From: a virus
IMG/VR virus record: IMGVR_UViG_3300008221_000005
Location: 1-42,140 of that record
Length of the DNA: 42,140 bases
Reading direction: 5' to 3' (one strand)
Positions 1 through 42,140 of this stretch are shown here, piece after piece. A program made the position numbers and the translations under genes. Within the stretch, counting starts at the first letter, position 1, and the number at the start of each line of letters is the position of its first letter. The notes beneath the pieces are model-generated. The model was given only the letters and a program-made list of their open reading frames with translations, searched no databases and was not told the origin of the DNA.

Positions 1-28
1 GCGGGTTCAATTCCCGCCGCCTCCACCA
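1..28 (+). repeat. att core copy = 3' end of a tmRNA/tRNA-type gene (T-arm, acceptor 3' strand, ACCA)
   Basis: GCGGG-TTCAATT-CCCGC T-arm, CGCCTCC acceptor strand, discriminator A, CCA. Identical to 42113-42140. Confidence 0.8.
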
Positions 29-121
29 TGCACTATCCATTCCCACTGTTATAAATCAATCACTTACAAGCCTGTCTTCACAATTCAATTGTGGCGTATA
101 GGTGTCGTATGGTCTAAAAGT

Positions 122-140
122 GTGACAAAAAACGTGACAA
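122..140 (+). promoter_or_regulatory. Putative integrase arm-type sites (2x GTGACAA, 12 bp apart)
   Basis: GTGACAA at 122-128 and 134-140. The same heptamer pair in the same orientation occurs next to the other att copy (42060-42077). Confidence 0.4.
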
Positions 141-236
141 ATTGGTTAATAAATATACAGGGGTCCATAGGAATTCCAAGGGACCTCGATTTAAACAATC
201 GCCCGACATCTATTGGGCAAGAATAGGAGAAATACC

Positions 237-425
237 ATGAATACATACGAAGTTGAAATGAGTTCTAAGCCAGGAATGTGGGAATTCTACGATGGCACTG
301 TAACTGTTCAAGCGCGTAACGATATTGAAGCAGAACAAATAGCAATTAGAAAATTAGCGACAGGCGCTTTTAAAGATAGAGGATATTGCGCTTGGCGAGT
401 GCATGGCGTCAAGAGAGTTAACTAA
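237..425 (+). CDS. Hypothetical protein (62 aa)
   Basis: AGGAGA about 7 nt upstream of ATG 237 (track ORF opens at TTG 213). No recognisable motif. Confidence 0.5.
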   Translation: MNTYEVEMSSKPGMWEFYDGTVTVQARNDIEAEQIAIRKLATGAFKDRGYCAWRVHGVKRVN

Positions 426-450
426 CCCCATACGCAGAGAGGATTGAGAT

Positions 451-609
451 ATGTGGATTAAAAAATTCTTTAGCATGGAATCTGCAACAGGAAAGTTTTG
501 TAGGTTGATGCAGGAAGCAGCACAAGAGCGCCGCCGACAAAGACATATTTGTTATTACGGCAAAGAATCAAAAGCAGGTAGCGTATATAACCACCCCTCA
601 CACAGTTAA
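451..609 (+). CDS. Hypothetical small basic protein (52 aa)
   Basis: ORF below the track cutoff read from sequence (MWIKKFFSME...). GAGG upstream of the ATG. Fills the gap between neighbours. Confidence 0.35.
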   Translation: MWIKKFFSMESATGKFCRLMQEAAQERRRQRHICYYGKESKAGSVYNHPSHS

Positions 610-621
610 CTATAGGAGTAG

Positions 622-909
622 ATGATGGAAATACAAGCACTACCGCCATATGTTAGCCCTGAACATAAAGAGGTAATTAAAAACGGTGAAATCGCTTTGA
701 AGAATTATGAGGATTTTTTAGCGGGGCAGTTGAGGAAACATTACAATTTGAATAATGAAGGCTGCATAAAGGCATCTGATGAAGATATTTATAATGCTCA
801 CCGGGATTTTAAATATGATCCAATTAGAAAGAAGATGATTGATCAAATATCTATCTTAAAACTTATGTATGAGCGGCCTAGACTTCTTGTTAATAACCCC
901 ATCGTTTAA
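622..909 (+). CDS. Hypothetical protein (95 aa)
   Basis: AGGAG just upstream of the ATG. No motif recognised. Confidence 0.55.
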   Translation: MMEIQALPPYVSPEHKEVIKNGEIALKNYEDFLAGQLRKHYNLNNEGCIKASDEDIYNAHRDFKYDPIRKKMIDQISILKLMYERPRLLVNNPIV

Positions 910-921
910 TGAGGTAGAGAT

Positions 922-1134
922 ATGAACAAGTTTGAAGATAGTTTGAGAGATGTTATATCAATAGCTATGACAGATGGATTCAGAGACAACATCGATGAAA
1001 AGCCTCATATAGACAATTTAAGAGATTTATTGAAAGAGCATATAGAATTGAAACACAAGAAACTAAATGAAAATGAATATTTTGCTTATTACGTTATTAC
1101 TGAAGATTTTGAGGAGTTTCTAAATGACAAGTGA
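922..1134 (+). CDS. Hypothetical acidic protein (70 aa)
   Basis: GAGG upstream. Tightly packed with its neighbours. Confidence 0.5.
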   Translation: MNKFEDSLRDVISIAMTDGFRDNIDEKPHIDNLRDLLKEHIELKHKKLNENEYFAYYVITEDFEEFLNDK

Positions 1135-1300
1135 TGAGATAGATGAACAGGCGATTGAGATATTAGAAAGGGAATTTCATTGGCACAGAATGAACGTTCA
1201 AACTCACATGATTACATCAGAAGAAATGGATCAAAGAGCTAAACACATCTGGAACCAGCTCAAAGCCTTAGATAAACCAGAAGGGGTTAGTGATGAGTGA
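1124..1300 (+). CDS. Hypothetical protein (58 aa)
   Basis: ORF read from sequence (MTSDEIDEQAIEILEREFHW...). Overlaps both neighbours by 11 nt, consistent with coupling. Confidence 0.4.
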   Translation: MTSDEIDEQAIEILEREFHWHRMNVQTHMITSEEMDQRAKHIWNQLKALDKPEGVSDE

Positions 1301-1679
1301 TATAGATAAGATGAAAGAGTTGTTGTATGAATTTGGTTATGAGAGTTGGAACTGCGGGCTGCAAAAAATTGAATATAATCCTGCCGAGGATATACCTATA
1401 TTAGCCAAAGAAATAGCCGATCTACAGAATGGGTGGATTAGTGTTGAGTCTGCACCTAAAGATGGGTCAAAATTTATCGGGTTGTATCCGAATAGAAAAG
1501 TTTTTACGACTTGGTGGCAAGCTTATAATAATTATACTAAAAATAAAGATGGAGGGCATTCTGTGTCTAGCCATCGTCATGAGTGGACATACGACGAAGG
1601 CGATTCAATAGTCCCTTCTAGGAAATTAATTGCATGGCAACCACTACCAGAACCGCCAACTAAACCTCAAACGTCTTGA
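1290..1679 (+). CDS. Hypothetical phage protein, DUF551-like
   Basis: GWISVESAPKDGSKFIG segment resembles the W-I-S-V...P core of DUF551-type phage proteins. Start is GTG 1290 or ATG 1293. Confidence 0.5.
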   Translation: MMSDIDKMKELLYEFGYESWNCGLQKIEYNPAEDIPILAKEIADLQNGWISVESAPKDGSKFIGLYPNRKVFTTWWQAYNNYTKNKDGGHSVSSHRHEWTYDEGDSIVPSRKLIAWQPLPEPPTKPQTS

Positions 1680-1884
1680 TCGTCTTAATACATACTTTAG
1701 GAATACCAAGAACTGGCTCGTATGTGTCTGCTGTGTGATTGAAGTAGAAAGCAAGGTGGATATATTCGTCATCTTCTTTGACGACAAGACCACCATTTAG
1801 AATAGGATCAATAGCCATATCGTCATCTGCTTTACGTCGTTTGAACTCAGATGAATCAACCCATTCAATAAATGCTATTTTCAT
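1660..1884 (-). CDS. Hypothetical protein (74-78 aa)
   Basis: Balanced composition. ATG 1884 abuts the divergent HNH start (CATATG). Track start is 1896. Confidence 0.35.
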   Translation of the reverse strand: MKIAFIEWVDSSEFKRRKADDDMAIDPILNGGLVVKEDDEYIHLAFYFNHTADTYEPVLGIPKVCIKTIKTFEV

Positions 1885-2370
1885 ATGATTACTCAAAAAG
1901 AACTGAAAGAATTATTACATTACGATCCTGAAACAGGGATTTTTACTTGGAAAGCCACGCTTACAGGTACAGCTAAAAAAGGCGGAATTGCTGGGCACCA
2001 ACATAAATCAGGGTACATAAAAATAATGATTAGAGGTAAATATTATTACGCTCATAGGCTGGCGTGGTTATATATAAACGCTAAATTTCCAGAGAAATAT
2101 ATTGACCATATCAATCAAACTAAAAATGATAACCGTATCGATAATTTAAGAGAGGCTACAAATTCCCAGAACCAGATGAATATATCTAAGCACCCAAGGA
2201 ATACGAGCGGAGTTAGAGGCGTTTGTTACAATAAACAGACCGTTCAATGGAAAGTACAAATGAGAGTTAATGGGAAAGATGTATTTTTAGGTTATTACGA
2301 TTATTTGATCCAAGCAAAAAATGTACGGCTGGAGGCAGAGAAATATTACTTTGGTGAGTTTGCTAACTAA
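1885..2370 (+). CDS. HNH homing-type endonuclease with AP2-like DNA-binding domain
   Basis: DHINQTKNDNRIDNLREATNSQNQMN (HNH_3-type motif), followed by SGVRGVCYNKQTVQWKVQMRVNGKDVFLGYY (AP2-like). Confidence 0.8.
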   Translation: MITQKELKELLHYDPETGIFTWKATLTGTAKKGGIAGHQHKSGYIKIMIRGKYYYAHRLAWLYINAKFPEKYIDHINQTKNDNRIDNLREATNSQNQMNISKHPRNTSGVRGVCYNKQTVQWKVQMRVNGKDVFLGYYDYLIQAKNVRLEAEKYYFGEFAN

Positions 2371-3178
2371 TCCATCCATCTGTACGCCCATATTTTTTCT
2401 TCAGGAATGGCTTAATGTCCATCTTCTCATATTTGCGGCAAAGGTAATTTAATGACACCGGCATGATGTCATAACTACCATCTTTGACTTCATGTTTATA
2501 AACTATCCCTTTCCAATGGTCTTTGTGCTGCGGGCCAATATAATCGTGATCATATAGATAGCAAGCACCTGCAACTAATCCTTGTATTGTTGTGCCGTTA
2601 ATCAACTCTCTATTGCCGTACATTAAAACCTGTTGATGACCTTGGGTAAAACTAAACCCAATATTTTTCATGCGTGTGGTAATACTCTCTCCACTGTACG
2701 CTTTAGAGCTGCCATGAGGATAAAAATAATGACAATAACCGACGCCATCAATATAAACAGGCTTGAGAAAATCGTGAACGTGATCGTACCAATCGTTATA
2801 TTCGAGGTCTTCAATACCAAAGAGTCCTTCAAACTCCGCGCTATTTTCAATCGCTCGTAATATGCGAGCCTCATGGTTACCCAAAGTAATATGAGTTTCA
2901 CACCTATTCCAATGCTTATCATTGATAAGTTTTTCGAAAAGGATTTCATTTGCTTTCTTAACACACTCAAAATCCTCCTTGACTCTACGACCCTCAAATG
3001 ACTTCTTCCCCTTGTTATAAGAAGATAGAGAAGCCATGTCAGCCATATCCCCAATGTTTACAATCACATCAGGCTTTTTCTCTAGTATGTAAGAGCCAAT
3101 CCAGCGAAGATGATCGTTGGCTGTATTGGGTGTAATTTGCAAATCCGGGATTAGTAAATGTTCCCTAGTTGCTTTCAT
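2363..3178 (-). CDS. Calcineurin-like metallophosphoesterase
   Basis: GDMADM and GNHE metal-binding motifs in canonical order, with later His residues. Last gene of the late strand. Confidence 0.75.
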   Translation of the reverse strand: MKATREHLLIPDLQITPNTANDHLRWIGSYILEKKPDVIVNIGDMADMASLSSYNKGKKSFEGRRVKEDFECVKKANEILFEKLINDKHWNRCETHITLGNHEARILRAIENSAEFEGLFGIEDLEYNDWYDHVHDFLKPVYIDGVGYCHYFYPHGSSKAYSGESITTRMKNIGFSFTQGHQQVLMYGNRELINGTTIQGLVAGACYLYDHDYIGPQHKDHWKGIVYKHEVKDGSYDIMPVSLNYLCRKYEKMDIKPFLKKKYGRTDGWIS

Positions 3179-3214
3179 ATCTACGTCCTGTAAAGTTTAT
3201 AGGGCGTTATGGAG

Positions 3215-3655
3215 TTACCGCACGTTGTCAAAAAACTTCAGCTCTAAGGCGTCTTTATCTTCTGATACGTTTTCATAATGTTTATTTTGGAAATGGTTGA
3301 CTTGAGATTGTATTGCATCAATCTGCTTTTGCTCATACTTTGCTATTAAGTCTTGACGGTCTTTTAGCCAGGCAACATTTCTGTCTATCTTTCCGTCAAG
3401 TGAGTTAGATAAGAGCGTTGCATAGAAGGCAACCGCAGCACCGGACATGGCTAGAGCTGGCAATAATGCACTCCAGTTAGTCTTGTTTACATCGCTTAAT
3501 CGTGAGCTGACAATGCGCATAAACTCACGCAGATCACCGCTTAATGTTTCTACGTTAGATGTAAGACTGTCTAAATGCGCCTCGATCCCTGATACTTTTC
3601 TATCAGTTGTTTTTAGCTCATCGGCAAGCGATGAATACTTGTTGTCAACGTCCAT
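3215..3655 (-). CDS. Membrane protein with a central TM flanked by coiled-coil segments
   Basis: Hydrophobic WSALLPALAMSGAAVAFYATLL between heptad-like charged regions. Lies in the lysis-distal cluster. Confidence 0.5.
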   Translation of the reverse strand: MDVDNKYSSLADELKTTDRKVSGIEAHLDSLTSNVETLSGDLREFMRIVSSRLSDVNKTNWSALLPALAMSGAAVAFYATLLSNSLDGKIDRNVAWLKDRQDLIAKYEQKQIDAIQSQVNHFQNKHYENVSEDKDALELKFFDNVR

Positions 3656-3656
3656 A

Positions 3657-3935
3657 TTATTGTTCTAGTTCTAATGTTTTAATCGTGACTTTACGAGCGT
3701 TGTATTTGCGAATATCCGTAACAACGTTCTCGATAATCGGCCAACTTGTTTTGATATGATGGATGTCTGTAGTAAAGGCATCACAGTTACGTGTTGCCAT
3801 GACGCCATCACGACATGCTTTCAATAACTCTGAATGAGTTTTATTAACATGCCCTACTACATCACATGCCAGCAGCGGCGCCGAGAGCAGCGCCGATAGA
3901 CCAGTAAGCCATATCACGAATGCTACCTTCACCAT
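3657..3935 (-). CDS. Putative lipoprotein (o-spanin-like position)
   Basis: Lipobox LLAC after a hydrophobic leader. GAGGGG SD lies 8 nt before ATG 3935. Starts inside the 3' end of the upstream gene in another frame. Confidence 0.5.
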   Translation of the reverse strand: MVKVAFVIWLTGLSALLSAPLLACDVVGHVNKTHSELLKACRDGVMATRNCDAFTTDIHHIKTSWPIIENVVTDIRKYNARKVTIKTLELEQ

Positions 3936-4131
3936 CTGGTTTCCCCTCATGTTGTTTTAATTCCCGAACATAAGCCGCACCCACCACAACAGGGATAGCA
4001 AACGGGCCAATAAACATACTTAAACCATAGGAAGCGGCAAACCCAATACCTGCATGGGCTGCCTGATCGATAGCTTCATTAGCGTGAACAGGATTTAAAA
4101 GTAAGACTAAAATTAAGAGACTTCTTGCCAT
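3862..4131 (-). CDS. Exported/membrane glycine-zipper protein (89 aa)
   Basis: Signal-like MARSLLILVLLLNPVHA followed by Gly/Ala-rich hydrophobic segments. Confidence 0.5.
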   Translation of the reverse strand: MARSLLILVLLLNPVHANEAIDQAAHAGIGFAASYGLSMFIGPFAIPVVVGAAYVRELKQHEGKPDGEGSIRDMAYWSIGAALGAAAGM

Positions 4132-4373
4132 CGGTTTATCACTCTCATACGATATTCGTTAATACTGGCAGCGACTTCAGCGGGGCTGGGTTCACGAACA
4201 ACATTGCCGTCTTCATCCCGATACTGAGAAAGTACTTGTTTGATTTCTTCTTCGGACAAACCCCATTTATTAACAATGTTGAGTCCCGCTGCAATCAGCG
4301 TTAACCCTTTTGCAACATCGTCGCCATATTCGTTAACCAAACCGGCTACGGTTAATACGCTTGATAAGCTCAT
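4113..4373 (-). CDS. Hypothetical protein (86 aa)
   Basis: ATGA-type junction with the upstream gene. No motif recognised. Confidence 0.5.
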   Translation of the reverse strand: MSLSSVLTVAGLVNEYGDDVAKGLTLIAAGLNIVNKWGLSEEEIKQVLSQYRDEDGNVVREPSPAEVAASINEYRMRVINRWQEVS

Positions 4374-4828
4374 TATTTAAACTCCTGTCGATATTTAGAA
4401 GGCAACGCTTCAACAATGGCGATAAAAATCCCCTGTGCTAATTCAACCTTGTTATAGCCTTGCTGTAAGGCATCGCCGATTTCACCACCAATCACATTAC
4501 ATCGAGTGGTATCCTGAACATCGGGGTTAGAACAACGGTCTTCCTGTTCCTGTTTTAGCTCGTAGTATTTCGCGTAACCCTGATTAGAGGCTTCCAGTAG
4601 ATCGAATCCTTCCAACACCTTTAAATGCAGGTCTTGTGCTCTGCCTTCAGTAATCACGCCTTGGTTCATAAGATCAAACACAATTGAATCCGCTAAATCC
4701 AACTTAGCTGCTGAGACAATTAACGCCTCACCAACATTCTCAGGTTTTGTAGCGCATCCGGTGACTGCAAAGGCAATCGCCAGGAATAAAAACCCTAACT
4801 GCTTCTTAATGCTTAACTGCTTAATCAT
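4373..4828 (-). CDS. Putative lipoprotein (151 aa)
   Basis: Leader LGFLFLAIAFAVTGC with a lipobox. Confidence 0.6.
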   Translation of the reverse strand: MIKQLSIKKQLGFLFLAIAFAVTGCATKPENVGEALIVSAAKLDLADSIVFDLMNQGVITEGRAQDLHLKVLEGFDLLEASNQGYAKYYELKQEQEDRCSNPDVQDTTRCNVIGGEIGDALQQGYNKVELAQGIFIAIVEALPSKYRQEFK

Positions 4829-5109
4829 TTACTTTTCTCCAATGTTTCAATAAGTATTCGCTTATCTGTATCCGGTAACTTGCTTGTATCGATTTTGATA
4901 ATATTAGGGTTGCCGAATGTTAGTTTTGCACTGGCAGATAACCGGCCATAAAACGCTATAACCAATCCACCTATCTGCATTAAAATAGTAAGAAAAATAT
5001 CCAGATCAGTTTCAGTAACAGCGATATCGCCATTAGCGAATGCAGCACCTAATGCACTGATTAGAATTCCCCAAATACCTTTGCTTTGTAAAAAGTTCTT
5101 AGTGTCCAT
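4825..5109 (-). CDS. Putative holin (two TM segments)
   Basis: 94 aa, two hydrophobic helices and a charged C-terminus. Sits immediately downstream of the endolysin. Confidence 0.5.
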   Translation of the reverse strand: MDTKNFLQSKGIWGILISALGAAFANGDIAVTETDLDIFLTILMQIGGLVIAFYGRLSASAKLTFGNPNIIKIDTSKLPDTDKRILIETLEKSK

Positions 5110-5111
5110 TT

Positions 5112-5606
5112 CTATCTCCTGTCCTCGTATGCTCGTCTTAACCAGCCTTTCTCAAACTTCTGGTTTTCTTTTCTTGCGTAAATAAATAACCGATACAATC
5201 CCGCTGCTTCACTTTTCATCGCAGATATCAGTTGTTTGGAATTACAGCTATTGGCTGCCATGATGGTGTGAGGGCCGATTAATCCGTCATCTTTTGTATA
5301 CTGACCACAGGCACGACACGCTCTCTGTAGTAACTTGTGGCCGTTCTTAGCGCCCATGTTGATTGAGTGGTCAAATGTCTTAATTGCTACTTCCTCACAC
5401 TGCAATCGGTCGTAGTTGTACGCCATCCACCAATCTCTTAAATAAATGGCTTTTGCGTCTTCTAGTGTTATCGAGGCGATGTCTAAGTGAGGATAAGTCC
5501 GTTTACTAATACCAAACTTAGTCTCTCCCCCTAAATCGGAAGAATCGTTTACGTAGCCGCCCTCTAGCCCAATGATTTTTTCGAAGGCTTTTTCAAACGT
5601 GCTCAT
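5112..5606 (-). CDS. Endolysin, glycoside hydrolase family 108-type with C-terminal peptidoglycan-binding region
   Basis: LEGGYVNDSSDLGGETKFGISKRTYP is the GH108 EGGY...D.GG.T..GI signature. DGLIGPHT lies in the C-terminal half. Confidence 0.8.
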   Translation of the reverse strand: MSTFEKAFEKIIGLEGGYVNDSSDLGGETKFGISKRTYPHLDIASITLEDAKAIYLRDWWMAYNYDRLQCEEVAIKTFDHSINMGAKNGHKLLQRACRACGQYTKDDGLIGPHTIMAANSCNSKQLISAMKSEAAGLYRLFIYARKENQKFEKGWLRRAYEDRR

Positions 5607-6844
5607 TAGTATTTAATGATCCTGTATGTGCCCATATTGACTGAGCGGGTTTCATTACCACCGGTCGAGCCTACAGAAGCTGCTCCTATAGGAATGGTAG
5701 TACCACCAGATGCGCTAACTACTCCAGAGGTGCTGCCAACAACTCCTGAATGTGTGTGCGCTTGAAGTTCGTCTTCCTGTCTTGTACCCGCGTTATCACC
5801 ACTCGTGCCATCACCGCGATCTGCACGACTTGATGCATCTGGGTCTAAATATTGAGTGATTGTGTGTGTGCCTGAACCTGCGCCAGTAATATTGATTTGC
5901 GTTCCAGCTAACGCATTTGCGTAAGATGTCGCTAACTGAATTTCATCTGCATCAACATAAATTGTGTAATAAGTAGTACTTGCAGAAAGTCCTGTTGGGA
6001 GCGTTGTGGTTGAACTAACCCTGACAGGAATACCATTACGATAATATCTGTGATTAGAAGCTGTCGTTAGTTCGTCTGTTCCAGCATCAGCAGTAAATTC
6101 AAGATCAGGGATGTCCACAGTGTAACGAGAAAACATGCCACGCCAATCAGGGAGATTAAATGTTGTTGATCCGTCGCCGTCACCATATTCCGAGCCAATT
6201 AGGGAAAACAATGTCGCGTATGTAGTTCTTGATACTAGCTGACCATTACACAGAAGAAATCCTGATGGTTCAGTTGAACTAGGGTAGTCAAACATCGCAC
6301 CCGCAGGAATAATGCCTGTTACGGCCCCAGTAAAAGTTTTATCGCCAGTAATCGTTTGCGCGGAAGATAAATCAACCCCACCATCTTTTAATGAAATATA
6401 ATTCCCCGACGCGGAAACAATAAATTCCAAAGCACCTTTTACCGGAATAGATACAGACCCGTTAGTTGTCCCATCTAACGCATCACCAGAATTTGCCAGA
6501 TCAACAGTAATTGCAGACGAATGAGAGTTGTATACATATACCCTGTAACCAGTTGACACAGAGGCGACAGAGATTAGAGATATCGTTACACCAGCCGTTA
6601 CATTGAGTACTTTGTTATAATCACCGGCAACTGTGGTGTAATTGGTTGACTTTGCATCTGGCCCCTGATTAAAATGACTAGTAAGAGCGGTTTGCAGGGA
6701 GTCGACCTGATCTGCAATAGGGTCAGATAGTTTTGTTTTATGCTTAGACCAGTTAACCTGGTTAGACGCAGCTACCGTTCCATCGTCAGCCGGAGGGCTG
6801 GCATTGTAACCTGATCTTGATACTGTGCTGAATTTAGTGCCCAT
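5606..6844 (-). CDS. Tail fibre protein with phage tail-collar domain
   Basis: FLLCNGQLVSRTTYATLFSLIGSEYGDGDGSTTFNLPDWRGMF matches the tail-collar consensus. Confidence 0.75.
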   Translation of the reverse strand: MGTKFSTVSRSGYNASPPADDGTVAASNQVNWSKHKTKLSDPIADQVDSLQTALTSHFNQGPDAKSTNYTTVAGDYNKVLNVTAGVTISLISVASVSTGYRVYVYNSHSSAITVDLANSGDALDGTTNGSVSIPVKGALEFIVSASGNYISLKDGGVDLSSAQTITGDKTFTGAVTGIIPAGAMFDYPSSTEPSGFLLCNGQLVSRTTYATLFSLIGSEYGDGDGSTTFNLPDWRGMFSRYTVDIPDLEFTADAGTDELTTASNHRYYRNGIPVRVSSTTTLPTGLSASTTYYTIYVDADEIQLATSYANALAGTQINITGAGSGTHTITQYLDPDASSRADRGDGTSGDNAGTRQEDELQAHTHSGVVGSTSGVVSASGGTTIPIGAASVGSTGGNETRSVNMGTYRIIKY

Positions 6845-6859
6845 TAACTATCCTTGTTT

Positions 6860-7354
6860 ATGAGAAATCTATTAATACTTGTTTTGTTCGTATATGGATG
6901 CGCCACCCCATACTCAGATAAAGGGTTGATGGGTGGTTATGATGATTTGCAACTAGCGGAAAATGTTTTTCAGATACGATTTAAAGGCAACGCATATACC
7001 AGTAAAGAAAAAGCTGCTGACTACACGCTATTAAGAAGCGCGGAATTAGCTAAAGAAAACGGGTTTGGTTACTTTATAATTACCGAGAGAGACTCTTGGA
7101 ATAAGATTTACAAACATCAGGAACCAGACAAATCAGAAACATCAGGCTCCGTACGTGTTATGAACAAAAATTCAGCAACGTATAAAGAAACTACAGTTAC
7201 CGAAAGAGGTAGCTCTCTTACGTTCCTCAAGCCAAGAACAGAAAATACAATTGTCTGCTTTAAAGAAAGACCTGATTCATTAGGGTCGTTTTATGATGTA
7301 AACTTTATTATCCCGCAACTAAAATCAAAGTACGGGATCACTTCTCAAGAGTAA
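6860..7354 (+). CDS. Lipoprotein encoded on the opposite strand inside the tail module (moron)
   Basis: MRNLLILVLFVYGC lipobox leader. Fills a gap in - strand coding of about 490 nt. Track ORF opens at TTG 6854. Confidence 0.65.
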   Translation: MRNLLILVLFVYGCATPYSDKGLMGGYDDLQLAENVFQIRFKGNAYTSKEKAADYTLLRSAELAKENGFGYFIITERDSWNKIYKHQEPDKSETSGSVRVMNKNSATYKETTVTERGSSLTFLKPRTENTIVCFKERPDSLGSFYDVNFIIPQLKSKYGITSQE

Positions 7355-10300
7355 ACTCTTGAATAATATCGCCTGCAATAGGGAAGTTTTCTAACAGCTT
7401 AAATTCAAAATCCTCATCGCTTGCTAATGCGTCAATATCTGTTCCCGCTTTATCTAACAATTGAAGTCCAATAGCAAATGGAGTACCAATCTCACTGCCA
7501 GCTATTTTAGCGGTAGCCTTCCCTATCTTTCCTCGTTTTAAATCAGGCTTTGCTCTGTCGATATTAAACTTAGATAAACCGTAAGCACGAAGCAGGTTTG
7601 CGTAAGCTGAATCCGACATCTCCCACTCACGGCCCAACATGAAGTCTTTAATAACATCAGTTCCCATGTTTGCTGCCATAAATAAAGCGGTGTACTCCAT
7701 AATGCGAGACATGCCACGAACGATCTGTTTCTTATTGCCAGTCGCAATACCGTCCGAGATATCCCTTAACGCTGTTCTTCTGATTAAGTCCACCTGTTTA
7801 ATAGTGAACGATTTCAGCATGTAGAGAATTCTACCGTTAGGAATCTGTATATATTTTAGCGGCATTTCTGCAAGTGAGATAGGCTGCGTATCTGATAGCC
7901 TGTTAAACAGGAATAACGCCATATTCTCGCTAGGATTATTATTAGCAATATCGCCAATAAGATCGTCTATCTCTGAACCAAACTCCGCCGCGTAGGTATT
8001 CCTGAATCGCTTTACCTTGCCCGGATCAAGCTTGCCGTTTGTTAATAGTGATTTCTGGGCTTTGATCCTGGATGCGTTGATTGATGTGGTCTTACCAAAC
8101 TGGTCTACCATGTTAAAACCTGACCATCTAAACATTGTGTCCAGAAATTTAGCTGTCTTTGCGGCATCCTCTATTTCAGCAGATATCCTCACTACGCCAA
8201 TATCTTTAGCAGTTAGTGGTACTTTTCTTCTAAGCGTTTGCCCTACTGACTTGGTAGTATTGTAAACACCATTGTAATAAGCAGATAACGCAAGATCACC
8301 AAACTGAGTAACAGCAGAACGGATTTTAGCAATTGTTGCTGCGTAGAAGATATTCTTTGCGTTCTGAAGTATTTGAGATGACGGTGCTTTAGAATCTACT
8401 GTTCTTGCCTGTACATAAGCCTGTATTTCCTTGAAGTCATCCGCATTGATCTTACCTTCGTCCTGTAGCTGTTTGACAAGTTTACCAATGGAGTTATTCT
8501 CACCCAGATTTTTGCCAAAGAACTTTTGTGTCTCAATGTTTTCAACGGCTGACTGAATGTAACCCTCTAACGATCCTCTGAAACCAGCGTAGAACTTCTT
8601 ATTCTCAGGGGTCACTTCTTCAACACGACGTTCTTTAAACTGGCCCATCTTGTTTGAGGTTTGACGGCCCGCCAGCACAGAGTTAATTACTTCGTACTCT
8701 TCCTGAGGGGTTAGTTTCCTGCCCTCTTTTGCTTCGACTTTCTGAATGGCTTTAACTAAATTGATATCGCCCTCAACACCAAATGATCTCTTTAATCCTT
8801 CGAGGTCTTTTACCCGTCTTGGCCAGAAGTTTTCCAATCGGTTGAATTCAATGCCTGCTGACTCTGCTTCACCTGCCAGTTCTTCCAATAAATTGATCGC
8901 TTCGTCAAACCCATTGATTAGGTTATGAGCGTGTTTCTTTTGATCTGACTTGGATAAGCGTTCTGCATTCCGTTGTAGTAAGTCCCTTGCTTCATCAAAC
9001 TTTCCGTTAGAAACGAGCAAGTCAAGCTCATCTTGTGCTGCTTTAGGAATAGCTCTTGTTGCCCGAACAAATGGATCAATTCTTTTTAAATGATTCGCTG
9101 TTCTGACAGAAATGGAACCTTCAAAGTTACGTGCTAATCCCTGTAATCTTGGGTCTATATTCTCTAATACTGTAGAGATAGGGGAAAGCAGTTCGCTTGC
9201 GCCCTTCGTAAAACTGTTGAAGTGTGTTCGCTTTCTACCTTCTGGTACTTTAGAAATATCCCGGCTAGGAATGTTGTCGTCCAGATCAACATCAACTTTG
9301 TTTTTGATTTCTGTTTTTGTCTCACCTCTTGGCTTGGAATCTATCAGCGGGTCTTCAAGAGTGGGAATAATATCTTCGACTTCATCCAGCGCATCTGTAG
9401 GTGACTTGCCTTCTTTGATTACCTTGTCTGCAATTTCTTTTTGGACAACTTCAGCCGTTTTCCCTGAGTTTTTAACGGCACGGCCAACCACTTCACGGGT
9501 AGGTTTACCAAGTAAAAATAATGGGCCTAAAGCAAAACCAGCAGCACCCCCTACTCCCGCAGCAAGCGTGATACGTCCAGCATCCTTTACTTCGTTAAAC
9601 CTGTTTAGCTGCTCACGTGTTTCAATCCCCGCCTCAATCATCGCCGCTGTCACACCGGAGCCTGTCATACCAGCAAGGGTTTTGGTAACCGGTCCTGCGC
9701 TCTTTGAGATAGCAGCAACCGCCCTTACACCAGAAATAAACCCACCCGGCGTTGCAAGCAACTCAGGGTTTTTTGTCATTTCATTTAAGATGGCAGCAGT
9801 AGACGCGCCGGGATTATTTGCAATTGAGTTGTAGACTTCTTTGGCAAGTTTCTTACCAGCCTCAAAATTTATCTCTTGACCTAACTCGGAATCAAGCTCG
9901 ATCCCGATTTCCTCTCTCAGTCCTTTATTGAGATTGGATAACTGTTCTTCTGACATGCCTTCCTGCAATCCCTTTTGAAGGTATGTCTTGGATATTGCTT
10001 CAGCACGTTTCTTTGCATAAGGGTTTGCGTCTTTAGTGAATAAAGACATCATGCCAGAATACGTTCTTAATAGATTGAGCGGATTAACAGTCGCGGCAAT
10101 ATTGTCTAGCGGATCATCAGAAAATACATTCTGGGAAGTACCAGACACGAAAGACTCAGTAGGGTCTTTTATTGCTTCGTTAAACTGGTCAATGAACCCG
10201 GGCCTCTTTAATTGATTAGCCGCTTCTATAGGATCATCTGTAGGAGATAGATTTGTGATATTCCCACTACCACCCTCAACAAAAGATTTAATAGTATCTC

Positions 10301-10478
10301 GTCTTTTATCTAGTGGATTAGTGCTTGCCCCAGAATTCAGCTCTGCTAGTTCTTCGCTGGTAAATGGGCTTGAGTTAGCATTTAGCTCTTCTGTTTCCTC
10401 TTGAGAAAAAGCAAAAGAATCTGCTATAGCCGCCCCAGAATTCAGCTCTGCTAGTTCTTCTTCAGTAAAGTCGGCCAT
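7338..10478 (-). CDS. Large internal virion / ejection protein (T7 gp16-like position)
   Basis: 1046 aa, last of three consecutive charged or Gly/Ala-rich proteins upstream of the fibre gene. N-terminal EELAELNSGA duplication. Confidence 0.45.
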   Translation of the reverse strand: MADFTEEELAELNSGAAIADSFAFSQEETEELNANSSPFTSEELAELNSGASTNPLDKRRDTIKSFVEGGSGNITNLSPTDDPIEAANQLKRPGFIDQFNEAIKDPTESFVSGTSQNVFSDDPLDNIAATVNPLNLLRTYSGMMSLFTKDANPYAKKRAEAISKTYLQKGLQEGMSEEQLSNLNKGLREEIGIELDSELGQEINFEAGKKLAKEVYNSIANNPGASTAAILNEMTKNPELLATPGGFISGVRAVAAISKSAGPVTKTLAGMTGSGVTAAMIEAGIETREQLNRFNEVKDAGRITLAAGVGGAAGFALGPLFLLGKPTREVVGRAVKNSGKTAEVVQKEIADKVIKEGKSPTDALDEVEDIIPTLEDPLIDSKPRGETKTEIKNKVDVDLDDNIPSRDISKVPEGRKRTHFNSFTKGASELLSPISTVLENIDPRLQGLARNFEGSISVRTANHLKRIDPFVRATRAIPKAAQDELDLLVSNGKFDEARDLLQRNAERLSKSDQKKHAHNLINGFDEAINLLEELAGEAESAGIEFNRLENFWPRRVKDLEGLKRSFGVEGDINLVKAIQKVEAKEGRKLTPQEEYEVINSVLAGRQTSNKMGQFKERRVEEVTPENKKFYAGFRGSLEGYIQSAVENIETQKFFGKNLGENNSIGKLVKQLQDEGKINADDFKEIQAYVQARTVDSKAPSSQILQNAKNIFYAATIAKIRSAVTQFGDLALSAYYNGVYNTTKSVGQTLRRKVPLTAKDIGVVRISAEIEDAAKTAKFLDTMFRWSGFNMVDQFGKTTSINASRIKAQKSLLTNGKLDPGKVKRFRNTYAAEFGSEIDDLIGDIANNNPSENMALFLFNRLSDTQPISLAEMPLKYIQIPNGRILYMLKSFTIKQVDLIRRTALRDISDGIATGNKKQIVRGMSRIMEYTALFMAANMGTDVIKDFMLGREWEMSDSAYANLLRAYGLSKFNIDRAKPDLKRGKIGKATAKIAGSEIGTPFAIGLQLLDKAGTDIDALASDEDFEFKLLENFPIAGDIIQEFTLEK

Positions 10479-11513
10479 TTACTGAACCGGCGCCCATTGA
10501 TTATTACCTAAATACCTAGCCTGCTTGCCTGAAGATAAAACCCTAATTTCCCCGACAACAGGAGGGCGCATCTTGCCAATAATCTTGGCAGCTTCTTGAG
10601 GGTCGAACGATGTTTTTTCATCAAATGGTACAAAGTTGTCTGCACCTGTTGTTATAACTGCTCCCTTAAGCGCTGTTGATGCCCTAAGTAAAGCCTCATT
10701 AGATGACAATCCAGGAGTCGCCTTTTGGATAATTCTTGATAACTCTGAAGTTGCTTGAGCGAAACCCCTTTTATCCGTATCTTTAGATATTTTCTTGTAA
10801 TCAACATCGGACGACAAGAATGTTTCAGCATTCTTTACGTCATTAGCTGAAACTTTAGCTGGCACTCTTGAATTAAGCGCAGCTGTCTCTGCATTTTTGG
10901 CTGCTGTCTGTGCATTAAGGATATCAACTTCATTTAATCTTTGCTCAGTCAGCTCTAGCTGTTTTGATGAGTTATCAACACGACGTTGTTCTGTATTAGC
11001 TTTCTGCTGTTCGATATCAGATAACGAGATGTTATTTAGTATTGCCGCATTCTCAGCGCCATACTTAGCCCCAAATTCCTGTATGATCTTTTGTCGTCTA
11101 GGATCGTTATCAGGCATGTCCTTTAAGGCGTCGGATATCACATCAAATGCTCTTTCCTGTTCCTCATCCTGAAGCTTCAAACTACGCTTTAATTCAGCCT
11201 GTCGCTCACGATATTCTCGATCAGCGTCAGACTGTTCTTTTTGGAAATCGCGATTCTTTTCGTTTTCATTACGTCTGAATTCACGGTCTTCTTCTTTCTC
11301 GCGATTACGTCTTTCTTCTTCGCGAGATTCAGCCTCACGACTTCGAATGCTGTTAGCAATATCTCCTGACTCATCAAATCCAGCTAACGTTGCAGCAATC
11401 AGTCTTTGCCCAAGGCCTCTTTGAGAAACCGGCTTTTTGGTATCTTCAAGAAAGCGGTCTAACGCGCCCTGTGCGGCTCCGTTTATTCCTGTTATTTTTG
11501 GTCCTATTGGCAT
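10479..11513 (-). CDS. Internal virion protein (gp15-like position), highly charged coiled coil
   Basis: 344 aa with E/R/K-rich heptad regions. Assigned by synteny. Confidence 0.4.
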   Translation of the reverse strand: MPIGPKITGINGAAQGALDRFLEDTKKPVSQRGLGQRLIAATLAGFDESGDIANSIRSREAESREEERRNREKEEDREFRRNENEKNRDFQKEQSDADREYRERQAELKRSLKLQDEEQERAFDVISDALKDMPDNDPRRQKIIQEFGAKYGAENAAILNNISLSDIEQQKANTEQRRVDNSSKQLELTEQRLNEVDILNAQTAAKNAETAALNSRVPAKVSANDVKNAETFLSSDVDYKKISKDTDKRGFAQATSELSRIIQKATPGLSSNEALLRASTALKGAVITTGADNFVPFDEKTSFDPQEAAKIIGKMRPPVVGEIRVLSSGKQARYLGNNQWAPVQ

Positions 11514-11515
11514 AA

Positions 11516-12202
11516 TTATAATCCGAAAAATGCGCCACCAATCTTAATGGCGGTGTCGATTGGATCGCGTCCTTCACCATCAGGATCAAGTCCTGCAATC
11601 GGTGAAAGCCCTAACAATGAGAGTTCTTCGTTAAGTCGCTGTTGTCCGATCAGGTTTAAAAACTCTAATACCTGTTGCTCCTGATTTGCCGTTGACTGTT
11701 GCTGTCTTAACCCTTCAGCATCAGCACCCAGAATTGAGTTCAGGATATTAGCCTCTAAACCTAGTGACTCTCTATCCAGTAAAGCACGTTGATCAGATAA
11801 GTCTCTCTCACCCAAACGTCGTTGCTCGCCCAATGCGCTGGCCGCCAATGAAGAGCCGTTTAAACCTCTACGTGCAAAGCCTCTTTCTGTGCTTGCTAAA
11901 GACTGTTCGAGATTATCTCTGAACGGTCTTAATGCGGCGTCAGTAACATTACCAACACGCGGTAACAAGTTTCTAAAATCTGAGACTACTTGTGAGGCTT
12001 GACCGGAGGGGCGAATACCCTGAATACGGCTTAACAACCCACGTACACCTGCTAATCCTTCGTCCTGAATCCCGCGAATAGAAGGATCAATTTGTGTGGT
12101 AAAATCGTTCGACCCCTCTCTAACTGCAAAGCTCTTTTGAACGCCGTTACGCTTTACAAAAAAGTCTTCAGTCGGTTTTGCTTTGCTTCCGAATAGTGGC
12201 AT
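11516..12202 (-). CDS. Internal virion protein (gp14-like position)
   Basis: 228 aa. Assigned by synteny only. Confidence 0.35.
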   Translation of the reverse strand: MPLFGSKAKPTEDFFVKRNGVQKSFAVREGSNDFTTQIDPSIRGIQDEGLAGVRGLLSRIQGIRPSGQASQVVSDFRNLLPRVGNVTDAALRPFRDNLEQSLASTERGFARRGLNGSSLAASALGEQRRLGERDLSDQRALLDRESLGLEANILNSILGADAEGLRQQQSTANQEQQVLEFLNLIGQQRLNEELSLLGLSPIAGLDPDGEGRDPIDTAIKIGGAFFGL

Positions 12203-12779
12203 TGAAGGCCTCCTTGCCTCTTACCTGATATAAGTACAAATCCCCATCTTTTGAACCACCTCTTACATTTCCTAAAGGGTGGTTATATGGGAACAGCACT
12301 CCGTAAGTTGTTACTCGATTAAAGAATGGAACATCCTGTTCCAGCACTCTTAGCTCTACACATCCGACATTGGCGTTCTTCATCATTCGAAAATAATTAA
12401 CTGCCATACGAAGCTTGTTCTGTTTGGTTGCCCAAGGAAAATATTCAAAGTAAGGCTGGATATTCCACCCGTCTGACTTCTCTGTAATTAACCCAATCGG
12501 GGCTTTATCACCGCTATTGATTTTATTCTTGTCTTCAACGATCAATATTCTTGTGCAGTGGTTATAAAGGTCATCAACTTCTAGGTAAAATTGTTCTTTC
12601 TCGATGCCTTCTGGAAGATCGAAGGAGCCTCTTAGATAAGCTGCCCATAAAATCTTGTAGTCTTTTTGATCTTGATCTAAAGGATTTAGCTCTCTTATAT
12701 AAGGCTTCCCTTTTAAATCGATGCGTTTTCTTTTTACGAGCGATAATTCTTTCTCATTCTTCAATGTTAACGCTGTCAA
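12168..12779 (-). CDS. Virion-module protein (gp13-like position)
   Basis: 203 aa, overlaps both neighbours. No secure motif. Confidence 0.4.
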   Translation of the reverse strand: MTALTLKNEKELSLVKRKRIDLKGKPYIRELNPLDQDQKDYKILWAAYLRGSFDLPEGIEKEQFYLEVDDLYNHCTRILIVEDKNKINSGDKAPIGLITEKSDGWNIQPYFEYFPWATKQNKLRMAVNYFRMMKNANVGCVELRVLEQDVPFFNRVTTYGVLFPYNHPLGNVRGGSKDGDLYLYQVRGKEAFNATIRKQSKTD

Positions 12780-14286
12780 TTAAAAACTCCTTTTCAGTAT
12801 CTAGGGAAAGTTCCAGAAACGCAGAACTTCCAAGTCCACCAGGCGAAAACCCCTGTGATTGTTGAGCAGCACCCAGCAAAGTAGTTGTGCCGTAATAAAC
12901 AGCGCCACCATAATAATAAGCCCCACCATAAACAGTCGGGGATTGATCTTGTTGCTTTAGCTTGATAGTTGATGTGGTTGAATAAAGCTCATCAGAGAAA
13001 TCAAGTGCCAACGTTAGATCAACTTCACTCCTTCGTCTGTACTTAACTCTACCTTCTACGCTTTTACCTCTAATCTGTATGAGGGGTAATTTGCGGCGAA
13101 TCTCAATCACACCCGATCCACCGTCACCCTCACCAGTTCCATCCATTTTGAATATATTCCCATCTGTATCACCCCAATACACAGAATATTCTGTCCCGTT
13201 GGGAGAGCGCATATAAGCCACAGACGTGGCATTAAATTGTGAGTCATGCGTTGTTGTAAATGGAACCCAAGGGCTTAACTCAGTACCGATGAGATGTTTG
13301 TATAATGCCAGACATTTGTTCGTTCCAAACATATAGACTTTCTGTCTGGACTCGTCATATACCATTTTTGTATTACCAATGGTTGCAATGGTTTCAGGTA
13401 TCTTTATTGATAAGTCATTAGCCTGTACGTCACCGGATGTGTCAACCGCCCTGAGTGATTCTATTGCACCTTTGCGCTGCCATATCCAGTCATTACCAAT
13501 ATTAACAAACGCCTGTTCGCCAATCGCGTTAGACTTGGCATATAGTGGGACGATATTGTAATTGGTTGTGTCTGTTCCAGTGATTTCGTAAATACGCCCG
13601 TTCACTGTTGAAACAATTAGCTTCTCGTTAAACACATCAAACCCATTAATTTCTTTCAGGTCTGGTGTTGTTAAAAAGAAGGCAACATTTGCCGTGCTGG
13701 GAGAAGATGTTGAGTCTTGCCCCTTCCCTCGTGTTGAAGGATCAATGGTTCTTGGGTCTTCAAATGCAGACGCCACAATGACATGCGGCAGGTCTACCGA
13801 ATTATCATTGACATTTGCATACCACATGCGGTTGTTAAATGCTTTGGCATATTTCGCTTTGGTGTTCGTACCACCTGATGAAATCATATTGCCAAAGGTA
13901 GTACCATCCCATCGCTTAATTACATTGACTTTATTCAGATCAGTAATCGCAATAGTTTGATCTAACTGCCACGCTTCTGAAATAAAATTACCACCTGTGG
14001 TTACTGTTGATACCGCAGTCCCTAACGAACTGGTTCCATCCCATTCATAGACTTGCGTGTCGGCAATAACAACAGTAGATGAAGTATCAGATCGATCAAT
14101 CAATTGGCAAATACCATTAATCTCTCGTGCTGATCCTTCAGTAACCTTGAGGTCGAAAGCCATCCTTGGCCGGAACTGCGAGTTCCCAACCTCTAATTCA
14201 AAATTTCTACCGGATATACATTCTCCAGTTGAAATGAATTCATCATTTAATTCGTTAACCCCACCAGGGAAGACAAACTCAGGCAT
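12754..14286 (-). CDS. Putative tail tubular B / nozzle protein
   Basis: 510 aa, follows the adaptor-like gene. Assigned by synteny with T7-type order. Confidence 0.35.
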   Translation of the reverse strand: MPEFVFPGGVNELNDEFISTGECISGRNFELEVGNSQFRPRMAFDLKVTEGSAREINGICQLIDRSDTSSTVVIADTQVYEWDGTSSLGTAVSTVTTGGNFISEAWQLDQTIAITDLNKVNVIKRWDGTTFGNMISSGGTNTKAKYAKAFNNRMWYANVNDNSVDLPHVIVASAFEDPRTIDPSTRGKGQDSTSSPSTANVAFFLTTPDLKEINGFDVFNEKLIVSTVNGRIYEITGTDTTNYNIVPLYAKSNAIGEQAFVNIGNDWIWQRKGAIESLRAVDTSGDVQANDLSIKIPETIATIGNTKMVYDESRQKVYMFGTNKCLALYKHLIGTELSPWVPFTTTHDSQFNATSVAYMRSPNGTEYSVYWGDTDGNIFKMDGTGEGDGGSGVIEIRRKLPLIQIRGKSVEGRVKYRRRSEVDLTLALDFSDELYSTTSTIKLKQQDQSPTVYGGAYYYGGAVYYGTTTLLGAAQQSQGFSPGGLGSSAFLELSLDTEKEFLIDSVNIEE

Positions 14287-14974
14287 ACTTTCTACCGTAT
14301 CGGTTGCTCGCTTGCGTCGGTCTGATTAAATGTAATAATGCTGCCTTGGAAGAAGACCAGACGGGGTTGTCTTCCATGCGCTGTATTTGTATTTTTTCAG
14401 CAAGTACCTTCCACCGCTCTGATGCCATTGCAACAAATACCTCATCCTGCTCTGATGTTTGGAATGGAAGCTCGTCTGTCTCTGATGTCGGCATTGTCTG
14501 TGCCTCATAATCAAACGAATAGGTTAAGACAGTCGAAGGCACTGGGTATAAACCTATCTGCCTTGGCTCGTTACTGTTTTCTTCTTCATACCACCACTCG
14601 GGGCGGCCTGTTTGTGTATCCCACGTTGTATAATTCTGTCTTAAACTGTCGTAACCGCCTTTATATTCGTACAAATAATCGTTATTCGTATCACTTGGAC
14701 GTAAAAAAGGATGCTTACCGTAAAATCGAGAGAAGTTTGTAGGTAAATCGTAAGTTCTGGTATCAATAACGGTAGTAATTGACCCATTCTTCTTCACTTC
14801 TGAAGGAATGGTTCTGTCCGATACAAGGTCGATAACCTCTAACTTAATCGCACGTACTGCATGATTGCGTGTTGTTACGTGCTGAGTGCCTGTAAATGAC
14901 ATTAAGTCATCATCATCACTAGAGATGACGTTATTATCTCTCAGTACTCGATTGACAGCGGCTAGGAAATTCAT
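14279..14974 (-). CDS. Putative head-tail adaptor / tail tubular A protein
   Basis: N-terminal FLAAVNRVLRDNNVI and overall size resemble gp11-type adaptors. Position is downstream of the capsid gene. Confidence 0.4.
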   Translation of the reverse strand: MNFLAAVNRVLRDNNVISSDDDDLMSFTGTQHVTTRNHAVRAIKLEVIDLVSDRTIPSEVKKNGSITTVIDTRTYDLPTNFSRFYGKHPFLRPSDTNNDYLYEYKGGYDSLRQNYTTWDTQTGRPEWWYEEENSNEPRQIGLYPVPSTVLTYSFDYEAQTMPTSETDELPFQTSEQDEVFVAMASERWKVLAEKIQIQRMEDNPVWSSSKAALLHLIRPTQASNRYGRKYA

Positions 14975-15204
14975 GCTTTCTTCTTGGCTACCTTTTTAGT
15001 CGGGGCTACCTTTTCAGGAGGCTTAACTTCGGTCGGAACACTCTTTGACACAATGCCCAATGAGGATAATCTTGATGCAATCACATCAATGACATAATCG
15101 GGAGAATGTTGCGAAGGGGGAATTGAACCACTGGCATTCTTGACCATGAGTACCTTTTCTGATTCGCCATTAAAACTGACTTGAACTTTTATTACTGCGT
15201 CCAT
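14971..15204 (-). CDS. Small head-associated protein with Lys-rich tail
   Basis: GGAG lies 5 nt before ATG 15204, just after the terminator U-run. Alternative starts at 15231 and 15303 lie inside or upstream of the hairpin. Confidence 0.45.
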   Translation of the reverse strand: MDAVIKVQVSFNGESEKVLMVKNASGSIPPSQHSPDYVIDVIASRLSSLGIVSKSVPTEVKPPEKVAPTKKVAKKKA

Positions 15205-15215
15205 CTTTTCTCCAT

Positions 15216-15243
15216 AAAAAAAGGGAGCCATAGAGACTCCCTT
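15216..15243 (-). terminator. Intrinsic terminator/attenuator after the major capsid gene
   Basis: On the - strand: AAGGGAG-9 nt loop-CTCCCTT followed by further Ts (7-U run), 20 nt after the capsid stop. Confidence 0.5.
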
Positions 15244-15262
15244 CAATAAGGTTAATAACTTA

Positions 15263-16345
15263 TCATTGTATGGTGTTAAATTCTGTTGCCAGAGTTCTAA
15301 CACGAACTAGCCAGTTATCATTGAGGATTGCACCTGCAAACCATGCCTTCCAACCCACTGAAGCAACTTCGTTCAATGGATCGCCAGCACCGGCAGAGCC
15401 TAACTCTTTAACAATGATATCGACAGCAGGAATGTTGTCGCCAGTTCGGTAAACATCTTTAATGTGTTGCTCACCTAAACCAACAGAACCAATCGCTTCC
15501 ATACCTAAGATATATGAATCGTACACATCGTTCTGAGTGTCGCCTGTTCCTCGGAAACCTGATGCTGAAGATGTACCTGCGTCTTCAGTAATCAAAGCGT
15601 CTTCAGAAGTCTTCAACCAACGAACATTATCGATGTAACCGATTTCACCAGGCATAATTTCCATATGACCAGCGTAACGCTCAACTTGAACGAAACCAGT
15701 TAGATTCTCAATGTCGCGAGCAACATCAGAATGACAAATACCCATGTAAGCAGCATCGATTGGAGTTGAGTTCTCAATCGTTCCGCCTTTACCTAGGCCC
15801 ATGAAGTGCATTGCATCTTGACGATCCAGGAAGCTTACTGCTTCTCTTATATCGTTTAATGCCATTGCAGTGACAACGGTTGCTTCTGTAGTTGCAGAAC
15901 CAGCATGAAGGATGTTGGCTGCACCGTCATAAACGCCTTCCATAATGGCATTTAATGAACGGCCTGCGTTCTCACCCATTTTCATTGCATAACGAGCAGA
16001 CGTTGAATTAACAGACATCAATTCAAGATCGTCTTCAAGGTAAAGTACGTTTCCATACTTTGCCATGTCAGCAGTGATTGGGGTGATGGTTGGTGTAATA
16101 CCATTACGAGTCGGAAAATCAAATGTATCCGACAAAGTTAATGGTGAGGTTGCTTTTGCAAAGTTCTCGATTCTCTCCCAACGGACAGTACGAGTACCTT
16201 GGTTTAATTGCAGAGAATTCTGCATTGTTGGCGCAAATAGCGGCGCTAACCTTTTAGCCGATTTTAATAATGTCTTGATAAGAGCATTGTTTACCGAAGG
16301 AAAGCTGACCGAGCCATCGCCACGTTGGACTAATCCAGTAGCCAT
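15263..16345 (-). CDS. Major capsid protein (HK97 fold, possibly N4-gp56-like family)
   Basis: 360 aa directly after the scaffold-like gene. Strong AAGGAG SD. Composition and length are typical. Family assignment is from memory only. Confidence 0.7.
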   Translation of the reverse strand: MATGLVQRGDGSVSFPSVNNALIKTLLKSAKRLAPLFAPTMQNSLQLNQGTRTVRWERIENFAKATSPLTLSDTFDFPTRNGITPTITPITADMAKYGNVLYLEDDLELMSVNSTSARYAMKMGENAGRSLNAIMEGVYDGAANILHAGSATTEATVVTAMALNDIREAVSFLDRQDAMHFMGLGKGGTIENSTPIDAAYMGICHSDVARDIENLTGFVQVERYAGHMEIMPGEIGYIDNVRWLKTSEDALITEDAGTSSASGFRGTGDTQNDVYDSYILGMEAIGSVGLGEQHIKDVYRTGDNIPAVDIIVKELGSAGAGDPLNEVASVGWKAWFAGAILNDNWLVRVRTLATEFNTIQ

Positions 16346-16387
16346 AATTCAAACTCCTTTTGAATTGGGCATCCTTTTGTGTGAGGT

Positions 16388-16969
16388 CTACCCTTGTAAG
16401 ATTTTCCCTATCGCCTTATTAAAGTCGTCGTCACTTAAATTCATAAGTTCCTTCTCTTGTTCTTTATAAGGGTTGGGTGCTTCGCCTCCACCACTTGTTG
16501 AACGTATATTTGCGTCGAGTAGTGCGGACTGTGTTTCTGCGAGATTCGGATCGATGACTCGACCAAACTCCTTTGCGGTTTCCTTGGCAACTAAATCCAA
16601 TGCTTTCTCTAGTGCTTGAGGGTTGCTGTTACGTGCGTCGTAAATCTTTCTAAAAGAAGGATCGTTGTCGTACTTTTCCTGAAGCATAAATTTGCATTGG
16701 CTTTCACTCTTAACACCGGACAGCTCGCTAATTTTAGAGACTGCCGAGTTGATTTCTTTATTCACTCTTTCTGTTTCAAAATGGTTGATGATCTGATCCA
16801 TTTTGCTGAATTTTTCCGCTATTCCAGAAACATCAAATTTTGGCTGTTGCTTAACTGGTTCTGGGGTAGCTTCCGTATGGACTTCTTGTGTCTCCACATT
16901 GGGTTCCGACAAAATCTGATCCATTGTTATTTCTTCTGATACTTCCTGATTTTCTTGAGCGTCGCTCAT
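16388..16969 (-). CDS. Putative scaffolding protein
   Basis: Acidic helical protein immediately upstream of the capsid gene. GAAGGAG SD and an ATGA overlap with the upstream ORF favour the start at 16969. Confidence 0.5.
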   Translation of the reverse strand: MSDAQENQEVSEEITMDQILSEPNVETQEVHTEATPEPVKQQPKFDVSGIAEKFSKMDQIINHFETERVNKEINSAVSKISELSGVKSESQCKFMLQEKYDNDPSFRKIYDARNSNPQALEKALDLVAKETAKEFGRVIDPNLAETQSALLDANIRSTSGGGEAPNPYKEQEKELMNLSDDDFNKAIGKILQG

Positions 16970-17169
16970 AAGTTCTCCTTCATTCCTAGTTTCTTTAAAC
17001 ACAATAAGTAACCATCAATCATTGCTGACCGATGCTTCATATCTTCTATATTGCCTTTTTGCGTATCCCAATGAAGATGGGACGGGGTTTCTTTAATTAG
17101 TTGAGCCTTGATCGTTTGATATTCCTGGCTCGTTCTGAACTGTAGTAATGCGGTTTTGTAATCCATCAT
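16966..17169 (-). CDS. Hypothetical protein (67 aa)
   Basis: Translationally coupled on both sides. Confidence 0.5.
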   Translation of the reverse strand: MMDYKTALLQFRTSQEYQTIKAQLIKETPSHLHWDTQKGNIEDMKHRSAMIDGYLLCLKKLGMKENL

Positions 17170-19016
17170 GCTTCCATTAATAGAACTATTAATCTTGCCA
17201 CCATTCTCTTATCTAACTCTTTGCCAATAAGGATCGATTCATCAACCTCAACCTCTTTCATGGGTTGCTCAAAACTGGAAACACTAGTTAGACTGTTGAT
17301 GTAATCTTCGATAGCCAACTTCATTGTTGAGCCATCATCAGTTGGGACTTCTATGATGTCTTTAGCTATATCGCTAAAAGTTAAACCTGGCGGTAAATCT
17401 TCAGCTATCGATTGAAGTTGTTTCTTCTTCTCTTCGTCAGATAGTTTCTTTGCATTGATATGCTTGATTCTATCTTCTATCCATTCACCACCAGCGCCAC
17501 TCGGCTGATCACTAATGACCTCTTCTTCTACATTAGTGTTGTAACTTAACGTGGCATCTTGTCCAGATGCAGAAAATGTCCCACTTTCAGCGCTGATAAC
17601 ACTGTTAAGTAAGAACGTTACGTTCTGCCCTGATACGCTATAGCTGGCAGAATTAGCAGTTAAAGAATAACTGCCAGCAGGGGTATAAACTAAAGTGGCA
17701 TCAGTGCCAGTGATGGTGTAAGTGCCGGACTCTGAGCTAACAACAAGAGTTCGCAACAGGCTTGCATCTGTACCGGCGACTGAATAAACACCCGACTCAG
17801 AACTAACAGAGTATCCTGTAAGAAGCGATACATCTGTGCCTGTTATCGTGTATGAATCACTATCAGCAGTGAGTACATAACTTGCTTCTAACCCTGCTGC
17901 CTGACCCGTAATACTGTAGCTGTCGCCTTCAGCAGAAAGCACATAGTTAACAGTGAACCCAACATCCTGCCCAGATACAGAGTAAGTGCCTGACTCTGCA
18001 CTAACAATCTTCCCAATCTGGAATGAAGCGTCTGTGCCTGTAAATGTATAAGCGCTTGACTCTGCATTAACTGTATAGTCAGCAATCAATCCTGCATTTG
18101 CGCCAGAAACTGTATAAGCGCCTGACTCTGAAGAAATTGAATAACCAGCTAATAAACTGGCATCTGTTCCAGCAACAGAGTAAGCAGTTGACTCTGCGCT
18201 TAAAGTTCTACTGTATTCAAGAGAAGCTGCTGTTCCTGTAACAGGGTATGAGCCGCTTTCAGCATTGATCTCATAGCTAGCCAATAAACTGGCCGCTGTT
18301 CCTGATACTGAAAATGTTCCACTATCACAACTTAATGTATATGCGGTTGCGGCAGACGCCGCTTTGTACGTCTGGGCGCAATTCATCCAATTGGCTGAAT
18401 TTGTCCACGTCCAGTTCGGGTCATCATCCTGATTGCCAGCCAGATATGACATTGCTGTCAAGATGTTATAATCTTTGTTAAACGGGCCTACATCAGATTC
18501 ATAGGTTGATTCTTTAGTGTGGCCTGTACCACCAGCAGTTAATCCAGAGACCGTTCCGGAATTGTTCTGTGTAATTGACAGAACAGAAACAATCAGATCG
18601 TCGTTATCAACTGATGTTAACGTCAATGCATTGTTTGACGTTGCTGATGCGCCGCTGTCTGTGTCACTACTTCCACGAGGCGTTGTCTGATCAACGCCTG
18701 TTAAAAGCATACAGGAGACAGCAGGGCCGTCGACTGTTGATCCCCAGTTACAAACGATGTTGGCTGTGGTTGCCGTGGGTGCGACTAAATCCCACAAACC
18801 CGTTGCGTAAAAACTGTCTTGTGTTGCGGTAAGCCTGGATGTCAGATTTTCTGACGTGTTCCACGTAATAGAAGATGGTTGATTAGTCGCATCATCATTT
18901 GATGCGGGGCATACAACCAAAACCGTATCTGAGCCTGATACAGTAAAACTTGAAATTGTTAGGCTTGAAACTCCATTGCCGAATGCACCGCTTGCACCTG
19001 CTCTTGCAGCAGCCAT
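17166..19016 (-). CDS. Virion-module protein with 12 tandem 22-aa beta-type repeats
   Basis: Residues about 228-495 repeat the pattern xSAESGxYxVxGxDAxLxxxYx. Globular N-terminal domain and acidic C-terminal domain. Confidence 0.6.
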   Translation of the reverse strand: MAAARAGASGAFGNGVSSLTISSFTVSGSDTVLVVCPASNDDATNQPSSITWNTSENLTSRLTATQDSFYATGLWDLVAPTATTANIVCNWGSTVDGPAVSCMLLTGVDQTTPRGSSDTDSGASATSNNALTLTSVDNDDLIVSVLSITQNNSGTVSGLTAGGTGHTKESTYESDVGPFNKDYNILTAMSYLAGNQDDDPNWTWTNSANWMNCAQTYKAASAATAYTLSCDSGTFSVSGTAASLLASYEINAESGSYPVTGTAASLEYSRTLSAESTAYSVAGTDASLLAGYSISSESGAYTVSGANAGLIADYTVNAESSAYTFTGTDASFQIGKIVSAESGTYSVSGQDVGFTVNYVLSAEGDSYSITGQAAGLEASYVLTADSDSYTITGTDVSLLTGYSVSSESGVYSVAGTDASLLRTLVVSSESGTYTITGTDATLVYTPAGSYSLTANSASYSVSGQNVTFLLNSVISAESGTFSASGQDATLSYNTNVEEEVISDQPSGAGGEWIEDRIKHINAKKLSDEEKKKQLQSIAEDLPPGLTFSDIAKDIIEVPTDDGSTMKLAIEDYINSLTSVSSFEQPMKEVEVDESILIGKELDKRMVARLIVLLMEA

Positions 19017-19017
19017 A

Positions 19018-19416
19018 TCAGACCCCTAACTTAATTCGTTCTTCTTTTGTAATGACTTTCTCATCAACCGCATTAAAGGAAAATGCTTTTCGGGATTTTA
19101 ATTCAACCCTTGTTTTACGGTTTCGTCCTTTCGGTAAGACAACACCAAGACCCGCTGTTTTAGGATTAATAAAATCACGCTTTGACGGTTCGCCAGTAAA
19201 GGTAGCCCCTGCTATTGGATAGAATTCACCATTGTCTATTGAGATATATACGACTATCTGACAAACAACATCTTTCTCATCATCAGGGACGCTATCGCGC
19301 GGAACTGACACATAAAAAATATCCTGATCCGCGTCGAGAGTAATATCTCTACTTAATGCCGATTCGTCAGCATTAAGTGACTTTTCGGTAATAATGTCTC
19401 TTTCAGGAATTCTCAC
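19018..19416 (-). CDS. Hypothetical structural-module protein (132 aa)
   Basis: Packed between neighbouring structural-module genes. Confidence 0.5.
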   Translation of the reverse strand: MRIPERDIITEKSLNADESALSRDITLDADQDIFYVSVPRDSVPDDEKDVVCQIVVYISIDNGEFYPIAGATFTGEPSKRDFINPKTAGLGVVLPKGRNRKTRVELKSRKAFSFNAVDEKVITKEERIKLGV

Positions 19417-19420
19417 TATA

Positions 19421-19825
19421 TTACGAGATCGTTAAAATACTCGCGCCAAAATCAACAGTAAACGACTCCCCATCCTGCAATGTTAATGCTGACCCATAAT
19501 CCCACCAGCCAATTAATTGATCGTTAGTTGAATTATGTAAAACAACATATCTGAATGGGCCAACTGTTCCGCCAGACGCGGTGATTGTTACATCTGTTCC
19601 AGTGAGTGTTCCTGTGCCAGAAGCTTCACTATATGCGTTCTGAGTATCAACCGGCGCTGTATAACCATTTTCATTAGTGATTTCAGCCAGATCAGCCTTT
19701 ACGTTATCTAGTGATGCGCTGGGTGTAGCGTTAGTTAGATAGACATTTAACGTATCTGTGTTTAACTGCTGCCCTTCAACGCCTAAACTACCTACAAAGC
19801 TTTCAAATTTATTAAATGTCGCCAT
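19421..19825 (-). CDS. Hypothetical structural-module protein (134 aa)
   Basis: Immediately downstream of the portal gene. Beta-rich composition. Confidence 0.5.
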   Translation of the reverse strand: MATFNKFESFVGSLGVEGQQLNTDTLNVYLTNATPSASLDNVKADLAEITNENGYTAPVDTQNAYSEASGTGTLTGTDVTITASGGTVGPFRYVVLHNSTNDQLIGWWDYGSALTLQDGESFTVDFGASILTIS

Positions 19826-19828
19826 TGT

Positions 19829-21919
19829 TTATTCCTTTACTGTTTCTGTTTTGATGCCAATAGGCATGCCTTCTTTGTCTAAAATAATCTTTTTAGGCCT
19901 GCTTGCGTTCTCGACATATTTAATAAATGTCTTGATTAATTGCTCGTTGTCTTTATCTGAATTATTCTTTTCAGGCTTAACCTCTCTATTAATCTCATTA
20001 GCCCGCTGCTCTGATTTAACTTTTTCTATTTCAGATTGCATGCCCACCATGAATGATTGCTGGTGATGAGTCTGCTTTAACTCTTCCTGTAAACTCTGTG
20101 CGCGTGTCTTCTGTTCCTGCGTTTTGAGTTTTTCTTCTGCAATGGCTGAATCTTTTTGTTCTAACTGAAGTTCAAGCTTTTGAGACTGAAGCGTGACTTT
20201 GCTCAACTCTTCGTTTAGCTTTTGTATTTCCTGCGTTAACTGTTGTGACGTTAATTCTCCTGCCTGAATTGCAGCGTCTAACTGTGCAGTGCGGGCAGAG
20301 AGCATTTCCTCAAAGCGGGCTTCTTCATCTTTAGTAGGGATGTTTAACAGTCGTTCAGGGTTTTCAACGCCAAACGTGGAATAGACTTCCTTGATGTGCT
20401 CTGCTTTATTGAGAAGTTTTGCCGCTTCCTCGTCGCCCGCGAATAACTGATATCCAGATAAAACACCTTGCTGGCGTCTTTCTTCAGAGAGGACTTTGCG
20501 TCCACCGACAACATCAAATGTCGCCTCATCAGGAAGCTTCTGACTCGTCATAATCTCGAAGTCTTCCTGACCTAACTCCGGATTGTAATAATGGTAGCGT
20601 TCCAGATTTTTCTTGTTCCATATATGTTGCATATACAGAAACGGTCTGAGTCCGTTGTCTTCCAGCTTTGACAGGAAGTCAACTGTTCTTACTTCAGCAC
20701 GAGAGTCTTTCTTCTGAACCTCAAACTTGGTCTGTTCAGTCGATTGCGAAACCCCTGATCGGGTCGCATCAATATTGACACCACGCTCTGCCTGCTCTGT
20801 GGCGTAACGTAGCCCTTCTAGCGCTGCCGCCGCGTTGCCTATTTGGAGTACTTCTATCTCACCAAGGGTTGAGGTAGGGTTCTTCGCTCCTGGTGATAGA
20901 TCGGGCGGCATGCCCGCAGAACTGGGCGAATTTTCGTTGTAGTTAACGGGTGGCTCTGTGGCCAAATCAACCGCGTCAAGGAATTTGTTCGCTGAACGGG
21001 TGGCGATTTTGTGCCAAGGGACATTCTTATGGATGGGAGAGGTAAAGTAAGGGTCTCTTACATCCTGTCTTTCATACCCACCAAACATCACATTCGGGAA
21101 TGGGAACTCGTTAGGAACCGCTTTTAGTGTTTTATTCTCTTTACCTTTAGATACCCATACATCCGCATTAGGAACAAACTGGTTTTGTCTTGCCCTGTCG
21201 ATAGAGATTGGGCCTTTCCAGATAAGCACATGAACGCCTTTAAACGTAACGCCGCCAATCTTGTGCTCTTCTTCTTCAACGTCTTTAAGGTTAAGTCCAA
21301 GATTTTTCATATCCTGTAACTTCATATACCTTTCTACTAACATGGCTCCATCGTAGAAAAGGTTTGTTCCCATGACTTCTGGTGAGGGATCGGGATAACA
21401 ATGCCACATGGAATGCGGTTTCCATACGGGGGCTGTTAACTGAAATAACTTCCCGCCATTCTCAACCTGAGTCATTCGCTTAGGTTCGCAAAACGCGACA
21501 AATGAACCATGCGATAAAGACTCTTTAACTGATAACTCAAACCTTGCTTTAAAGCCAAAGTCGATATGCTGTTGCGACATGAAGGCACGGACTTTATCAT
21601 CACGCTCCTTCTGAGATTCTTGATCACCTCCCGTGTGTGGATCAAACCACTTTCTGTTGTTAGGGAACTCAATCCGCATAATATCTGCGGAACCAATCTC
21701 AATAGCAGCGGACGTTAATCCTAATTCAACTGCGTTGTGCCAATCCTCATCTACATTGCCTGATTTTTCCAAGACATCAGGTGGGTTGATTTTCTTCTGT
21801 CGGTCTGTTTCCAGCCAACGCTTCTCGTGCTCTTTTCTGAAGGGAGACTGCTTTCTATATTCAAACTCTGCCACTACCTGTTCGGCAATATTGTCAAAGT
21901 CTTTCTTATTTATTTTCAT
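19829..21919 (-). CDS. Portal protein
   Basis: 696 aa, heads the head-gene block. C-terminal long coiled coil. Assigned by size and position. Confidence 0.6.
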   Translation of the reverse strand: MKINKKDFDNIAEQVVAEFEYRKQSPFRKEHEKRWLETDRQKKINPPDVLEKSGNVDEDWHNAVELGLTSAAIEIGSADIMRIEFPNNRKWFDPHTGGDQESQKERDDKVRAFMSQQHIDFGFKARFELSVKESLSHGSFVAFCEPKRMTQVENGGKLFQLTAPVWKPHSMWHCYPDPSPEVMGTNLFYDGAMLVERYMKLQDMKNLGLNLKDVEEEEHKIGGVTFKGVHVLIWKGPISIDRARQNQFVPNADVWVSKGKENKTLKAVPNEFPFPNVMFGGYERQDVRDPYFTSPIHKNVPWHKIATRSANKFLDAVDLATEPPVNYNENSPSSAGMPPDLSPGAKNPTSTLGEIEVLQIGNAAAALEGLRYATEQAERGVNIDATRSGVSQSTEQTKFEVQKKDSRAEVRTVDFLSKLEDNGLRPFLYMQHIWNKKNLERYHYYNPELGQEDFEIMTSQKLPDEATFDVVGGRKVLSEERRQQGVLSGYQLFAGDEEAAKLLNKAEHIKEVYSTFGVENPERLLNIPTKDEEARFEEMLSARTAQLDAAIQAGELTSQQLTQEIQKLNEELSKVTLQSQKLELQLEQKDSAIAEEKLKTQEQKTRAQSLQEELKQTHHQQSFMVGMQSEIEKVKSEQRANEINREVKPEKNNSDKDNEQLIKTFIKYVENASRPKKIILDKEGMPIGIKTETVKE

Positions 21920-21928
21920 AGTCTTCCA

Positions 21929-21953
21929 TAAAAAAAGCCCCGGTTAAGGGGCT
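21929..21953 (-). terminator. Strong intrinsic terminator between the beta-helix gene and portal
   Basis: On the - strand: AGCCCC-TTAACC-GGGGCT followed by T7. Confidence 0.7.
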
Positions 21954-21963
21954 TTGTTGAAAT

Positions 21964-24183
21964 TTATAAGTTAGGTGCGGCTGTCCAAGTCCCCGGACTT
22001 CCTGGCGTTGTTACCATCCAGTAAGGCGGCGACCCTGTAGCAGCGGATGTATTGATACACATATCCCCATCAAGATAATCACCCACAGTAGGTGCAGATC
22101 CTGCGCACCATGTTAATCTTAGTATTTGGTTATCTGACTGCCTGCCATGCGCTGGGACTGAGATAGTCGCCCCCCAACCCATGTAAACCTCATCCCAAAA
22201 TATTTGTACTGTACTGTCTGGGACGGTGCTTTGATTTAAGTGGGCTAGCCTTTGAAATCCAGTGGCATCTTCATCGATAATGCCAATCGCATACATGTCA
22301 CGCCATTCACCCGTAACATCAGTGAGGTTTTGAGCGGAACCATGATTTCCTTGCGCCCCATCCATTAACGAGCCTAAGAACGTAAACGCACCAGTTGTTG
22401 CGGATGATACAACCTTGTATCTTGCCGCCATTGATACCTGGCGTCCGACAAAAGATGACCAACGTGTCATGGTATGAGTGCCAGTCCCGGTACTGGTTAT
22501 ATCAACAACGCCGCATCCGTCATAACAAGTTGTTAACTGATATGTATTAGCTGTTGCGTTATCGACATAATATCGCCTGCTTGTGCTAATGCCTGCACAT
22601 ACTGTTGTTGTAGAGCTCGCGATAACAATATCATTGTCTACAAAGTCATGGCCTGTAGCGTCTATTTCATCGTTAGCGGTGTCGCATGTAAAAGTTTCCG
22701 CATTGTTATCAGCAGGAACATTAACCTCAAAGATAAATCTTGGGATTTCGTTGCCGTCTGAATTTACTCCGTAGACTCGATGATTATCAGCATCATCATA
22801 AATTCCCTGCGACGCAAAATTCCGACCGCCTTGATCCGTTGATATTTTTATAAAATTGTTTTCGTAACTGTTAACCGTATTGGTTGTAGACCAGTCAAGT
22901 GCATCCAGGCCATCATACTGAACTAATGGAATTGAGTCTGGGAATACGTATTGCGCGCCATTCGATGGAGTCACTGTTAACCGATAGCGTCCTACCATGC
23001 CATCTGGAACAGTAATAACATCCCGCGTATGCACGTCAATCGAACCCACGCCAAAATCTTTGGTATCAATCACTCTTGACTCATCAATCATAGAGCCTAG
23101 CGAGTCGTCATCTGGATCAAAGTAATTCCACCCGATGATATTGAGTTTAGCTTTGTTATCGCTTAATGAAATGGGTTTATCGACATTTAACCCCTCAACA
23201 TACAAAAATTGTTTGTCTGATGAGGCGTAAACATTGTCTGACATGTAAATAGAAAATGGCGGCTCATTAGTAGTTATCTCGCCATGAAAACTTATGACTT
23301 TAGTCAGCGTTTCGCCACCTATCTGCATGTAGCTTGTAACAGCAGAATTACCTGTTCCTTGAATAACAACATTTTCAACAGAGCCTTGACGGAAAGTCTC
23401 AAGATTTAATATATGCTCTTCTACCGACGCGGAATTTACACTAATGCCGAATTGGTGATTTTTAATAATAAATTGAGATGCGTTTAAGTATGTTGTTCCG
23501 CCCGTGCCATCGTCTAAACCCTCTATCATTCCGCCCATGTTTTCATAGCGGAAGTTAGTCAGGCTTACACCTTCACCATATACATCTTGCCCTACTGATA
23601 TCCCATAACCAGCGCAGTCAGAGAAAAACAGTTTATCAAAATTAGTGAATGACCAACGGGGCGAAGCGCCACTCCCATCATCCGTAAATTCAATGGCATT
23701 CTTCCCGGCTTGCGAAGCATCCTCGCATTTGAACCCCATGCCTTCCATATTGGTATAGCTATTACCAAGGTTTGCGCCCACTTTATCATTATCGACAAAA
23801 CGCATAATTGGCGTGGCGTCGGTAGCTGTTTGGGTAATCGTACAAGCACTCGTTATTTGTGCTGCCGTGTTGCCATCGCTTAATGGGCCACCACTGCCGC
23901 CACATTCAAAGCTTAACCCTGGTGCGTCAATTTCCCATGTAGCCGAAATAGCACATTCTCCACCTGAAAAGACTATTTTTGCTCCAGCCACATCATCTGC
24001 TAAATTTTCAATTCTTTGTAGCGCTGTTAAATTATCTGTTGATCCATCACATATAACACCAAAATTTTCAGTATAGAATGTGTATTTTGGAGCTGAAGTA
24101 ATAGCAGCAAAAGACATTCCAACGAAAAATATCAATAACGCTAAAGCTTCTTCCTTATACAGCGGGTGTAATTTAATAGACAC
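21964..24183 (-). CDS. Right-handed beta-helix (pectate-lyase-like) protein, tailspike/depolymerase candidate, with N-terminal signal-like segment
   Basis: CDGSTDNLTALQRI resembles the GDG.TDDT.AIQ entry motif of pectate_lyase_3 tailspikes. ALALLIFFVGMSFAAITSA is a hydrophobic leader. Confidence 0.55.
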   Translation of the reverse strand: MSIKLHPLYKEEALALLIFFVGMSFAAITSAPKYTFYTENFGVICDGSTDNLTALQRIENLADDVAGAKIVFSGGECAISATWEIDAPGLSFECGGSGGPLSDGNTAAQITSACTITQTATDATPIMRFVDNDKVGANLGNSYTNMEGMGFKCEDASQAGKNAIEFTDDGSGASPRWSFTNFDKLFFSDCAGYGISVGQDVYGEGVSLTNFRYENMGGMIEGLDDGTGGTTYLNASQFIIKNHQFGISVNSASVEEHILNLETFRQGSVENVVIQGTGNSAVTSYMQIGGETLTKVISFHGEITTNEPPFSIYMSDNVYASSDKQFLYVEGLNVDKPISLSDNKAKLNIIGWNYFDPDDDSLGSMIDESRVIDTKDFGVGSIDVHTRDVITVPDGMVGRYRLTVTPSNGAQYVFPDSIPLVQYDGLDALDWSTTNTVNSYENNFIKISTDQGGRNFASQGIYDDADNHRVYGVNSDGNEIPRFIFEVNVPADNNAETFTCDTANDEIDATGHDFVDNDIVIASSTTTVCAGISTSRRYYVDNATANTYQLTTCYDGCGVVDITSTGTGTHTMTRWSSFVGRQVSMAARYKVVSSATTGAFTFLGSLMDGAQGNHGSAQNLTDVTGEWRDMYAIGIIDEDATGFQRLAHLNQSTVPDSTVQIFWDEVYMGWGATISVPAHGRQSDNQILRLTWCAGSAPTVGDYLDGDMCINTSAATGSPPYWMVTTPGSPGTWTAAPNL

Positions 24184-24977
24184 TAATTAACCTCACTATC
24201 AATTTTCCAGCCAATAGTTGCATCGACATATCTAAATTTAACTCCAGCACCGTTAATGCTTAAAACATAGGGTTGAGATGATCCGTGATGAGTGAACGCG
24301 GAAATAGTAATATTGTTTTCCGCAGCGGTTCCTCTTGAATCAAACACGCCAAAAATATCTCCGGCTGAAGGGGAGCTGGGCGCGGTAATAGTTCTTGCGG
24401 CGGCGGTTGAATTGACCGGCAGGTCTTCACCGATAACAGCCGTTGCGTTAGCGGCCACTTCTGTGGCAAGTGTTAAATCGGCAGAAGCACCATCTTCTAC
24501 GTTAAGAAATGTCAGCATTTGAGCTTTGGTTAGCTCTTCTGAATTGCCTGAACCCGATGAAATCCTGCCAAGAATTCTGTCTTGTGTAACGTTAGAGACA
24601 ACATTGACTGTGCCTCCACCTGATGCGGCTTTGCCGTCATCATAAATAACCCAGCCTATATCCGTATCGATATAGCGGAACTTCGCACTTCCCTGATCAG
24701 TACTGATGACGTGGTTTTGCACAGTTCCGTGTAAAGGGTCTGTGAAGACGACGGTAATATTATTTGTCCCTGCGTTTTCTCTTGAGTCGTAAACACCAAA
24801 CAAGGAACCAACATCAGGTAATTCGGGTTGATTGATAGTAACAGCGGCGCTAGTAGTATCGACCGCCAGAAACTCACCCACGATAGCGGTCGTTTCAGAG
24901 CTGACCTCGGACTCATAAGCGGTGAGAGTATTTAATCCCCTCGCTCTTAACAGTCCTGGTAAATTACGATGCGCCAT
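24183..24977 (-). CDS. Fibre/appendage-like protein with an internal domain duplication
   Basis: Two roughly 85-aa copies (…GSLFGVYDSRENAGTNNITV…FRYIDTDIGW / …GDIFGVFDSRGTAAENNITI…FRYVDATIGW). Confidence 0.5.
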   Translation of the reverse strand: MAHRNLPGLLRARGLNTLTAYESEVSSETTAIVGEFLAVDTTSAAVTINQPELPDVGSLFGVYDSRENAGTNNITVVFTDPLHGTVQNHVISTDQGSAKFRYIDTDIGWVIYDDGKAASGGGTVNVVSNVTQDRILGRISSGSGNSEELTKAQMLTFLNVEDGASADLTLATEVAANATAVIGEDLPVNSTAAARTITAPSSPSAGDIFGVFDSRGTAAENNITISAFTHHGSSQPYVLSINGAGVKFRYVDATIGWKIDSEVN

Positions 24978-25311
24978 CTATTTTCCCTTTAATGTCTTTT
25001 ATGGATGAACCCAAAGACATGGATAATTTGTAAATATCTTGTGATTTCTCGCTGGTTCTTCGGGTATCACTGACTACCCTTTCAAGGCTTTTATTAATTT
25101 TATTTAACACAGCAATGGATTCGTTTTTAGGAATGCTGCGCTTCACTTCGTCAATTAACCTGTCAATATCAACAGGTTCAATTTTCAGATTCTTCTCGAC
25201 ATATTTCTTATGGCCTTCCAGCGAAGCCTTTAATTCTTCAATCTCTTTTTTCATTAGAGCGAAATTTGCATTCACGTCTTTTAACTGGTTTAGTATTAAC
25301 TGAACTGACAT
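24964..25311 (-). CDS. Coiled-coil protein (115 aa)
   Basis: Heptad-rich. Immediately downstream of TerL. Confidence 0.5.
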   Translation of the reverse strand: MSVQLILNQLKDVNANFALMKKEIEELKASLEGHKKYVEKNLKIEPVDIDRLIDEVKRSIPKNESIAVLNKINKSLERVVSDTRRTSEKSQDIYKLSMSLGSSIKDIKGKIDGAS

Positions 25312-26742
25312 CTACCAAATCCTCAAACCTTTACGTTTGTTCGTTTTGAATATTCGTTTTACTTTTGTTGTTGCAAATCTCAGACTTAAAATCGCATAAC
25401 GCATAGCAGCCATTAAGTCGTCGTTCTTATCGACAATCCGCCCGTCCTTGCGATGATATAAACCCAGCTCTTTTTGCACTTCCTGGCAGGTTGAAAATAT
25501 TTTTAACCGCCCTGTCTGCATACGGGATAGAATCTCCATGATCCCGTATTCGATAGAGTGGCCGCCTTCCCCTTCCTTCTGTCCCTGCTGAGGGGGGTTG
25601 GTGAATTTTTTGTAAAGCATGTTGACGCCTTCATCCATGTACAACTGCTTTAACTGTTCTCCATCCCGTTCGTTAGAACGCATCCCGTCATGTGGCCATG
25701 CGACAGGTATCCATTCACCTTTCTTTTTGATCGCTGAAGAGTGGGTTGAGACTTTCTCGCGTGAGACTTTGTATTCGTCATAAATGTAAACGGTGTCGGT
25801 ATCCCGATCCCACGCTACCCAACAACAGGCGGTGGGATGATCCCAACCAAAATCCAGCCCACAAACACGCGGCCAGTGGTTTGGAATATCGATGGGGTCG
25901 ATAATTAATTCTTTAACCGATACCGGATAAACAAGCCCCGATCCCAACATGGGAATGCCTTTGGAGCGCATCTCAACTTCATGAGGGGGGAATTGAGATT
26001 TAATCATTTCCAGTTTTTCAGGGTTGTTCATTAAGTGGGGCGCATCTGCCCAACCCGCCATCATCACACCCATCCCTGCTTTACGTTCGTTTAATAACTG
26101 ATTCACCAAATCCGTCGCCCCGTTTTCAGGGGTGAAGGACATAATGATTAACAGTTGAGCGCGGGATAAACCGGAACGTAATACCTGCGACCAAATGTCC
26201 TGCGGGGGTTCTTCATCAAGCCAGGCACCGTCATAGCGCTTACCCATGAATTTCTTATTCCCCTGCTCATATGCGCGGAAGTGAACAACTGACCAACCCT
26301 TGAGATGCTTCACACGCACCGAATCAAGTGCATTGGGAACACCAGGCTTGCGCACTGTCTTACCTATCAGGTCTTTAGGGATAGTCCCTGTCCCTAACAA
26401 GTCATCATCGTCTGAGGGGCCAAGAAGCTCGTTCTGACAGATGTCACGACAGGTTTCGTTGGTATAGGCGCCAACAATCCACTGAACGGGATGTGAGAAA
26501 CGCCGCCCTTTATAATAATCGGGATACATCCCTGTTAAATGCCATGTGACTTCCATGCCACATGAAAAGGTCTTGCCTACCTGATTACCGCAAATAGCGG
26601 CTTTAACAATCGCAGGCTCGCCGTTATCGTCGTGTAAATTGTGAAAACTTAACTGCCAAGGATAGGGATCATAAAAACTAAGTTTCTCCTGTTCCGTCTT
26701 TTCCAGATACGATGACAAAAGATCCTGTAGTAGATCGGTCAT
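25312..26742 (-). CDS. terL: Terminase large subunit
   Basis: Walker A CGNQVGKT, Walker B AWLDEEP, C-terminal nuclease-type region. 476 aa. Confidence 0.85.
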   Translation of the reverse strand: MTDLLQDLLSSYLEKTEQEKLSFYDPYPWQLSFHNLHDDNGEPAIVKAAICGNQVGKTFSCGMEVTWHLTGMYPDYYKGRRFSHPVQWIVGAYTNETCRDICQNELLGPSDDDDLLGTGTIPKDLIGKTVRKPGVPNALDSVRVKHLKGWSVVHFRAYEQGNKKFMGKRYDGAWLDEEPPQDIWSQVLRSGLSRAQLLIIMSFTPENGATDLVNQLLNERKAGMGVMMAGWADAPHLMNNPEKLEMIKSQFPPHEVEMRSKGIPMLGSGLVYPVSVKELIIDPIDIPNHWPRVCGLDFGWDHPTACCWVAWDRDTDTVYIYDEYKVSREKVSTHSSAIKKKGEWIPVAWPHDGMRSNERDGEQLKQLYMDEGVNMLYKKFTNPPQQGQKEGEGGHSIEYGIMEILSRMQTGRLKIFSTCQEVQKELGLYHRKDGRIVDKNDDLMAAMRYAILSLRFATTKVKRIFKTNKRKGLRIW

Positions 26743-26959
26743 ATTCTTCCTTGAATTTTAGAGACTGTAGCTCTTCGTAAACCGAGAGGAAGCGCTCTAA
26801 CCAACGCGGCATTCCTTTTTTGTACTCCGTGATCGAGGCGGGAGATACGCCAATATAGGCGGCCATCGCTCTGGTTCCTCCAAAGCGACGGTCGATATAG
26901 GTTTGTGTGAGAAGTTTTTTGTTAGCCTCTACGTTCCTAGAGCCAACCTTTCGAGCCAT
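26678..26959 (-). CDS. Putative terminase small subunit (HTH protein)
   Basis: 93 aa with the HTH-like segment AMAAYIGVSPASITEYKKG. Overlaps the terL start by 65 nt. Confidence 0.4.
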   Translation of the reverse strand: MARKVGSRNVEANKKLLTQTYIDRRFGGTRAMAAYIGVSPASITEYKKGMPRWLERFLSVYEELQSLKFKEEYDRSTTGSFVIVSGKDGTGET

Positions 26960-27636
26960 TAAGCGTGATCGATGTAATACTTAAAGCTCTTAACAGTAGC
27001 AGTATGTGCTGCATCGCCCCCTGTTCGCGCACCAATGAATGGTGCTAAAGGAAGGTCATCAGGTATTTGTGCTGCTGTGTTAGCTCTGACACCAAACACA
27101 TCATCAACATATACCTCAACCTCAGAGGTTGATCTGTTGAAAACAAGACGCACAGTGGTTTCTGTCGCATCCACTAACGAGATTGGTGTGGCATTAGTCA
27201 CAAGACCACCATTGTTCTTATCGTAATAAAGACTAATCGCCGCAGACCCATCCAACACACCCACTGACAACACATCAGTAGCAGTCGTTGTCCATAAATC
27301 TTCTGGATTGGTGGTGGCTGTTAATGCAGACAAACCGAATTGAAAGTCCTGATCGTCAGCATCGGTCACAGAAAAAGTGCACTCCATTTCGAAATACTTG
27401 GCATCCAACTGGACTGAAAGCGGCCGATAAATCGCAACCCCTTCAGAAACACCATCAGAGGCAATCGTTAATCCACCATCGACAGCGCCACTATGAACAC
27501 AGGTCGCACCTGTATCGATAATCGCGATCCAACCCAATGGGGCGTTAGAAGTAACCGGGTTCTGAAAATCATCCCCGAATGAATGTTGGCCTAATTGCTT
27601 GTCAGCAAGTGAGGTCTGGCGTGGTGCTTGTGGCAT
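26959..27636 (-). CDS. Beta-sandwich (lectin/LamG-like) protein of unknown role
   Basis: 225 aa, beta-rich. Strong AAGGAG SD. First gene after a 340-bp non-coding gap. Confidence 0.5.
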   Translation of the reverse strand: MPQAPRQTSLADKQLGQHSFGDDFQNPVTSNAPLGWIAIIDTGATCVHSGAVDGGLTIASDGVSEGVAIYRPLSVQLDAKYFEMECTFSVTDADDQDFQFGLSALTATTNPEDLWTTTATDVLSVGVLDGSAAISLYYDKNNGGLVTNATPISLVDATETTVRLVFNRSTSEVEVYVDDVFGVRANTAAQIPDDLPLAPFIGARTGGDAAHTATVKSFKYYIDHA

Positions 27637-27976
27637 GGTAAAGCTCCTTGATTGAATTTATGCTCCTATATCCGTAGTGGAGCCTTTTGACTAAGTGGTT
27701 GATTATTAGGACTTAAAAAAAGCCTCGAAAAATATTGGGAGGGGATATTCTTACTTTAAATAAACAAAAAGGGGGGGTACCCGGTCTACATATGCTTATT
27801 TCTGGCGCGTATATAGTTATTTCCCTGGATATCCTGACAATAACCGTGACATTTCATGGTAAGTTGTTGATTTATATAGTAGTAGACGCGGGAAGGATAC
27901 CCGTTGCCACCCTGAACACTGGCCTATTTCTTGTCTAACGTATGTCTAGGACAGGCTAGGGAAATAACCTTTCCCC

Positions 27977-28168
27977 CTAATCTAAACGTTTCAAGCTCTT
28001 CTGTTCAGCGCTATCCTGCTGTTGGCTAGACATATATGCTACATTCAGTATTTGCCCATACTTTCGACTAATACCCTTAGCGCTTCCTTTGTGGTTATAC
28101 CGATACATTGGCATTCTGTAGCACTCTAATGCGTGTACTATCCATTTAGTTCTTTGCTTTGGTGTCAT
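27977..28168 (-). CDS. Hypothetical basic protein (63 aa)
   Basis: Overlap-coupled to the upstream ORF. Confidence 0.4.
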   Translation of the reverse strand: MTPKQRTKWIVHALECYRMPMYRYNHKGSAKGISRKYGQILNVAYMSSQQQDSAEQKSLKRLD

Positions 28169-28340
28169 TTACCGTAAACCTTGGCTTGCCCGGCCTAAAC
28201 CTAATCATCTTGTTCTCTACTTTATTCGCCAGAGACTCTATTAGCTTTCTGTGTGGTGTGTCTGCAATGTATTCCGCATGGTCTACTAGCAAAGATAGCC
28301 ATTGCTTTGTGTATAGCTTCTTATGTCTTTCCCAATTCAC
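28146..28340 (-). CDS. Small protein of the M-N-W start family (64 aa)
   Basis: GTG start, MNWERHKKLY. Overlap-coupled. Confidence 0.45.
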   Translation of the reverse strand: MNWERHKKLYTKQWLSLLVDHAEYIADTPHRKLIESLANKVENKMIRFRPGKPRFTVNDTKAKN

Positions 28341-28515
28341 GCTTATATGCTTCTAATAGTTCTGTGTCGCAATGTGCCTTATTGCCTGTTACGTTAGCAA
28401 TCATCCTTAGATGTAATGCCCTGCCTTCCTTGTCTAGTCCTTTGTGGATTAGCTCGATATCCTTTCTTGTTTCCCTGGGAAGCCTGGCGAGTATGCGTTT
28501 GTCCTTCCAGTTCAT
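28321..28515 (-). CDS. Small protein of the M-N-W start family (64 aa)
   Basis: GGAGG SD. MNWKDKRILARL. Confidence 0.5.
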   Translation of the reverse strand: MNWKDKRILARLPRETRKDIELIHKGLDKEGRALHLRMIANVTGNKAHCDTELLEAYKRELGKT

Positions 28516-28517
28516 AA

Positions 28518-28628
28518 CTACACGCCTCCGCTTTTATCTTTTTTTGCTGCTATCTCGAATACTATTAAAACGCTTAAAGGGAAGATAACTACTAGCCATA
28601 ATGTTGCTACCCATTCAATCCAGTTCAC
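28518..28628 (-). CDS. Micro-ORF, single-TM peptide of the M-N-W start family (36 aa)
   Basis: GTGA overlap with the upstream micro-ORF. (M)NWIEWVATLWLVVIFPLSVLIVFEIAAKK. Confidence 0.3.
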   Translation of the reverse strand: MNWIEWVATLWLVVIFPLSVLIVFEIAAKKDKSGGV

Positions 28629-28756
28629 TTGTACACTGTATCGAAGTTGTTAATAGTGATCTTCTGGCGCTTCTTCTTTGTATCTATACCAATGCTTGTC
28701 TTAGGTTCTGATCTCGTCTTAGAGGGCTTCTGAGGCGCTTTGTCTTTTAGACTCAT
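28625..28756 (-). CDS. Micro-ORF, Lys-rich peptide (43 aa)
   Basis: Read from sequence (MSLKDKAPQKPSKTRSEPK...). No clear SD. Confidence 0.25.
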   Translation of the reverse strand: MSLKDKAPQKPSKTRSEPKTSIGIDTKKKRQKITINNFDTVYK

Positions 28757-28774
28757 TCTAAATAGTCTCGTAAG

Positions 28775-29167
28775 TTACTGATTTGATATTTCTAGGGTTT
28801 TCATCTGATCTCTTGGCACTATTACGTAATCATCGCCAATTAAGTTCTGTATTGCGTTTATATCCTTGGCAATGGCTTCTCTGAACTTCATTCTTATGAC
28901 GTTAATGTCTAGTTGTTGCTTCTGGCCTTGTAGTTCTAACGCTCTTCTGACGGCTTCGTCTGGAATGAACTTGTTAATAAAGAACATCGCGACTTTAGCT
29001 TGCTGGCTTGTCATCGCAGGGTCTCTCACCTCACCATAAGCTTTCCATTCAGTACCTAGAGACCAACATGCTAACCGCTCTAGTACCTGGATAGACTTGC
29101 TGTATAAATCTTTCTGCTCGATGAGCTTGTCTAGCTGTCTAGGTCTTATTTTATGATCTTCAGACAT
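28775..29167 (-). CDS. Hypothetical protein (130 aa)
   Basis: AAGGAA upstream. Helical composition. Confidence 0.55.
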   Translation of the reverse strand: MSEDHKIRPRQLDKLIEQKDLYSKSIQVLERLACWSLGTEWKAYGEVRDPAMTSQQAKVAMFFINKFIPDEAVRRALELQGQKQQLDINVIRMKFREAIAKDINAIQNLIGDDYVIVPRDQMKTLEISNQ

Positions 29168-29310
29168 GTGGGATTATTACGATTCCTTAATGCGAGTGTT
29201 TTGTTAACTGTATTCTGGTCTTGCCACTTAATTACTTGTTCGTACAGTAGTCTTGCCTGGTTGCAATGGTCTGCTCTCCTGTAAGTGTTTAGGTGAGCTC
29301 TCCAGTTCAT
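29146..29310 (-). CDS. Small protein of the M-N-W start family (54 aa)
   Basis: ATGA overlap with the upstream ORF. MNWRAHLNTYRRA. Confidence 0.4.
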   Translation of the reverse strand: MNWRAHLNTYRRADHCNQARLLYEQVIKWQDQNTVNKTLALRNRNNPTCLKIIK

Positions 29311-29480
29311 GTTATCTCGCCATAATTAGAAAGTTCTATTAACTGTTGTTTCTTAATCTCTTTTGCGTATTGTTCATCACTGCAAAAAATAGGATTAACC
29401 ATCCATCTGAGATTTCGAGTAATCACCATAAAAACACCATCATCTGGTGGATCAAGACGTTTAATTTTCTGTATCAACAT
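29307..29480 (-). CDS. Hypothetical protein (57 aa)
   Basis: ATG 29480 lies 1 nt after the stop of the upstream acidic ORF. The longer track ORF (to 29657) overlaps that ORF out of frame. Confidence 0.4.
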   Translation of the reverse strand: MLIQKIKRLDPPDDGVFMVITRNLRWMVNPIFCSDEQYAKEIKKQQLIELSNYGEIT

Positions 29481-29481
29481 A

Positions 29482-29736
29482 TCATTGGATGGTATAAGTC
29501 CCGTCGTCTGGCATGGATAAGAACTCCTGAATATCCAGCTCTGTTTCGAGTGGGTCGTTCTGGGCTTCCAGCATAGCGATAACAAAGTCTTCTGTTTCAC
29601 TGAGGGCGGCGATAACATCGACGTAAAAGTCGTGCATCTTCTCGCTGTTCTGAACATCCTCTATTTCATAACGTCGTCCGTATAGCTCTATGTAGTCTTC
29701 ACCAACTGTTACGATAGGTTGTTCTTGATCGTCCAT
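29482..29736 (-). CDS. Strongly acidic small protein (84 aa)
   Basis: Large D/E excess with very few K/R. Confidence 0.5.
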   Translation of the reverse strand: MDDQEQPIVTVGEDYIELYGRRYEIEDVQNSEKMHDFYVDVIAALSETEDFVIAMLEAQNDPLETELDIQEFLSMPDDGTYTIQ

Positions 29737-29936
29737 TAGACCACTGTGCCCGAATCTGGTTTTATTACTGGTTTGTTGCCGCCTGGTTTACGTAACAATA
29801 TCCTTTTGCCTTTAATAGCTTCTTCTAGCCTTTTCGCAGACTCAAACAACTTATCCGAATCTGAGCTTCTAATGAAAGACGCTACATCGACTTCGGTTGA
29901 GCCGTTAGATTCTATTGTCGCGTAACATTTAGTCAT
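29736..29936 (-). CDS. Hypothetical protein (66 aa)
   Basis: Coupled junctions on both sides. Confidence 0.5.
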   Translation of the reverse strand: MTKCYATIESNGSTEVDVASFIRSSDSDKLFESAKRLEEAIKGKRILLRKPGGNKPVIKPDSGTVV

Positions 29937-29937
29937 A

Positions 29938-30195
29938 TCAATCCCTTGGCGGTTTGCCGTATAACCCTAAATCACTGGATTTAAGCTCTGTGAATTTCTG
30001 GCTAAATACTTTTTGTGCTGGGTCGTTGTTCTTTGCCCACTCAGCATCCATTTTGGCTTCTTTGAGTGACTTGCCGGGTGCATGTACAAACTGGCGTTGT
30101 TCTGAAGGGAGGAAAAAACTGGCGCGGTCGGTTAATGTGTTGGTTTTGAATTCGTGTTCCTGTTCTTTGTCGTACTCTCGAATTCCAGTGACCAT
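29938..30195 (-). CDS. Hypothetical protein (85 aa), first gene after the late promoter/terminator
   Basis: GGAGG SD directly after the terminator U-run. Confidence 0.55.
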   Translation of the reverse strand: MVTGIREYDKEQEHEFKTNTLTDRASFFLPSEQRQFVHAPGKSLKEAKMDAEWAKNNDPAQKVFSQKFTELKSSDLGLYGKPPRD

Positions 30196-30209
30196 TTTCC
30201 TCCGGGCAT

Positions 30210-30240
30210 AAAAAAAGCCCTCACGGATTAGGTGAAGGCT
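30210..30240 (-). terminator. Promoter-proximal intrinsic terminator (tR'-like)
   Basis: On the - strand: AGCCTTCAC-CTAATCC-GTGAGGGCT (9 bp with one G.U) followed by T7. Confidence 0.7.
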
Positions 30241-30264
30241 TTAAGGTATTTTTCTGATGATATT

Positions 30265-30293
30265 ACTATAGCCCAGATGACAGCCCATGTCAA
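30265..30293 (-). promoter_or_regulatory. Late promoter (PR'-like), TTGACA-17 nt-TATAGT
   Basis: Read on the - strand. The -35 hexamer contains the GIY-YIG stop codon. The terminator begins about 20 nt after the predicted start site. Confidence 0.6.
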
Positions 30294-30856
30294 ACACTTA
30301 CTTCTATGTTGTTCAGTGCAGCTTCTACTTGCTCCTGTAACGTGGTCTTTGCCGCTTCGATGATCCTTTCTTCTGTTGGGTTTTTTACTTTGCGCATATC
30401 AACCTCAACCATCTCTAATTCTATTTTCTCATTACGGCTATTTACGCTCTCTACCTTAACTAAGTAAACAGGCCATATATCTTCTTTGGGTTTACCCCAC
30501 TTCTCATCATTGAATATTGTGTTGTACCTCGGGCACTCTTCCTTGATGGCTTTCTCTTCAGCTTCTAACGCTGCTTTTCGGTTCGGGAAAACCTCAATAT
30601 CTATCCTCCTGACTGATCTATACCAATGAGCACATAACTGGTGTCCTGATAATCGAGTGAAAGCACTTTTAGAAATGCCCACATAAAGCAGATTGCCTTG
30701 ACCATCGAAATGTCTATATAACTGCGTTTCATCAAGCCTATTTAATATCTCTTTGTTCCCTTTCTCTCCGATATAGGTATAAAGCAGAGGTAGATTTCTA
30801 ATGTTTACATCTTCCTCAGTTAAGCCAACAAGACTAAATCGATCAAACTTAGGCAT
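30290..30856 (-). CDS. GIY-YIG family nuclease
   Basis: GNLLYVGISKSAFTRLSGHQ...W...IDIEVFPNRKAALEAEEKAIKEECPRYN fits the GIY-YIG core. Confidence 0.7.
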   Translation of the reverse strand: MPKFDRFSLVGLTEEDVNIRNLPLLYTYIGEKGNKEILNRLDETQLYRHFDGQGNLLYVGISKSAFTRLSGHQLCAHWYRSVRRIDIEVFPNRKAALEAEEKAIKEECPRYNTIFNDEKWGKPKEDIWPVYLVKVESVNSRNEKIELEMVEVDMRKVKNPTEERIIEAAKTTLQEQVEAALNNIEVSV

Positions 30857-31262
30857 AATACTTGTACAAATTCATTTTGAAAAAAGATATACCTTTATTT
30901 TTCAGCCTAGAAACTTTGTTTTTAGACCATGTACATCCAACTAAAGGCTTCCTGACACAATCAGCCATGTTCCATTGATGGCAATACAGCCGATATAAAA
31001 CATATCTAGCTTCGTTATTGACTAACTCAAGCCCTTGCATACAGTTATCAACTGCTTTTACTAATAACTCAGGTATTTCTTCATCATTACGACAAAAATC
31101 AACAATCAATACCCTGGTTTTTCTTATTTTGTGCAAATGGTTTTCCTTGGGATAACCATTGTGGTTTGTTACGCGGTATTTCCTACCCCATTGACTAAGA
31201 GCATGTTCCACCTCTTTGTCAGACCACTCTATTACTTCATCTCTGGTCATCATCTTCCCCAT
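30849..31262 (-). CDS. Candidate late-gene antiterminator (Q-like by position)
   Basis: 137 aa, last regulatory-sized gene before the promoter+terminator unit. C-terminal Cys/His-containing basic region. No secure motif. Confidence 0.3.
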   Translation of the reverse strand: MGKMMTRDEVIEWSDKEVEHALSQWGRKYRVTNHNGYPKENHLHKIRKTRVLIVDFCRNDEEIPELLVKAVDNCMQGLELVNNEARYVLYRLYCHQWNMADCVRKPLVGCTWSKNKVSRLKNKGISFFKMNLYKYYA

Positions 31263-31389
31263 ATGTCACGGCTAAATGGCAGTACTCTCTAGGACAATAA
31301 CTGGTGATCAGTGCTAGTATCTTCATGGTTAATTCGTCTGGGTCTTCAGTAGTGGTGATGAGTTCTTTTATCTGGGCTTGCAGATTCAT
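31237..31389 (-). CDS. Hypothetical small protein (50 aa)
   Basis: Read from sequence (MNLQAQIKELITTTEDPDEL...). Fills the gap between neighbours. Confidence 0.3.
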   Translation of the reverse strand: MNLQAQIKELITTTEDPDELTMKILALITSYCPREYCHLAVTYGEDDDQR

Positions 31390-31393
31390 TTAC

Positions 31394-31828
31394 TTACTCG
31401 TAGTTGATAAATTCAAGCCAGCCAGTTACACCATCTTTGCGCTTCTTTTCCATAATCTTTAGCTGCTCCTGATAATGTTTAGCGATGTCTTTTTCTTCCA
31501 GCTTGGTTATCTTTCGTTTAACGTTTCGCCATTTCTCTAACAGAATGTCGTGTATTCCTTCGCCCCTTACCTCTTTGTAATGAGCGGTAAACTCAAGAGG
31601 ATGTTGTTCAAGTTTTCTGTGACATCCGTTGCAGTGGGCCATTGCATTATCAGCGTCGAAACGTACCGATCTTGCTGCCCTTCCAAATACATGACTGCAA
31701 TGCAATCCGCCTTTGTTGTGCTCAAAGTTTCTTTTGCAGTACTCACACGTCCATTCTGATCTTTCTCTTACGCATTTACTGAATGCTATGTCTGCTGCGC
31801 TACGCTTCATAAGCTTCGCAAATGACAA
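31394..31828 (-). CDS. NinG/Rap-like Zn-binding recombination endonuclease
   Basis: FSKCVRERSEWTCEYC...LHCSHVFGR...RFDADNAMAHCNGCH follows the NinG Cys/His pattern. Confidence 0.45.
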   Translation of the reverse strand: MSFAKLMKRSAADIAFSKCVRERSEWTCEYCKRNFEHNKGGLHCSHVFGRAARSVRFDADNAMAHCNGCHRKLEQHPLEFTAHYKEVRGEGIHDILLEKWRNVKRKITKLEEKDIAKHYQEQLKIMEKKRKDGVTGWLEFINYE

Positions 31829-32133
31829 ATATAGTTATCCATAGAACTGTCTCGACTCCATGACCCTGCGTTGTATTTCTCCAACTTAACGGGCGCTGGC
31901 ATTTCAAACTCACAACCTGCTAATCCAGGTTTGATGTAATAGATATCTTTTTTCTTAGACCTGTATTTGTCAGCGTTTAATTTATTCAGCCTTAAATTGA
32001 TAGAATTAAGCGTTCTGTGTGGAAGGTATTTCTCGCTTATCTGCCTGCCTGTCAAACCCTCTTCCCGACCTTTAATCGCAAGCCTGTCTTCATGAATAGT
32101 CCAGCCGTTTCTTATCTTGTCGTGCTTATTCAT
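31807..32133 (-). CDS. Myb/SANT-like HTH protein
   Basis: GWTIHEDRLAIKGREEGLTGRQISEKYLPHRTLNSINLRLNKL. Confidence 0.35.
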   Translation of the reverse strand: MNKHDKIRNGWTIHEDRLAIKGREEGLTGRQISEKYLPHRTLNSINLRLNKLNADKYRSKKKDIYYIKPGLAGCEFEMPAPVKLEKYNAGSWSRDSSMDNYICHLRSL

Positions 32134-32494
32134 CTTTCAATTCCTCATGATTGGGCCAAGCAACATAAACGCCTGTTGCCTCACCTATCTGTTTGCTTAA
32201 CTGTTCGTAAATCCTGCTCACTTCACCATTCGTTAAATCTTCTGTAGATTCTTTGCCTTCTGGAAACTCATCACTCATCGTCATGGGCCGTTGTATTACT
32301 CGCCATAATTGGTCTTTAACCAGATACTTAGTCCACGATACGTCGCTTTGATAATTCACCTGTTCCATAAATGCTTTAAAGTCAAAACCAGCATCGTTTA
32401 GTGCTTCTGCAAGTAGCTCGCAGAATTTGTGTAAAGCTTTACGTTGTTGATTAGTCACTTTTCTGCCACATCCCTGATTTGATCTGGCGCTCAA
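32126..32494 (-). CDS. NinB-like protein (weak)
   Basis: TNQQRKALHKFCELLAEAL and C-terminal EVSRIYEQLSKQIGEATGV echo the NinB pattern. Lies in the nin-region position. Confidence 0.3.
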   Translation of the reverse strand: MSARSNQGCGRKVTNQQRKALHKFCELLAEALNDAGFDFKAFMEQVNYQSDVSWTKYLVKDQLWRVIQRPMTMSDEFPEGKESTEDLTNGEVSRIYEQLSKQIGEATGVYVAWPNHEELKDE

Positions 32495-32795
32495 CCATTG
32501 GGTAAATTTTATGCTTAAATAAAAAATACCTTCTTAATGCCTTCTTAGTGTTATATCCGTGCAGCTTACAAGCCCTAACAACGTCATCTATATCCGGCAT
32601 ATCGCCGCCCTTCTTTTTATTGCAGCCTTTATGCATAAGAACTACGTTTTCATGGTCTACACACCCAATCCCATTTCGGTAAAACAGATGCCTTGGAATT
32701 AAATGATCTACTGTTGTATTCTTTCCTGACATATGCTTTTTACATAGAAAGCATTGATGTCTTTGATTTTTTCTTAACTTAAGCATCGATTTCAT
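32451..32795 (-). CDS. HNH endonuclease
   Basis: CFLCKKHMS...TVDHLIPRH...HENVVLMHKGCNKKKG. Confidence 0.75.
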   Translation of the reverse strand: MKSMLKLRKNQRHQCFLCKKHMSGKNTTVDHLIPRHLFYRNGIGCVDHENVVLMHKGCNKKKGGDMPDIDDVVRACKLHGYNTKKALRRYFLFKHKIYPMVERQIKSGMWQKSD

Positions 32796-33102
32796 TGCTA
32801 ACCACCTTCTCGTATTTGCTCATCACGTAGTGATAACTGCCCATTGCTAAACTCCTAGAAAAACATCCATCAGGATTAATTTCGTAGTTCTTTTCCCATA
32901 AAACATATTTGTCACCGCCCTTCTTTCCTTCGTTGGTAATCTGGTAGTTACCGCATGGTGATTTAAACAGCTTATTCCCCCCTATTCTTATTTCGGATAG
33001 ATTGGCATTCTGAATCCTGCGATTATCAATGCTGCTATAAGACCCGCTGGACCAATAAGAATAAGCAATCGACGGAAAACAGCTAAATCTTTCTTTACAC
33101 AT
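32779..33102 (-). CDS. Hypothetical protein (up to 107 aa, start uncertain)
   Basis: The first 115 nt overlap the upstream TM-protein ORF out of frame, and there is no internal ATG. Confidence 0.35.
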   Translation of the reverse strand: MCKERFSCFPSIAYSYWSSGSYSSIDNRRIQNANLSEIRIGGNKLFKSPCGNYQITNEGKKGGDKYVLWEKNYEINPDGCFSRSLAMGSYHYVMSKYEKVVSNEIDA

Positions 33103-33197
33103 GAAACACCAAACTCATCTGCCCATTCAGCATTAACAAGCCCCCCGGCCAAATATCCACATGCAACCCAAACAATAAAACCTAAAATAATATACAT
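32988..33197 (-). CDS. Small two-TM membrane protein (69 aa)
   Basis: Two hydrophobic helices. AGGAG upstream. Confidence 0.5.
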   Translation of the reverse strand: MYIILGFIVWVACGYLAGGLVNAEWADEFGVSCVKKDLAVFRRLLILIGPAGLIAALIIAGFRMPIYPK

Positions 33198-33207
33198 ATC
33201 ACTTCTC

Positions 33208-33351
33208 CTAATGCGCCTGCTCTTTCATTTCTTGTTCAAGCTTCTCTAAAATCTTTTCTACTTCTTCGTTAAACTTAAGCGACACGTTATTGATGCTTTC
33301 ATGTGCTTCTTCTATGGGTGTTATTGGTAAAAACTTTATTGGTTCGCTCAT
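33208..33351 (-). CDS. Hypothetical small acidic protein (47 aa)
   Basis: Read from sequence (MSEPIKFLPITPIEEAHES...). ATG lies 3 nt after the ligase stop. Confidence 0.35.
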   Translation of the reverse strand: MSEPIKFLPITPIEEAHESINNVSLKFNEEVEKILEKLEQEMKEQAH

Positions 33352-33354
33352 GAT

Positions 33355-34254
33355 TTACTCCTGCCTTGTCACTAAATATTGCTTATAAAATTCTGGGAAT
33401 CCTTTAACACTTGTTCTAGCAATCTCTTTACTAAACTCTCTCCATAAAAAGTCAGTGATATTATTTTTTTCTTCTTCTAAAACATCTTTTTGTATTTCTT
33501 TCATCAAAAGACCAATGTCTTTTGGATCTCCAATTAACTTTCCTTCTTCATTTAAATGCTGTATCGCTTTATGCCATCTTGCCTCAGTGCAGAAACCAGA
33601 TTTGAATACATCAAACTTACCTTTAGATGTATTTTCTTTATTCCACTTCGTTTTATGCACTTCTTTAAACTTCTCAGAAACATACTTCCCAGCCATCACG
33701 CTAATTGGTTGGCCTCCTAATAAGAACGGCTTGTTGTAATTTTTTACAACACACCCCTCCATATCTGCGCCGCCGAGATAACTTTTTTCTTCGATTAAGC
33801 TAAACACTTTTTTCGGGTCATCAATGACTCCACGATATATCAACGGAACCACATCTATTTCTAACGAATCAGCAATGTTTTGCAGAGACCTGTAATCAGA
33901 TGTGAATGTCCCGCCGATAGTAGATGCGCCATATAGGGCTAAATGATTTTTAGGAATGCGATCATAATGTAGTGAGTTATGTTTTTCGTTTTTCAAGTAT
34001 TCACAGTAATAAACTGTGCCTTCCTCTACCCACTGTTCATTGTCATACACATAATCGACAGCCTCCTGAAACATCTTTTGAACATTCTCTTTGTAAATAA
34101 CCGCGCCTTTGCTTCTCGTATAAATCTCACCATTAACACGGCCAAACACAAACTGAGATCCGTCTACTTTCTCGGTAATTTCAACTTCACCTTGAAATAT
34201 ATCTTTGATGAAGTCAGTGCCTAGTGAGAATATTTTTGGATATGCTTTAATCAT
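33355..34254 (-). CDS. ATP-dependent RNA ligase, Rnl2-like
   Basis: Nucleotidyltransferase motifs in order: EKVDGSQ (I, KxDG), YCEYL (III), MEGCVVKN (IV), GKYVSEKFK (V), plus a helical C-terminal domain. Confidence 0.7.
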   Translation of the reverse strand: MIKAYPKIFSLGTDFIKDIFQGEVEITEKVDGSQFVFGRVNGEIYTRSKGAVIYKENVQKMFQEAVDYVYDNEQWVEEGTVYYCEYLKNEKHNSLHYDRIPKNHLALYGASTIGGTFTSDYRSLQNIADSLEIDVVPLIYRGVIDDPKKVFSLIEEKSYLGGADMEGCVVKNYNKPFLLGGQPISVMAGKYVSEKFKEVHKTKWNKENTSKGKFDVFKSGFCTEARWHKAIQHLNEEGKLIGDPKDIGLLMKEIQKDVLEEEKNNITDFLWREFSKEIARTSVKGFPEFYKQYLVTRQE

Positions 34255-34655
34255 GATGCTTCTCCGTATAGTTTTTCTTGCTGTTTGAATGATTCGTTAT
34301 CGATCTCCTGTTTCTTTAGTTCTTCAACAAATCCGTAAAAACTTCTCCTGTATCGTGATCGTTCCTGTTCTGTCATTGCCTGCATTTTGAAATACTCGTC
34401 AAGCATTCTTTGGAACACAGGGATAGGTTCGCCGCGCCAATGAAAGCCATCTTCCTTTGCAGCAACGATTAACTTCTGTTCATGCCCCGGCAATCTGTCG
34501 TAATGTTTTGCAAGTGTGTAAACACGAGCAAGATAATCATTCTGTTTTTCAAACTTACCTCTGGCTTCAAACAGCGGCTGATATCTAACCCATTTAGGGT
34601 CAACGTATGGCTTGATCTTTTCTGGTTGCTTGCTTTGTTTTTCAATGATGCTCAT
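34251..34655 (-). CDS. Hypothetical replication-module protein (134 aa)
   Basis: Coupled to the initiator gene. No motif recognised. Confidence 0.5.
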   Translation of the reverse strand: MSIIEKQSKQPEKIKPYVDPKWVRYQPLFEARGKFEKQNDYLARVYTLAKHYDRLPGHEQKLIVAAKEDGFHWRGEPIPVFQRMLDEYFKMQAMTEQERSRYRRSFYGFVEELKKQEIDNESFKQQEKLYGEAS

Positions 34656-35473
34656 CGGTGATACTTACCCTCAATAATTTTTACGAAGTTGCCTTCCTTG
34701 ATCAGGAAATCAAAATCTAAAACGAATGGCTGTGTTCTTGGTGGGATGGGCCGTGCTAACCCCATGAGAAATTGAGACTCTCTGATTTCTTCAAACAGGG
34801 TTTGCCAGTCAGATATCTTTGGATATTCTTTCCATCGCGCTTTGAGTTGTTGCTTGCGTGATGGGGTGAGTTTTTTAATCTTTGGCAAATCGTGTAAAAC
34901 CTGATGCCATAGATCGACGATTTTTTGATAAGGACAAGCCTGCAAATCACCTGTAGTAGTTATATCTTCATCTACATCTTCATCTACATCTTCATGCGCT
35001 GACATCGCTGACGAACGCTGACTAATGCTGACATCTGCTGACTTCTCTCTATCTCTTTGTTTTTGCTTGTTAATTCTGTTCTGTTCTCGTCGATCTTCTC
35101 TGCTTGCTAAATCTCTGTAGTGTTCGTAGTTCACAATGATCCATCCCCAATTGCGATGCTCATCAATCAAAACGATGCGCTTTCCTTCACTTTCAGGAGA
35201 TCGGCTATAAGGGTCTGGCTGCTCTAATTTATTGATTCCATACTCAATAACGTCTAACGGAATCCCCGTTCTGCGGCTTAAAGCGGGTGGTGTGATATCA
35301 ACAATGCCCTCGCTATCTGCAAGAACAATTAACTGTTGGAAGACAATCATTGCCTGCCAATCAGCAGACAACGTACCGTCATACATAGACTCAAATATTT
35401 TCCCGTACAAATTTATCTGCCTTTTGTGCATTCCGGATGTTTTGGATAAGCTCGTAATCCGCTTTATCGACAA
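34652..35473 (-). CDS. Replication initiator / replisome organiser (lambda O-like organisation)
   Basis: N-terminal winged-helix-like region and a conserved-phage C-terminus (…KARWKEYP…FLIKEGNFVKIIEGKY). Iterons lie inside the gene. Start may be ATG 35431 or 35386, because the track start overlaps the upstream ORF. Confidence 0.55.
   Translation of the reverse strand: MSIKRITSLSKTSGMHKRQINLYGKIFESMYDGTLSADWQAMIVFQQLIVLADSEGIVDITPPALSRRTGIPLDVIEYGINKLEQPDPYSRSPESEGKRIVLIDEHRNWGWIIVNYEHYRDLASREDRREQNRINKQKQRDREKSADVSISQRSSAMSAHEDVDEDVDEDITTTGDLQACPYQKIVDLWHQVLHDLPKIKKLTPSRKQQLKARWKEYPKISDWQTLFEEIRESQFLMGLARPIPPRTQPFVLDFDFLIKEGNFVKIIEGKYHR
34998..35042. repeat. Five helically phased GCTGAC iterons (candidate ori core)
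   Basis: GCTGAC at 34998, 35007, 35017, 35027 and 35037 (spacing 9,10,10,10). Flanked by a 12-bp CATCTTCATCTA repeat and a T-rich stretch. Confidence 0.5.
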
Positions 35474-35756
35474 CGTACAACCCGCACTGCTTAAGCATGT
35501 ATTGGCATATTCCAGCGTCTTGTTCTTTCTGCATGAGCTTGATTATTCCGTTAAACAAGGCAGTTCCTTTTCTTCGCGCTGTCGAGAAATGCCCTTTGCC
35601 CATGTCTATTAACTCTGAATATTCCAAATCTGTATGCCTTCTCGTGCATTGGTTGAGTGCTTCGACCTCATCCTTCCAGTTATCTATTTCAGAATATGGG
35701 CGTATTCTCATACCACCCGACATTCCACCTAAGATATGCAATTCTTGTTGTTGCAT
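35391..35756 (-). CDS. Hypothetical early protein (cII position)
   Basis: 121 aa between cro-like and the replication gene. AGGAGAG SD. Confidence 0.5.
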   Translation of the reverse strand: MQQQELHILGGMSGGMRIRPYSEIDNWKDEVEALNQCTRRHTDLEYSELIDMGKGHFSTARRKGTALFNGIIKLMQKEQDAGICQYMLKQCGLYVVDKADYELIQNIRNAQKADKFVRENI

Positions 35757-35835
35757 TTTTTCTCTCCTGTTATGGGTTTGTTAAACTTGTTCCATTTAGA
35801 TTTACATTGAGTTCCATTTACTTTTGTAAAAAAAT

Positions 35836-36009
35836 TTAACCAAGCAATTCTTCATAGGAAAATTTATTGTTTGGTAATTCGATTATTTGCTTCACCCTTC
35901 TGGATGGAATGTGTTTCCACTTAGAAATGGCTTGTGGTGTAACCCCTAATAACTTTGCGAGTGATGAGGGGCCGCCAAAATGCTTGATTACTTTGTCAAC
36001 TGTGTTCAT
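35836..36009 (-). CDS. cro: Cro/YdaS-type HTH regulator (57 aa)
   Basis: Read from sequence: MNTVDKVIKHFGGPSSLAKLLGVTPQAISKWKHIPSRRVKQIIE. Divergent from the repressor. Confidence 0.7.
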   Translation of the reverse strand: MNTVDKVIKHFGGPSSLAKLLGVTPQAISKWKHIPSRRVKQIIELPNNKFSYEELLG

Positions 36010-36016
36010 AAACCGA

Positions 36017-36055
36017 ATTAAACCACAGGTGAAGTATTAATGCAACTACAAGTTG
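36017..36055 (-). promoter_or_regulatory. Leftward early promoter TTGCAT-17-TTTAAT with overlapping operator-like palindromes
   Basis: -10 at 36017-36022, -35 at 36040-36045. AAACC-ACA-GGTga at 36020-36032 and CAACT-ACA-AGTTG at 36043-36055. The ATG of cro lies 8 nt after the -10. Confidence 0.5.
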
Positions 36056-36090
36056 ATCTAACTCACGAGAACTTCTGTAATAATCGATGG

Positions 36091-36465
36091 ATGAATGTAA
36101 TTACCGAAGACAAGGCAAGAGGGAGCCGCCTGGACAAGGCGATCAGAGAATCTTCACTGTCCAGAGCAGAGATTGCCAAGAAACTGAATGTCACCCCTCA
36201 AGCTATCTGGAAGTGGTGCAAGACTGGAAAGATAAGCCGTGAGAATCTGCTTCAGCTAGCGACTATTCTAAAAATCGATGCCAGTTTCCTGAATAAAGGT
36301 GAAGGCTCACCCAGAACCTCTAAACAAACCGGCGAGATAAGCGCTCAGAAGCTCTCTGGGGCTTTAAGGCTGGTGATGAGGGAGCATGGCGAGGATTTGC
36401 TGGATATCCCTATAGATACGCTATCCGCCATTATTGCGAACGAGTACAACTCTCTCCCCGATTAG
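36091..36465 (+). CDS. cI: XRE-family phage repressor without a peptidase S24 domain
   Basis: HTH LSRAEIAKKLNVTPQAIWKWCKTGKIS. The ORF is open from 36040, but that ATG lies inside the divergent -35, so ATG 36091 is preferred. Confidence 0.7.
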   Translation: MNVITEDKARGSRLDKAIRESSLSRAEIAKKLNVTPQAIWKWCKTGKISRENLLQLATILKIDASFLNKGEGSPRTSKQTGEISAQKLSGALRLVMREHGEDLLDIPIDTLSAIIANEYNSLPD

Positions 36466-36555
36466 TCAAGCAATTGGCACATCAGAAGTCCGGTCTTAAT
36501 CACAGTTTTACAATTATTATGTTTTTAAAATGTAGACAAATGTAAAATAATAAGG

Positions 36556-36750
36556 ATGTTTAGCATGAACATGGACATTCAAGAGACCTTACAATCTACA
36601 CGAAGGAAGCAACCCTCACAGGTATTTCTGGTAATCCTTATCGCCACCATTCTTAACCTATCCTTTACAGGCTTTATCTTTATGGCCTGTAAAATTCATA
36701 GCGCTAAAACAGAATGCGAGCTTAACCATATCTCATCTCGTCTAAAATAA
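36556..36750 (+). CDS. Small single-TM protein downstream of the repressor
   Basis: VFLVILIATILNLSFTGFIFMA hydrophobic helix. AAGGA before ATG 36566 (alternative start). Confidence 0.5.
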   Translation: MFSMNMDIQETLQSTRRKQPSQVFLVILIATILNLSFTGFIFMACKIHSAKTECELNHISSRLK

Positions 36751-36779
36751 TACCGTTCGTCGGTTTCTGTAAAAAAACT

Positions 36780-36819
36780 AAACCTGCGGTTTGCTTTTAG
36801 TTTAAACCTGTGGTTTAAT
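36780..36819 (+). promoter_or_regulatory. Rightward early promoter TTGCTT-17-TTTAAT with two AAACC-N3-GGTTT operators
   Basis: Operators at 36780-36792 and 36804-36816 (centres 24 bp apart). -35 at 36791-36796, -10 at 36814-36819. Confidence 0.55.
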
Positions 36820-36863
36820 ACACCCATCGCTAGCAATTAACCAGTAACTGTATGACTAGCGGT

Positions 36864-36891
36864 GGGGAGTCCCCCAACCGGCTCCCCTTTT
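36864..36891 (+). terminator. Leader hairpin with short U-run (weak terminator or regulatory RNA stem)
   Basis: GGGGAG-12 nt-CTCCCC-TTTT, about 40 nt downstream of the predicted start site and preceded by a second 10-bp stem (36824-36865). Confidence 0.35.
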
Positions 36892-36909
36892 AACCAAGAG
36901 AGGTGAGCT

Positions 36910-36984
36910 ATGCCAATAGAAGATTACAACATAACAGAAGAAGACCTCGACGCTGAATACGACAGCATTCCGGAGGTGGATTAA
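36910..36984 (+). CDS. Micro-ORF (24 aa, acidic)
   Basis: GAGAGGTGAG SD. TAATG overlap with the next gene. Confidence 0.3.
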   Translation: MPIEDYNITEEDLDAEYDSIPEVD

Positions 36985-37838
36985 TGATTGCATATCATAA
37001 CGATGAATTACTAAAACAGAAAGCCGTTGCCAGTGCTGAAAAGCATGTAGAGCAAGACATGTTAATGAAAGGCTTGTACGGGAAAATGAATGGCCAGTTC
37101 AAGGGATGCTCAGTAGGATGTGATGCATTTGAAATTACTGGCGAAGTCCATAATGAAGCGTGTCATGAAATTACATCCAAATACTATGGCTTCCCTGAAT
37201 GGTTAGAGTTATTACGGGATTCGTTTTTTGAAAATCTCCCCGCCGAGTCAAGTAAGAATTGGCATGTCGATCTAAAGAAAGCCATTCCAGTTGGATTATC
37301 AGAAAAGGGTTTTAATAAAATTAAAGCTAAATTTCTTATATACATCTTGAAAGGAAATCTGGAGAGAGTTGCTAATCTGGATATTTCTGGCGAATTAAAA
37401 AAACAAGTAACAGACGCGGTTAATCAATGCTTGTCCGTACAAGAACAAGCTGTAATTTCTGAGGAAATTAACTCAGCAGCAGGGTCAGCAGCAGGGTCAG
37501 CAGCAGAGTCAGCAGCAGAGTCAGCAGCAGAGTCAGCAGCAGAGTCAGCAGCAGAGTCAGCAGCATGGTCAGCAGGGTCAGCAGCAGAGTCAGCAGCATG
37601 GTCAGCATGGTCAGCAAGGTCAGCAGCAGAGTCAGCAGCATGGTCAGCAGCATGGTCAGCAGGGTCAGCAGCAGAGTCAGCAAGGTCAGCAGCAAGGTCA
37701 GCAAGGTCAGCAGCAGAGTCAGCAGCATGGTCAGCAGCAAGGTCAGCAAGGTCAGCAGGGTCAGCAGCAGAGTCAGCAGCCTTTGAAGGCTACGCAAACC
37801 ATCTCTTAATGTTATTCCGGGAGGTGCAAGATGTTTGA
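36984..37838 (+). CDS. Protein with a Cys/His-containing N-terminal domain and 28 tandem S-A-(A)-X units
   Basis: The in-frame repeat occupies residues 164-267. First sizeable gene of the rightward early operon. Confidence 0.65.
   Translation: MIAYHNDELLKQKAVASAEKHVEQDMLMKGLYGKMNGQFKGCSVGCDAFEITGEVHNEACHEITSKYYGFPEWLELLRDSFFENLPAESSKNWHVDLKKAIPVGLSEKGFNKIKAKFLIYILKGNLERVANLDISGELKKQVTDAVNQCLSVQEQAVISEEINSAAGSAAGSAAESAAESAAESAAESAAESAAWSAGSAAESAAWSAWSARSAAESAAWSAAWSAGSAAESARSAARSARSAAESAAWSAARSARSAGSAAESAAFEGYANHLLMLFREVQDV
37473..37781 (+). repeat. Coding microsatellite: 9/12-bp units TCAGCA(GCA)NNG
   Basis: 28 consecutive units. The variable codon is only GGG, GAG, TGG or AGG. Contains 27 copies of GTCAGC. 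Confidence 0.9.
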
Positions 37839-37950
37839 TCACTTCACCAATATGGAATTCATGGTTCTAAGCTTTATCGCCATGTTTGTTTTGATCGGAT
37901 TCATTTTACTTCTTGACGAACAGATTCAGCGATTCAAGGGGGACGAGTGA
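37831..37950 (+). CDS. Micro-ORF, single-TM peptide (39 aa)
   Basis: GGGAGG SD. MFDHFTNMEFMVLSFIAMFVLIGFILLL. Overlap-coupled at both ends. Confidence 0.4.
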   Translation: MFDHFTNMEFMVLSFIAMFVLIGFILLLDEQIQRFKGDE

Positions 37951-38261
37951 CAAGCAAGGACAAAGCGGTACAAAGCTACATGCTCCACCCTCAAGCGCTC
38001 GTCGAATTAGTCGCAGCATTGGATGACGAGAAAGGATGGGATGTGCGTAACGGAATCATAACAGCATATCTGGAATCTATACATAAAGCGCAAAACAGAG
38101 AAACCCGACTAACAGAAAGCGCTGCATTTGAGGATTTTGGCAAATATATCTACTGCGTACTTTTCAATAAATCCAAGTCTCAGATTGAAGATGACTGGGA
38201 AGGATTAGACGAAAACGGTTTGACAGAATATGAATTAAGAAAATTGGAGATGGCGCGATGA
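37947..38261 (+). CDS. Hypothetical protein (104 aa)
   Basis: GTG start in a GTGA overlap. Upstream of erf. Confidence 0.5.
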   Translation: MTSKDKAVQSYMLHPQALVELVAALDDEKGWDVRNGIITAYLESIHKAQNRETRLTESAAFEDFGKYIYCVLFNKSKSQIEDDWEGLDENGLTEYELRKLEMAR

Positions 38262-38932
38262 CTGACGAACAAGACAAAGCACAAATGGAAGAACGGGAGC
38301 AGAAAGAAATGAATATCTATCAAAGAATGCTGGCGATTATGGGCGAGCTTAAATACATCCAGAAAGGTGACAAGCAGGTAAACGGACAATATCGCTTTGT
38401 TGGCCACGACGCTGTTACCGCTAAATGCCACGACATGTTTGTTAAACACGGTGTGTACTGTTTACCCGACGTTAGAGAATGGCGACAAGACAATAATCGC
38501 ACTGAGGTCACAATGGATATGACGTTCGTTAACGTTGACCAGCCTAACGACAAAATGGTGATCAGGGTATTTGGATTTGGTGTTGACAATCAAGACAAAG
38601 GGCCAGGTAAAGCAGTCTCTTACGCTTACAAATACGGCTTACTTAAAGCCTTTGCATTAGAAACAGGTGACGATGCTGAGAAAGACAGTATTGATCATAT
38701 AACAGATTTGGAAGTCGCTATTAAGGAGCACAGGGAAACCATAGATTTTATTAAGACTGCCATTGCTGAAGATAACCTATCAGCCGCAGCAGAAGCATGG
38801 TTTGAATTAAGCGATGAAGAAAAGAAATCGTTATGGGTGGCTCCATCGAAAAATGGACCGTTCACAACAGAAGAAAGAAGGATTATGAAAACATCAGAAT
38901 TTAGACAGGCACATTATGGAGAAGCAGCATGA
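38258..38932 (+). CDS. erf: ERF-family single-strand annealing recombinase
   Basis: MNIYQRMLAIMGEL...GQYRFVGHDAV...GPGKAVSYAYKYGLLKAFALETGDD matches the ERF core pattern. Confidence 0.8.
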   Translation: MTDEQDKAQMEEREQKEMNIYQRMLAIMGELKYIQKGDKQVNGQYRFVGHDAVTAKCHDMFVKHGVYCLPDVREWRQDNNRTEVTMDMTFVNVDQPNDKMVIRVFGFGVDNQDKGPGKAVSYAYKYGLLKAFALETGDDAEKDSIDHITDLEVAIKEHRETIDFIKTAIAEDNLSAAAEAWFELSDEEKKSLWVAPSKNGPFTTEERRIMKTSEFRQAHYGEAA

Positions 38933-39183
38933 CAGATAAGCAATTTGTAGACGGGCTAATTATCAAGCCGCCCAGAGATAACGCCCCCGATTTTGTTAAG
39001 GGCCAGATATCCATTAAGCGTAAAGAGCTGGGCAATTGGTTGAGAGGTAAAGAAGAAGACTGGATTAACCTTGATATTAAGGTTGGTCAATCAGGTAAAT
39101 GGTATGCCGAAGTAAATACGTGGAAACCAACACAACCTCAAGCGGCCAGTGCTGCTGATGAACTCGATGATTTGCCATTTTAA
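38929..39183 (+). CDS. Small OB-like ssDNA-binding candidate with an SSB-type acidic tip
   Basis: Ends ...ADELDDLPF, like the D-D-D-I-P-F tail of bacterial SSB. Adjacent to erf. Confidence 0.45.
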   Translation: MTDKQFVDGLIIKPPRDNAPDFVKGQISIKRKELGNWLRGKEEDWINLDIKVGQSGKWYAEVNTWKPTQPQAASAADELDDLPF

Positions 39184-39225
39184 GGCAGTGGAGACAACCA
39201 CATTAAAAAACACGACTCCCTCCCT

Positions 39226-39249
39226 GCGGGGTGAAAGGCCCCGCTTTTT
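39226..39249 (+). terminator. Intrinsic terminator after the recombination genes
   Basis: GCGGGG-TGAAAGG-CCCCGC followed by T5. Confidence 0.65.
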
Positions 39250-39258
39250 AACCTGGAG

Positions 39259-39465
39259 ATGACTATGAACAGCTTTGAACGCAAAGATACCCTGATTCAA
39301 CAGGAGTGCTCTAAAAAGGGCCTTCGTGGGCGCGTAAATGCACATTGCATTGATTGTGGCTATGACCCCCTTGATAAGGGTACTTGGCGTCAACAGATAC
39401 ACCGTTGTGCTATCACAAATTGCCCATTATTTGATGTTCGGCCCCTATCGAGAGGTGAAATATGA
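39259..39465 (+). CDS. Zinc-ribbon protein (66-68 aa)
   Basis: CIDCG...CAITNC four-Cys pattern. ATG 39265 has the better SD spacing. Confidence 0.5.
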   Translation: MTMNSFERKDTLIQQECSKKGLRGRVNAHCIDCGYDPLDKGTWRQQIHRCAITNCPLFDVRPLSRGEI

Positions 39466-39731
39466 CATTTAGTGAAGAAGGCCATAAGCAACCCATCCTA
39501 GACCTTGGAAACATGAACGATCTTCAGGAAGGCCGGTTTGTGATATGGGTCGCGTCAAAAGAAGATGCTACCGCAGTGCTGGGTGTGTTTTCCTGGATAG
39601 AAGAAGAAATGAGCCGTAGTGAACCGGAAACAGAAGAAGGCAAAGCACGTAAGGCGATGTTTGAGAGAGCTTATAAACTTATCCACAAGCGAGTTCGTTA
39701 TTCAGAGGAGTTTGATAATGGAACAGACTGA
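39462..39731 (+). CDS. Hypothetical protein (89 aa)
   Basis: ATGA overlap with the upstream gene. Confidence 0.5.
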   Translation: MTFSEEGHKQPILDLGNMNDLQEGRFVIWVASKEDATAVLGVFSWIEEEMSRSEPETEEGKARKAMFERAYKLIHKRVRYSEEFDNGTD

Positions 39732-39885
39732 GGTATGCCCAAAAGTCGCGATGTTTATCGCCGCGTTAATTACTGTTACCGGACTGACTGTTTACGCAGT
39801 CGATGAAATATCCGAGGCGATACAGAACAAAGTGGTGAAAGTCTACCATCAGCAAGAGGATGGGACTTTTGTGCATGTTGAGTAA
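39718..39885 (+). CDS. Small single-TM protein (55 aa)
   Basis: ATG 39718 preceded by GAGGAG. VAMFIAALITVTGLTVYAV. The track start 39619 overlaps the upstream gene. Confidence 0.45.
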   Translation: MEQTEVCPKVAMFIAALITVTGLTVYAVDEISEAIQNKVVKVYHQQEDGTFVHVE

Positions 39886-39892
39886 ATAGTTA

Positions 39893-39954
39893 GCGAGGCT
39901 AGGTGGGTGCCAGGAATATCTTCCTACGGGTCCGACTCCCGTTGCCTCGCGCCA
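39893..39954 (+). ncRNA. tRNA-like minihelix (acceptor stem + T-arm + extra hairpin, ends GCCA)
   Basis: GCGAGGC/GCCTCGC 7-bp stem, ACGGG-TCCGACT-CCCGT T-arm-like hairpin, AGGAA-TATC-TTCCT hairpin, then G-CCA. There is no 7-nt anticodon loop. Confidence 0.3.
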
Positions 39955-39969
39955 TATTAGGAGAGTGAA

Positions 39970-40137
39970 ATGAGTGTATCGAACATAGCTGGACTAGTAA
40001 TGATTGCCCTGTTCTTTTTTATCATTACGATTTTATTAGCCATTATTTTCGGCTTGAAGCCAGCATTAATAATGATTGGAATGGCGCTATTTACTACGAT
40101 TTTTCTTGAGACAGCATTTTACTTGATTGATAAATAA
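39970..40137 (+). CDS. Small two-TM membrane protein (55 aa)
   Basis: AGGAGAG SD. Almost entirely hydrophobic. Confidence 0.45.
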   Translation: MSVSNIAGLVMIALFFFIITILLAIIFGLKPALIMIGMALFTTIFLETAFYLIDK

Positions 40138-40154
40138 CCCCTACATACTAGAAC

Positions 40155-40286
40155 ATGAACTGGAATAGACATTTAAGTGAATGCTACAAATTAGAAATAG
40201 CTGATTATTTCTACTCTGACTATTTTACTTTTTGGCCGGATAGAACATACAAGGCGTTTAAACGAATAGATGAGATTTTGGGCTAA
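40155..40286 (+). CDS. Small protein of the M-N-W start family (43 aa)
   Basis: Read from sequence: MNWNRHLSECYKLEIADYF. Confidence 0.35.
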   Translation: MNWNRHLSECYKLEIADYFYSDYFTFWPDRTYKAFKRIDEILG

Positions 40287-40288
40287 CA

Positions 40289-40474
40289 ATGTACCTTAAA
40301 ATCAACCCACTGCTAAAAGAATATGCCAACCTATCAGGGCTAACTCAGGATGCTATCCGTTGCAAGATCAGGGATGGCTATTGGGTAGAAGGCAAGCAAT
40401 ATGTGAAGGCCCCTGATGGTAAGATCAGGATATTATTGGAAGGTGTGGATAAATGGGATAGAGGTGAAGAATGA
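40289..40474 (+). CDS. xis: Excisionase-like protein
   Basis: 61 aa, MYL... start, W/G-rich winged-helix-like pattern. Two genes upstream of int. Confidence 0.5.
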   Translation: MYLKINPLLKEYANLSGLTQDAIRCKIRDGYWVEGKQYVKAPDGKIRILLEGVDKWDRGEE

Positions 40475-40758
40475 AATATAGAAAGAAACCAGTTGTGATT
40501 GAAGCTGTTGAGTGGACAGGTCAAAATTTATTTGACGTTATAACCTTTACCGATGGGAAGCCGGACTTGTCTAGCGATATTCAGAAACACAAATGGCAAG
40601 AGTATTGTGAGCTTGTTGCTACTAGTGGATTTAAAATAAAAACATTAGAAGGTTGGATGCGCGCTAGAATTGGCGACTACATTATCAAAGGAGTTCAAGG
40701 TGAATTTTATCCATGCAAACCAGACATCTTTGAACAGACGTATGAGAGGGTGGAATGA
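40471..40758 (+). CDS. Hypothetical phage protein (95 aa)
   Basis: ATGA overlaps on both sides. Confidence 0.55.
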   Translation: MKYRKKPVVIEAVEWTGQNLFDVITFTDGKPDLSSDIQKHKWQEYCELVATSGFKIKTLEGWMRARIGDYIIKGVQGEFYPCKPDIFEQTYERVE

Positions 40759-41837
40759 AAAGAACAGGGGTAAGAGTCAGAGGTAATTCAATACAGATAT
40801 ATTTCGAGTATCTGGGGAAAGTGAGATACGAAACATTAAAGTTCAAAAAGGTAAACGTTGCTAATCAGAATGCCGCTGCGTTATTGCGAGAGAGGATTGT
40901 AACCAAGATTAAGGAGGGAACCTTTGACTATCTGAAGGAATTCCCACACTCGCAAATCGCTAAAAAGCTTTATCTCAGACGAGGTGGAAATACAGTGGGT
41001 GGGGCGTTGGATGAGTGGCTGGATAGTGCGAAGTCCGAGTTAAAACATTCAACCTGGATTGATTACAGAAACTCAGTCGATGTACTGAAAAGAGAGTTTG
41101 GGGACACCCTGCTTCCTAAATTAGCTAAGAAGGATATTGTGGGGTTTATTAAACGACAGGATATCAGTCAGAAACGTGCAACGAATCTATTAATTCCATT
41201 ACGTCATGTGTTGAGGGAAGCGGTAGAGGATGGCGTGATTGATGTGGATGTGTTGAGGGATTGGAAACCAAGAATCCAGAAGAAAGCACATAAGTCTGAG
41301 ATTAACCCGTTTACCAAAGAAGAACAGTTGTTACTTAAGGGTGATTCCGAAATACAGGCATTCATTCAGTTCTGTATCTGGACTGGCTTGAGAACAGGCG
41401 AAGCGTTAGCGTTGGAATGGGACGATATTGACGATGACGTAATCCATATCACCAAAAGCCTGTCATATGGAGTTGTATCCCTACCCAAAACCAAGGCAGG
41501 TATTCGCGATGTGAGCTTAAGACCCAAAGCCAGAGAAGCGCTTAAGTTAATGGCACATACCCGCTTTAAGAAAGGACGCGTCTTTACCTTTAAGACAGAC
41601 AGCCAGGTCAGAAAGCAATTTGTACAGCTTTGTAAGCGCACAGGCGTTGCATACAGGAAGCCATACAACACAAGGCATACCTTTGCATCCATGATGTTAA
41701 GTGCGGGTGAGAACGCGATGTGGGTAGCGCATCAGATGGGGCATTCAGATGTAAATATGATTGCCAGAGTGTACGGCCATTACATCCCTTCGGACAGGAA
41801 TGAGGGAAGTTTGGCAGACAGTATGTTTGGAGAGTGA
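40755..41837 (+). CDS. int: Tyrosine integrase with N-terminal arm-binding domain
   Basis: LRTGEALAL, HTFASMML and GHSDVNMIARVYGHY catalytic R/H/R/Y context. N-terminal VRVRGNSIQIYFEYLG. Confidence 0.9.
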   Translation: MKRTGVRVRGNSIQIYFEYLGKVRYETLKFKKVNVANQNAAALLRERIVTKIKEGTFDYLKEFPHSQIAKKLYLRRGGNTVGGALDEWLDSAKSELKHSTWIDYRNSVDVLKREFGDTLLPKLAKKDIVGFIKRQDISQKRATNLLIPLRHVLREAVEDGVIDVDVLRDWKPRIQKKAHKSEINPFTKEEQLLLKGDSEIQAFIQFCIWTGLRTGEALALEWDDIDDDVIHITKSLSYGVVSLPKTKAGIRDVSLRPKAREALKLMAHTRFKKGRVFTFKTDSQVRKQFVQLCKRTGVAYRKPYNTRHTFASMMLSAGENAMWVAHQMGHSDVNMIARVYGHYIPSDRNEGSLADSMFGE

Positions 41838-41848
41838 TATGGAACTAG

Positions 41849-42051
41849 TAATAAATAGATGTTTCGGTGGATTTCAATTAAGTATTGAAGCTCAAAAGCT
41901 TTACGCCAAGAAATCCGGATTTGAGTTGTTTTTTTATAAGCAGACAAAATACATTTACAAAGATGACGTGAATGAAGATGATATCGCATACTCCATAGAA
42001 GAATATGACGGTAATGAACATGTCGCCGAGACACATAGAACCTGGTATTGA
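41849..42051 (+). CDS. Hypothetical protein (67 aa)
   Basis: GGAGAG SD before ATG 41849. MELVINRCFGGFQLS start, typical of a common phage small-protein family. Confidence 0.5.
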
Positions 42052-42059
42052 TGGAAATC

Positions 42060-42077
42060 GTGACAAGAACGTGACAA
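42060..42077 (+). promoter_or_regulatory. Putative integrase arm-type sites (2x GTGACAA, 11 bp apart)
   Basis: CGTGACAAG at 42059-42067 and 42070-42078, 35 bp from the att core. Confidence 0.4.
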
Positions 42078-42112
42078 GCGATGCTTAAGTATTTGATTAA
42101 TAACGAATGGAT

Positions 42113-42140
42113 GCGGGTTCAATTCCCGCCGCCTCCACCA
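42113..42140 (+). repeat. Second att core copy (identical to 1-28)
   Basis: GCGGGTTCAATTCCCGCCGCCTCCACCA, 28/28 identity. Confidence 0.8.

Follow-up and report, generated by a model that had tools for sequence, protein, structure and literature searches.

A phage gene at positions 36984..37838 (+) of the window, which here means the whole 42,140-nucleotide stretch of viral DNA analyzed (IMG/VR record IMGVR_UViG_3300008221_000005, positions 1 to 42,140), encodes a 284-aa protein in which an all-alpha N-terminal domain and a conserved C-terminal helix enclose 28 tandem S-A-(A)-X units. We give about even chances to the explanation that this is a stand-alone early protein of a very large unannotated phage family, whose array would form a striped helix serving as a multivalent surface in host takeover or anti-defense.

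Gene Architecture and Putative Control Region

The ORF, confirmed in the window, starts with ATG and is preceded at ~9 nt by a GGAGG Shine-Dalgarno sequence. The following features were assigned to the locus:

36779..36816 (no strand assigned): two operator-like palindromes TAAACC-TG(C/T)-GGTTT, 24 bp apart, 5′ of the operon (consensus only)
36826..36909 (+): structured leader RNA (MFE −30.6 kcal/mol, z = −3.5 versus shuffles)
36910..36984 (+): putative 24-aa acidic leader ORF (MPIEDYNITEEDLDAEYDSIPEVD), its stop overlapping the main-gene start (TAATG) (ORF call)
36984..37472 (+): N-terminal all-alpha domain, residues 1–163 (conservation, profile search, predicted structure with pLDDT 92.9)
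37473..37781 (+): 28-unit array TCAGCA(GCA)NNG = S-A-(A)-X, with X = E ×10, W ×6, R ×6 and G ×5 (parsing, repeat finder)
37782..37838 (+): conserved C-terminal amphipathic helix (FEGYANHLLMLFREVQDV) and stop codon (alignment of relatives, model)
37831..37950 (+): 39-aa hydrophobic ORF overlapping the main-gene stop (ATGTTTGA) and the start of the next ORF (GTGA) (ORF call)

Direct parsing from position 37473 bore out the 28 tandem units described in an earlier note on this DNA: they are unbroken, each opens with TCAGCA, and all are in frame, 19 of them being 12 bp and nine 9 bp long, so that every unit length is a multiple of three, as had been proposed. The last unit (TCAGCAGCC) continues into the conserved C-terminal helix. 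X is written exclusively with GAG (×10), TGG (×6), AGG (×6) and GGG (×5), and the mean spacing of X is 3.69 residues, matching the previous estimate of about 3.7. The 107 residues of the array include A 48, S 28, E 11, R 6, W 6 and G 6; 71% are Ala or Ser, and ~16% are charged. The string TCAGCAGCA occurs 19 times inside the array and has a single further occurrence in the rest of the window, window shuffles averaging 0.5 copies. An antisense ORF (37468–37842, LLLT repeats) and a +2-frame ORF (37565–37786) were rejected as mirror images of the repeat rather than genes.

Tandem Repeats Finder reported a period of 12 (27.7 copies) and, at a higher order, a period of 87 bp. The latter (29 aa) matches the distance between the first and second SAG units, approximately one predicted helix plus a turn; the three SAG units fall at predicted helix breaks, and Gly units mark the turns in the array of this member. 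The count of five identical SAAE units in a row is at the resolving limit of short-read assembly, and it is exactly at this run that further assemblies of this prophage are broken or contain a gap.

The gene had been proposed to be the first sizeable one in a repressor-controlled early operon. It is the first gene after the two operator-like palindromes, a related inverted copy of which lies at ~36017–36045 in a cro/cI-like intergenic region; this arrangement fits repressor control, although it falls short of proof. The last predicted hairpin of the leader RNA pairs with the Shine-Dalgarno sequence of the leader ORF, whose product had no match in a family search. The 39-aa hydrophobic ORF is an operon neighbor and not a conserved partner, a hydrophobic downstream ORF being present in just 2 of 41 relatives. 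No recurrent partner gene emerged when 1,440 ORFs taken from 80 loci were clustered by BLAST, and among 109 neighbors a PHROG scan picked up Erf, methyltransferase, HNH and integrase genes only sporadically; the sporadic neighbors overall include Erf/recombinase, methyltransferase, HNH endonuclease, primase and integrase genes. Since no conserved neighbor was found, we regard the family gene as stand-alone.

A Large Unannotated Family

Scans of the protein and up to 69 relatives against Pfam, NCBIfam, PHROGs and PADLOC assigned no family, in line with the initial view of a real but uncharacterized gene. A full-text literature search for the repeat peptide strings returned nothing relevant, and a description of the architecture was not found there. 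The N-terminal domain, used as a search profile, retrieved 3,714 clusters (50% identity) at E ≤ 1e-3, most of which share the three-part architecture; Ala-rich tails are present in 106 of 138 new representatives. The member viral contigs range from 38% to 74% G+C, and the family occurs in cultured Xanthomonas phages as well as in phage-like contigs placed in the bins of widely differing bacterial phyla. No close relatives were found in species-representative bacterial genomes; a degenerate PEWLARL(E/Q)D scan detected five members, every one in metagenome-assembled genomes.

Cultured phages contribute K1pha_60 of Xanthomonas phage KPhi1, phiXaf18_37 and a hypothetical protein of NEB7, and an uncharacterized member is present in BFVD (A0A6J5QCR4). 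These four homologs have the same three-part architecture as the window protein, but they carry hypothetical annotation only and their arrays are more degenerate, with Q and D at X. Two apparent domain fusions, P0127 (N-terminal domain with a partial UvrD helicase) and P0194 (NUMOD3 with the N-terminal domain), were set aside as they look like chimeric or run-on gene calls.

The family N-terminal domain is all-alpha, spans ~160 aa and has H21, D25, C42, C46, H61, P71, W73, D79 and E83 as invariant residues. The conserved Cys/His pattern suspected initially is largely retained: C42, C46, H21 and H61 show little or no variation in 25–69 relatives, whereas C60 is not conserved. The invariant His/Asp/Cys/Cys/His/Asp/Glu set may form a metal site, probably for zinc. 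The S-A-(A)-[E/W/R] arrays range from ~2 units (L022, L040) to more than 40 and are always in frame between two conserved protein segments, the second being the C-terminal helix with the consensus AAY-x-x-Y-A-x-x-L-L-x-L-L. Some members possess a non-repetitive linker or nearly no array.

Codon Usage and Array Evolution

The same peptide repeat is written in relatives with six Ser/Ala codon combinations (TCA/GCA, TCG/GCG, TCC/GCC, TCT/GCT, AGT/GCG or AGC/GCG). Each array uses one Ser codon, one or two Ala codons and a single Arg codon (AGG or CGG), the Ser/Ala choice differing between relatives. Conservation of the S-A-A peptide under different codons indicates selection on the protein and not on the DNA, while codon uniformity within an array indicates growth by unit duplication. 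The limitation of X to a few related codons, pointed out for the window, holds family-wide: X codons are almost always GAG, TGG, AGG/CGG or GGG, and Glu within arrays is GAG, despite a preference for GAA in the N-terminal domains of the same genes. This restriction fits a set of codons interconverting by single steps around the sole codon for Trp.

Array length and pattern change even where N-terminal domains are 96–100% identical. Among proteins with identical N-terminal domains, P0034, P0040 and P0051 are 322, 324 and 325 aa long, and P0010 and P0096 are 275 and 223 aa; between Xanthomonas phage subgroups the array is turned over completely. Phage L075 encodes two paralogs with 87% identical N-terminal domains, identical C-termini and different arrays. 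Variant arrays use Y/D at X (L039, L059, L063) or W/E/K (L079). As judged from these sequence comparisons, arrays evolve by duplication and loss of units or unit blocks derived from a few founder units.

The heterogeneous three-quarters of the window array is base-for-base identical in three independent assemblies of this prophage, ERZ27274933, ERZ23491791 and ERZ3906615, with 100% identical flanks, and a short array piece at the start of an SRR5468492 contig matches too. KPhi1 (Serbia), phiXaf18 (Mexico) and MYK3 share one and the same array, and Xanthomonas phage isolates from different continents have arrays that are identical or almost so.

These observations bear on two readings, the first, raised in the earlier note, being that the gene is a contingency or hypervariable locus, in which frequent slippage within populations would create a rapidly varying surface for an arms race. 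The perfect DNA repeats with their uninterrupted SAAE run, the array differences among proteins with identical N-terminal domains and the turnover between Xanthomonas phage subgroups are what such a locus would produce. However, the heterogeneous part of the array does not differ among three independent assemblies (the SAAE run lies beyond short-read resolution), the arrays of cultured phages are shared across continents, and some length differences between metagenome proteins may be assembly artefacts, as in 25 of 80 contigs the contig end falls within the gene. Nor can such units act as an on/off switch, since all are multiples of three: a phase-variable switch would need off-frame units or a repeat placed in a promoter, and here the repeat lies inside the ORF. 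We accordingly consider a contingency locus very improbable.

The second reading, an element acting as DNA or RNA (origin iterons, a signal for recombination or packaging, or a structured RNA) and translated incidentally, seems to us extremely unlikely. A dense direct repeat in an early region adjoining recombination genes would suit it, as would the G kept family-wide at the third position of X codons. Yet the synonymous Ser/Ala positions all differ between relatives while the peptide is conserved, a finding that also speaks against the dual DNA/protein element suggested before and against an iteron-type origin, for which the repeat DNA would have to be conserved. The array is, moreover, always translated in frame between conserved segments and has no second copy in the window, and Rfam returned only low-complexity matches to isrG (20.9 bits; gathering threshold 100) and mir-2756 (19.7 bits; gathering threshold 61). 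A diversity-generating retroelement was rejected as well: the 42-kb window contains no template repeat (best match 14 nt), and the adenines of TCA and GCA are invariant in all 28 units, only positions 1 and 2 of the X codon varying.

A Helical Stripe Along the Array

The arrays of relatives contain 1,325 four-residue and 801 three-residue units, corresponding to 3.62 residues per unit, and adjacent three-residue units are depleted. Across 169 arrays, the median best periodicity angle is 99 degrees per residue (interquartile range 96–102). Local stripe straightness is 0.551, compared with 0.404 for arrays with shuffled unit order; of the 169 arrays, 154 exceed their own shuffles in straightness. 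On sequence grounds, the ratio and the order of three- and four-residue units place every X on one face of the predicted alpha-helix. The idea of a helical stripe, first drawn from the window array, is strongly supported by family-wide periodicity, by non-random unit order and by the helices that AlphaFold2 predicts. A canonical heptad coiled coil or alacoil (3.5 residues, 102.9 degrees) was rejected, the mean resultant being 0.245 at 103 degrees versus 0.319–0.328 at 98–100 degrees.

Across relatives, X is most often E (923), W (732) or R (704), followed by K (163), and the arrays are near neutral (net charge −1.4 ± 3.8). Acid-then-base order is somewhat favored, E-then-R being enriched 1.23-fold in one count and a second count giving 350 against 304. 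Antiparallel charge complementarity along the stripe, of the kind expected for a hairpin or an in-register antiparallel dimer, was not detected (312 opposite-charge pairs versus 312.8 in shuffles). Gly and Pro are both missing from 100 of the 169 arrays; how the chain returns to the N-terminal domain in these members is an unexplained difficulty for a docked C-terminal helix.

Predicted Structure and Comparison with Known Proteins

In the AlphaFold2 model of the full-length protein, the N-terminal domain has pLDDT >90, the array is helical, with pLDDT <50 at residues 193–200 and 216–258, and the C-terminal helix reaches 85–97; modeled alone, the N-terminal domain has pLDDT 92.9. Foldseek searches of the PDB, run for the full model and again for the N-terminal domain alone, gave no neighbor (best E ~3), and the only BFVD match was the uncharacterized homolog. 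Sequence and profile searches of the PDB found only compositional matches to EsxH and to ribosomal L19e tails, the best by sequence being EsxH (E = 0.05, residues 166–250).

The array recalls several known helical proteins. Like ER/K single alpha-helix (SAH) domains and Baldwin-type alanine-based peptides, it is a long predicted helix stabilized by side-chain pairs 3–4 residues apart, near neutral, somewhat favoring acid-then-base order, and as variable in length as a spacer or rod. SAH domains, however, consist mostly of E, R and K and have no counterpart to the Trp found every third or fourth turn of the array; the composition of the window array (A 48 and S 28 of 107 residues) is not that of an ER/K SAH domain. 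Type I antifreeze proteins, short fish proteins with an 11-residue period and a Thr stripe, are likewise Ala-rich amphipathic helices on which a residue recurring at regular intervals lines up as a flat stripe on one side, but the family array presents E, W or R at each turn and is tethered to a globular domain in a phage protein. WXG100/Esx hairpins share an Ala/Ser-rich helix-turn-helix with the array, yet the match is compositional only, the array having neither an in-register WXG motif nor a secretion context.

The sole family matched repeatedly was Pfam PF25187 (CBASS inhibitor Acb3), with 8 of 69 members matching at a best E of 1.6e-4. Acb3 is a phage protein of similar size, here compared by its Pfam profile alone. 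Family residues ~6–50, including H21, D25, C42 and C46, align in consistent register to profile positions 182–224, so that the likeness covers the most conserved motif of the family, an HxxxD helix and a beta-hairpin followed by GCxxGC. The differences are considerable: the relatives score 13–22 bits, under the gathering cut-off of 27, the alignment spans ~40 of 245 profile positions (~16%), and the window protein has no match to PF25187 at E ≤ 1.

Possible Function

We hypothesize that a promoter under repressor control drives early synthesis of the protein and that its globular domain provides the specific activity. The array would project from the globular unit as a helical arm placed ahead of the unit's last helix, and this last helix would pack back on the N-terminal domain. 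The neutral, Trp-studded E/W/R stripe of the array would offer an extended multivalent surface through which the protein could self-associate or grip a host target. A role in host takeover or anti-defense is our best guess, based on gene position and analogy.

It is rather unlikely, in our judgment, that the array is instead a tolerated spacer, a slippage-prone low-complexity insert that needs only to be helical, soluble and in frame, its E/W/R pattern being a by-product of the codons mutationally reachable from a founder unit. Members with a minimal array or a plain linker imply that the array is not essential to the fold and could largely be such a spacer; the wide range of lengths, the recent expansion evident from codon homogeneity, the confident predicted fold of the N-terminal domain without the array and the lack of positional complementarity along the stripe are all consistent with this. 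Nevertheless, E, W and R are the prevailing X residues in more than 100 diverged lineages that differ in codon background, despite Trp being rare and costly, although NNG codons would equally permit Q, L, V, T, A, S, P and M. A mere spacer also leaves unaccounted for the non-random order of three- and four-residue units that keeps the stripe straight, the aromatic plus acid (plus base) theme that variant arrays retain with other residues, and the retention by L075 of two paralogs differing mainly in the array. A further, unlikely possibility is that the array is a module of a new kind, a length-tunable helical rod with a Trp/Arg/Glu sticker stripe for multivalent self-assembly or polymer grip. 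Such a rod could build a filament, lattice or condensate, or hold a periodic host polymer, thereby concentrating or positioning the metal-binding effector domain early in infection; gain and loss of units would retune its length and valency, which would explain the two L075 paralogs. Finally, the N-terminal domain may act like Acb3 and block a host nucleotide-signaling enzyme (a CBASS CD-NTase or similar), the array modulating reach or avidity. The repeated PF25187 matches over the segment with the invariant residues and the early gene position would suit this, as would the reported direct binding of Acb3 to CD-NTases (bioRxiv 10.1101/2025.07.23.666291; supplement of 10.1101/2025.06.06.658234). 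However, with every score below the cut-off, none for the window protein and so short an alignment, a shared motif is the most that can be claimed, and we find an Acb3-like activity quite improbable. The stand-alone early protein with a striped, multivalent arm therefore stays our preferred explanation, at the even chances given above.

Significance

Thousands of phage lineages carry this family, which has no name, no domain model, no solved structure and no recognizably similar one, and for which no paper was found. At the array, several phage records in GenBank terminate or are left without annotation; as the array breaks short-read assemblies, the family is systematically under-annotated. 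The array itself is an unusually clean natural case of sequence periodicity matched to the alpha-helix. Should the stripe serve for binding or assembly, the family would provide a simple natural scaffold for length-programmable helical rods, and it would constitute a new candidate class of early phage effectors that may act against host defenses.

Gene and Prophage Setting

The gene of interest encodes a 284-aa protein in which a globular N-terminal domain (N-domain) is followed by an array of tandem S-A-(A)-X units, X being the variable residue that closes each unit, and by a C-terminal helix. Its ATG start codon, with GGAGG about 9 nt ahead of it, shares bases with the stop codon of a 24-aa leader ORF (TAATG); at the other end its stop codon likewise overlaps the start codon of a 39-aa ORF (ATGTTTGA), so the operon around it is tightly coupled. 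The window is a prophage within a 195-kb metagenome contig of an uncultured gammaproteobacterial lineage, host genes lying beyond the integrase.

Features of the early region
35836–36009, − strand: P22-Cro-like gene, 57 aa, divergent from the HTH_3 gene
36017–36045: related inverted copy of the palindrome below, between the two divergent genes
36040–36465, + strand: HTH_3 gene, 141 aa, divergent from the P22-Cro-like gene
36779–36816: two palindromes TAAACC-TG(C/T)-GGTTT, 24 bp apart, just upstream of the gene of interest
36984–37838, + strand: gene of interest
40755–41837: integrase, host genes on its far side

On the − strand past the P22-Cro-like gene, replication and structural genes are reached in the same direction. 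The + strand carries the gene of interest, the 39-aa ORF, a 104-aa ORF, an Erf recombinase, small ORFs and the integrase, a run which we take to resemble the leftward early operon of lambdoid phages. The palindromes at 36779–36816 and 36017–36045 are candidates for shared operators comparable to OL and OR. A generic sigma-70 promoter scan gave a signal no higher than background. Together, gene order and palindromes make it plausible that this is the first sizeable gene in an early operon under repressor control. The leader RNA at 36826–36912 is strongly structured (z = −3.5 relative to shuffles), and in the predicted fold a hairpin pairs the Shine-Dalgarno sequence of the very acidic leader ORF; translational coupling or attenuation is possible across 36826–36984. 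The prophage's leftward early operon also contains an RNA ligase gene (PF09414; 33355–34254, − strand), an unusual accessory for a temperate phage that may be linked to tRNA repair or anti-defence.

A Large Uncharacterized Family

The earlier note recognized no function for this gene, and searches bear it out as a real gene of an uncharacterized family. At least 1,743 relatives came up in a word-indexed search, all of them unnamed and lacking any Pfam domain; a profile built from just the N-domain and run against 1.84 billion cluster representatives retrieved 3,714 clusters at E ≤ 1e-3 and 2,665 at E ≤ 1e-10. Relatives share three parts: the N-domain (...KGCAVGC...PEWLARLxDxIFEGLP...), an Ala-rich array and a conserved terminal helix (AAY-x-x-Y-A-x-x-L-L-x-L-L). 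Array residues other than Ser and Ala in 120 relatives are mainly E (923), W (732), R (704), K (163), G (141) and D (137). Variant arrays use W/E/K without Ser (loci L079 and L011), Y/D (L039, L059 and L063) or ASDAAGAARNAA (L044, on a contig at 74% G+C), and all of them keep an Ala background with an aromatic and a charged residue. The array is near-absent in a few members (L022, L040), and others possess a non-repetitive linker. One protein, P0257, has two N-domains in tandem and no array. Two apparent fusions, to the C-terminal half of a UvrD-like helicase (P0127) and to upstream NUMOD3 motifs (P0194), were rejected, since both resemble gene calls that are chimeric or run on.

Among cultured phages, the family is represented by hypothetical proteins of Xanthomonas phages KPhi1, phiXaf18, NEB7 and XapPhi1-6, encoded after a primase/VirE gene. 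No conserved partner gene was found in the relatives' neighbourhoods, where annotated genes are sporadic (Erf and other recombinases, DNA methyltransferases, HNH endonucleases, primase, integrase); thus, the protein appears to act alone, within modules for early functions or DNA metabolism, in phages that are temperate as well as in others that seem virulent.

The N-Terminal Domain

H21, D25, G30, C42, C46, H61, P71, E72, W73, D79 and E83 are invariant or nearly so. On predicted helices they form i/i+4 pairs (HxxxD, CxxxC, DxxxE), with the first Cys closing a predicted beta-hairpin, and this spacing suggests a metal site. The domain modelled alone reaches a pLDDT of 92.9, and a Foldseek search of the PDB with this model returned no neighbour (best E 3.2, TM at most 0.33). 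PDB sequence and profile searches gave compositional matches only, and scans of the protein and up to 69 of its relatives against Pfam, NCBIfam, PHROGs and PADLOC found nothing above threshold. The sole recurrent sub-threshold match is Pfam Acb3 (PF25187), a CBASS inhibitor family, in 8 of 69 members (best 22 bits against a cut-off of 27), always in the same register, residues ~6–50 aligning to positions 182–224 of the 245-position profile. We treat it as a lead to a possible shared motif, not as membership. Acb3 is reported to bind CD-NTases (bioRxiv 10.1101/2025.07.23.666291; supplement of 10.1101/2025.06.06.658234).

The Array as a Helical Stripe

From 37473, 28 units follow in succession, each with TCAGCA at the front (19 of 12 bp, nine of 9 bp) and translated as S-A-A-X or S-A-X. 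The X codons are only GAG (10), TGG (6), AGG (6) and GGG (5), and X residues are spaced 3.69 residues apart on average. Tandem Repeats Finder reports 27.7 copies at period 12 and a higher-order period of 87 bp; the array contains 19 copies of TCAGCAGCA, where shuffles of the window would give 0.5. The earlier note's factual description held in full. Two overlapping ORFs, one antisense (37468–37842, − strand, 124 aa, LLLT repeats) and one in the +2 frame (37565–37786, + strand, 73 aa, VSSR/VSSM repeats), were dismissed as mirror artefacts, open merely since the repeat has no stops in its other frames. Elsewhere in the window, outside the array, the + strand has 26 copies of TCAGCA and the − strand 18, where base composition predicts about 9.4 per strand, an excess bearing on a separate finding of the earlier note concerning this hexamer.

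Family-wide, four-residue units (n = 1,325) and three-residue units (n = 801) average 3.62 residues, and adjacent pairs of three-residue units are depleted. Scanned for periodicity, 169 arrays peak at 99 degrees per residue (interquartile range 96–102), the alpha-helix value and not the heptad value. Collinearity of eight successive X residues is 0.551 in the real unit order versus 0.404 when shuffled, and 154 of the 169 arrays are straighter than their own unit-order shuffles. The proposed one-face stripe of X residues is thereby upheld across the family, with AlphaFold2 also modelling helices in this protein, and the stripe is a selected structural feature.

Array charge is near neutral (−1.4 ± 3.8 in 169 arrays); at neighbouring X positions acid-then-base order is mildly favoured and like-like pairs are depleted, and a test for register-specific antiparallel charge pairing along the stripe gave no signal. 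In the full AlphaFold2 model, confidence exceeds 90 for the N-domain and is 85–97 for the C-terminal helix; the array helices (164–192, 198–223 and 230–254) are predicted with low confidence. The predicted breaks fall at or beside the three SAG units of this protein. The first two of these lie 87 bp apart, in line with the 29-aa higher-order period, roughly one helix plus a turn. Gly and Pro are absent from 100 of 169 arrays, so these members may form single long helices or turn elsewhere.

Origin, Codons and Turnover of the Array

Any given array writes Ser with essentially one codon and Ala with one or two, with pairs differing among relatives (TCA/GCA, TCG/GCG, TCC/GCC, TCT/GCT, AGT/GCG, AGC/GCG): what is conserved is the peptide, not its DNA sequence. 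This uniformity within an array also shows the arrays to be young, formed by duplicating a few founder units. Arg within any one array is almost solely either AGG or CGG, indicating that R-units were copied and not re-invented, and the 87-bp block in the window array likewise points to unit duplication. The restricted X codons described earlier extend to relatives: Trp is TGG, Gly is GGG, Arg is AGG or CGG (CGC, CGA and AGA rare, CGT almost never) and Glu is ~90% GAG, with the N-domains of the same genes preferring GAA. This restriction probably reflects mutational accessibility, as Trp has a single codon, R and G are one step away and GAG is one step from GGG; presumably a GAA-seeded array could not easily gain Trp. 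A diversity-generating retroelement was rejected, as the window has no template copy and the TCA/GCA adenines never vary.

On the longer scale, turnover is much faster in the arrays than in their flanks. Proteins P0034, P0040 and P0051 match exactly in N-domain and C-terminus but differ in the array; P0010 and P0096 (N-domains 96% identical) have arrays 95 and 43 residues long; the arrays of the two Xanthomonas phage subgroups are unrelated; and the two paralogues on one viral contig, L075 (4440–5189 and 6001–6774), differ in their arrays, with N-domains 87% identical and C-termini identical. Over short distances the array is stable. Its heterogeneous three-quarters is identical in the window contig, ERZ23491791 and ERZ3906615 (flanks 100% identical), and the last three units match in an SRR5468492 contig that starts inside them. 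The array is the same in KPhi1 (Serbia), phiXaf18 (Mexico) and MYK3, and that of BsXeu269p/3 departs from it by one Ala and two substitutions.

Same-prophage assemblies (L119, L120, L116, L117) break or show a 100-N gap solely in the SAAE run (37497–37556), whose count of five identical units in the window is at the short-read limit and unconfirmed by other assemblies. Among IMG/VR loci L003–L082, 25 of 80 viral contigs end within the gene; L006, L084 and P0146 have frameshifted arrays; and several GenBank XapPhi records (PP391659–PP391664) either end in the array, that of XapPhi2 being one, or leave the gene unannotated. The repeat systematically harms assembly and annotation, and assembly artefacts may account for part of the array variation seen among metagenome proteins.

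Interpretation

Two candidates of the earlier note fare poorly. A dual DNA/protein element, iteron-like or otherwise sequence-specific and also translated, would need its DNA kept; six Ser/Ala codon pairs write the same peptide repeat, which excludes such an element, and we give this reading almost no weight. A contingency locus is only marginally less improbable: no evidence of hypervariability was found, the heterogeneous part of the array is identical across independent assemblies, arrays are identical or nearly so in Xanthomonas phage isolates from different continents, and on/off switching is precluded because every unit is in frame. An Acb3-like inhibitor, a reading compatible with our main one, is improbable though it deserves somewhat more credit, and that the array is simply a tolerated spacer is unlikely, if the best placed of these alternatives.

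We very probably deal with a real gene of a very large uncharacterized phage family, whose Ala-rich alpha-helical array, set between the globular domain and the conserved C-terminal helix, has a one-sided E/W/R stripe, is selected at the protein level and is remodelled as units duplicate or are lost. The odds are about even that the terminal helix packs back onto the domain, making the array a protruding arm, and that the invariant residues bind metal. No described family, structure or paper covering the domain or repeat was found in the databases and literature searched. ER/K single helices, alanine-based helical peptides and type I antifreeze helices are the nearest structural analogies, and the array fails a tested defining feature of each; we therefore rate the family and its repeat as outside known kinds. 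With low confidence, we propose that the protein is an early host-takeover or anti-defence effector, with the stripe serving as a multivalent interaction or self-assembly surface.
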